Shown here piece after piece: positions 1 to 64,000 of a stretch of DNA of 64,000 nucleotides. The notes under the pieces are model-generated. The model saw only the letters and a list, made by a program, of their open reading frames with translations. It ran no database searches and was not told the origin of the DNA. The DNA is from the human T2T-CHM13v2.0 reference genome, Homo sapiens. The first letter of the stretch is position 1. The number at the start of each line of letters is the position of its first letter. The stretch lies in the NCBI RefSeq assembly GCF_009914755.1, contig NC_060928.1; one strand, 5' to 3'. A program made the translations under genes and the position numbers.

Positions 1-484
1 AAAACTGGCGCGTTGTCATTCTCATCCTGCAAGTGAACTAGAACCGTTGTATTAGTGGACAAACCAGCCATGTTAGTTCCTTGTATTATCAATGTGTAAA
101 TGGGCAAAGTTTCAAAGTCCAGGGCTTTCTGAGTGATGATAGTTCCAGAATGTGGATTAATATCAAAAGCATCACCTGTATTTCCATCTTTTATTTCATA
201 CACCACTGATGATTGACTATGGGCTGTAACCATCCCAACGAAACTCCCAATGCTGACAGTTTCACTAAGTTCAACAGAATATTCTTTTGATGTAAACTTC
301 GGAGAGGCGTTGTCAGCAATTGTGACAAAGATACGCACAGAAGTTATTTCACTCATTGGTGGACTGCCCTTATCTGTAGCTTTTACCATTAAATCATACT
401 CCGCTTGGTTACTTCGATCTAATTCTTTGGCAGTTTTAATAGAGCCCAAGACAGGATCAATCATAAAAGAATTTCCAATATTTC
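1..484 (-). CDS. FAT1: FAT1 exon 10, 5' part (runs off the window); cadherin repeats
   Basis: Minus-strand acceptor ttcctctccttccag|GAAAT at 484. Translates (G)NIGNSFMIDPVLGSIKTAKELDRSNQAEYDLMVKATDKGSPPMSEITSVRIFVTIADNASPKF...LDFETLPIYTL...QDENDNAPVF with LDRE-like, ATDxG and DxNDN cadherin motifs. Phase 1 matches the end of exon 9. Confidence 0.97.
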
Positions 485-1062
485 CTGGAAGGAGAGGAAA
501 AAATACATGTTACAGAAAAACACAAGGGGCAGTAGTAGTAGTAGTTAGAGAAACAGAAACAAAGTATCCTTAAAAATTATATTCTGAAATTAAGCAGAAA
601 CTCAGGGGATGTCAATATTTGAATGGAACCTTCAACTTGTTTTATTTTTATCCACCTAAAACCAGGTATACTTTACAGAATTTTGTCCATAAATGATGAA
701 AAACAAAAAACAGAAGAAACAGCACTCTGCTCTTAGCGAAGCCAAAACTCCCTCTCTCGGCTGCACTGGGAATGTGTGGTGGAAAGACAAGGCTATCCTT
801 CCACAAAGCAGTTGAGTGAGTCACTTTCCAGGAGTCCCTCAAAACACTTCTGGACCACATTTGTATTTTCAACGGTTATGACTTACAAATTCTTAAGATA
901 TGTATTCATTACGAAAGATTTCGATTCAGTAAGAAATTGACATCAAGCTTCAAGAGACAATTGTCCATGGATAAATGTGTGTAACCCACCCCACTTTACA
1001 GGTTTTGAAGATTGCAACAACATTCCCTTCTTATCTTTTTCAGGTCAACTTATCCTCTAGGT

Positions 1063-1279
1063 CAGTGGTTTTCCCCTGGGGGCAATTCTGCTCCCTAGGA
1101 GACATCTGGTAATGCCTGCAGACATTTTTGGTTGTCACTACTTGTCGGAAGAGGGTGCTCCTGGCGTCTCGTGGGTGGAGACCAGGGGTGTTGCTAAGCA
1201 TCCTACAACGCACAGGACAGCCCTACACAACCAAAAATATCTGGTTCCAAATGTCAGCAGTGCTGAAGCTGAGAGGCTG
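1063..1279 (+). mobile_element. MER20 (hAT-Charlie DNA transposon)
   Basis: cagtggttttc...ggggcaattctgctccc...gacatttttggttgtcacta...gctaagcatcctacaacgcacaggacagccc...caaatgtcagcagtgctga matches the recalled MER20 consensus; explains ORFs 1112..1504 and 1128..1346. Confidence 0.88.
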
Positions 1280-4200
1280 CTCAAAGATAGAGTGTTTTAC
1301 CTCCTTTTCTTTGGACCTTTTCAGGCTATACTGTATGTATCTTTAGCTGCAACCACAACTCCAGAATATTGTATAATTTTGTATCATCGACTGAATCTTC
1401 AAAGAAACAAGCAGTTCTCTACAGCCCTTTTGGATAAATCAGGGTGGCGTTGCAGGTTCTCAGGTTTAATCCATCCACGAGCCCATCCTTTTTCTGTTTC
1501 ATGAACAAGCACCCAGAATTCACCATCCCTGTCATAGCACAGAATTTATTTTCCCCAAATGAACTATTATACTTACCCAAAACAAAGCTCACTTGCCACT
1601 TAACTGCTTTCTCAGATTCTTGCTCTAGGTTTGCCACGAGTGTGGCATTTCACAGACCAGAACTGCTCAGTGTGAGCTGCACACCAGGGATTCACCAAGC
1701 ACTTTGTTCTCCACATCATTAACAGGAAACACTTCCTCTACAGTCTTCACTTCCTTCCTTTCATACATTTTCCAAAAATCCACGGCCATTTTTTAGAGAC
1801 CAGATCCAGCCTGCTTTTCATTAAGTCTTACTGGCTCTGCATCCGAGCCCCAAGGCAGTGCCTCAGTCTGCAACAGGGTGGAGGCCCAGGGTTTCTCTAG
1901 GCCCTGACGCTCTGAGCTGAACCCTGGCCGAGAACTGGGTCCTGCTGCCTCTGCCAGGCTTTTGAGACACTAATTTCCGGCCTGTCTGTACTTATGAGTC
2001 AGTGATCCCAGGTCCTTCCTGATTGCATTTTTGGCCGTCGTCAGAACGCCAAGATCCTTTTCTCATCCCACCTGTACATCACCCTCACTGTCTAAAATTG
2101 TGACTGACTGCCTGGCCTGACACAGGAGACTGGGGCAGCCATGGTGACTCTCTTCATCCCTGCCCCTCAGACTTCCCTATGTCTGTACTCACCAGCTGAC
2201 CTACCATATTTTATATTCATTCTTCTATATCCACTTCTCTCTTATTGTACAGGATAATCTTATCTTGCCGATGAAGCTTCAAATATGCAAGGCCTCATGT
2301 GGAGGAACGAAGAGACTATCTGCTGTGGAGGAGGCTGGTGCTGCTAGAACACACTGCTTTCTGCAAAACTTGCTCCCTGCCCTCCAGCCAAGTGGGCATT
2401 CTCTTTGTCCTCAATCAGGAGAGCACACTCATCTCAGAGCCCCAGTGTCTGATGCATCCTCTCCTGGAAGAGTCTCCTCCCGCTATTCTTACTGTTTCTG
2501 TCTCATCGCCCTGTGTTTTCTTTACAGCATGGATTACAACCTTGCTCTTTATCGGCCATGCAAGATTCAGAAACATCCTCTATTATCTGGGGCATCATGA
2601 CTCTGGTGAACACAGCTTGGAGCATGTCACTGATAACAAGGTTAAACAGGAACCCAGCTCGTGATGGGATACATGAATCCCACATCCATATAGATTAAGG
2701 CAGAAATCATCAGATTTGCAGGTGGGAAAGCAGCATCGTGTTTATGTGAAGAAACAATGAGGGCTGCTGAGTGGTAGAAAGTGCCCCTGCCTGGCCTAAC
2801 AACAGGTTCATTCACAGACACTGAGATGCACTGGTGCTGTTGAACGACTTCCTAAGGTGGCAGAAAAGGTCTGTACGAGGCTGGGGGCTTATTCACTGAC
2901 TTTAGCTACAATATGAGTGATTTTTAAACAACTTTAAATTGTTCCCTGTATGGGAACAGGGCAATTATCTAGACAAACAGGCTAATTTTTACTCTTAAGC
3001 TATTAAGTATATTACACAGAACTGTGAAGGGGAGTCTGTTTCTTCCCCTGTAGACACACACTGGATGTTCAGCTGGGGCCCCACTGACTGGCAGAGTGGC
3101 ACCCTCCGTTGACTCTCAAGGCAATTACTTAAGTTTGGGGAGGAAAACCAATTCTAATCAATAAGTATATTTATTTATGGAGTATCTTCTATTTCCAGGT
3201 ATTAAAATGGTTTAGAAGTAGTGCTCTAATAATCTACTTTTTTAAAAAGATGTAAGAAGAAAACACACAGACCAGAGTATGGCACTGACATGTCTCCAGC
3301 ATATAACTCAATGGTTACTGAAAATATCTCTTAATTAACTCCTTTTTCCCTGAATACTCCTAATCAGACCAAACCTTTTACTCAATTAATTGCTGCTAAT
3401 TAAACATGCAGTGTTACGTACTGAATTTGTAACTAGTCTTTTTGAACTTTAAATGTAATCTGACACAAATTAGAAGCAGATAATTATGAATAAACTTAAA
3501 TGAAAGGCATTTGTATGAACATTTTATAGTTCGTACTATTCCAACAGATGTCCACCTCCATCTCCAACACATGCACACACCCCTTCCACAAAATTCTACT
3601 GCATTTTAATGGTAGTGGTCTCCTACAAAGTAACTGCTGAGCATAATTTTTATATTACCAAAACTATAAAAATAGCATCTTAAAAGTCCTAATTCTATGC
3701 CAGAATAGGCCATTGGTATTATCTATTCATGGAGGAGGGAGTTCCATTCTCTGAATACCAGATTCCTAATCCTGTCAGTCATTAGAAGCATTCAAAGAAT
3801 GCACATGCTTCTACTCAGACACCAACAATCATATTTTAACCACCCAGTTGTTGACAATTATGTGAAAGCTAAGGGGAAGTTTAACATTTTCTCCTACATA
3901 AACCCAGTCAGTTTGTCTATGACAGAATTACTTTATTGAAGTACGCAGGCATGCACAAATGGAATGCACTGTTTTTCTAACTGCAAATTTCTCAACCAGT
4001 GGAAAAAAACTTCATCTTTACTCAAGGCACTAACTACACTACATTTTAACACTGCAATCACAGGCAGTGTATGAGATCTTATTTGTGACTAATGAACTCG
4101 ATTTGGTTGTTTTAAGGGAAACAAATGAAATTTCAAATATGTTAAATAAACATAGTTTAACCACCTAGAACACATCAGTAAGTTTTTTAAAATTACTCTC

Positions 4201-4610
4201 CATTTCCTCAAATTTTTATTACATGATCTATAATTAATCTATACCTGTACCAATTCTAATGCCTAGGAGAGACAATTTCTAAATATGTAGAGCTACAGAC
4301 TTAAAAAAGAAAACAAGTTAAATGGAATATTTTAATTCTCTAAACTCATTATGAAGAAGACTGAAAGGGACTATATTCCTTGTACTAACAATGGCACTGA
4401 AGAAAACAGAAAACTGTAAACTGTCTTCCCAACATTTCATCACTTTCAGAGGATCTGGCATGAGCAGGAACATCCTAAAGCAACGTGACTTCTGATTGTA
4501 CAGACTGTATGCTCTAAAGCAGAGCCCTGTTTCTATCGGGGTGGAACTTTTACAAGACACGCATTGTGGACCCAATGGCAACGCCTACGTACCATGCCCA
4601 GGAGGAACAC

Positions 4611-6099
4611 TCCCAACATGGCACCTGGCACATAAAGTGAGCTTCACCAGCCCACAGAATGAATGAATGAATGAGGGACCAACATGGCACCTGGCACATA
4701 AAGTGAGCTTCATCAGCCTACAGAATGAATGAATGAATGAATGAGGGACCAACATGGCACCTGGCACATAAAGCGAGCTTCATCAGCCTACAGAATGAAT
4801 GAATGAATGAATGAGGGACCAACATGGCACCTGGCACATAAAGCGAGCTTCATCAGCCTACAGAATGAATGAATGAATGAATGAGGGACCAACATGGCAC
4901 CTCGCACATAAACTGAGCTTCATCAGCCTACAGAATGAATGAATGAATGAATGAGGGACCAACATGGCACCTGGCACATAAAGTGAGCTTCATCAGCCTA
5001 CAGAATGAATGAATGAATGAATGAGGGACCAACATGGCACCTGGCACATAAAGTGAGCTTCATCAGCCTACAGAATGAATGAATGAATGAATGAGGGACC
5101 AACATGGCACCTGGCACATAAAGCGAGCTTCATCAGCCTACAGAATGAATGAATGAATGAATGAGGGACCAACATGGCACCTCGCACATAAACTGAGCTT
5201 CATCAGCCTACAGAATGAATGAATGAATGAATGAGGGACCAACATGGCACCTGGCACATAAAGTGAGCTTCACCAGCCCACAGAATGAATGCATGAATGA
5301 ATGAATGAGGGACCAACATGGCACCTGGCACATAAAGTGAGCTTCACCAGCCCACAGAATGAATGAATGAATGAATGAGGGACCAACATGGCACCTCGCA
5401 CATAAAGTGAGCTTCATCAGCCCACAGAATGAATGAATGAATGAATGAGGGACCAACATGGCACCTGACACATAAAGTGAGCTTCACCAGCCCACAGAAT
5501 GAATGAATGAATGAATGAATGAGGGACCAACATGGCACCTGGCACATAAAGTGAGCTTCACCAGCCCACAGAATGAATGAATGAATGAATGAATGAGGGA
5601 CCAACATGGCACCTGGCACATAAAGTGAGCTTCACCAGCCCACAGAATGAATGAATGAATGAATGAATGAGGGACCAACATGGCACCTGGCACATAAAGC
5701 GAGCTTCATCAGCCCACAGAATGAATGAATGAATGAATGAATGAGGGACCAACATGGCACCTGACACATAAAGTGAGCTTCACCAGCCCACAGAATGAAT
5801 GAATGAATGAATGAATGAATGAGGGACCAACATGGCACCTGGCACATAAAGTGAGCTTCACCAGCCCACAGAATGAATGAATGAATGAATGAATGAGGGA
5901 CCAACATGGCACCTGGCACATAAAGTGAGCTTCACCAGCCCACAGAATGAATGAATGAATGAATGAATGAGGGACCAACATGGCACCTGGCACATAAAGC
6001 GAGCTTCATCAGCCGACAGAATGAATGAATGAGTGACCAACATGGCACCTGACACATAAAACGAGCTTCATCAGCCCACAGAATGAATGAATGAATGAG
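4611..6099 (+). repeat. VNTR, about 21 copies of a mostly 70-78 bp unit containing a variable (GAAT)n tract
   Basis: Unit ggaccaacatggcacctggcacataaagtgagcttcatcagcctacag(aatg)n-ag; starts counted at 4676, 4746, 4816, 4886 ... 5972, 6034. Confidence 0.98.
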
Positions 6100-6862
6100 G
6101 GAATGGCAGTGGAAAACAGACCAAAAACATCCTGCTATGCCAGGACTGCTTCCTGGTGGTCCCCCTTGTTATCCCGACTCTGGATCTCTTGGCCTCTGGG
6201 TCCCGGAACCGTCCAGGACCGCAGCTCCAGCTGTTTTTTTTGCTGCCCTTGCTGCCTCAAGCCCCACCCCAGCAGGCCCCAGCTCTGGGGTCTAGTCCTC
6301 AACCCAATTCCATGAGGGAAATCCACCTGTTAAAGGCGAGTGGCAAAAATCCAGGTAAATGTGGAAGGGGTGGGAGGGGCACGACACCTCTTTCTGAGGT
6401 TTCAGCCAATTACAATGAGATGAGTCAACACTGTTATGGAGCTTCCTGCTCTGCTCAAGAGAAAATACTCTCTGACAAAAAAGTGAAACGTTAAATTACT
6501 AGGCAAGCAGCTTCCTAAGTGTGTTTAATTTAACCAATGTTACAGAAGAAACTGTGGTTAAAATAATTTCAGAAATACTGAATTGGTCAAATAAAGTTTC
6601 CTCTACTACGTGGCTTCTCAGAGCCTTGAACTGGGCTAATATTGTGAATCCCCCAGAACTTCCCCCAAACTCTCTGATGGGCTAAAAGTTAAAAAAAAAA
6701 AAATTCCTTTCTCCTAACATGTAAAATTGTATCTAGAGATCAATTTAAGCCATTTTTGCAGATACATAGAAATGCTTCAATACCCAGAACTGATTTTGGA
6801 AAAGTAGAAACAGACTTTTAACAACTGCAAATTTAAAATGCCACTGAAGGCTCCAAAAGTAC

Positions 6863-7073
6863 CTGACTCGATCGAGTACAGCACTTCAGCATTTTTCCCT
6901 TTGTCCTTGTCCAGAGCCGTCACCTGCAACACAACTGAGCCAACGGCTGCCGATTCATAAACCCGCCCTTTGTAGGAGGAAGCGGTGAACCACGGGGCGT
7001 GGTCATTCGTGTCGCTGACATTGACCACAATCCTTGCAAAGTTGCGTTTTACAGGCACATCTTGATCTCGTAC
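6863..7073 (-). CDS. FAT1: FAT1 exon 9 (211 bp)
   Basis: Acceptor tttttag|GTACGA and donor TCAG|gtactt. Translates [29 protein letters not shown]...[18 protein letters not shown](G); overlaps ORF 6777..7058. Confidence 0.97.
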
Positions 7074-7196
7074 CTAAAAAGAATTGACACATTATCAATC
7101 CCATTGGTGCTTTCCTTATAACTAATTAAAAATCACGCTCGAACACACAAAGGCCTCAGGACCAAATGGTGGGAGGAGAGCGGGTAGAGCGCCTAC

Positions 7197-7472
7197 CATG
7201 ACCGTGAGGGTGTGCTGGTGAACAGCTTCATGATCCAGTTTCTCAGAAGTATAGAGAGAGCCGGTTGCAGGATCAAGACGAAATTTCTTGAGACTCAGTG
7301 GATCTCTACTGCTCTGCAGAGTGTAGATTAGTTTGTTTTTCTCATCCTGATCCACAGCACTGATTTGCAAAATTTCTGTTTCTGGCGCTGTATCTTCAGG
7401 AATAACAACTTCATACTTTGATGTAGAAAACTGAGGACGATGGTCATTTGTGTCTATTACTTTGATGAATAC
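7197..7472 (-). CDS. FAT1: FAT1 exon 8 (276 bp)
   Basis: Acceptor cattacag|GTATTC and donor ATG|gtaggc. Translates [15 protein letters not shown]...[14 protein letters not shown]; lies within ORF 7122..7511. Confidence 0.97.
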
Positions 7473-9379
7473 CTGTAATGGATGACAAAATGACTCATAC
7501 AATATTTCCAATTATGAATGTTTTAATACTTAAAGAACCATGAACGAAAGTCATGTATATTGAAACGATACTGTGGCAAAATAAAATACGAGAAAGGCAA
7601 CAAAAACCTAGAATCATACATTTCTTAAAACATTTCTCATTGGTATATTACTTATCTAAATATGAGTAAGATAATGATGACCTTTCTGCATTCTTATAAC
7701 TAACTCTGGGACAAAATATGTATTGATTTTCACACTTGCCACGTCTTTACGTGGGCTTAACTTCTCTTACGCCTCCACAGAGAAGGTATCTGTAGGTCAC
7801 TCATGTACGGATAACAATTTACCAGGATTTATAGAAGACTAATTTCTTAAATCAGATTTGTATCTGCAACTACCAACCCACTGAGGTAAGACAGATGATT
7901 ACACTATCCAAATTTCTCATTCTCATCTTTGACATCCCAAGCCCCTGATCATAGGTTTTTTTAATACGTAAAAAGAAAAAATAAGAAATGTGTTTAGAAA
8001 TCACTGTATTTCTGTGATCATAAACCTACATCTATGTAGTAAATATGTTTACTCCCTAAAACCAATTTAGTCAATAGATTGAAAAAATAAACTCTCTTAA
8101 CTATGTCTACATAAAGTAAAAACCTTTAGAGGAAAAAAGCAAATGTTAAGAAACTTGGTACTAAGCTAAATTAGAAACAAACAAAACTTTGACAGTAAGA
8201 GGATTAATTTCCATAATGAAAAGACGTATGGATTTGGCACAGCGGAAATCACTGCCAATTATAAAACATGCTTTAGAGTTTAAGAAGAAGAAAACTGCGC
8301 TTCGTGGGGGCATATGGAACAAAGGGATCTGCTGGTCCAAGCAGCACAGGGGGCCAGGGTCCCAGGCAGAGCGGTCAACCACATGGTGCAGGCCATGAAC
8401 AGAGGCCTTCCTTCCATGAGGGCTACATCAGTGTTCTCACAGAAGACCAAAATATCAAGGATGTTTTAGTTAAATAAAACGTAACATTACATTTTGTATG
8501 AATTCCAGATGCATCCACCAAACCACGGAAAGGTTGCATGTGAAAGCTATGTAAACCTTTAAAACTACAGATGCCTCACTTTTACAGGTCAATGATGATC
8601 CAGAAGGGATGGCTATAAAGGCAATTACCATAGATTAGATTACATATTCATTTCCACTATAAATTTAAAAATTACTTTTCCCATGTAGTGGGTACTGAGC
8701 AGAGAAGTTTAATCCTGCTCCAAGCTCAAGCATTATTAAGTAGAAAGAACTGGAAGTCAAAGCAATTCAATTGAAACACACGGATTGTGCGTTTCCATGC
8801 CCAATGCTTGCCTGGGTGTGAAATCAGCATGCAATGGTCTCTGCCCTCATAGAGCCACCAGGCTTACCAGGCAATGTTCTGCACATGCACAGCCTAACCA
8901 TGTCTCATATATTATCATGTAAAGTTTTTAAGAGTCCAGAGACTGGCTGAGATATTCAGAAAGCTCTTAAGGAGATAATGCTTTCTTGGGTACATTTTTG
9001 GTTGGCAGGTGAGTAAGTATGAGGAAGGGCTGCGTCAACGACATGAAGGCAAGCAGTGGGACGGAACATCCTGCCTTTCAGAGGCTGGAGAGGACTTGGA
9101 ACTCAGGGGTGATACAGTAAAGGAGCAAGAAGAAGGCAGAGTCAAATACGCAGAGCCTCGACTCCAGAACTGATGTGGGAGGACTACACAGCTCCTTTTG
9201 GTCAGAAGAAACTCGCTTCCAACATGAGTGGCAGGGATGAAGAATGGCGACTGGAAGGTGAATTGAGTGTTGGTGGGACAAGAGCCCAAACCAGTGCTGA
9301 TGTGCAACAAGACTATGGCTTTCTGCGTGCTTACTGGGTGACAGGCTCTCAGAACGTGAAGAACAAGCACCCTGCGGGT

Positions 9380-9540
9380 CACCTCATCAACCTTCCTAAG
9401 ACCTCCAAAAGGACGATTATCACCACCCCCACTTTGTAGATGAGAACATGGACACACAGAGAGTTACAGCTATTTGCCCATGGAAAGGAGTACAAGAGGT
9501 GGAGCCGGGATTCAAACCAAGTGATCTGCTCCAGAGGCCA
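9380..9540 (-). mobile_element. MIR SINE fragment
   Basis: cccactttgtagatgagaacatggacacacagagagttacagctatttgccca...gggattcaaaccaag resembles the reverse-complement MIR core; boundaries approximate. Confidence 0.7.
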
Positions 9541-9896
9541 CGATGCTGATGCTCGAGAGAAAGTTAAAGAAGATATGAAAGCAAAGTTGTTTGAATGAAA
9601 GAAAAAAAAGGTAACTGGATTTGGTAAGTTACCTGGAGATACAAGATAAAGCCAAGTGACTGGAATCAATGGCGGTCAGCATCCTAAGCCACACACGCAG
9701 GACAGGAAAGCCAGAGAAGAGCTGTTTCCGCAGGGCACTGGCAGTTCTCCCACTGTCCTGCCGCCTACCTCTGCTGGAGGCTGCCCGCTTGACTCACCAA
9801 CGGCTCACCTAAACCTTCTCAAATCGGCATCTGCTGCCCCTGACCTGGATACACAATGGCTGCTCTGTTGACTTCTGAGTGTTACTTCCAAGCCCC

Positions 9897-10570
9897 AATC
9901 CATCCCCGAGGTATCCTAGTGTCTCACCTCCCAGCTGACCCCTCTGCTCTTCAATCCATCCCCGCAGTATCCTAGTGTCTCATCTCCCAGCTGATCCCTC
10001 TGCTCTTCAATCCATCCCCGCGGTATCCTAGTGTCTCACTGCCCAGCTGACTCCTCTGCTCTTCAATCCATCCCCGCGGTATCCTAGTGTCTCACTGCCC
10101 AGCTGACTGCTCTGCTCTTCAATCCATCCCCGCGGTATCCTAGTGTCTCACCGTCCAGGTGACTCCTCTGCTCTTCAATCCATCCCCATGGTATCGTAGT
10201 GTCTCGCCTCCCAGCTGATTCCTGTGCTCTTCAATCAATCCCCGCGGTATGCTAGTGTCTCACTGCCCAGCTGATCCCTCTGCTCTTCAATCCATCCCTG
10301 CAGTACCCTAGTGTCTCACCTCCCAGCTGACTCCTGTGCTCTTCAACCCATTCCTGCGGTATCCTAGTCTCTCGCCGCCCAGCTGACTCCTCTGCTCTTC
10401 AATCCATCCCCGCGGTATCCTAGTGTCTCACTGCCCAGGTGACTCCTCTGCTTTTCAATCCATCCCCACAGTATCCTAGTGTCTCGCCGCCCAGCTGATC
10501 CCTCTGCTTTTCAATCCATCCCCGCTGTATCCTGGTGCCTCTCACTGTCCAGCTGATTCCTGTGCTCTTC
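9897..10570 (+). repeat. Minisatellite, 12 copies of a 56-bp unit
   Basis: Unit aatccatccccgcggtatcctagtgtctcactgcccagctgactcctctgctcttc; starts at 9897, 9953, 10009 ... 10457, 10513. Confidence 0.97.
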
Positions 10571-11619
10571 TCCAGGTGGCAGCTGCTGCACCCCCCTCCC
10601 GCCCCCACCCAAATTCATATTTCCAGGTTCTCAGCTAAAGAGGAAAAATAATCTAAACACAAATCATTCCCTTTGTCCCACACCTTAACAGGTCAACCTG
10701 GGCTACTGTTCTCTTATAGTCCGACTGCCTTTCTCTGCCAGCGATTAGGATAGCATCTACAGCCTATGACAATGGCCCAAAAATAAGTTACAGAAGTATA
10801 AAGGAAGCAATGAAATTTAAGATATTTTGTGTTTCCAAGAAAGAAAACTAGAATACACTTCCTGGGTTTTATAGGGATTTTAGTTGGTGCACGTGATATT
10901 TCATGCTAAACTTTTAACTGCACTAATTAAAAATATAATTATTGGGAAAGAGGTGCACTGTTAATTATTCATAGACGTAGGGTCTTTAGTAATGAGAATG
11001 CTTGGCAAAGAGGGACAGCTCCACTGTTTATGAAGCTCCTTTTGTTAGATTTCTGGGTAGTCGATTCTGTGAATTGGTCTACAGTTATACCCCTTAAATC
11101 CTTCTCTCAGAATTATCCTATTAGATTTATTACAATTTATGATGTTTTTATTCTCATTTTTGTGCTCTAAAATTTTACAAGGGCTTATGTTTAAAGAGAG
11201 AAAATCAATAGATTTTGCTTGTCTCTAGAATGAGAACAGCTACCAACTAAATTGAAATTTTGACACCATACTAGAACTTTTACAAGACAATCTCAAAATG
11301 ACCCCAAAAGCATATAACATACATGTATCAATTTTATATACACTAAAAATCACAAGCATTTGGAGAAAGAAATATTTTTGTAAATGGCTTTAAATTATCT
11401 ACCCATTTATTAATCGAAAAGACATCACCGACTATAATTTTTATCTTTTAATGCAGCTAAATGAGTTAGCAGATGATCTGTCTTGCTTAGTACTTAAAAC
11501 AGGATAATCTAACGCTAGAAAATTTCAAACTCAGATGCACCTTGTTCTCTGACATTTAACTTCTTTCTTTTTCATTTAGGCCACAGTAGATTATAAACAA
11601 GCCTTTAGCTTCTGCCATC

Positions 11620-11742
11620 CCAGTGTAAGCTCCAAGAGGGCAAGATTGTTGCCTCTTCTGTTTCCTACTATTCACCTTCCAGAATGGTGCCTGGCATGTA
11701 ACAAGTGTTCAACAAATACTTGGTAAATAAATGAGTGAATGA
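11620..11742 (+). mobile_element. L2 LINE 3' end
   Basis: tgtaagctccaagagggcaag...gtgcctggcatgtaacaagtgttcaacaaatacttggtaaataaatgagtgaatga is a typical L2 tail. Confidence 0.8.
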
Positions 11743-12392
11743 CACTCTGCTTGCTCCTGAAACCTCAGGATGCTTCTTCTATCTAGGAATATTCCTTCTG
11801 TACACTCCAAACGGCCCACACTGAGAACCAAAGAAAAGTAATAAGAAAGAACAGAATTTAAATTTCACTTACAGGATTTTAACACTTAAGTTTGAAATCC
11901 CCATAATCTGGCCATCTCAATTACCAGATAGGAACAAATAAAGGTGGTAAAGGAATTATTAGAACAATTTTATTAGTTATTTTATATAGCCAGGAGGAAT
12001 CCAAAAAAAAGTGATTTAGAAGATTAATCACTTTAACCAGTTTTACTGAAAATGATTTAAACAATTCATTCTCAACAGTGATGTACTTGATGTTAACATA
12101 GTTTAAAATGAGTGTAAAATTCGAAGATTTTGATGGTATAACGTTGGTTTGGTTTGGTTTTTGAAGTCTTCTCTCAAAATTCTCAAAACTGCTTAATTAT
12201 ATGCAAAACCCAAATTGGGATATGGAATTAATTTTCTTTCCCTAAATAAAAATTCTTAGTGTGCATGTGTGTAAACTTCTGATTTTAGACCCTCACAGGG
12301 CAGAATCCACCGCTCATATTGCCCGTGGACCCCTAAGTCAGAACGTTATCTCCATCCTCCTCTGACAAGTGTGTCATTAGTAATTCACTTAC

Positions 12393-12532
12393 CTGAGTGA
12401 GGATAGTGGTGGTTCCATCTGTAGCCTCGACTGTGAGGTTGTAGTTTGACTTCTGTTCTGCATCAAGAGGTTTGGCAACAATGATGGTTCCAGTTCCCTT
12501 GTCCACATCGAAGTGACTGTCGTAGTTGCCAC
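12393..12532 (-). CDS. FAT1: FAT1 exon 7 (140 bp)
   Basis: Acceptor ccccaaattag|GTGGC and donor CAG|gtaagt. Translates (G)[46 protein letters not shown]. Confidence 0.97.
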
Positions 12533-14346
12533 CTAATTTGGGGAAAAAAAAGTAAAAACAGGTCACAGGATAACACTCTGTAGTTTATTCTGTGGCTTTC
12601 TCATACTTAATGGCACTGAAAAATCTTCTAATATACTAGCAAAGAGCTTCCAAGGAGGAGCATTTTGAAAGAAAAGAGTGGCCAATTAGAAAGACAATGC
12701 TTGTTAAGGCAAAGTGAACCCTAATTGTCCAGGAAGCAACTAACTGAAAGAAAGCAAGAAAGCAACTCTGAAAACAAAGACATTGCTAATATTGCCAATG
12801 AGTTACTTTCAATTTGCTTTTTCAGGGGTTCTGAATTCCTCTTCAATTTGTATCTCAGTAGATACCATCACTGGGCCATTTAAAAGCTTACTTACTAACA
12901 AAACTTTCTGATACTTTGAGCAAATTGACCTAATAAAATAGCTATTAAAAATCAATGTTAACTCTAAAAAAAATAGCGGTCGTTAACTTTAATTAGTCCT
13001 GGCTACTATAAACTATTTGAAAAGAATTTTTTTTCTCATTTTTGACAAACACAAAGCCTAATGAAACAAAAGTTTCTATCCTATTAATATTATCCAAATA
13101 TTTTTGATAAAACTCTCTTTTCAAATCCATCGACCTAGATATAAAATGAAATGGGATGAAAATAGAGGTTTAATGTCATGATGAAATTCTACTACTAAAT
13201 CTAACCAAGAAACAAAACAACACACACGACGTCTTAAGAGAAACCTAAAACCACGGAGCTAGGTGAGCATTACGTGGCAACACGCTGGCGAGTGGGATGG
13301 GTGACCATGCGCACACTATGAAAAAAAAAACAGCGATGGAAGATAGTCACTGGAAATAAAAAAGTAAAAAAAAACAAAAACAAAACAAGGCTTTTATTTT
13401 AGATCTCATAATCTGAGGCAAATTATGTGATCTCAGCAGATACCTTCTGCTGTACAGGTCGGGTCACAAGTCATCTGAAAGATGTAAAAAACTTCTCTAG
13501 CAAGCGTGTCTCCTGGCACAGCCAAAAAGAAGCAAGCGCGCATGGAAAGCAAGCACAGAATAAAAGCAATCAATCAAACCAGGTCCAAGCACAGCAAGGT
13601 TACACAGCGAGGTCAGGTACTGCACAGCAGCAGCCTGTTGATCTGGAAATGTGATAAAAGTTAACAGAAAGCAAACAAACGGTTTTGAGCATCGTTAACT
13701 ACGAAAATAGTCTCTTTTTCCCCTTCCCTTGAAAGTATGCTGTAAGGGTTTCACAGGTGCTGATGACATCAATTTCACACAATCACCAAATTGGTAAAAC
13801 AGCCAAAGCATTTAGCATGAAAGTTCCAAAGGTAAGGCCTGGCCTGGCCTGACATGCCCAGTGGTCTGGGTCCATCAGCTGCAACTTTTGGGGGCTTCGG
13901 GTTAGCATGACTAAGGGGCAGAAGGGGAAAAATGGACATAAAGTCCCCCCCAGAGAGATGAATCGCAACAGAGACTCTTGTTCTTAAATACCCTTGTAAC
14001 TAAAATGTGAGGAAACAATAAAAAAAAATCTAAGATGCAAACTCTAATGTGAAATTTAAAAAATACGTTGAATAGGGTATTACATTCAATGTCTTATCTA
14101 AACTACATGACAAATAAGAAGAAGAAATGGCTTTAGCAAGTAAACTTTACTGGAGGATGAAATAATCTAATGAATCCTCCTACCTGTTGAAAATGAGGTA
14201 ATATAAAACTAAAAACCCATAGCTGGTACCATAACTTTGTACCATAAGCTGGTATGAATCAAAATTTGTAAGCTTATTCCCTATTAAATATTGACATGTG
14301 ACAGTCACACAGGCATAGTTACTTTAAATGTTCCAATCATATTCAC

Positions 14347-14418
14347 TAAAAATAACAATGTGCCATAGGTTATGCATCAATAAAAATAACAATGTGCCAT
14401 AGGTTATGCATCAATAAA
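14347..14418. repeat. Perfect 34-bp tandem duplication
   Basis: taaaaataacaatgtgccataggttatgcatcaa at 14347 and 14381. Confidence 0.95.
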
Positions 14419-14733
14419 TAAACAGTAAGAAGCTGTGCTTCTGGACCAAAACATTCAAGGCTTTTGTCTGTAACTCTTTGACAAACTTTTACAAAATTTT
14501 ATTTTTATATCAATAACTTGGTAGAATAGAGCACCTATTTTAAGCAAGTTTAACATATGCTATATATTGTGAAAAATTTTGCAATCAAAATATTATAGTT
14601 GAAAGCAAATTCTCCACCTGTCGATCTTATTCCCAATTTTAAATCCTGACTTGTGCCCAAAACTCATCAAACCGTATGCAGGTTCTCCTCAGTGTAACCC
14701 ATACGGACAACGAAAATGAGGGGGAATGCTTAC

Positions 14734-14944
14734 CAGTGATGTCAAACCAAAGGGGTATGCCAGGAGGCTCCACAGATATTACTCCAATCATGTGAGCAAC
14801 GGGGTCACTTTCCATCACAGTAAAGGTAAAAAATGATTCTTCAAATGAAATGGGCTCCAGGGACGGTTTGGGCTTGGAGATCCATTCAATATGGAGTCTG
14901 GTGGTTGATGACTTTTGAGGGCGACCATTGTCAACTGCCTTAAT
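14734..14944 (-). CDS. FAT1: FAT1 exon 6 (211 bp); absent from the ORF track
   Basis: Acceptor tgttgtag|ATTAAG and donor CTG|gtaagc. Translates [70 protein letters not shown](G); phases fit exons 5 and 7. Confidence 0.96.
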
Positions 14945-15293
14945 CTACAACATTTGGGCAGAGGGGATTAAAAACAGCAAATCAGGAGTTACAACCCAGA
15001 AATGAATGAAGCACAGACTGGTTTGGTCTTAAACTGAGCCAATTTCAAACATTTCACATTTGTATTCTGTGTATGGAATGCCTGACAGAAGAACAATGAT
15101 TTCATGACCACATTCAACATAAACAATAAGCACCCTGATTCTCAAACGTTATCCGGCATTGCCTAATGGGGCCAGCAGGTCACAAACACTTCAGCCGTTT
15201 ACAAAATAGAAATAAAGTTACTAAAGAAAAAATACAAAATAAGGTTTATAGTCACAACATATGAAAAATTACAGTACTACAATCTTAACTCAC

Positions 15294-15623
15294 TGAAAGA
15301 ATATCATATTCTCCAGCTGCTGAAAACCTCTTGGACGAAACCACTCCAGTTTTCGGTTCGATGAAAAATTTGCCATGCTCATTCCCGTCTTCGATGCTGT
15401 AGGAGATTTCTGCATTGGGGCCCTCATCCTTGTCGGTGGCTATGACGTGATAGAGCGGCTCCCGTCTGGCATTTCTTTCTCGGTCTGGCTTTTCCCGCTC
15501 AGGGAGTCTGATTTTGTAGAACTTTTGCAGAAACTGAGGTTTGTTGTCATTTTCATCAAGGATTTTCACAATGACTCTTGCAATGGTTGATTTGGGGGGA
15601 CTACCATTGTCTGTCACAGTAAC
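15294..15623 (-). CDS. FAT1: FAT1 exon 5 (330 bp)
   Basis: Acceptor aaaacag|GTTACT and donor TCA|gtgagt. Translates [31 protein letters not shown]...[16 protein letters not shown]...EYDILS (ORF 15285..15617). Confidence 0.97.
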
Positions 15624-17323
15624 CTGTTTTTTTAAAGTTAACAGATTAACATGTTAAGATATACTATATAAAAAGTGAGCATCTTCTTCCTCATGCTACT
15701 CCGCATGTGTGTAAAGCTCTGCATTTTGCAGGGCACGATGACAACATACACAGCAGATCTTCATTCCAACAACAGGGCTGTAAGGAGGTGAGGCAGCACC
15801 TCCCATCTCTACAGGGAGAGAGTCAGGGGGCCGGGCATGGCTAAGAAAGAAACAGCTGCACCCCTGCGCGCCTTCCTGACCACGCAGGCTCTCTTCTCGC
15901 ATTAGTTTAAGTGGAAAGTGAACCTCACCCAAATGTTAAGCTACCAAAAACTTAATACCTTTAGGCCATGGAAGAGATACGTGAAGATTCTGCTTTACAC
16001 ATTTAAAGAGTCTTCTTAAAAACAACACACTCTACATACTTAAAAACAAAATTTCCATATATCATGTTAAAAATGTTAAACTTCATCAGTAAAATATGCT
16101 AAATTGTCATTTTAAAGTATGTGTTAAATAAATAGTACACCTTTTAATACCAGTAATCACCATTTTATTTTGGCTGTTTTCCTCTACAGATTTTTATAGG
16201 AGTGGACCTAAACATTTAAATTTAAGACCAACTCATTAAATAAGATTTTCGGTAAAATAACTTTCATTTTAAGTAAACTATCCATATATTCTTATATTCT
16301 ATTTAGGAAAAAATATCAGAGAGTCTTGAGGACTGCACTGATGACTGTTTCTATGTCCCTAAGAGACCATTTCACCCTTAAATCAAATGTTCACGTTTAC
16401 GTCAATGGGCACATTAAATATAACGACATTAGTAATGCTTATTCTCCCCTATCCACACCCCTACCTTCTTCCCAACTGAATTACCAAAACACTAAAAACG
16501 GTCAAGGAGACTGAAGTCTGGCAGTTGTAAACCCTGTTTATTAAAGTGTGACTATATCCCGATGGTGCCTGTCAAAAGTATTTAAGTAGTTGCTTTATAT
16601 TATTTACCTTCCTAAGCTTTTTCAAAATAAAACATTACTATTTTAATTTTAAACTCTCGAAACATTTCCTTTTCATCAGTTTGCATATGAGCTTTAGAAA
16701 AACAAGAAAGAGAAATACAAGCAAGCACTATGTTTTTTAGTATTCATCACCAAATTGTTCCTAACTTTGGGTTCAAGAACCAGTAGCTAGTCACAGCTTT
16801 CAACATGTAATGGAGACACTATCTTTAAGACAGCCAAATCAATGCCAGCACTGGCTCTCAAATATACCACCCCAAAAGGACCCTACTGAAAAATACACTA
16901 ATTATGTATGTTGAAGGGAAAATTTATTTCCCATCCATGTCCAAATATGACTTTCAAAGTGCTATATATCTGGTATCTGCTTCCACCTAGCCTTTGATAT
17001 TCACGGAGAAAAGAGGACTCTGGAGTGACGTATGCAATTAATGTGAAATTTGAAAGGACTGGAGCAAAATGTCAGTGTAACTACTGCTCTCCTATCTTCC
17101 CATCTGTTTATCTTTGTCAGTGACTGCATTTGCCCCTTCTGTCAATCCTTGTAGTGACAGAATGAAAATTCAAAACTTTGCTCTATCATAAAGAAAATGA
17201 ATTCAAGCGAACTTTACACCCTATGAACTAAAAACTCAGATGTAATACATGAAGCAGCTCCTAATGGGGAAAGCACTGTGGCTGTGAAACCACCTTTTCC
17301 AGAGGGTATTCCCAGTTCCCAAT

Positions 17324-17358
<35 letters not shown>
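17324..17358. repeat. (CA)n microsatellite; (UG)n in the FAT1 pre-mRNA
   Basis: Direct reading. Confidence 0.95.
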
Positions 17359-17359
<1 letters not shown>

Positions 17360-18430
17360 TGCACAACTATAAAAACTAAGTATTTACTGACAACGTTAAG
17401 AAAATTTGACCAAGGATAAAATGAAATTAAGCAGGCAGCATTATAAACAGCAATATTAAAAGAAATTTTCAAAAGTTACAGTTTAGAATTTTGTCACTTA
17501 TACTGTTAGAGTGGAAGAAGAGCACTGATAACTCAATTAAACAAAGGCAGGTGGCCTTTTCCAAGGCTGGCTCCGATAATGAACACCAGTCTTCCACACG
17601 GGACAGAGAGATGTCTCTACGCCCCTCTCTGCGGTCTGCCTGTCTCTCAGCCGCTTCCTGACGACACGGCCCAGAGATCTCATCAACCTGATGTCCATGT
17701 TACGCTCCACCTTCCCTCTCCAAATTACTCGCGGCCTTTTTCTGCAATGTATTTACTATTAGCCAAAAACCAGGTGACCAATACATGATAACAAGCTGTG
17801 GGTTTTCTAAGGACTAAAAGGCATTGTAAATTATCCATGAGAATGAGAAGCCTTATTAGAACTTTCTAGAAGAGCACATCTGAGACTTCAATCTACTTTT
17901 ACTTTTGAGGTATTTAAGAAGCACAAACTAAGTAATTCATAGTTTAAAACGCAAAAATAATGCAACTGTTTAAGAGCAAAAAAATGAATCTGGAAACAAA
18001 TTACCTCTAGTTAAAAAGGTTGAAACAGATCTATAAATACCAACATAAATATATCTCAAAAACATAATAGTAAGGGGAAAAAAAGATGTATACAGAAAAA
18101 TATCACTTATGTAAATGCAAATGAATTCCACATGACACTGTTTATAGATCTGTTCGCCCCCTGTGTGTGCGCAAGCATAAAATACAAAGATCTGAATCCG
18201 GCCCATGACAGTGGCTGTGTATTCTGGGAATGGTATTGAGGGATAAAGGGGACAAGAGCTATATTCATTAACAATTTCCTTATATTCCTTTTTCCTAACA
18301 ACCAGTAAATAATATTAATACAACAAAATATTAATAGCTAAGAATACTGGTTAATGGGAACAAGATTGTTCTTTCCCATGATACTTGTAACTACGAATCT
18401 TTAAGTATTAAAGATAAAAAAAAAACTTAC

Positions 18431-18492
18431 CTCTAATATGTGTTCATCTTGCTGTTCTCGGTCTAGCTTCCTTGACGTAGTTGTGATGAGAC
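18431..18492 (-). CDS. FAT1: FAT1 exon 4 (62 bp); absent from the ORF track
   Basis: Acceptor cattttacag|GTCTC and donor GAG|gtaagt. Translates (G)[20 protein letters not shown] with an LDRE motif; joins exon 3 (phase 1) to exon 5 (phase 0). Confidence 0.96.
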
Positions 18493-18569
18493 CTGTAAAA
18501 TGATAACAGTTCATTAATCCTCACAAAATAAGGTCAATTACAAAATACTGCAATTAAAATCACACTCTT

Positions 18570-18857
18570 GGCCAGGTGCGGTAGCTCATGCCTTAATCCC
18601 AGCACTTTGGGAGGCCCAGGGGGGTGGATTACTTAAGGTCAGGAGTTGGAGGCCAGCCTGGCCAACATGATGAAACCCTGTATCTACAAAAAGTTAGCCA
18701 GGCATGGTGGCGCGTGACTGTAATCCCAGCTAATTGGGAGGCTGAGGCAGGAGAATTGCTTGAACCTGGGAGGTGGAGGTTGCAGAGATCACACCAATGC
18801 TCTCCAGCCTGGGCAACAAAGTGAGACTCCATCTCAAAAATACAATAAAAAACAAAA
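18570..18857 (+). mobile_element. AluS element, about 78 bp from the exon 4 acceptor
   Basis: Dimeric Alu with A-rich tail; degenerate TSD aaaatcacactctt / aaaaccatactctt. Confidence 0.95.
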
Positions 18858-20360
18858 CCATACTCTTGTAAAAGTCTGAGCAAATTTCTTCTCAAGAAAA
18901 AAAGAAGAAAGAAATTTCTTACTAAAGAAATTTAATTTCCAGGTACGGTTATTTTGTCTACAAACAACAACATACTTTATACTTTCTCACTTTAATGACT
19001 CATATTGGATAAATGACAAATAGTAAGAAAGTGGAAAAACTCAAATCAGTTACATTTTCTATTTGTTAGTGGTTTCAATATACATTTTGTCAGAAAAGAT
19101 TTTTTAAAAGTGAGATGAAGTTATCCAGGATTTCAATCTCATCCATCTCCTTTAACTGCTCAAGAGATAACTGAGAGTTGACAGAAATGACTTCTATAAC
19201 TATATTAATAAGGACTATTGAAAATAAAGTGTTAACTCTAATTTATTACCTTTGAATTATCCACTCTCATAAATAAAGAACTGTTATAAAAAGTAATGTA
19301 ATTTTCCAGGTAATCTTGCTCATTTAATTTCCCATAAAAGAAAATTAATGATCCTCAAATTCTGTATTCTAGAAAACAAATTTCCTATCAAACTAGAATA
19401 TCTATGAGTTTTGACCTCTCTTGAGAACTTTAATAACTGCTCAACTGTCTGCATATTTTGGAACTAGAAGGCAATTACAATTTATAAAATGTATTCTTAT
19501 GCTTCACCAAAACCACAAACAAAACTCCCCTAAGCACTAAAATGTCGTCCCCAATCTGTGTTGATGGTGAACAGGTGCATGCAGGATGATCTGCACCTCC
19601 GACCTTAAAACCAGGTGGAGCCTGTGTGGCAGGACAATCACCAGGGCTGAACGTTCTCCTCCCAGTGCTGCGGCTTTTTTCTCATATGGAAATACCTTAA
19701 ATAATTCACATTTAAGAATAGACATTATTAATCTAATTTATTTTCTCCCATAATCTTTACTAATTTCACAGAACTATCACTTAAGGGATATTCAACATGT
19801 TTCTCTGCAGCAATAAGTGAAAGGCTTGTGTTTTCACTTAATTCAAAGGTTTTTTTCCTTAAGTAGTTACTAAGAATCTAAATCAACATTATTTTCCTCA
19901 CAATTCAACGAAACAGTGTTCTCTTTTTAACAAGGGCAACAGAAGGCTATATCATACCTCCACACTGGGGTTTTCCCAGATCATAGGTATAGATTAAAAG
20001 GTGCTAAAGGGAAATGCTTCACAGTGCTTACGGGTGTAAAAATGACGCTTGAATGTGGCACAAGCTTAATTTTCATTAGTCAAAAACCTTTTAAGTTAAT
20101 CTCTTTTTTTCCCCAATCAAAAATGTACCATCCTCTCCTAACTGTGGTTGTAAATAGTTCAGGAACGACAAGGAGCCCCTTGATTAGTCCCACATCTAAT
20201 TATTGTAATGTGTCCACCAAGAAGTTGTGATTGATGGTAACATCACGTGGAATAGCAGCTTGACACGTTCCCAGGAAAACAGTATTCTTCTGCAGAGCAC
20301 TTAATCACTCACCAACAGCACTGCGCAAATACTTATGAGCAAATACAACTCCCCACTTCA

Positions 20361-20730
<370 letters not shown>

Positions 20731-21325
20731 ATCCACATAAAGCCAAAAGGCTACCTGACCACCTCCTTCCTGGGTCTGAAATTATTTGCATGTTCTATAC
20801 TCCTCAAATTAATTCTCCTCCGTTAACTCAGATGGAGCTTTAATTTCATCCCAATGCAATGAATGGTAATATTAGCCCCTTTCTTTCCACTTCAGCCTGA
20901 GTCACTGCCTCACCCTTCAGTTTAAACTGAAGCGGGTTTAAACTTTTAAACTCACTGCAGGGCCTGGCGTGGGTTCCTGCTGCTGCATTCTCCAAGTTCT
21001 AATATTTCTTCTATCATAATATTACTCCACAGTATTAAAGCCCCTCATTTAAAAATTAGTCTTCTTTTCTGTACTGGAAAACTCACGAGGACAGTGGCTG
21101 TCTTTCTTGCATAGCTTGCTCACATAGCTATCTCTCCGTCATCCTCAAGAAACACTTAAACGTGTGAACATGTGAATTTCTTAAAACTATGAATGAGCAG
21201 AATTAAAAATATGTGCTAGAGTGAGAGAGATAAACTACTGTAAACCTGAAAATGATACAAATCCACAGCCCATAAGTGAGCCAACAGAGAATGCGTTAGT
21301 ACATATTTATAGGCAGCGTGTGCCA

Positions 21326-21392
21326 GGTGCTGCGATGGGTGGCTAGGTGCTGCAATGGGTGGCTACGTGCTGCGATGGGTGGCTAGGGGCTG
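21326..21392. repeat. 20-bp tandem repeat, about 3.3 copies
   Basis: ggtgctgcgatgggtggcta at 21326, 21346 and 21366. Confidence 0.9.
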
Positions 21393-21764
21393 GCGGCACC
21401 CTGCGGGTATTTAGAAGCACAGACCCGAGGCGCAGGGAAGAAGCTGTGGGCATACAGACAGGTGTGACTCAGACCACACCCACAGAAGTGAGCATAATAC
21501 TAAAGAGAACAGTGGGCCTATAAAAACGGTAGAGAAAATAGCGGGCCGATCTTCAACCTAGGAAGCAATCTGCTGGAAGAGAAGCTTCGTGTCCCAGAAG
21601 CCAAAGGCAGACGATTTTAAGGAGGACGTACTTTGGAGGAGCCTGGAAGAAAAGAGAAAGTGAGGCAGGAAGTAGACCAGGAGAAGTATTACTTTTACGA
21701 AGACGAGATTGTCTCACATGTAACTGTAAACTAGAGAGAAGACGAAGATGTAGACTTCCACTAA

Positions 21765-21960
21765 CAAATACAGTCACCACTAGCCTCCTGAGACCAGTGG
21801 AATTTAAATTAATTAAAATTCAGTAAAGTTTACACTTCAGTTTCTCAATCACACTAAGCCAAATTTCCAGGGTACGGCAGCCCCCAGGGGCCGGTGACGA
21901 CAGCATGGAGCAAGGCAGATGGAGAACGCGCTCCCCACGGCAGGAAGCTCTGCTGGACGG
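21765..21960. mobile_element. MER3/MER33-like hAT-Charlie fragment
   Basis: gtcaccactagcc...aatttaaattaattaaaattcagtaaagtttacacttcagtttctcaatcacactaagccaaatttcca resembles the MER33/MER3 core. Confidence 0.6.
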
Positions 21961-24072
21961 CACCGGTCTACTCAGGAGGCATAATTCACAAATCAAGATC
22001 CTGCAAGAAACCCTGCAGGGTGGGTTTACTTTTCTGCGGAGAACACGTAAGATATTTCAGACTGACAAAAACAAACAAATAACAACAACAAACTTTCTTT
22101 CTAAATTCACAACACTTAGCAAAAAGAATCTTAGCAAGGCTGCCGTAGTGCTTTTCCCTAATGCCATCTCCAGAGAGAGGCCGTGCATGAGTGTCCTATG
22201 GGGGTGGCACCAGGTGATGCACCCCCTCTGCGAAAAATTACAGTAAAATTAGGGCTTCCTGTGGGATTTTCATACAAAATGAAAACAGAATTTCCTAATG
22301 ATGTAATTTAATACTAGGCATTCTGGGTGTCTTTTCGAGGTGCGCTTTACCTTACAGCAATCAACCACACTGAGTGCCTAACACCCCGGGGAACGCTACC
22401 CGAACCCCCTGCACTCTGGCCATACAAGACAATCTACCGAGTGTGTTCTGTGTTCACACTCATTCACGCCTCTGTGAGCATCACTCCTGCTCCTCATCCC
22501 CCCCCCACCCCCACCCACTTGAAACATCGACTTCAAACATAATTCTAAAGTACAACTGCTCCATATACCCACTACATGTTATTAACCTAGTAGGTAGTAA
22601 GTGTCCTAGTAAGTATGTCCACTTCTTTCATTTTCGACATCTGTGCTCATCTGCAATATTTTTTGCCAAATCCCAGAAAGATATATACTTAAAGGAAACT
22701 GTACAGAACTTCAGAACTAGACAGAAACCTTTAAGATTATCAAGTTGAGCTGCCTGAACCAAAGAGAAGTTAAAATTTTCCAAGGCCACTAGTAAGTCAT
22801 TAACAAAGCCAGGAGTAGGATTTCGTTCTCTTGAGGCTCAGATGAGCGTTTTTTTCTCCCTATCACACCTGACTGCGTAATTTGCTGTATTATAGTATTT
22901 CAACACTCCATGAACTCTGAACTGTGACTTTCATAAACTGTAACGAAAAAACCAGGAATGACTCATCATTAGTCATTTAATAGATCCAAAAAAGCAAGTT
23001 AGGAGATAAAAGAGGCAAAAGCAGAAAAACGTATATGCAACTGTTTTCTTTTTGTAACTTTGTGTTTCATCTTCCTCTTCTGCCAAGCACTGATAATTAA
23101 AAATAGAAAGGAAGAAAAACTAGAAATTTTTCTTTCCTTGGTCCAGAAAAACACTGCATTCTATATAATAAAACTATGATAAATGTAGGTGGGCTGAGAC
23201 AGCAGACACAGTATATTCTCACCAATGAGCAGTTACCAGTTCACCCCAGAAATGTATGCACAATGCAGTAACAAAGTTTATGGCACTTGAGGAACATCAT
23301 TAAAAACCACTCATGGCCTTTCAACGCCACTTAGACATTTAGAGATGAGTTCATTTAGAACAGAGAGAATGTCAGATCAGCTATGTTTCAATATAAAATT
23401 GTGCTCTTTGACATTTCTTATAAATCAGTAACAAAACCATCTCCAAACTTCTCAAAATTCAAGAGATAAAGTAGACTTCGCGAAGCAGATAGACGTAAAA
23501 GTGAACATCAAAGGACTAGTAGGTGAAGACAGTCATGTGACATGGTCCACACAGCTGGAGCGATGAATGCATTCAGTCAACTGTGTTGTACTGTCCACTC
23601 AGAAAGTGGAGATAAGACAGTCTTGTTTGCAAGAAACCAGGATGAAGGCTAGAAGTTGGCAAAGACTACTTTACATGTGAGAAACAGTAAGACAGGATAG
23701 ATTGTAGGGCACTGACAGAAAACACAGTGCAGGAGCTACACACAGAAAACAGGAAGCAGGAGGAAGGCTCTTGCCAGCAACTCTGTGTTCCAGAAAAGTG
23801 TGGACTTGGTTGGAAGAGAAGACACGTGGTCTAGTCATTCGTGCTGCTCCACCATTGCCTGACATGTGAGTGAGGCCACCGAGGACCAGCTGGCCACCAG
23901 CCAAGCCTGCACAAGAGTGGAAGAAGCACCCGGCAGAACCCTAAATTATGAGTTATTTCAAGGGCGGAAGAACTGCCCAGCAGAACCCTAAACTAAATTA
24001 TGACAGCTATTTCAAGCCACTCAATTTTGACAGTTTGTTAGCCAAGGTATTATGCTTTAATAGATACTTCAT

Positions 24073-24075
<3 letters not shown>

Positions 24076-24117
<42 letters not shown>
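24076..24117. repeat. (TA)n microsatellite, about 21 units
   Basis: Direct reading. Confidence 0.95.
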
Positions 24118-24120
<3 letters not shown>

Positions 24121-24383
24121 TGTAAAAAACTGAGATATATCCACATATGTATATGTGTATATCTTCACATATGATGTGTAAATATGTGAAGATATCTCCA
24201 TTTTTACAGGCTTAGAGAGATTAAGTTGCTTACTCAACGTCATTTAGCAAAGTATTGAAGTTGGGGGTTCAATAAATCTAGTAAGTCTACATTAAAAGTG
24301 AAAGAAACCAGGGAGGGACTGAAGACTGTGGTTCTGTAAAAAATAAATTTCAACATCAGCACAGTGGATAAAAATGGATGGCA

Positions 24384-24657
24384 TAATCCCAGCACTCTGG
24401 GAGGCCAAGGCAGGTGAATCACTTGAGGCTAGGAGTTCGAGACCAGCTTGGTCAACATGGAGAAACCCCATCTCTACTAAAAATTCAAAAATTAGCTGGG
24501 TGTGGTGGCGTGCACCTGTAATCCCAGCTACTTGGGAGGCTAAGGCATGAGACTCACTTGGACCTGGGAAGCCGAGGTTGCAGTGAGCTGAGGGCGGACC
24601 ACTGCAATTGAGCTTAGGTTACAGAGTGAGACTGTCTCACAAAAAAAAAAAAAAAAA

Positions 24658-24698
<41 letters not shown>
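24384..24698 (+). mobile_element. 5'-truncated Alu (J or old S) with poly-A, (TA)n and (CA)n tail
   Basis: Starts at taatcccagcactctgggagg; A18 then (CA)~17; flanking gatggca repeated on both sides. Confidence 0.93.
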
Positions 24699-24700
<2 letters not shown>

Positions 24701-25087
24701 AAAGATGGCAGCTAGAAAAGGAAAAAAATAGGATTTCTGAATAGGATTCAGGTCCAACTGCAACAAGAGAGCAAGCACTTGCAATCTGTAGTACGAGTCA
24801 TCGATGACCCCACACTGAAAGACAGGGTCCTGGCTCTAAAGGAAGGAATCTCTGCAGCCCTATGTTCACCTCACCCGGCAGGAAATTTACTTGGAACACT
24901 TTTCAATTACTCTACTAGAGAATAAGCACAGGAAGGGAAAAAGATCAAGGAAAAAAGGTAAAAATCTGGTCACCCGATACCTTCCTTTTACTCTGATTAT
25001 TTTCCTCTACCCCCTGCAATGATTTTGGCCTTTCCGCCCTTTTATTTTACAATAATTCATGAACCACAGCCATACACGTTCTAGAAA

Positions 25088-25252
25088 AGCACTGTCCAAC
25101 AGAAATTTCTGTGATGATTTGTGTGTTCTATAATTTGCACTGTCCAATATGGTAGCACCTGGCCACATGTGGCCACTATGCACTTGAAACAGAGCTAATG
25201 TCACCATAGAACTGAATTTTAAATTTAAATAATTTAAATTTAAATAGTCACC
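25088..25252 (+). mobile_element. MER3 (hAT-Charlie)
   Basis: gcactgtccaacagaaatttctgtgatgat...ctgtccaatatggtagc...ccacatgtggcca...actgaattttaaattt matches the recalled MER3 consensus. Confidence 0.85.
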
Positions 25253-25949
25253 AATTATGTCTGATCCTTTATAGCATCTCCAATTTCAAATGCTGCCTGT
25301 CAAAACTAAAAACTTTAACATCTGCAATATTCAAAATCCTTTTCTGTGGTTAAAATTTGAAGCAAAAAATATTTATCTAAATCCAAATTTTTGTAGACAT
25401 CTGTCTTAAACCTACATAGAAAAAAAAAAAAAAGTAAAACTTTCCTAGATTTTGACTGTGCTGATACTGCCCTGCCATGCTCCTGCTCCCCGTTCTCTGC
25501 TATGAGTCTCCACTTGGCTCAGCGGGCGACGAAGAGGCCTGCTTTAGAATTGCTGGTGTACTACTTCACCTGAACACGTACCAATCAAGAGGCTCTGTGC
25601 TTAGCTGTGACTTGGAGAATCATGACTCTACTAATTTGTTTTGTTTTTGCTTCTTTTTCCTAAGCACTAAAAGTGACTAAATTAAATCTATGTTCATAAA
25701 CAGTAGTAATGTCATAATGTTTACGATCTCAGTCACCCACTTGTTCACTGTGCACTGTCATTCAACTGCTCAGAATGCTGTTCCCAAATGTCACCATGAG
25801 AGACATATACGAAAGCCTAAGACAAGGCTCTTGTCCTCAAAGGCATACAATTTATTTAAGGAAACAACTACCACATGTAAAAGGCAGAGGTGAATATTAA
25901 ACTGTCCTCTCACAGTTCGCTTTTTAGCCACCACTAATTATGTGTTTCC

Positions 25950-26148
25950 CAAGACCCAGCTCTGGGGTAGGCATTTTATATGCGTCACTCTCACTGGATA
26001 CTCACAGCAACCCTAGAAGGGAGCTACCAATACACACTACCTTTATTTTTAAGATATCTGAGGTTTAGAGAAGTAAAATCATTGCCAGCTAAATGCAAAG
26101 CTGAGATTTGACCCCAAGTCTGTCTGATTCCAGAGTCCAAGCTCTTAA
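25950..26148 (-). mobile_element. MIR SINE
   Basis: ctcacagcaaccctagaagg...ctgaggtttagagaagtaa...gagatttgaccccaagtctgtctgattccagagtccaagctcttaa. Confidence 0.75.
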
Positions 26149-28054
26149 TTCACATAGACAACTCTAAATGTATCAATCATATTTAATATGTATAATGATT
26201 ATACAACAAAATTATTCAGTGATCTCACTTTCTTCTAGGATTAGAATGTTCTCTCCACCAAGCCCAGCTCCTTTTGCAGGAAGGAGTCCTCTGGGCTCCA
26301 TCCCTTTCTCACGATGTTGTATTAATCATAGCATTATTCTGACAAACCCTTGACTGCAGGCACGCACTTCAGATACATACCATTTTCACCCGATGATGTC
26401 TCTGAAACACTTTCATATATTCTACTTGATACTAAGTTTAAGAACTGTAATCATAGTATTTTTGGTGGTAAAGGAAGTGTCTAGTTTAAGTTTTAGGGTC
26501 TTCAGTGTAATTTCTTCAGGAGTTGTTACTACCAGGATCCGGAAGTTAGATTTCTACCCTTCAATCCTGACTGTGGCAGGGACTGCTCCCAGGGACATTC
26601 AGTGTGCTTAAGAATCAGCAACATTAAGGACAATTACAATAAAACACCTGTAATACACTCATGGGCGGACTGTGAAACTTACACTGTTTGGGTAACTTTT
26701 AGACAAGGAGCACTACAAAAACCAGCAAGGCAAGGGGCTGATGAGACATGCATATGTGTGTACGGATGTAATGTGTGCACAAACTCCTGTGCACAGAAGC
26801 TGTGACACGTTCAACCCTGACATATTACTTCTGGCTACTCCTGGGAAATGGAACAGGTAGCTGGAGGGAAGAGAGGAGAGAGGAGGGAAGAGAGGAGACA
26901 GGAGAACTTCATTTTATACACTACTTTATTGTGGCCATCTTTAATCTTTAATGGGCATATTACTCAAATAAATTTAAATATTAAAACATTTTAAAGCTCA
27001 GAGTGAAAATATAGACATATTTGATGGCTGAAAACTAAACTTAGGCTGGAAAATCTCAAATCAATTATTTTTTAAGCCTTATATACACTAATATATGGCC
27101 ACACATATAAAAAACTCAAACTCCTTAGAAATATTGAAGTGGCATATCCTATATGACTTTTTCTAATGTTTTTGAGTTGCAGCAAATTTTTAATGAAATG
27201 GATCACGGGTGCTAAGTATCCTCTTACTGTAAAAATAAAGTTTGCTAAAGCCAGAGGGTCTTTCACGATGCTCTAGCCCAAATCCTGTACCTTAAAACAT
27301 GAGGAAATGAGGTCTAGGCATGTGGAATAATTTCCTGAAGGTCTGAGTCAGCAGGAGAAACTTTCCTACCAAGGAAAGTGTTCAGAAGGCTCTACTGCTC
27401 GAGCCTTTTCCTGCAGAGGTGTGCATCGGGATCATGGGGTGTGAATGCCAACCCCCCTTCTTCCCGCTCCATGCCAGAGCCACCAAATCACACTCTCCAC
27501 TCATGAGGACCCAGCCTGTACCATCTCATGAAGGTTTCCCGGTGATTCCATCCCATGCTGACCTCCTCAGTACAGGTGCTGACAGAAGTTGAAAAAAATT
27601 CACTCTTTTTTTAACAGTTTTGTTTTCAGTCATTATAATAATTACTACTGGACATATTCTGGAACAAAGCATATTATCTATTTCTTTAAAATACTATTTG
27701 AGATACAGAGAAACACAATAGGACTATGGACATATAAGAAATACACAGTATTTCTCAAGTATGGTTCTTAAGTACCATAAGAAGCATAATTAACATTGCA
27801 AAAAATGCAACAAAGAAGTGGCCGGGAGAGCCCACCTGAAGATTCCATCTGTTCTTCAACTGCTTATTAAGTCCTAAAACATCACCCAGAATCTTCCTGA
27901 CAAGTCTGCAACTACCGACCAAATCATTAAAGCCTGTTAGAACAAAAGTTAAATGAAATGTAGTCTTTACAACATTAAAAAAATTAAGAGGAATCTAAAT
28001 GGCTATATACATTTCCATTGAACAGCATATTTTCCGTCTTCTTGGAAATACCTT

Positions 28055-28477
28055 TGTGGTGGATTGAATGGTGGCTCCTGCCCAAAAGATACATACAACC
28101 CTGGAAGCTGTGAGTGTGAACTGATGTGGATAAGCATCCCTGAAGATGTAATTAAGAACCTCAAGATGAGACCACCTTGGATTTATGGTGGACCCTAAAT
28201 TCAATAGCAAGAGTCTTTTTAAGAGAAAGGTAGAGGAGATTTGAGTCAGAGACCCAGGGAAGAAAGGTGTCTGATGACAGATGCAGAGACTGGAGTGGTT
28301 CCGTCACAAGCCAGCAGGTTCCTGGAGACTGGGAGGAGCGAGGATAGGTCCTTCCTTAGCGCTTTCAGAGGGAGCCAGGCCCTCACGGCACCTGGAATTC
28401 AAACTCCTGGCCTCCAGAACCGCGACAGAATCCACCTCTGTCGTTTAAATTTATGGAAAGTAACCTTAGGGAAATAA
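28055..28477 (+). mobile_element. MLT1-family (ERVL-MaLR) solo LTR
   Basis: tgtggtggattgaatggtggctcc...aagatgtaattaagaacctcaagatgagaccaccttggattta...gatgcagagactggagtg...ctggcctccagaaccgcgacagaat. Confidence 0.85.
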
Positions 28478-28484
28478 ACCTTTT

Positions 28485-28575
28485 TTAAAAAAATTAATGG
28501 CTTTATTGAGGTATAACTGATATACCAAAAACTACATATGTTTAACATATACAATCTGATGAGTCTGGATATACA
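28485..28575 (-). mobile_element. Old L1M 3' end fragment
   Basis: gctttattgaggtataactgatatac...atatgtttaacatatacaatctgatgagt is a typical antisense L1MB/MC tail. Confidence 0.7.
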
Positions 28576-29707
28576 TACTAATACACCTTTTTATTTGGAT
28601 AGCAAATGAAAGTACTGAAAAAATATTTTCTAAAAGAATTGGGTAACACTGGTGAACAATTCCATTATTCAGAGATAACCACTTTTATTACCTTCTGTAT
28701 TTTGTTAGTGTCTTCACTTGAAATGTTTTATGGCTTGGTAGGCTTATCACTCTACACACGAGACAAAAAGCAGAGGATTAAACAAGTAACTCAGCTCCAA
28801 AGGTGATCTGGGATGAAACAAAATTCCCAAGTGGAGTCATGCTTTCCCTCAGGAGGAGGAGAGAGCAGGATGCCTCGGCTCTGGAATGGGACTTCCTTAA
28901 CATCTCTGGCTGAGAACCACAACTCAGCTAAGTCTTTTGTTTTCAGTTATGAATATACAAAATATGACACAAATTATACATCAGTTCTGAGTATATTATT
29001 TCTCATATTCTTTCCTCTCCATAACAGAAAAAAAACTCCCTAAATATTGACTTAGTAACTCTATTAATAATTATACATTCTAGCTTCATGCCTGTAACAC
29101 ACAAAAGTTCCAACTCTAAAGCTGTTTCAACTAAGGACCAAGACAGAACAGACTCTTTGATTCTGAGTAAAGCAAAATAGCCTCTCTGTCCTCAAGAGTT
29201 CACTTCACCAGCAACATGGGCCTCAGGGTACAATAAGTTAATCAAAATTTTTTTTACAAAACTAATTTGCCTAATGTTATCATTAGTCAGAAAAACTTAC
29301 CTGTGCTCACCCTGTGTTTACCCAAACTGTCCTTTCGATTTTAACCGTACCTCTTGCTTCTCTTATACAGCAGCTAAGAAAGAACAGTAAAAAGGCCTAA
29401 TACCAGGAAAAATGAACATAAATTACATAAATAGGGAAGATATGAGAGGTCAGAGATTTAAGTAAAAGTGCTTTAGAACTTTACAGGACATGTGTTACAA
29501 ATCTTGGGCTCCTAAAAATTGTTTTAAATGTCCATGGTTCAGTGTTGAAAGAGAGCTTGCTCTGAGTTAGGTAAGCTACCAAAGAACTACAGGGACCAAC
29601 CAGATGCATGGAAAACAGAGAGGGCAACACCACTGGTCCAGGGTCAACCAACTGCACGGAAAAGAGAGGGCAACACAATTGGTCATTATTTTGATTTTTA
29701 CAATGAA

Positions 29708-29890
29708 GTATTAAATAATTAAATAATTTATTTACTATTATTAAATAATTTATCTATTATTAAATAATTTATTTATTATTAATAATTGATAAATTATTTG
29801 ATGCTTCATTATTATTCATAAATTAATAATTAACAAATAATTACTAAATTTATTTATTAATAATAAATTTATTAATAATAAATTAATAAA
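29708..29890. repeat. Extremely AT-rich low-complexity tract
   Basis: About 180 bp almost without G/C, built from tattaaataattta / ttattaataat repeats. Confidence 0.9.
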
Positions 29891-32288
29891 GCACCATGAG
29901 CTACAGAAATAACAGACTGTAACTGTGGAACTCCAGATAGCACCTGACTGTCCCTTTGTAAACATGTCATCCATGGAACATTCTAGTCTACGGATCTGTA
30001 CCCAACCAGCTTAAATAAAATGAAACGGCCCCAGAACAAAGCTGTGTATGTGACTTAGAGATCATGGCACAGTCCTGAGAGCTGTACAATGGGTGGACAG
30101 AAGGCGCAAGTGAGCGGGAGTGACAGAAACTACATCAAGGGCAGCATTTGTCTGTGTGAACTGCTATGCCTCCTCTTCCAATGGGTGAAAGGGAAAATCC
30201 TTCAAATGTGGCTGCTTTTAAAAATCTTTCATGAGTATCACGCCTGGTTCTGTGGTGGATACAATAATGAATGAAGGTGGTCCTGGCCCATAAGGACCTG
30301 AGCCAACACTGGATCCCCCCGAAACACACACCAGAGCCAACACTGAACATGCAGAGCCGACAAGCCGACTAGTCCACCGGCAGGGAGGCGTCACGTCCTC
30401 CGCTTCTGCAAAACACAGATTGCCTTGCTGGCCACGAGCAAACACGCAGCTTCTCCTTCACTTTATCACTCAGCACCCAGCCCCTCAGAGCTCTGGACTG
30501 TGAGCTCGGAGATCTCCGCAGCACCGCACCGTCTTTACTCAGGTGGTGTCCTAAGACCACACGTCACTACAGCCGGCTGCGCGCTCTTTCGGCAGCTGTG
30601 GCCGTCTCAGCAGCTATTGTTTGTCCCTGAAGTACTGGTGCCGGCAGGATTAGGCGTGGAGCCAAAAATGGAATTCTATTCATAGACTGGCGAGGCTGGA
30701 AAGCAGCTCAGAACTCATTTAGTTCAAACTTTCAGAGTTCCAAAGAAAACACTAATAAAATGGATCAAACGACTAGTCTAAAGTCACATGGGGAGTCATA
30801 CAGGGACCCCATACCCTAGTCTTCAGACGTCTCTTCTGCTTTCAATTCTACCTTACTAGCTGTTTCTTGTTGAAAATTGATGGCATTAAAACATAAGATC
30901 GACAGCAAAACTCAATTTACAGGGAATTGCCTTCAGTGATCCTATAAATGTCAGATATAGCAGGGTCAGAAGAAGAGGATAGGGTACACAACCCATTTTA
31001 TAAGGTTAACATCATGTTGACATAAAAAGACTAATCTCAGGCACCCAAATGCAAAATCTTAACTATAATTTTAGCAAATAATATTCAGCAGCTATAGAAA
31101 AACCAAATGCTGACAGAATTTATCACAAAGATTCAAGTTAACCAATTTGCGGAGGAAAAAGTTTGTCATCATCAACATCGGCAGAAATGTACTGAATAAC
31201 ATTTGACTTCTTGCAAACTTTAGGGATGATATACTTCACTTATTTTATAAAATAATAATGAGCATGAGAAAGAGATAGGAAAAAAATCTACAGATTCCTC
31301 CTTAAAATATCTGCGTATCTTGGTAAAAAGACTGCAAATAGGTAATTTTTTTTTAAATGAATTCCTGCCATTGAAATGCGACTGGCCCGTCCTTTCCTTC
31401 CTTTGCAGCTATCAAATGTTACCGGAAACCCCTGGAAGTTGTTTGCAGCTTTAGCTATTTCCTATTGCAGTTTGTTCAGTATTCGTTCCAGCCACAATAA
31501 AATGCCATTTACTCTGGTTCAGAAAAAAATAGTTGTAAAGTGTTACTGGACTAACACATGATGAGCACCCAGTATACCTACCAGCTATTCTACCATTTTG
31601 TAACTTTACTGCGTGCTTTAGGGATTACCACACATAAACTATACATCGCTGCCCAGTCTGCAATCACAAATCACATTTCCTATAGTAAACATAAAATAAT
31701 TCTATACTAAATACAGGATTTTACATGTAAAGAAGCGAATAAAAAACAGAACACTGTATAACGCCGTCCTCTAAAAAGCATATGAAATGGAAACTGAGTA
31801 ATTTGAGTATAACATGTCGACACAGAATAAGAGAATAAACAAAATGGGGGAGATGATAAAGACCTGCTAAGTATACTTAGAGCCAACTGTTTGAGCTGAA
31901 ATTGGGAGCTCTGAAAACTTAACAGGACACATCAACACAGAAAAAGTAGGAAAACCTCAAAATCTAGGAAAATTTATCTTCTAATGAGAAACAATTACTT
32001 CCCAATGTAGAAGAGATCTAACAGTCTACTAACCAACTTGCAAAATCGTATCTGAGATCTCAACCTTGATACTGATACTCTAATTGCTCTATTTAAAGAA
32101 TAATTTTGTTATTAACAACCAAGAGAAGTGAAATACAAACATCCTTTCTAAGCACTCTTGCTTAGAGCAACGGGAGGGATTCAATTTTTACTTCAGAAAT
32201 ATAAAAGTCTATCCCTTCAAAATAATTTTAAAAATCAGCAATCAACGAAATTGTTTAACTAGTCCCACCAGTAAATACGTCCACTCAT

Positions 32289-32595
32289 CAGGAGTCAGGA
32301 AAGCACAGTAGCTTGTTTTTGTGTGGCTGGCTAGTGAAGAATGGCTTTTGCATTTTTAAATGGTTGAAAAAAACTTTTGTGATACATGAAAAGGGCAGAA
32401 AATTCAAATTTTATTGAATTTATTTCGTTTATTTACAAAGTTTTACTGGAACACAGCGGTGCTCACTCATTTCCGTATCATCTACAGCAGCTTCTGGGCT
32501 ACAGTGACACGGCTGAGTGGTGTGACAGAGACTGTATGGCCCACAAACCCAAAAGCCCCGTGTGGCCCTTTATAGAAACAGTTTGATGACCCCTG
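32289..32595. mobile_element. MER58B-like hAT-Charlie MITE
   Basis: Terminal inverted repeats caggagtcaggaaa / tttgatgacccctg; internal aaagttttactggaacacagc and gacagagactgtatggcccacaaa. Confidence 0.85.
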
Positions 32596-33331
32596 CGGTA
32601 CATGCTTCATAAAACTAAGTTTAAAAATCTAGTGTTACTTAAAAGTTTCCCATTTTTGGTCTGATGGCACCATAGGAATAAGATTAGCCTGAAAAGCAAC
32701 TATTATATGAAACAGAGTCCCTCAATGCAAAGAGTAGATAAGAGACAGAAAAACTGGCTCCACAACCACATTTACACCCAAATGCAAAGGCACAGGGACT
32801 GGGAGTGGCACCATGCACTGAGAAGCGGCAGCCAGGAAATTCACATTGCCTGACCTCTGGTAGCTCTGACCTCTGTGAAGTCTTAGATTATTTGTAAAAT
32901 GAAGAAAATGTAAATAAGGAGCACAGCAGGCTATTGGTATCTGTAGTCACCATCTCACAGGGCTCTTGTAAAGATGAAGTCTGTGGAAGCTGCTCGTAAT
33001 AGATGAGACACACTTGTCAATGTTCCTCTGACTCCTAACGAAAGTTCTGTTCCAGCCCTATCCAAAAGTGATGGCAAGACACAGTAGACGGGTGGAAGAG
33101 TGGTATAAAAAAAGACTTCAGAGAATGAGACAGAAAGGGGCAAAACAAGGAAAATTAGGCTTTGCTGGTTTCCCTTGGGCTATCTCCTTCAAGCTCAGCT
33201 CTCCAAGGGAACAGGCATGAGACAGCTGATGGACCAGCAGGACCAGCAAGATTCTAACAGTGCAATGTGCTCCACAATAATGAGATGGGATTTTGAGTAA
33301 GGATCACTCTCCAAAATACATGAAATTTTTA

Positions 33332-33646
<315 letters not shown>

Positions 33647-34151
33647 CTTCACTCTACAGGATGGAGGAAGGAAAACCTAAGAAACATTAAGCTGAAACAA
33701 ACTCAAAACACAAAACCTCCATTAAGAAGATTCACTATTTATCAAATGAGGTTTTTATGGTATATACATATTGAATTGTGTACTATGTGATTGCATTATG
33801 TATTTAAAATCTCAGGAAGACAGAAATACAGGTAGCAGCTGTCAAAGAGCCTAAAACCTTTTAAGATGCAAATATAGACACACAGAAATCACAAACATAC
33901 ATATATAGTCAAAGAGGATGCCCTGTACCATTAACTACTAAACTTTTCTGATAAATTTATTTTTAGTCATAAATAAATTTCTTTCTTACTGTATTTGTTC
34001 TCAAAGAGGAAGATGAATGAGAAGAGGTAAAAAGTAAACATTGGTTAGATAAAATCAGTAGACCAGTGAAATGGACAGTGAAAGGTACATGGATATGCAC
34101 ATATATTCCTATAATAATGTGGCAAGTTCATCAGTAACCACAATAAGGTGA

Positions 34152-34443
<292 letters not shown>

Positions 34444-35669
34444 AAGGTGCTCTTAAAAGCACAGCATCCAATACTGTTATGGAAAAACCCAAGATGCATA
34501 TCCATGTATACAGTATGCTATCTGTATAAAAAGATGAGGAAAAAACCAACATATTCTTTCTTGCTTATATACAAGTGAAAGAAAATGCAAACACTAGTTG
34601 CCTCTAAGTAGATTTTATTATTCAGGTATGGTGAGGCAACAGATCAGGTACGACCGCCAGTACCTGAAAGTACCTGCAAAGGCAGTTTGGTACTTCCCCA
34701 AGAGGAGGCCATACCACCGCCACTGAAGGTGGCAAAGGCCGAAGGCCGTGCTGGGCCATACGGGACCATGCCAGGGTTGGTCTGGAGGTGGAAGGAACCG
34801 GGAAAGCTTGACTGAGGATCTCACAGAAAGGCAAGGTGAGACGCTCAGGACTGGCTGGTTTAAGTAATTTCAAAGGCTCTGGGGCATAGCTGTCCCCAGT
34901 TGTCTAGCACTGGCTCTGATATGACTTGGGCGTGACACAGATGGTGGTGTGGAGTGGGACTCTGGACTGGTCAGCTTGCATATGAAAAGCACGGTCCTGC
35001 ACCAGTCATCTGCTATCCCGAGTCCTGGAAGGGGCAGTCCTTCCCCACTCAATGAGGGCCCAGATGCCACAGCATTCAGGATACAGAAAATAAGAAAAGA
35101 GAGTTAATATACTAAGGAAGGGAACGGAGTGTCTGGAGAACTGGGTGAAAGTAAAACCTGACTGGGTATCTTCCTGTACTATTTGCACGTTGTGCCATGT
35201 GATTGCATTACCCATTTAAAACAAGTGATAGAATTTATGAGGTGTGCTACCCACACATACACATACATCACAAACACACGTCACAAACACACATCTGCCT
35301 TCCGGCCTTGCTGAGCAGGGTAAACTGATGATGAATGGTACCTGGGGAAGGAGGACTGAGAAGTGCCATTCCGGCTACTGGGTACAACACAACAGCACAA
35401 TTTGGGAGGGACAAAAAGTGCATACATATCTGTATTTCCACAAACTCCAGAAACATAACCAGGATATTGCTAAGTTTCGATTTAAAATAAACCTAGAAAT
35501 TCAGTTTTTACTCCAAGACACAGAAACCCTGGTTAAGAAGATTCACTGTTTATTAAAGGAGGTGTTTACAGTACATACATATTGATGGCACTTCTAAACT
35601 TAAAAAGGCATCTTTTTCTGATTTAAAAGCAATAGCTGACCTTCCACTTCTAGTAAGGGATCAGATTTA

Positions 35670-36380
35670 TGCTTTAACATAAAACCACCAAGAAGCAGAC
35701 AAAATGAATGCACTGGCAGTTGAAAGGACACTAGACATCAGGCAAAGAAAGACAAGGATCCCTGAGAGAAACAGATGAGGGGACACCCACGATCGCAGCA
35801 GCTTTCTGCCTTGAGACAGTTTCCAGACAGCTATGCACCCCTATGTGATGTCCAAGAGAAATGGAAGTATGTGTCCACAGAAAGGCTTGTACTCAATGTT
35901 CACAGCGGATTTACAAACTGCCAAAAACTGGCAGCAATACAAATGCCTATTACTAGGTGAGTGGATAAACAAATTATAATATTAATCTATCTATATAAAG
36001 GATACACAGCAATGAAAAGAAACGTAGTCTTGATACACGCCAAAACATGCATGAGTCTCAAAATAAACATGCGAAGTATAAGAAGCCTTACCAAAAAGAG
36101 TATATGCCATGTGAGTTCACCAAGATAAAATTCCAGGAAATGCAAACTATTATTTAGTGCTAGAAAGCACACCAGCATTTGACTAGAGATGGAGGTGGGA
36201 GGGTTGGGAGGGAGAATACAGAGAAGTGTGAGGAGACCTTTGGGAATGATGGGTGTGGTCACTGCCTGATAGTGGTGATGTTTTCTCAGGTGTAAAAGCT
36301 ATGTGAAAGCTTATCAAATTGTAGACTTTAAATATGTGCAATTTGCTGTAAGTGAATTACACCTCAAAAAAGCTTTTTAA
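35670..36380 (+). mobile_element. Old L1M (MC/MD-type) fragment(s)
   Basis: ccaagagaaatggaagtatgtgtccacagaaaggcttgtactcaatgttcacagc...ggtgagtggataaacaaat...gcttatcaaattgtagactttaaatatgtgcaattt; boundaries approximate. Confidence 0.75.
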
Positions 36381-37685
36381 AAATAAAGATCAATACTTGG
36401 TTTGTAGCAAAAACGTGAAAAATATCAAACATACAGATAAGAGAGCAAGACCATGGTCTCTTCTAAAGGACACACATGTCTAAAAGTAACACTTCAAAAT
36501 TATTAATAAATGCCAATTGTAAGTTGCATATCAACTCCCCCAAGTTCAAAGCAATAACTTTAACTAAAAAGACTCTTTGCAAGGGTGGTGTCGATTTCCC
36601 GAGGTTGTTCGTGAATAATGAGTCATGAGAAGCTCACACTAGTCTCTTTTGTTTGGGACTCCCTTTCTTCTCTGTCCTTGACACACCACAAAGCTGTGAT
36701 GCTTTTGTTTGCAGGCGCTGCAGCTGCCAAGGCTCCAATCTGAGTTCTATGCTCCTGTCTCTCTTCCACCTTGAGCAAGTGCTCAACTTAAGTTAAAAGA
36801 AGCACATTTACCCTGTAACTGATGATGGACACAGTCAAACAAAAAATGTTATAAAAATTAGCAATGTCAACAAAAGTGCATATATCACAAAAAGAGAATG
36901 GATGCGGTCTTTCACTTGTATCTCCTAAAAATGAAAACCCACTGCCCCCCTACTTGCAAACAATATAATAAGAATGTCTGAAATGCAGACAGACAGTTCT
37001 TGGCACCATAATTAAGCACAAAAACCTTGAAGAGAAAAAACATTCAAAAAAGTTCACTCAAACTTGTTGTTTAGAACACAAAATTCATAAGCTCACTCAC
37101 TAAACCCACTCCTAGAAAGCTTTCTTGTTGTGACTTTTAAAATATTTTGTTACACTATGACAAAAGGGGAAGGAGAAAAAGATATTGAGGAGATGTCTCC
37201 CTCTTTTCCAAAAAGACTTTTATTTAAGTTTATCCAAAATGTTGCAAGGCAGTTTATACTGACTCAAAAAGAGGTCACTTTTATTAATAAAAATAACAAA
37301 TATTCTCTTTAACCCTTATTCTGGCATTCGAGGTTTTCCACTGAGGGTAGCCGTCTCCCATACACTTATTTCTTGGTCTCCAACTCACCATTCCTTCAAA
37401 TTGTCGCCGACATGAAAACATCTCCTACCTCCTCTCCATCAATCTATTGTTACCATCTTCACAATCAGCCCAGTACCCGTTCCAAGGGGCTCATCTTCCC
37501 AACATAACCACTGCCAGTTTCCCACTTCCACCGGACCCGTGAGGGCCCCTGCCACGCCTCCACCGGACCCGTGAGAGCCTGTGCCACACTGCTGCACACA
37601 TCTGTTCTTCTTGGTTATTTCACTTTTGTAGATGACGAACTTTCAAAGATTTGGTAAAAAAATTTCATAGTTCGGTAAATAAACA

Positions 37686-38034
37686 CGGCCACGCACTGCA
37701 TAACGACGTGTCAGTTAACCACGGGCTGCATATACGATCGAACCGCACATACGACCGTGGTTGTGAAAGATTAATACCACATTTTTACTGCACCTTTTCT
37801 ACATTTAGCTATGTTTGGATACACAAATGTGTTACAACTGCCTGCAGTGTTCGGTACAGGATCACGGCATACAGGTCTATAGACTAGAATAGACCATCCC
37901 ATACAGCCTGGGTGTGTAGTAGGCTAGACCATCTAGGTTTGGGTAAGTACACTCTACGTTGTCCACACAACGACAAAATCGCCTGATGACACGTTTCTCA
38001 AAATGCATCCCTGGCATTCAGCCTCCCATGACTG
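37686..38034 (+). mobile_element. Tigger3a-like (TcMar-Tigger) non-autonomous element
   Basis: Starts c-ggccacgcactgcataacgacg, has internal accatctaggtttgggtaagtacactcta, ends catgactg followed by TA; about 350 bp. Confidence 0.82.
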
Positions 38035-38263
38035 TACTTGATGCATAAACAAATGCTTTAAATGATGATAACTGTAGGTATTCTCTAGCTGCTGGACGTT
38101 TAGGATAATCACCAGGGTCCCAAATTCATGTTTCTAAGAAACAAGTGGGCCCACTTTATTCTAGCAAATGTGTTTATCCAAAGGCACAAGTTTATCAGTC
38201 TACTAGATTCTTGATTGTCTGACATTCATTAACAGAGCAACCGTAACACCCGCAAGAGGAAGT

Positions 38264-38680
38264 GGCTGTGGCACCTGTCCCCTGAACGACGCTGGGCGCT
38301 CCTGCACTCTACACACACAAGCCCGCTGTGGCACTTGTCCCCTGAACAACCCTGGGCGCTCCTGCACTCTACACACACAAGCCGGCTGTGGCACCTGTCC
38401 CCTGAACGACGCTGGGCGCTCCTGCACTCTACACACACAAGCCGGCTGTGGCACCTGTCCCCTGAACAACCCTGGGTGCTCCTGCACTTTACACACACAA
38501 TCCGGCTGTGGCACCTGTCCCCTGAACGACCCTGGGTGCTCCTGCACTCTACACACACAAGCCGGCTGTGGCACCTGTCCCCTGAACGACCCTGGGTGCT
38601 CCTGCACTCTACACACACAAGCCGGCTGTGGCACCTGTCCCCTGAACGATGCTGGGCGCTCCTGCACTCTACACACACGA
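38264..38680. repeat. Minisatellite, 7 copies of a 60-bp unit
   Basis: Unit gccggctgtggcacctgtcccctgaacgaccctgggtgctcctgcactctacacacacaa; its 60-bp period explains the three overlapping repetitive ORFs. Confidence 0.97.
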
Positions 38681-39809
38681 GCCTCAACAGGGGACAGAAA
38701 CACCATGAATCACAAAATCGAAGGACCTGGAAGTCAGTTCGCCCCAAGATCCCAGAGGGAAGGCCTCACTATGGTCCGGATCTCTGGATTTCCAGCCCAG
38801 TGATTTCCTTGCTCAGCCGTTAATCATTAAGTAACACGATTTAGGGTCTCCAGGTGGCGAGATGGGTCAGTGACTCCCAAGCACTATTTCCTACCGGACG
38901 GACTTTCATCAGCCTTCACAATCAGGCCGCCATGATACTGACCTACCTGGGAACAGTCTGCTTTAAAGGTTGTAAGAAGACGAGGCATGTGTACTTCAGG
39001 CCCTGAGGATCACACCCCAACTTTCTGCTGAGGTGGGGGAAGAGAAGCATCTAGAAACAGATCTAATGAAGCTATATTTACTATATTATTTAATAATTCC
39101 ATGCTAAAATACTGTTCTTCATCTTCAGAGACTTTAGGTGATCTGTGGAATGTTGAGACTTCTTTACTAACCACAGAGTTTTTAACATACTTCACAACAA
39201 ATACTGCTGTGTACTAACTATGGTATCCTCCACTATTACCTGACTTCAACTCATAAGGAAAGAAAGCCTCTGTGTGCATTGCACTGAATTTCCTCCTGCC
39301 GCCCTGCCAGCGGAGTGCCTGTGCTCCCGCCGGGGCTGGGGTGTGGCTGTGGACACCTGGAGAGGGTTTATTCCTTCTGAAGACAACAGCACAGACATCT
39401 CTGCAAACACCTTTTCTTTAGAGTTGTCAGAATAGAGAGATTTAAAAGGGAGAGGCAATGCCATATTAATCATGTTTCTACAACAAGACATAACACCATA
39501 GCAGACACATCATCATTTCTGGGGTCCCAGGAAGAACCAAGGGTTTTCAAGGCTCCCCACAGCAATGCTAAGCTATATAATCTCCTCAGTTTCTTTCTCC
39601 TCCTACTCCTCAAACATATATTATGCCCAGACCTATGCCATGTGCTCAGATATCCCAAAGGATATTTCTTGCTTGCTCATCTATCTCTTCACAGAGGACT
39701 TACTCTAATCTAAAAGAGAGACAGAAGACACAAGAAAATTGAAAACACTGCTTAGTCTAATTCATCAAACAAATTACTATAGGGGTAGTTCTGGTCTTGA
39801 ATTGCCACC

Positions 39810-40842
39810 TGAGATATGACATATACGTGTGTTGTGGGGAGGGGTACATATTTGTTTCTGTCCATGGTTCCTGGCTCGTTAACTCCCAGAACCCCTGTTA
39901 GTCTTTGGTTATAATGTTGTGGCACTTTTTGCCTCAGGAAACAGAATCTCTCTCCGGGCCACCTGCCACTCTCCTTTCACCTGCCAAGGCAGGACTCCAA
40001 TCTGACTGTGTGTCATAAGCCCCTCATTCCAGAGAGGGTCCCGCTCCATATCCTGGAGGCGGAAACGCTGCAGACAGAGGCCAAGAACAATCTCAAGAGA
40101 CAGGCCTTTGTCAACCACATGTTGACATGGCTGTCCGTGCGTCAATCATGCCTAGGCAATGAAGTCTCCATAAAAGGCCCAAGAAAGCAGAGTTCAGAGT
40201 TTCTCACCGCTGAACACGTGGAGGCTACGGGAAGGTGAACAAGAACTCATCCAGGTGCCGGGAGGGTGGTACACCCTGACTCTACCGGGACAGAAATGCC
40301 TGTGCGTGGGACCCTTGCAGACTTTGCCCCTGTGTATCTCTTCATCTGGCTGTTTATTTGCATCCTTTAAAATATCCTCTGTAATAAACAGGTAAATGTT
40401 AAGTGTTTCCCTGGGTTCTGTGAGCCGCTCCAATAAAGTAACAGAACCCAAAGAGAGGTCATGGGAACCGTCACTTGGAGCTGGTGGGTCAGGAGTTTCG
40501 GAGGCCTGGGCTTGAAGAGAGGTTATGGGAACCCTCGCTTGGAGCTGGTCCGTCAGGAGTTTCAGAGGCCTCGGCTTGCAACTGGTGGGAAGAAGTGAAC
40601 ACTCTTGGGAACTGAGCCCTTAACCTGCAGAATCTGAGGCTGTCTCCAGGTAAAAAAATGTCAGAATTGAATGAGAGGACTCCCAAGGTGTCCGCTGCTT
40701 GGTGTGTAGGAAATCCTCCCCCCGCCCCCCGGCCAGCCCCCCAAACACACACTTGGTCCCAGAAGTCTTCTGTGATGATGATTGTTGAGGTTTGGGAAGA
40801 GGGTAGGAAAACATCTCTTTGAGGGTTTTTGTTCACACTCAC
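39810..40842 (+). mobile_element. MER21-family solo LTR (antisense to FAT1)
   Basis: TG...CA ends; ccatggttcctggctc, tcaatcatgcct...aatgaagtctccataaaa, ctgaacacgtggagg, aataaacaggtaaatgttaagtgtttccctg.ttctgtgagcc; internal 64-bp duplication at 40451-40578. Confidence 0.82.
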
Positions 40843-41546
40843 ATTGTGTCAATCAAGGCTTTTACTTCTAGATTTCTCTCTCTGGAGGTCTGGGACCGCC
40901 ACTAGAGAGGCATACATACATTCTGGACTCCAAATTCATCCTCACAATTCTTATATACCTCTGACTTTTCTCTTATGTTTGACAATGCCTTTAATTTTTC
41001 AGTACTTAGTTCTTAGCTCACTTTTGCTTTATTTCACAAGGAGGGTGAACGCAGTCACCACTTGTGCAGTAAAGGAACAAAGATTAGAAGTTTATAAAAA
41101 TTTCGGAGGAGGATTTTGAGGTCATGGAGCTATCTTCTTGGAAGCAGGGAAGTCAGTCACAGACATCGATGGAAAAAAATATTAGAAGCAAAAGGCCTGG
41201 GGTGTCACTTCAGGAAAGTAACCACTTCCAATCTGAAAACTGTTCAATCCCAATCCCTTACCACCTGCAGATACAGCACTGCTCTATAGGAAACACTTAA
41301 AACATTAAAAAACTAGCCAACTGTGAAATAAACTCTTTTAATACTCTTTACAAAAAGCCGACTTAGGACAATTCAAATTCTTAGCAGCAGTAGAATTTGC
41401 TGTAAGTTTAAGATATATCACTAATTTAGGAGCTATTACTGAAATAACAATGTTTGCTTTTTAACCTGAAAGTGAAACCCTACTAATGAGCATAATCGTA
41501 AAATAGCTTTATAAAAGCAAACTCAAAGTTTAAAAAGCACATTTAA

Positions 41547-41845
<299 letters not shown>

Positions 41846-42008
41846 ATGCTAAATTTTTATCCAAAATAAAGGCTTATTTTGAATAATTCAAAAGGAAAAC
41901 AATTTATCAAGAAACAAAAGTATGTAACAGATAAATGCTAATTCTTACTTTTCCCCCTAACAGAAAAGCATAAGCATAAACATTTCCTATAGCAGTATTA
42001 ACACATAC

Positions 42009-42323
42009 CTGTTTTAGGATGTATTGAAAAGAATCCTTGTGGATTTCCACTTGTAATTTTGTACATGAGCTTGTCATTAGAGCTCGAATCTGGATCAAAT
42101 GCCTCGATCTGGACCACAGATACATCTTTAGGAGAATTTTCCATGATTTCTGGGTAATAAACAGGCTCTGATGTCTGTGGTGCATTGTCATTGACATCCT
42201 CAACCTCTATGTAGATCTCTATGAACGATGAAAGAGGCACGACACCCTGATCGGTTGCAAAGACTGTTAGCCAATAATGGGAGGTCGATTCACGGTCCAG
42301 TCGATCTGACGTCTCTATGACAC
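42009..42323 (-). CDS. FAT1: FAT1 exon 3 (315 bp, phase 1-1)
   Basis: Acceptor ttctctctag|GTGTC and donor CAG|gtatgt. Translates (G)[104 protein letters not shown]. Confidence 0.97.
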
Positions 42324-42419
42324 CTAGAGAGAAAAAAGAAAAGCGTAAAGCAGCACATCAACGACCAAAACTGCCAGCTTCAGAAAGTGTCAACAACTAC
42401 GGCTTACTGAGAGCTTTAT

Positions 42420-42580
42420 ATGTCTCTTACTAGGTGCATAACCTTGAGCAGGTTAACCAGCCTTTCTGTGACTCAGCTTCCTTTCTTCTAAAATAGAGAC
42501 AATAATAGTATATTCAACTAACATGCATATAATGATTAGAACACTTGGCACATAATATAGGCTATAAAAGTATTTGTTAT
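42420..42580 (+). mobile_element. MIR SINE
   Basis: cttactagg...accttgagcaggttaacc...ctcagcttcctttcttctaaaatagagacaataatagta...ttagaacacttggcacata. Confidence 0.75.
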
Positions 42581-43943
42581 TAGAATCAGGTGTCAGGCAC
42601 TAAATGGAGCACTTTAAAAATATTATCTCACTGAAGTCTCAAAATAGGTGAGCATTAAGAGATCATCTAATGGCCCAACACTTCATTTTTCCATAGGTAA
42701 AGTTTATAGTTGGTTGAGAGACGTGCTGACTTTCCTGGAGGCTACTCAGGAAGACAGGGACAACACCAGAGCCATGGCCCAGATCTGAGACCCCACAGTC
42801 CAGCACCCCCGCTCCCCACACTGCATCCCTGTGGCGGCCACTGTCTAAGGAAAAAGGCAGGAGCAGCATCCTCCAGAAAGCTCGGTCTGCACACACACCC
42901 CTTCTCACAGTGGCTAAGGAAAGAAACTGCAACCTTCAAAGTCCACAATAAGGGGCTGCTCAGATCTCCTGAGTGTTGAGGTCCTTTTATTTCTTTCAAT
43001 CGCCTCAAACAAATGGGAAGACAACCAGCATGCTATAAAAATATAAACTACACTATAAACTCCAAAAGGGCAGAGGCCACATCATTCTTAAATACCAGTA
43101 TCCGCAGCACCTTACACAAAGCACAATAACGTATTAAATACACAAGTGAAATATCTAAGTATCTTAATCAGGGTTGGTATAGAAAAGTCCTCAACTGGGA
43201 CCCAAACTAGGATACATTTCTTAGTAAGTCAACTAGCAAGAGATGAAATTATATGATTACAAAGAAGAGGGTTAGAGTATCTGTAATGTTTTGGTCCAGC
43301 CACTGAAACCAGTCAAAACTTAACTTCAAGCCAGGATTTACCTCCTCTGGGGATAAGAAGTAGAAATATCCATTTCTCTTTGGCAAGTCCCACCTTTTTA
43401 TTCAATGGTGCAATCTCGCCCTTTGTCTACCAAAAACATATCACTGCACTTTTTCTCATGGATTGATCACTCGGGACTAAAGATACTTTCAGTGTTCTTC
43501 TACACCATGGTACAGGCTGGACTCTGGAAATGCTGAAGCTCTAGAATCACTGAAGTTTCCCGTTAAACGCAAACTACTGTGAGAAAAATAACCAATTACC
43601 AATTTTACCTATGCTCAGCAATGAAACATTTGGTTGAGAAAAATACACTGTTGCAATTCGTAATTTTGATCACACGAAATTAAATATTAACTTATTCGAG
43701 GTTAATATCAGAAAAACTCATTTTTTGAATGAATGATAATTATATCTAATACTCCCAAAAGGACTCACAACTTGAAAATAGAAAACTTAGCTAAATAAAA
43801 TGTGAAATTATCATAAAATGAATCTTTATTGCCATTCAGAAGCATTACAATGATTTGTTATTGCTTCATTATTTCATACTGAACCTTCAGAAAGGGGGTA
43901 TAATACTGCTTCTAGAAACATGGAAGAAACCTCAGAACCAAAT

Positions 43944-44923
<980 letters not shown>

Positions 44924-45409
44924 AAACCTCAGAACCAAATAAAAATGAGCTAACTGGTTCCTCCGTACAGCAGACAACTGAAGATGAACTCAAACATGCT
45001 TCCCTGTTCTCTAACCCAAGCATAATGCACACACACTCAACTGGTCTGCTAAATTAGCAAAATTATATCTGTCTGTAGGCTCAAATAATAACCTTTCCCA
45101 GTTCCTCTGATTCATCACATCTATCCACAGATACAAAGACGTCAGGGGATAACAGAATGTTCTCTCCGGGAGGATTACACATTAACAAAATGTACACAAC
45201 TCCTCCTGTGTGCTGCTACTTCATTAAAATGCAATAAAATTCACTTGACAGGTGAAGTATTATTAGAAAATCTCAAGAAGACAGGTACGTGGTGCTTTTA
45301 TCTACCTCTTTTGAGTTCTAATCCTCCAACAATTCATGCTTCCATCTACTGTTTTAAAATGTGCCCCTCTAAATGTGACTAGAGGCATTTACAAACAGTG
45401 ATAATTACA

Positions 45410-45620
45410 GAAACAATTTGCTCAGTGTTTACTAAATGCCAGGCCCTGTGATAAGTGTCTTACATGCATTATCTTATATAATCTTTACATCCAACCTGCC
45501 TAGATATGTGATGCTATTAACTCCATTTCACTAATGAAAAACTCAGATTGAGAGAAATGAGGCACTTTCCCAGGGCCACAGTGAATGGCAGAGCTGGAGT
45601 GTGAATACCACAAATCTCAT
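45410..45620 (-). mobile_element. MIR SINE
   Basis: tgccaggccctgtgataagtgtcttacatgcattatctta...ccatttcactaatgaaaaactcagattgagaga...cccagggccacag. Confidence 0.78.
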
Positions 45621-48600
45621 CTTCAGCGCCAGCAATATCCTTGTCAGTCCTACGGCTGTTATGACAAAAGAGTAAACAAAACTTAATGTGGTAATTTGGG
45701 AAAGATGAGTCAAACTTCCTATTTCATCCACCTGTTCTACATGTCAGTATTCAGCAGGAATGTATTAAATGTTCACTCATACACAATAGCTTTCTCTAAT
45801 CTCAAGGGAAAAAAGAATTATGAAATGGAAGTATATCACCCTCACATCTGAGGTTTGCAATTACAGATAGAAACAGCTATGATTTTTCCGTCGTGCCTTA
45901 TTTCTAGTTCGGGCCGTAAGCGTCCAGACTGCAGTGTGCAATTCTGAGATGGCATCTGCTGGTCCCCACCGACCCATCAGCTGTACAACCAGGGGGTGGG
46001 GGACAGTCATGTCCATCAGGAGGGGATTGTCAGCCTCCCCGGTAATCTACGGATATTACTAAAGGTTAAGACTGAGGCAACAAAGCGACTCTATTCAAAT
46101 ATCGGAGATTGTGTAATTCGCAATTAAAATAGTAAGTATGAATGAGTGAGATGCTGGATGTTCCTATTTCATGAATTCATGACTGTGTACTTTTATAATG
46201 CCTATCGTGATTGCTGAGATAAGCTTCTGCTTCGATGCATTTTAATTATTACCTCTTTGTAAGATAAAAAATCACTGAATACAACTTACGGAGAACTATA
46301 AAGTAAATTTCAACTGCCAAAGGGAGAGGAGGGCACACCGAAGAATCTTATCTTCTAACCAAAATCCTCAGATCCCTCATGTCCACCAATCACGTCACTA
46401 GATGCTTTATGTGCATTAAATCATTGAAAGAACATGGAAGTTGCATGATTTTCATCCCAGCTTTACACATGAGGAAAGAGAAGCTTAGATCCATTAAGAA
46501 ACTTGCTTAAGCCCTGGAGTGATGAGGAAACAAGGCCAGGGTCAACAGCTAACTGGTGGGATCCGGAGCTGAGCCGGACAGTCTGACTCCAGGCCTCAGG
46601 GTCTTCTCCACTGAGCGGTGGGCTGTTGCCACTATCAATCAACAGCAACACTGTCGGACACCAAAGGTGCTGGGGACCTGGTGGGGCTATAACCATGAGG
46701 AAAGGCCACAAGGAGTTTCCCAGTGTGGAAGGAAGGGTCTTCCTCATGCATGCAGGACAACAGACGGGAGACGATCTGAGGATTCCGCTCAGAGTTTTGG
46801 GGTTCAGTACCTAGGCGCTATTATAGGCACTGCACAAAGTGGGTGGAAGGAAGCCTTAAGCGTGCCAAGTTATTTTGTTTTCCGCTTTTTAATCTGTCAG
46901 CCCAGTTGCATGATACACTCCTCAAGAACCCTGGGCAGAAACTTCCAAAGTGGACCTATGGCACTAGCCCGAGATCTCTAGGTCAAAACCCCGAAGCTTC
47001 CCATCTTGAATCAGAGGCAAGACGAAGGTCCAGGATGGCTGAGTGAGAGTCTAGATAATGTGCAAAGAAAGACCAGGGGTAGAGCTAGCCTTCGCCATCT
47101 CAAAATCAAGCATTAGACTGGGAACGCCTTCAAAACCCTCCAGTGCAACTCCCTTGTTCTTAAAGAACGTTGAAATGATTTGTCCAACTCCAAGAAGCTA
47201 AACAGGTGTAGTTCAGAATCCAGAGTGAAGGACTTCCTTAATCAGGGGTTCATCACGATCCAAACCATTCTTTAAGGGAGTCCTGGTTTCTGCAGGGAGT
47301 GACACACCAGCTGTCTCCAAGTATGACCGAAGCTGCCTTTACTCATTAAGTCATTAGCAGTTCTTGTTCCTACACTTCATCATGCTTTCACCAGTCCTTC
47401 CTAAAGCCACGACTGGCATTTACAGATTACAGATTGATTTCTTCTGTAACTTTAGCAGTTACCTCAATTCCATAGAGAGAAACAAATTTTCACATTTCCA
47501 TTGGGAAGACTTCTAATTAGTGCCTTTAACACAGAGAAAAACAAAAATAAAACTAAAGACATCCAGTCATCACTGGATGTGAATCAAACTGTGGTCACTC
47601 TCAAACCTCTATCCCTGTCTATTTCTCTTTATCCATGAATGTCTACCTATCAACTTTCAATAAGTACTTTTTTATATAGTGGGTTATAAACTCACCCTGG
47701 AGACAAAAGGAACCAACAAAAACTATAGTTTTTACAGGTATCTTTCTATTTACACATATTCACGACCTCACCTTTTTGGGCACCTATGTATATCCACCCC
47801 CAAACTCTTCTCTGCGGTCTCCCTCCTGTCTTCGGCATCTCCTCCCCTCTGCGCTCCCCTCCTTCTACCTTTCTGAAAGCAAACACAGCATGCGGCCAGA
47901 AGGTGCCTGCGCCCAGGCTGTGAGGAGGGAGGGCTGCAGCCCAGGCCTTCCGCAGGATTCCCTCCAGCCAGATGCCGGGAGCAACAGAGCCGTGAGAGGG
48001 GTGACAGGGAAACTCTGTCGCCACTCCCGTCAGGAGGTTGCCGTGCACACGCAGTGAGAGCGGTCGTGATGCTGCTGCGTGATGCTATGACGCAGATTTG
48101 GAGCACAGGAGACAGGTTGAGACACGCTTGTTACGTGTGCCACTCAGCAGTGCCATCAGAAATCACGGCTTTACCTGAATGAAGCATTACGGAAGGAATG
48201 AAAGCCTAGCTTTCCAACCTCGAGAATACAGTGAAGTTGTTAATAACCTGAAAAATCCGAAAGAAGCCGGAAATTTGGAGTTATTAAGTAAGAATATTTA
48301 TCATTCCAAACATACTCTCCAGGATTTCAAAACCACCACCAGATGTCACTATGGAAACTCACTTTAAATATGCATCCAGTGGAGAACGAGACTGAAGGGG
48401 GAAAAATGTAATTTCTAAAAGAGCTTAACCAAGATAGTTGAAAATAGAGCTCACAGCAAAATTTCTGTATGGAAGGATTCATTAATGTCCACTTACTTAA
48501 CTAAACGGATACTGACGTTGTCTTTCCACAGCCTGATTATTCAAAGGTTATAGGGTTGCTCCAATAAACGGTTCAAAAGTAAATCACAGTTTCCAATAAT

Positions 48601-49479
48601 AACTCCTACTCCCCGCCACTGCTGGCCCCTGCTGCTGTTAAGGAATAGTCCTTGATCAGGAAAGGCCAGCATTCCCTCCCGCTGACACAGGTGGAACAGG
48701 ACTCTTGCAACACAGTAATCTTTAAGGCAAAAATAAAGTTATAGCTATGATGTTTGCCAAAAATAATTTAACTGATTCAAATTCCCATGGCCACAGAACA
48801 CCTTTCCTCCTAGAATTTTCCTATTTTAACAGGTCTTGGCCCCCAATCAAGCCTTAATGCCAAGGCTTTCAACAAAGCCTCGTTACTTCTGACTCTCAGA
48901 AATACCTATCATCAGCAACAACCCAGCAACACAAATTTGCAAACGCTACCCTCCTTTCTGATATGTCACATACTTAATGTTTTAAACTTTTCATACAACT
49001 GCTTAAGGCAGCAATTGTATTAAAAGCTGCTTTGTTCAATCACAAGAAAAACTTAAATGTGAGATATAATTTTAACGATATTTTCCCTACAGGCAACAAC
49101 AGACAGAAACTCTTTTCTCCAATTCAATACCCTCAGCGTAAACAGGGTAACTCTTTTGAAAATAAGCATTTTCCCAAATATGAAAACAATACTCACGGAA
49201 AAAGAAGAGACATACCATCAACACACTAGAGAGCCAATATCTCTGTTGCTGCAATTAATCTATAAACGGTTATTCAATTTTTCCTGCTAATTATGCAAAG
49301 ACTAAACATCTCAGAATTGTCATATTAAATGTTAATCACTAAAAACATCAATTCTTCCTTAAAATTAAATTTTAAAAGTAGATTGTAAGCTTCCTATTAG
49401 AATGCAAACTTTTTAAGGACAAAGAATTGTTACGTGTTTGGTTCAAGGCCGGGTCAATAGTGAGTGCTTATAAAAAATG

Positions 49480-49782
49480 ATATCCATTACAGACAAGCAA
49501 AGGAGGAGAAACAGTCGCAGGCAAGAGGAGACCAGAGAGACGTAACTAAATGTCATGTGGGAGCTTGGACCACAGAAGGCACCTTAGGTAAGAACTCAGA
49601 AAATCTGCATCTATTATGGACTTCAGTTAGTAACAATGTACCAATACTGATTCTTTAATTGTAACATCTTACATACTCATGTAAGATGTCAACAACGTGA
49701 GAAGCTGGGGCAGGGAGCAGGGAGTTATGTGAGCATTCTACTTTCTGCTCCATTTTTCTGCAAATGTTTTATTTTTTTAAAA
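49480..49782 (+). mobile_element. L1MC-type 3' fragment
   Basis: gaggagaccagagagacgtaactaaatgtcatgtgg...tatggacttcagttagtaacaatgtaccaatactgattctttaattgtaac...atgtaagatgtcaac. Confidence 0.75.
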
Positions 49783-50124
49783 AGTTGTCTATGAGAGCTC
49801 ATAATATGTAGATTGTTTCCTTCCTTCAATTAAAAACTTTTTTGAACTTACCTGTTTTTAATCTCGTTTTCATTAAATACTAGATTTAGACTGATGTTAA
49901 TATTTCCACATCTTGATGATACCTTGAGAGCCTAATGTGTGTATAAGAAACTTTACATGTTAAAGGCTAAAGATTTAAATAACAATCTAATTCAAAATAT
50001 AATTTACTGTAAAATAATAAAAAAATATTACTTGTTTTGCCTATTATATACAAAGAAAAGCTGTAAAACGAGTTTAATATAAAAAGCAAAATTTCTGCAA
50101 TTTAGCCTTTCTTTAAAATAACTG

Positions 50125-50436
50125 GGCCGGGCATGGTGGCTCATGCCTGTAATCCCAGCACTTTGGGAGGCCGAGGCTGGCAGATCACCTGAGGTCAGGA
50201 GTTAAAGACCAGCCTGCCCAACATGTTGAAACCCCGTCTCTACTAAAAATACAAAAAATGAGCTGGGCGTGGTGGCAGGCGCCTGTAATCCCAGCTACTT
50301 GGGAGGCTGAGGTAGGAGAATCACTTGAACCCAGGAGGTGGAGGTTGCGGTGAGCCAAGACGTGTCATTGCACTGCAGCCTGGGCAACAAGAGCGAAACT
50401 CCGTCTCAAAAAAAAATAAAAATAAAAATAAAAATA
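50125..50436 (+). mobile_element. AluS element
   Basis: Full Alu with (taaaaa)n tail; TSD-like aaaataac. Confidence 0.95.
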
Positions 50437-51319
50437 ACGATACTAGTTTGACATGCAGTATTATCTCATAAATCGAAACCTTTGAATTCTTTTAGAAACA
50501 ATACAGTAGATCGTGTGTGTGTGTGGTGTGTGTGTGTGTAAATATACATTTAATGTTCTTGCTTCTGCCATCAGTTGGCAAATTTATGTTATTTACTACT
50601 GTGGACTAAAATAGAACAAGAAATGAAAAAGGAGGAGTCTATTGGGCTGAAGGCATTTAAGATTCTAAAATGGCTATTCAGTCTACTTTCTCAGGGAATG
50701 ACACAGGAAATGCTCTCAGAACTAAAATCAACATTTGTTACTTTCCTTTCACCTGAAGTTTATAAGATATTACTATTTACTTCACTGGTGTTGCTAATCA
50801 TAAAACATAAGGAATATGTAAAGACCAATGTTTAATGGTTTATTTTGCAGAAGAAGGAAAAAAACAAGTTCTAGTACTTTTAAAAACAATGTTCTATTAT
50901 GTGTGTATACATATATTAATAAATAAAATTTTAATTGCTAGAGACCACTTCTATAAATATTTTATGTTTTTGATAATAAAAGAAAGTCAAAATAAGTAAA
51001 AGAAAGTAAGTCAACCAAGAAGCATCCCTCGTGGGCCAATCAAACTGCTAGGCAGTATACTAGTGTACCGTACAGGTGCCTCTCTGCCCCCTTACAGATA
51101 AAAATACAGTAAATCATGTATAATTTCTTTCTCTCCAGTTTAACTGAAGCCATGACACTGACCACCATGACCCAATCTTTCAAAACCAGTGATGTGCCAT
51201 GAGTGCCATTTTGTGAGAAGCCATTTGTATTTTGAGCAAACTCAGTGGCCTGATGATGACTGACAGGGATGGCAACATAACAGCATACATGGACTCAAGA
51301 TATAGCAGAGAAGAACTTC

Positions 51320-51482
51320 TTATACATCAGCTCATTTACTCCTTACAGCAACCCTAAGAAGTAGGTAACGTTATCATATCCTATTTCACAGAAAGGAAAC
51401 AGACAGTACAAGCAACCTGCCAGAAGTCACACAGTCCATTAGTGGGGAACTGGGATTCAACCCTAAAAGTCAGGTTCCAGAC
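51320..51482 (-). mobile_element. MIR SINE
   Basis: ctcatttactccttacagcaaccctaagaagtaggta...atttcacagaaaggaaacaga...gaactgggattcaaccc. Confidence 0.75.
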
Positions 51483-53447
51483 AATCGTGCTAAATGTTTG
51501 GAGTCCCTGCCTGTCCTTCAATTGGAGGGAAGATTAAGGGGCAACTGAACACAACCTGCAAATTTCACCAGAGAAGTTGTGACTTGAATGCAATCCAGAA
51601 ATGTAGCTGCCAGATGCCGTTTTCCCAACATTTGAAAATCTGGGCTAAAGCGAATTTCATTGTATCGGGAGGGAAAAGGAATGGACTTATTATATGATGG
51701 TACATACACAGCTTTAAAAAAGAAGACATGCATATTAATTACACAGAAGAATGTCAGTGATACAGAAATTGAGAGAAAAATATAAACGTATAAAAGTATA
51801 TAAAATATGATGCTACTGCTGTTCAGAAAAATTTTTTAAACACACATACACAATTATATGTGCAGAGAAAAAAGGTCTGAAATAAACAAGGTGATCAGCA
51901 GATAAATCCATCCAGTGAACAGAAACTTTTTTAATCTGTAAATTTCTGTAACCATGGATTTAAAAATCTATATTTAAAATGTATACAATAAAAGTCAATT
52001 AAAACAATACCTGCAGCCCAGTATCAGAAGGTTTTATGTACAGAACCTCCCTGTTTTATTTTTCTGTCTATGTCTTAGATGTACTTTCATTTTTAAGTAT
52101 TTCTGTTTCATTTGAGTAGATATATGACAATGGATATTCTGGCAGCTTCGATAACTAACACTGAAGTATTTATGTAGGTAACTACTTACACAAAGCTTTA
52201 GGTCTAGGAAATTCTATAATCACATTGCCCAGAATGAGATCATAAGTCAATGACAAAAGGAAAAGCAAAAACACAACTGTCACTGTTTGCATTATTTAGA
52301 TTGCCTATTTAAATCATTTTAATTAAAACATATACCTATCAATTCTTTTAATTAAAATTGCTGCAATAACTTCAAAATTAGCTGAGGAAGCTTTCTGACT
52401 TGCAAACTTACTAAAACGTAGTATTAATTAAGTACATAATCAGATTTTAAGCATCATGTTTCAAGCCCAGGGATTTCTTTAGCTCTGCAAAGAGTCATTC
52501 CCAGGGTAAGCTCTGCTAAACCATGTTGTCCCGCTTTGTTGAGGAATGATTCCAAGTTCTGACTTCCCTGTCAGAATCACTGATATTGTCAATGACGGCT
52601 TTTGTGGATAAGCTCTACTGTTAAAGAGGATCACCCTTGGGTATCAAAACTTATCATCTGGACACCTGTTAATTGGATAAAACTACATCCACAAGACAGC
52701 CTTCAGAAGCATTAAGATACAGAGAATATATTTTACCTACCAATGGCAATGCTTCTGGAAGTTTGTTTCAAATTTCAGAAGATACGCAATTTCAGTGTTG
52801 ATTACTCTTCTCCCCTTATACGGACTGGATGCAGACTTAGTAAAAGCTTTAATATGCCATATTGTTTAATCTTCACAATTAGCCCAGTGGTCTCTCCCCA
52901 TTTTCCATATTCAGAAGCAGAGGCTTAAGGCTCAAAAGTCACTGGTCTGAAGTTATTTACTCCGTAATAAAGTAACCAATGAATTAATGGATTACCTTAC
53001 CAGTTAGTCATCTTAGAGCTTTACATCTAACAACTTAGCCTGAAAAGTTAAGGAAGTCATCCTCAGTTATCCAACTTTGGTAGCAGAGAAGCCAGAACCC
53101 CAAACCTGGCTGACTGGCTCCAGAGTCCACACATAAAACCAGAGGGTACTATCTCCATGAGATGCAGAGTTGTGATTCAACAGCCAGGTCTGACTCTCAT
53201 CAATCAATCACTGTTAGTGGAAAAACAGGCAACACATCCACCAAGGTGGACCAGCACTTGCCTGTGGTGGGAGGAGCGATGGAACTTAAGTTATAACAAC
53301 TAAAGGAAGGCCAAACAGATCCCTGTATAGAGTTCAAGAACTCCGTGTGACCAGGCCCATTTAGGATAAAAAAGAAAAAAGGATATTAAAAAAAATCCAA
53401 CACTGCTCTCTATTTAGGAAGTTACTGTGTTTATCATATCTTCTTTA

Positions 53448-53795
<348 letters not shown>

Positions 53796-54027
53796 CTAGG
53801 TGTAAGTAGGTATATGGCATTATACTAACAATACTGAATCTAACTACGAGAATATTATAACTGAGTCTTGAATACTGTTATTAACTATAAAAAAACTAGA
53901 GTGGTGGGTGGCAGATGTAGAGCTCTGAAGTGTAAATCAGCTGTAAAAGTTTTGTGGCAGATCAACAGAAACGTTTTAAGGAAAAACCCTCTTTAGGAAA
54001 GAAATCTCATTAAGAAAAAAAAAAAAC

Positions 54028-54184
54028 TAGCCTCAGCATGGTGGTGTGCCCTGTAGTACCAGTTACTCAGGAGGCTGAGGCAGGAGAATCGCTTGAACCC
54101 AGGAGGCGGAGGTTGCAGTGAGTTGAGATTGCGCCACCGCACTCCATCCTGGGCAATAAATAAAAAGAAAAAAAGAAAGAAAAA
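54028..54184 (+). mobile_element. Alu right arm only
   Basis: tagcc...gcatggtggtgtg...ggaggctgaggcaggagaatcgcttgaacccagg with A-rich tail; no left arm. Confidence 0.88.
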
Positions 54185-54186
54185 CC

Positions 54187-54488
54187 AGCCAGATGTAGTG
54201 GCTCATGCCTGTAATTTCTCCACTTTGCACTCTGGGAGGCTGACGTGGGAGGATTACTTGAGCCCAGGAGTTCTAGACCAGGCTGGGCAACATGGCAAAA
54301 CCCTGTCTCTACTAAAAATACAAAAAATTTGCCAAGCATGGTGGCACACACCTGTAGCTCCAGGCTGAGGTGGGAGGATCACAGAGGCTGCAGTGAACCA
54401 TGACCACACCACTGCATTCCAGCCCAGGTGACAGAGTGAGACCCTGTCTAAAACACACACACACCCACACATACACACGACCCTGTCT

Positions 54489-54531
<43 letters not shown>
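54187..54531 (+). mobile_element. Internally deleted AluJ with duplicated 3' end and (CA)n tail
   Basis: Right arm has deletions; gaccctgtctaaaacacacacacac occurs at 54440 and 54479, followed by (CA)~20. Confidence 0.88.
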
Positions 54532-54534
<3 letters not shown>

Positions 54535-57030
54535 TAATTTTTAAAAGCTGTACCTTATTTTTCAACAAGGGACTTAATGTTGTTTGTACTGGCTTGGATC
54601 TTAATCTGGAACCTGGCTTTATTGATTTACACCTGTTTTAATTCATTCAACACAGAATGAGTTCCTACCACATGCCAGGTATGCTACAAGGTGCAAAAGA
54701 AACAAAAAGAAGAGCAAAATGAGGTCCTATGAGAAGACAGTTAAATAAAAGAGTAACTTATTCCTTGGACCAGCAGAGAGAGAGGAAAAGAAGGGCACCT
54801 GTTTGAGAAGGGAAACAGCATTTTAACAACTAGGTACTTTAATAATTATTTTCCATTTATTGTATAAGTATCTTTTACACAAAGACCAAACAAATCCTTT
54901 CTTCAGTTATGAGTTCCTGCTTGAATTTTATAATGCAACATGTAATAAAGTGATTTTAAAAAAATAAATGTCAATTCATTTTGTGAAAAAAAAAAACAAA
55001 AAAAAACAGGGAGAAGAGGATATGCAAGAAAAATGGCGAGTTATACGGATGAGTTAATTTTATCTTCTTCCTGTTAATATTTTCTAATGTTTCTAGAAGA
55101 AATATACATGTATTATATAAAAATATTTTTTAAACCAACGTGTATAAAGGGTTAATCTGAAGCATATAAGGAGAACTTAAGGAATTTCAGAAATGTAAAA
55201 GCAACCTTTAAAAGTTAAGAGTGACTTACAGGTTTTCATAGGCTGAATAACAACTGCCTAAAGCTCTTGTACTGCAAAGTGTGTTCCAGCAAGAAGACAA
55301 GGCACTATTCAATGATTAAAATGTCAGTTGAAATGACTAAGCCTCATGCCAAACTCCTTAAAGCACTCCCTTGCTAAAGAAGGAATGGAATGAGATTCCT
55401 CCTGTTACAGTCAAGCACTACATTGGTCTCTGTATAAACAGAACTCTCTCCAAAGAGACAGTTGTCTCTGGAGTCCTAGAATGCACACAGCTGGTGGAAG
55501 GGCCAGTTTTCCTGTTTCTAAGGTTTGTTTAGGCACCTGTAAACAGATTATAAATACAGAAAACCGCAACTATTGCTCTCAAAATAAACCCTAAGAATCA
55601 TATGCAATTCAGTTCTACAAAAAGGAAGGTGTGTTTTACATGAACTGAATGCTGACTGAAGCAAATAAAAGTCCCATTGACTTTTTGGTCCCTGTGGTCA
55701 TGGACTGTATGTATAAGCTGCCCCCCTGCCCATCCATTCCCAAGTAGCATTTTCCTTTACTCCAGCCTCCACTTTTATCAAATTTTTAGAAACTTCTTTT
55801 TCTATTAAATTTTATTTCAATTACAAAGCAGTTCTTAAATTTTAATTCAAATCTTTAAACTTTAAAAATTGCAAACTGAAGACGAACTACTTACAAGCAG
55901 TGTTCAGCTACTTCTAATACCCAATTTGTTGCCAAAACCAATACCTGTAAGAACTCAGAAGCTTAAGTTAGGTCAAGCTAACCTAATCAGGAAGTGATTC
56001 ACGGACACTGATAACCTAGGAGAAACTTCAGATATGTCCTTTTATGCTAACGCTTCATATTAAATCAAACAGCCCTATCTAATAATCTAAATGCACTGCA
56101 AGATTTGATGTTAAACCTGGCTAAGAATCTTCGTTAAGGCAAAACATCAATTTGTAAATGCATATTAATCCCATAACTCCCGTTTTCTAAATTCAGGGTT
56201 TTTTTTTTTAATGAAGAACGGTGTATCATATAACGGAAGATTTCTAATTTTATATATGTTTTGAAATCACAAAAGAGGGCACACCTGTATGTATCAGGAT
56301 TCTAAAATTGAGAGGTAAGCAATCAAAACTCAACAAACCTCCTACAATACCCAGTATATGCTCAGAAACTGAACAATCTTAACCAAGATTTCTTAGTGGT
56401 AACTGTGGGGCAGACAAATGAAGTATTTAATATGCACTATTTTATGCAAACAGGAAACAAATCTCATAAAGTACTTTGAAAGAGAATTAAAACAGGAGGA
56501 AAACGGATTACTGCTAATTCATCACTTTAGAGACTATGAAGACAAATCTTGCTGGAGACATTAAAAGACTATATAAGAATAGATTGGCAAGTCTCAAATA
56601 ACTGTCATGTATCTACATTACTAAAAATTAAAGCACAGAACTGAAACAAGAAAAAATGAAAAATAGAGAATAACTGCAGTAGTTCTTATATTATCTCTGT
56701 CCTTAACTTTCTCTGAGAGCAAAGTTGTTCATTAAGAGAGCTGTTCTTTAACAAAGTAATAATAAACATTTCATTTTAAAGTGACATTTTCTTCTTTAAT
56801 ACTAACCATTAATAAAATAAAGTGATAACAGAAGATGTAGAATATGAAAATAAACATCACAGGGATATCAAGCAGTTGATGGTATTTGAAAAGCATATAT
56901 TCAAACTAACCACTAGAAAAAACAAATTCAAAAACACACAAGTGTTCATTATAACACACTAGTTGTAATTAAGTAGCAGGGTGGTTACTAAAATATACGT
57001 ATCGGAGAAGATAAAAATATAAATAAATAG

Positions 57031-57122
57031 CTAGGCGCAGTGGCTCATGCTGGTAATCCCAGCACTTTGTAAGGCCAATCTAGTAGGATCCTTGAGCCCA
57101 GGAGGTGGAGGCCAGCCTGGCC
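57031..57122 (+). mobile_element. Alu left-arm fragment followed by an AT-rich tract (57125-57380)
   Basis: ctaggcgcagtggctcatgctggtaatcccagcactttg...ggccagcctggcc, then an abrupt switch to AT-rich sequence. Confidence 0.85.
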
Positions 57123-57408
57123 TACTGTATTAATTTATTATAATATAATAATAAATAAATATTTATTATTGTAAATTAATGTAATAGAACATTATACAAT
57201 GTCATTATAGACAAATATATTCTATTATCACTTTATTTTATACATGTATAGCTATGTAAATATATTACATATATTGTCATTAATATCAATTATTGTATAT
57301 TATTGATATTATGTATTATATATGTTATTAATATATTATTACTTTTATATACATATTACATACATAAATATATATACATAGGCCTGCATATAAGAAATTA
57401 CAGGGGAA

Positions 57409-57732
57409 TGGCAAGGCTGCGGAGAAACAGGAACGCTTTTACACTGTTGAAGGGAATGTAAATTAGTTCAACCATTGGGAAAGACAGTGTGGCGATTCCT
57501 TAAGGATCTAGAACCAGAAATACAATTTGACCCAGCAATCCCATTACTTGGTATATACCCAAAGGAATATTAATTATTCTACTATAAAGACACATGCACA
57601 TATATGTTTACTGCAGCACTATTTACAATAGCAAAGACATGGAACCAATTCAAATGCCCATCAGTGATAGACTAGATAAAGAAAATGTGGTACACATACT
57701 CGATGGAATACTGGGCAGTCACAAAAAGGAAT
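57409..57732 (+). mobile_element. L1PA ORF2 3' fragment, truncated at both ends
   Basis: ggaacgcttttacactgttg...ttcaaccattg...ggatctagaaccagaaatac.atttgacccagcaatcccattac...ataaagaaaatgtgg; no 3' UTR or poly-A. Confidence 0.9.
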
Positions 57733-57805
57733 TACATGTGCCCTGTAATTTCTTCAGTGATTGGAACAGTAAAAGTACCTTTTGTTTAAAAAAATATTTA
57801 GGCTG

Positions 57806-58257
<452 letters not shown>

Positions 58258-60917
58258 TTATTTAGAAAACTGTCTGCTTTTTCCAAAACCTAAATACAAA
58301 TTCAACATGGGAAAAAAAAAAACATAGCATAGTACTTACAACACTGTTGCCATTCCTAAAGCTCAAATATTTCCAGCTCATGACAGTATCAGATATATGG
58401 GTTCAAAAGGAAAAGCATGTTATCAAGTCTACAGTTTAGAAGATGATTTTTGAAAAATGACTTTGTGCTAAACTCTTGGATTGAGATTGCCTTTTCATTC
58501 AGCAATTTATGAAAGAGGTGGTGAAGCAATCGTATATTTTTTCCCACTTATTTTACTACATTGGTTGGTTTGCTGTAGCAGGCTATTTGTTAAAATCTGA
58601 AACTCAAGAATTTTTTATAACGTGCCATCTAAAGAACTACTTCATAATTTTATAAATTCTCAATCAACCATAATTCACAGGCCCAGTAAACTAACCTGTT
58701 TACTGCTAACTGTACCCATTAATAGAAGACCATGAGTGTCTTCCAATGCTTTCATTACCTAATTGGAACAGGGAAATATCCCAAATATCCCAACACGACT
58801 GCAAATTTAAAGCCTCGATTAATTTAACCTAATACTGAAGACATTTGACAGATGCTCCCTTGATAAGCCTATTTTGAAATAATGCTGGCATATCCCTGGC
58901 TTTAATTATTGACCTTAAAAAAGAAATACAACTCAACAGACTAACACAATCTGTTCAAAAGAGACACGCAAAGGGGTACCAGTGTTGAGAAGCAAAGGCT
59001 AAGCCATCCTATTATGTTCTTCAATAAGATAAAACTAACAAATTCCAGTAATATAGCATATAACACAAACATGAAATCTGACTATGACTGAGTTTATCAT
59101 TGTTGGTGACACCACTGTGAAAACACTGAATAGGCTTTAATTACACACGACCGTTTCTGTAACATTTCTCTCTTCAGGCACCACTCCTCCCCTGCCCCTC
59201 TGGAAGGGAAGAAAAACACTCCCAAATACCTTTACAAAGGCACATGTGGTGGGCAGCCGACCTCTTACATGAACACTACCTCATAAAGCTCCAAGACCAC
59301 CGTAAGTTCTAAAGCATGGTGTTTGGTTATCTTAAATAATCAAACCAACGAATCAGCAAAGAACAAGAGTTAAAAGAGAGCAGTAAAGATCATCTAGTGC
59401 AACCCTCTAATTTTACAGACAAGGAAGTCCAGGGAATAAATGACTTCACAAGTTACTAGGTTGCAGAGCTTGAATCAAAGCCATAACTGGAACCCAAATC
59501 TCTTGAAATCTCAGCCTACGTTCGAGAGTGGCACCTAGTAGAGAGGTGCACGCTTGCATTAACACAAATCTCATAAGACTGAAATCGGCTTTTCTGATTG
59601 GTGAGGGAAATGGCTCACATTAGGAAAAGCAAAAGTCAATGATACTATCTCAGAGTTAATGATCTGCCAACCAGACCCTAAGAAAGCTTAAAAAATAATC
59701 GGCCTTACCTTAACATGGTATCAGTGACTTTGACCTAGGCACACATCTCAATCACTGGTCAAGAGTATCACCGAATTATTTCGGAATTGGAGAGGGAAAC
59801 AAGAGTGAATGTAGGTTTTATTCTCAGTCTGTTACTTCAAAGTATTGGCCTTATAATCAACCATCCTTACAGCATGCCTGTTAACTGTCCCAACTCAGCA
59901 TTTTAATAAATGTGTGACTTTGGCAATTTATTATACCTCTCTATATTTACTATTTATATCAATATTTATTATTCCTCTTATTTAAAAGTGGGAGATATAT
60001 GGGTTATAAGAATTACTATAAAAATAAAGGTATTTAATCTATTGAATCTATTTTGATGTTTGAGAAACTAAAGCAAAACCAAGATTTAAGAAGATTCTTA
60101 AAGAGGTATGACACCTTAATCCCTAACCTCTGTATTTCCAAGGATGCTATTATTCAAGACAGAAACTGGCTACTAACAGAAATCACACGATGATGGAAGC
60201 GGTGTTCGGAAGAGAACTTAGAATCACTTATTGTAGAGCCCAGGTGACATTCCTTATCAAGACAAGGGACCGGCATTAGCAGTGCTCTAAAGTGAAATAC
60301 ACACATACGTGCAGCACAGAAGAAAGTCAGAATCCACAGCAACGTTGTTCACTGAGACACATCGATGAGTTATTTCAACTGACAGCGTAAAGCATTTTTA
60401 ACCTGAAACAGTATGCATCAATACCGCTGAAGTGGCAGTGAGGTCTGCCACAAACTTTCCCTCCAGCCCCAAATGAAGAGCTACTTTTATAAAACGTTTC
60501 AAAGTTTCATTTCAAATATGAAAGGACAATAAAAACCAGGAAAAGTCAAATTAGGAATTTCTGGGACACAGAAAGGAACATTAGTCCACCTTTGCCTCCA
60601 TAACTATCTTTCCCCACTTATTTTCGTTACATTTTGTCACAACTACTTTCTCAGAACTGGTTACGGATCTATAAGTAAAGACTAACCAAGTTCAAAAGAA
60701 GTCATTGCTAGAAGATATCATGATTACCAAAATAAAAGTAAAGCATAATAGTTCGTGTTTAGTCACCAAATATATAAAATTATTAGTTGTCATATGGAGG
60801 CGATAAGGGACGTTGGATGATCTCCTTATCTAACAGCTGGGAAGAAAACCTAGGTTGCCACCCAGATTCAGGACTAGGAATCAGGCACCTCCTAAGATTT
60901 CTTTCAAAATATTATTA

Positions 60918-61367
<450 letters not shown>

Positions 61368-61779
61368 TTATTTCAAGGGTTTACATCCAAAAGAAAGTCT
61401 GTTAGCAAAGAGGACACTGGGTCTGGCAGGACATGGCCACTTAAAGAGGCAGCCCGGCAGATCAGAGGAGGATTTTCCTTCTTTTCTCCATGTCATCAGT
61501 GACTACAAACACCACTGAGGGCCCCAAGGGGGAACCAGGCAGAAAGCCTGGACTGGGATAAAACCTAGCGATGGGACTCCAGGACAGCAGGACAGTCAGC
61601 AGCAGGAAAAAGGAAGAGTGTGTGCCACAAAACGGAGTCCTCTCCTGTGGTAAGGCAGGGTCACTCCCGTGTAAGGGGCCCTGGACTGACTGCCCTGGTA
61701 TTCCTACCATTCCCTTCAGCCACAGACCACAGCCTCATGTCCTGGCCACGCACCTACCTTAACTACCTCATCCCAGACC

Positions 61780-62185
61780 TTCCACCATACAAGCTTGTGT
61801 TTCAGGGCTATTATTCCCTCTGATTAAAAATTGTCTTCAAATAGTTGGCTCTTCGTTCTTGTCATTCAGGTGACCACTCCATCTAAGGAGGCCATGCACA
61901 CCCTGCAAAAATCCTTAACACATGCCCTGTTTTCCTCCACAGCACCGCTCAGCTGAAACTGTGCGTTCTTTTCTTCTCATCTCCGTGTTGACTCGTGTCT
62001 CCTCTCTCCAGAAGAATAGCTCCAAGAAGGGCACAGCACCATCCACCTTGCAAACTGTGGAGTCCTGGGCTCCAAGAAGGGCACAGCACCGTCTACCTTG
62101 CAAACTGTGGAGTCCTGGGCACCTAGAGCAGGTTCTGGCATTCTAGAGGCGGTCAATAAACGTCAACTACCAGATGAATGAATGC
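61780..62185 (+). mobile_element. L2 LINE 3' fragment with an internal 50-bp duplication
   Basis: gctccaagaagggc...gcacctagagcaggttctggcattctagaggcggtcaataaacg...atgaatgaatg tail; duplication 62019-62120; 5' boundary approximate. Confidence 0.72.
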
Positions 62186-64000
62186 ATGGAAGGGCATTCA
62201 CCCAAGCCTTCTTTCACCCTCTCAAATCTTGCCTCTGTGAAATTTTCCGAAAGTTTTGCTTTCAAAGGCCACTCGTGATTTCTCCAAAGCCTTTTTCCTT
62301 CCAGGACCTACAGCAGGACTTGCAGCTGCTGACCTGCGGCCCCTGGAGCAGGCACACTTGCCACTCTTCTCCCTCCCACTCTCATTTCCCCACAACCTCC
62401 TCCTAGGGTTCTAGACTAGTCCAATACACGACTTCTCCCTGTGGTCATGGACCCATCAAGGATCACCAGAATGGAGAGCTTCATTCTGCTCCCTCTGGAG
62501 TTATTATTAATCCTTTTGGGTATCAGAGATCCCTATGAAAAATGTAAAAGTGGTTAAATTCCCTCAGTGATCCTTCCAAAAAGATTCAGAGGGAATTTTT
62601 TTTTAATCACAAAACATTGCATGTAATAGTTAACAAAACTGAGTTTTTCAGCTGTTTTTCAATAGCTACAAAACAGTAAGATTGCTACTTCATTAAATCC
62701 ACCGAGCCAACACACAGGCATTACATAATTCACTTATCCAAATAATTGAATAAGTAAATTAACAGTTTAAATAGAACTATAAACATATGCTTACCTACTG
62801 AATAAAATAAGCCAGGATTTTTCTTGTTTACTGTATTTAAGAATGTATTAAATCTGTAAGAAATTCTTCATTACATAGGAGTCTTAACTGCCAACTCAGG
62901 TCATTATGAACTATGGGTATTTGACAATATTAAACTACATTCTCTTGTTGTTTAATCGTCTCATCTAGACTGAATCTCCTCTCCAATTATAACTATATCC
63001 AATCCCAGATGAAGGTCTCACGGCACAGTTATAGGAGTGCTTCCGTGCTGGACCCTGGGAAGGGGATGCTTTAGAAGGGCCAGGACAGTATCTGCGAGGG
63101 GCTGAAGGTACTCTTGCAGATTTCCTGTCGGCTCTCGTAGGAGACGTAGGACCATGAACTGTGCTCCTCCCCGGGATGCACCTGCCTCCGCCCGAACACT
63201 GCCATGCACAGAAAATGGAACTGACGCTCGGCCCATTTTCAACAGAATGAAACAGCTACCACATTTCTTTAGGACACTTTAAATAATTACCATGTATTTT
63301 CTAAAGCAACTAACATTCCTCTCACAAGTGAATGACTGGATGTTAATCACTAACTTGGGGGATAAGAGGGAAAAAACAACCCCAAACTCCCTTTACCCCA
63401 CCAGTATTAACGCAGCACAGTGAAACACTTTCAGACACGTAATACAAACAGGGTAACAATTGTTTTAATTTAACAAATTTAAACAAAAACGGTCACCTCT
63501 GGATAGGGCGTAACATATTAAACAGAGGAGGCGTGGTTTTCATTTGCTACTCTGTTTAGTTTTGACTAACTGGAAATGCTCATCTCTTCTTATTTCGGCA
63601 ACTCCTTTTATGCCACAACCAAGTCATGAATTCAGGAAGGAAGCAGGCAAGTCTGATTTGTGCATGAAACATTATCTAAAGGGAAGAAAGTCAGCCAGTG
63701 CCCTCGCTAATCCCTTGGGCAAGAAAGGTAAAGTATACAGCCACAGTCTCAAAGCCAGAGTGACACAGGAGTAACCAGGAGCGCACATTCCTGCCTTATC
63801 TGGCGTTACTTTGATTCACCTCACCTTTCTTTCATGACAGGAAGGGCACTCCAAGGGCATTACACTGAGATCAAACAAAGCATTCCAGAAAGGCAAAGGC
63901 TCTTCTCACAGGGAAAGGAAGAATAAGTCTTACATTTCATGAATGAATAAGCTGTAACGAAACATTTCTATATCCTTAAATAAAATGTCCAATAGCTGAT

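What the first reader, a model, noticed from the sequence alone, without database searches (positions are those of the whole stretch)
13420..13700. Candidate poison exon in FAT1 intron 6 with a dense upstream YGCY (MBNL-type) cluster
Seen: the minus strand reads ...gtttttacatctttcag|ATGACTTGTGACCCGACCTGTACAGCAGAAG|gtatct, a 31-nt segment (13474-13444) with a pyrimidine-rich acceptor and an AG|gta donor. Spliced after exon 6 (phase 1) it reads ...IT-D-D-L-stop. The ~200 nt upstream (13500-13695) hold about 15 YGCY motifs by hand count, against roughly 3 expected at uniform composition; two more follow the donor. The patch does not look like a transposon. Established: MBNL1/2 bind YGCY clusters and usually repress exons when bound upstream, and premature stops far from the last junction trigger NMD. 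Inference: an MBNL-controlled AS-NMD switch that tunes FAT1 dose and could open in MBNL-low states such as embryonic cells or myotonic dystrophy.
Basis: partly seen in the sequence, partly recalled or inferred. Interest (0 to 1): 0.8.

Follow-up and report, generated by a model that had tools for sequence, protein, structure and literature searches.

The report
YGCY-rich patch beside FAT1 pseudo-exon
FAT1 intron 6 really holds an unusually dense run of MBNL-type YGCY motifs, but the 31-base "poison exon" beside it is no better than about 150 other chance splice-site pairs nearby, and nothing shows it is ever used.

Summary
The sequence observation holds. On the minus strand a 31-nt segment (13474-13444) lies between ...tttcag and gtatct. 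After exon 6 (phase 1) it reads D-D-L-stop. Fifteen YGCY motifs start in 13695-13500.

The two halves differ in weight. The YGCY patch is a strong outlier:
- It is the densest 196-nt stretch in the window and in the whole 139-kb FAT1 pre-mRNA (15 against a mean of 2.3).
- Nothing matches it in 400 kb of random genome strand.
- It is strand-specific, single-copy and not a tandem repeat.

The "exon" is ordinary. In the window, 155 other AG...GT pairs match the splice consensus at least as well, and 148 of all 158 pairs would also be "poison" in phase 1. Its donor lacks +4A and +5G, and it is only 31 nt long.

No paper in the searchable library links FAT1 to a poison exon. The known MBNL-dependent FAT1 exon is the 36-nt penultimate exon, which lies elsewhere.

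Junction reads, CLIP data and conservation could not be examined here. My best reading is a predicted MBNL-binding patch next to silent pseudo-exons. A regulated AS-NMD switch remains possible, at about 15%.

The parts
13499..13691 (-). YGCY (mostly UGCU) cluster: 15 motifs, 11 paired YGCY-N5-20-YGCY starts; predicted MBNL-binding patch in FAT1 intron 6
   Evidence: It is the densest cluster in the window, in the whole FAT1 pre-mRNA and in 400 kb of random strand. There are 0 YGCY on the opposite strand. 15 of 20 GC dinucleotides are flanked by pyrimidines, against 28.5% window-wide.
13499..13555 (-). Core of the patch: three YGCTTGCT octamers (first bases 13555, 13538, 13506), 17 and 32 nt apart
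   Evidence: GCTTGC occurs 3 times here out of 9 on the minus strand of the whole window, and CGCTTGC 2 of 2.
13444..13474 (-).
   Evidence: The acceptor has 12 of 17 pyrimidines at -20..-4 and C at -3. After exon 6 it reads D-D-L-stop. It is one of 155 comparable pairs.
13438..13446 (-). Candidate donor AAG|GTATCT, 5 of 7 variable consensus positions, lacking +4A and +5G
   Evidence: The real donors in the window score 4 to 7 of 7.
13444..13512 (-). Nested 69-nt alternative using the same donor and an acceptor at 13512; open and in frame in phase 1 (would insert 23 residues)
   Evidence: searches (pair list; open frame 13433-13573) and my own reading.
13444..13642 (-). Nested 199-nt alternative using the same donor and the acceptor ...ttccag at 13642. 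It has a yUnAy-type branch-point candidate at -19, and the YGCY patch would then be exonic. It shifts the frame, with a stop at 13499-13497.
   Evidence: pair list; frame 13497-13694. The branch-point consensus is recalled, not computed.
14734..14944 (-). FAT1 exon 6 (annotated), ends in phase 1; its donor is 1043 nt upstream of the patch
   Evidence: Hub annotation.
12393..12532 (-). FAT1 exon 7 (annotated); its acceptor is 967 nt downstream of the patch
   Evidence: Hub annotation.

Best explanation
The real feature is the YGCY patch, not the exon. It is a single-copy, strand-specific stretch of about 190 nt of pyrimidine-flanked GC dinucleotides, mostly UGCU and including three YGCUUGCU. 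It lies in the middle of FAT1 intron 6 and is the best predicted MBNL1/2 binding platform anywhere in the FAT1 pre-mRNA.

I infer that MBNL proteins occupy it wherever they and FAT1 are co-expressed. The 31-nt segment after it, together with two nested versions of 69 and 199 nt that share its weak donor, are ordinary intronic pseudo-exons that are not spliced in at meaningful levels. If the patch has any effect, it is to add to their silencing by covering the acceptor regions. It is not a dose-tuning switch.

Shown here: the motif density, its specificity, its single-copy status and the chance-level quality of the exon. Inferred: MBNL binding, and silence of the exon.
For: Patch density:
- 15 YGCY per 196 nt against a mean of 2.3 (sd 1.75) in the window. 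It is the only locus with 12 or more on either strand.
- It is the maximum over the 138,878-nt FAT1 pre-mRNA. The five other clusters of 10 or more lie in sequence with GC 0.55-0.75, whereas this one has GC 0.42.
- None reaches 15 in 400,000 strand-bases of arbitrary genome, where the maximum is 13.

Patch specificity:
- Paired YGCY-N5-20-YGCY, the MBNL term used in PMC12721327 (passage), starts 11 times here. The mean is 0.4 and the next best place in the window has 5.
- 15 of 20 GC dinucleotides are in Y_Y context, against 28.5% window-wide. The binomial P is 9e-4 given 62% pyrimidines.
- There are 0 YGCY on the other strand.
- MBNL prefers YGCY, most of all UGCU, and clustering matters (review PMC13044900, passages).

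Not a repeat or a known RNA:
- Self-match only in the genome, with a positive control giving 8668 candidates.
- No tandem repeat and no Rfam family.

Exon ordinary:
- 155 equal-or-better pairs; 148 of 158 pairs are 'poison' in phase 1.
- The donor lacks +4A and +5G.
- It is absent from the selected RefSeq transcript (hub table).
- No paper links FAT1 with a poison exon.
Against: - Dinucleotide shuffles of the patch already average 9.9 YGCY, and 29 of 5000 reach 15. Part of the signal is therefore composition.
- The patch is of lowish complexity: 10th-12th percentile for k-mer entropy, and 8% of windows have as many repeated 6-mers. A slippage origin without any selected role is possible.
- No binding data were available, so MBNL occupancy is inference only.
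- The candidate's splice-site matches fall inside the range of the 7 real exons in the window. Donors score 4-7 of 7 with the candidate at 5. Acceptor pyrimidines score 7-17 of 17 with the candidate at 12. Use of the exon therefore cannot be excluded from sequence.
- The consensus-match count is crude. MaxEntScan and SpliceAI were not available.
- The other three RefSeq FAT1 transcripts and the GENCODE models were not visible to me.
Confidence: 0.45

Rival explanations
1. The 31-nt segment, or one of its nested versions, is a genuine poison exon that MBNL represses through the upstream YGCY patch. In MBNL-low states it is included, the stop triggers NMD, and FAT1 output falls.
For: - The patch ends 25 nt before the acceptor. 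That is inside the +/-250-nt zone in which upstream or exonic MBNL motifs go with repression (PMC12721327, passages).
- The stop is the fourth codon after exon 6. By the hub's 27-exon model about 20 junctions follow, so the 50-55-nt NMD rule (established knowledge) would apply.
- Only 4.9% of positions have a qualifying acceptor within 30 nt downstream.
- Three nested acceptors share one donor.
- FAT1 is a proven MBNL splicing target at another exon.
Against: - Pseudo-exons of this quality are common (155 in the window), and 94% of pairs would be 'poison'.
- The patch is pyrimidine-rich (62%). That composition tends to create acceptor-like tracts by itself, so adjacency is not independent evidence.
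- Exons as short as 31 nt are poorly defined without strong sites (recalled knowledge). The donor pairs with U1 over only about 5 contiguous positions (my reading).
- There is no well-placed branch-point consensus for the 13474 acceptor (my reading).
- No annotated exon is in the selected RefSeq transcript and nothing is in print.
Confidence: 0.15
2. Neutral sequence. The patch is a decayed product of local slippage or duplication of GCT/TGC-type words ('cryptic simplicity'). It has no consequential protein binding, and the AG...GT segment is a chance pseudo-exon.
For: - k-mer entropy is in the lowest 10-12% of windows, and there are 29 repeated 6-mers against a median of 9.
- Enrichment concentrates in a few related words: GCT, TGC, GCTT, GCTTGC, CTGTGC.
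- Dinucleotide shuffles keep two thirds of the motif count.
- RNA folding is unremarkable: z = -0.55, and 62 of 200 shuffles fold as well.
- CpG observed/expected is 0.48, only the 83rd percentile.
- Extrapolated from my sample (none in 400 kb of strand; an inference, not a count), the genome could still hold thousands of patches of this density.
Against: - TRF finds no array even at score 30.
- About 10% of windows are as simple, yet none has more than 7 YGCY in the non-overlapping count.
- The pyrimidine context of GC is biased beyond composition (P = 9e-4).
- MBNL binding in cells follows motif density (recalled knowledge; clustering noted in PMC13044900). A patch like this in an abundant pre-mRNA would be hard for the protein to ignore.
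Confidence: 0.3
3. Another function. One option is a UGC-dependent enhancer of a neural microexon-like 31-nt exon, of the SRRM4/nSR100 type. Another is a platform for a different RNA-binding protein that affects removal of intron 6. A third is a DNA-level regulatory element on either strand.
For: - Every UGCU or UGCC contains UGC, and UGC motifs close to the acceptor mark SRRM4-dependent microexons (recalled, not tested).
- The hub table lists a RefSeq enhancer about 1 kb away (14618-14787).
Against: - The patch spreads over 190 nt rather than the short zone next to the acceptor.
- 31 nt is above the usual microexon size (recalled).
- No RefSeq functional element covers 13400-13700 (hub table).
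- The motif is strictly strand-specific on the transcribed strand, which favours an RNA-level reading.
Confidence: 0.1

Closest known systems
MBNL-regulated cassette exons with flanking YGCY clusters (for example the 36-nt penultimate FAT1 exon, 'FAT1+12')
   Same: Same gene and same motif class. MBNL motifs lie within 250 nt of a short AG...GT segment. Upstream or exonic position goes with repression in the RNA maps (PMC12721327, passages; PMC3158048, passage).
   Different: The known FAT1 exon is in frame, coding, annotated in the literature and activated by MBNL. It lies about 44 kb away at the 3' end of the gene. The intron 6 segment has no expression evidence, would be repressed rather than activated, and carries about twice the motif density of the probable +12 exon flank (15 against 7 per about 200 nt). 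My placement of the +12 exon was chosen partly by its motifs, so that comparison is not independent.
Poison (NMD-targeting) cassette exons
   Same: Flanked by AG and GT, with a stop four codons in and far upstream of the last junction.
   Different: Recognised poison exons are defined by observed inclusion that rises on NMD block, and many are highly conserved (recalled). Neither could be tested here. By sequence alone this one cannot be told apart from 155 pseudo-exons in the same window.
Intronic pseudo-exons
   Same: Consensus-like sites, no annotation, short length, weak donor, and frequency of about 2.5 per kb.
   Different: It sits directly behind the strongest YGCY cluster of the gene, which an average pseudo-exon does not.

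Membership tests
MBNL-regulated exon | Cluster of YGCY motifs within about 250 nt of the exon | tested here: met
   15 YGCY in 13695-13500, ending 25 nt before the acceptor. Densest in the window, the gene and the random sample.
MBNL-regulated exon | Paired motifs YGCY-N5-20-YGCY (term used in PMC12721327) | tested here: met
   11 starts per 196 nt against a mean of 0.4. The next best place in the window has 5.
MBNL-regulated exon | MBNL1/2 bound in vivo (CLIP) | not testable with these tools
   No CLIP data held. The literature searches gave only the 36-nt exon.
MBNL-regulated exon | Inclusion changes when MBNL is depleted | not testable with these tools
   No RNA-seq or junction data held. 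Supplementary tables of the MBNL papers were not opened.
Poison exon (AS-NMD) | Usable 3' and 5' splice sites | tested here: inconclusive
   The acceptor (12 of 17 pyrimidines) and the donor (5 of 7) fall within the range of the 7 real exons, but 155 other pairs do as well. No MaxEntScan or SpliceAI available.
Poison exon (AS-NMD) | Premature stop more than 50-55 nt upstream of the last exon junction | tested here: met
   GAT GAC TTG TGA after exon 6. Exons 7-27 follow by the hub's table. The property is generic, since 148 of 158 pairs share it.
Poison exon (AS-NMD) | Observed inclusion, increased when NMD is blocked | not testable with these tools
   Not in the selected RefSeq transcript (hub). 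0 papers for FAT1 + 'poison exon'. 4 papers for FAT1 + UPF1 + NMD + alternative splicing; by title and abstract they are reviews or mutation-centred (listing only).
Poison exon (AS-NMD) | Conservation of the splice sites and the exon in other mammals | not testable with these tools
   Apart from the window's own genome, the collections hold prokaryotic, viral, plasmid and E. coli sequence only.
Interspersed or tandem repeat | Further copies in the genome, or head-to-tail units | tested here: not met
   Self-match only for 13400-13760 and for the whole of intron 6. A control repeat gave 8668 candidates. TRF found nothing in the patch. Very old repeats below about 70% identity could escape.
Structured non-coding RNA | Match to a curated family, or unusually stable fold | tested here: not met
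   Rfam gave one chance-level hit elsewhere in the intron (E = 0.76). Fold z = -0.55.

The most novel reading that the evidence does not exclude
The YGCY patch is an MBNL-operated gate over a nest of three cryptic exons (31, 69 and 199 nt) that share the donor at 13444. When MBNL is sequestered or low, as in myotonic dystrophy, embryonic cells or reprogrammed cells, the frame-breaking versions enter the mRNA and FAT1 is lowered by NMD. That would tie a 4q35 gene discussed in FSHD-like muscle phenotypes to the MBNL axis.
Probability: 0.12. Interest if true: 0.6.

Novelty: new member of a known kind. Interest (0 to 1): 0.3.

Why it matters
FAT1 dose matters for muscle shape, kidney and eye development and tumour suppression, and FAT1 is already an MBNL splicing target at its cytoplasmic 36-nt exon. 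A second MBNL-dependent control point that destroys the message would be a plausible route to reduced FAT1 in myotonic dystrophy. It would also be a handle for antisense up-regulation.

As it stands, the value of the finding is narrower. It marks the strongest predicted MBNL site of the FAT1 pre-mRNA, which a look at existing CLIP and junction data can check cheaply. It also shows that the 'poison exon' argument from sequence alone has almost no discriminating power.

Tried and rejected
- Tandem repeat: TRF at minimum score 30 found only the A-rich run at 13354-13388 and (GGCCT)3 at 13836-13851, and nothing in the patch.
- Short direct and inverted repeats: only 11-14-nt two-copy chance-size matches. 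One is a 14-nt, 86% complementary pair between 13633-13620 and the 3' end of the 31-nt segment. I did not pursue it because the fold of 13700-13420 is unremarkable (z = -0.55).
- Rfam: no family.
- Coding reading: stop-to-stop frames of 30 aa or more across 13300-13850 are all short, 30-80 aa. None was searched further.
- CpG retention as a proxy for constraint: o/e 0.48, 83rd percentile, not informative.
- Dispersed repeat: rejected.
- Literature:
  - FAT1 + 'poison exon': 0 papers.
  - FAT1 + 'cryptic exon': 10 papers. Of the three I opened by passages, the hits concern CHD7, FAT10 and structural variants.
  - FAT1 + MBNL1 + alternative splicing: 19 papers. The three I opened by passages concern the cytoplasmic 36-nt exon (PMC12721327, PMC3158048) or an unspecified skipped Fat1 exon (PMC4403257).
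  - A 19-nt string of the candidate exon: 0 papers.
  - MBNL + 'poison exon' + YGCY: 0 papers.
- Comparison with the equivalent intron of paralogues, and with orthologues in other vertebrates, was not possible.
- Supplementary tables of the MBNL and NMD papers were not opened and may list FAT1 events that I did not see.

Full report
**1. What is there.** Read on the minus strand, the transcribed strand of FAT1, the window shows ...gttttttacatctttcag, then 31 nt at 13474-13444, then gtatct (length confirmed). Exon 6 (14944-14734) is open in frame 0 and ends ...ATC ACT G, and exon 7 begins GT GGC. A script finds exactly 15 YGCY motifs whose first base lies in 13695-13500: 11 TGCT, 3 CGCT and 1 TGCC. 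Two more follow the donor.

**2. Is the motif cluster more than chance?** Yes, on several counts.
- In 196-nt sliding windows on the minus strand of the 64-kb window, YGCY has mean 2.3, sd 1.75 and maximum 15. This is the only place with 12 or more on either strand, and the plus-strand maximum is 11. Among 326 non-overlapping windows the runner-up has 7.
- I fetched the rest of the gene. Over the whole 138,878-nt pre-mRNA the maximum is again this locus. The five other clusters of 10 or more sit in sequence with GC 0.55-0.75, while this one has GC 0.42.
- In 20 arbitrary 10-kb pieces of the same genome, both strands (400,000 strand-bases), the sliding maximum is 13 and nothing reaches 15.
- With the paired term YGCY-N5-20-YGCY, used for MBNL in PMC12721327 (passage), the patch has 11 starts. 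The mean is 0.4 and the next best place in the window has 5.

The signal is specific in context and in strand.
- 15 of the 20 GC dinucleotides are flanked by pyrimidines on both sides, against 28.5% in the window. The binomial P is 9e-4 given 62% pyrimidines.
- There are no RGCR motifs, and no YGCY on the opposite strand.
- The enriched words are GCT, TGC, TGCT, GCTT, GCTTGC (3 of the 9 in the window) and CTGTGC.

Two cautions apply. Dinucleotide-preserving shuffles of the patch already average 9.9 motifs, and 29 of 5000 reach 15. The patch is also of lowish complexity, at the 10th-12th percentile of k-mer entropy.

**3. What the patch is not.**
- It is not a tandem array.
- It is not a member of a dispersed repeat family. 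The patch and the whole 2.2-kb intron match only themselves in the genome, while a masked repeat from the window used as control gave 8668 candidates.
- It is not an Rfam family.
- It is not unusually structured as RNA: z = -0.55, and 62 of 200 shuffles fold as well.
- It is not a long open frame.
- It is not CpG-preserved beyond the 83rd percentile.

**4. Is the exon more than chance?** No. I scored acceptors by three criteria: pyrimidines at -20..-4, a pyrimidine at -3, and no AG in -15..-3. I scored donors by matches to the seven variable positions of the recalled consensus MAG|GTRAGT.
- The candidate scores 12 of 17 and 5 of 7. The seven complete real exons of the window score 7-17 and 4-7.
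- On the minus strand, 237 acceptors and 169 donors do at least as well as the candidate. They form 158 pairs 20-300 nt apart, and 155 of these lie outside real exons. 23 of the 155 are 60 nt or shorter.
- 148 of the 158 pairs would give a stop or a frameshift in phase 1, so 'poison' is the default outcome.
- A qualifying acceptor lies within 30 nt downstream of 4.9% of positions, and within 250 nt of 30%. Because the patch is 62% pyrimidine, acceptor-like tracts in and after it are expected.
- The donor AAG|GTATCT lacks +4A and +5G. By my reading, the only yUnAy-type branch candidate for the 13474 acceptor has its A at -11, which is unusually close (consensus and usual distances recalled). 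Internal exons of about 31 nt are poorly defined (recalled).

The scan also showed that the same donor pairs with two further acceptors.
- 13512 gives a 69-nt segment that is open and in frame in phase 1.
- 13642 gives a 199-nt segment with a better acceptor, having a branch candidate at -19 and a long pyrimidine tract. It would make the YGCY patch exonic and end in a stop.

These nested options do not raise the odds much. Any experimental test should look for all three.

**5. Context in the gene and in print.** The patch lies 1043 nt from the exon 6 donor and 967 nt from the exon 7 acceptor. That is outside the +/-250-nt zone in which MBNL motifs are mapped to act on an exon (PMC12721327, passages), so direct control of the flanking constitutive exons is unlikely.

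The known MBNL-dependent FAT1 event is the 36-nt penultimate exon, which is activated by RBPMS, RBFOX2, MBNL1/2 and QK (PMC12721327, passages). It is listed as FAT1+12 in the EMT programme (PMC3158048, passage). Fat1 exon skipping in reprogramming is reported without naming the exon (PMC4403257, passages).

I located a probable human copy of that exon about 1.1 kb upstream of the last exon (L002 7134-7099, minus strand). Within 200 nt downstream it has 7 YGCY, 2 GCATG and 2 ACTAA. I chose it among 5 candidates partly by those motifs, so it is only a rough yardstick. By that yardstick the intron 6 patch has about twice the density.

Searches of the library's main texts found nothing on an intron 6 event:
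- FAT1 + 'poison exon': 0 papers.
- FAT1 + 'cryptic exon': 10 papers; the three I opened were irrelevant.
- FAT1 + MBNL + CLIP + intron: 4 papers, listing only apart from those cited above.
- FAT1 + UPF1 + NMD + alternative splicing: 4 papers, listing only.
- MBNL + 'poison exon' + YGCY: 0 papers.
- A 19-nt string of the exon: 0 papers.

The MBNL review PMC13044900 does not mention FAT1. It confirms the YGCY/UGCU preference and the role of motif clustering (passages). Supplementary tables were not opened.

**6. Most likely mechanism.** I commit to the following at 0.45. The patch is a real, strong, predicted MBNL1/2 binding platform on the FAT1 pre-mRNA. The adjoining AG...GT segments are pseudo-exons that stay silent. 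MBNL occupancy, if it matters at all, reinforces that silence by covering the acceptor regions. This is the position-dependent repression known for MBNL.

The rivals are:
- neutral cryptic simplicity with no consequential binding (0.30);
- other functions, such as UGC/SRRM4-type control, another RNA-binding protein or a DNA element (0.10).

Shown: the sequence, phase, stop, motif density and specificity, single-copy status and pseudo-exon background. Inferred: binding, silence of the exon and any effect.

**7. What could not be done.** I could not examine conservation in other vertebrates, junction reads, CLIP, SpliceAI/MaxEntScan scores, the three other RefSeq models or the GENCODE models.

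**8. Verdict.** The interpretation cannot be decided here and rests mostly on the weaker half of the observation. If real, it would be a new member of a known kind (an MBNL-repressed poison or cryptic exon). As it stands it is a well-defined candidate MBNL site that is cheap to test. Interest 0.3.

Noticed in passing
L002 7099-7134 (minus strand; window coordinates about -30901..-30866): Probable human copy of the 36-nt penultimate FAT1 exon ('FAT1+12'). It is an AG|36 nt|GT segment about 1.1 kb upstream of the last exon. TGCATG starts 10 nt after the donor, and within 200 nt downstream there are 2 GCATG, 2 ACTAA and 7 YGCY. This fits its reported activation by RBFOX2, QK and MBNL. The identification is inferred from position and motifs only.
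   Followed up: partly
window 38264-38683: Minisatellite in a FAT1 intron: 7.0 copies of a 60-nt GC-rich unit, 94% matches (TRF score 742). It showed up as the densest CTG patch on the plus strand.
   Followed up: partly
window 13349-13390 (minus strand): A long T-run ending in ...tttatttccag gives a further strong acceptor-like site about 95 nt downstream of the candidate donor. No good donor follows it by eye.
   Followed up: no
window 12533-14733: The whole 2.2-kb intron 6 matches only itself in the genome, so it holds no detectable young repeat insertion.
   Followed up: yes
window 13444-13457 and 13620-13633: A 14-nt, 86% complementary inverted repeat could pair the CUG-rich start of the patch with the 3' end of the 31-nt segment next to its donor. 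The overall fold is not more stable than shuffles, so it is probably chance.
   Followed up: partly
window 30300-30600, 37450-37750, 47800-48100: Local CpG-rich stretches (16-19 CpG per 300 nt) inside FAT1 introns. Their nature was not examined.
   Followed up: no
window 12700-12870 (minus strand): Weak Rfam hit to ST7-OT4_2 (21.2 bits against a gathering score of 55, E = 0.76). Taken as chance.
   Followed up: no
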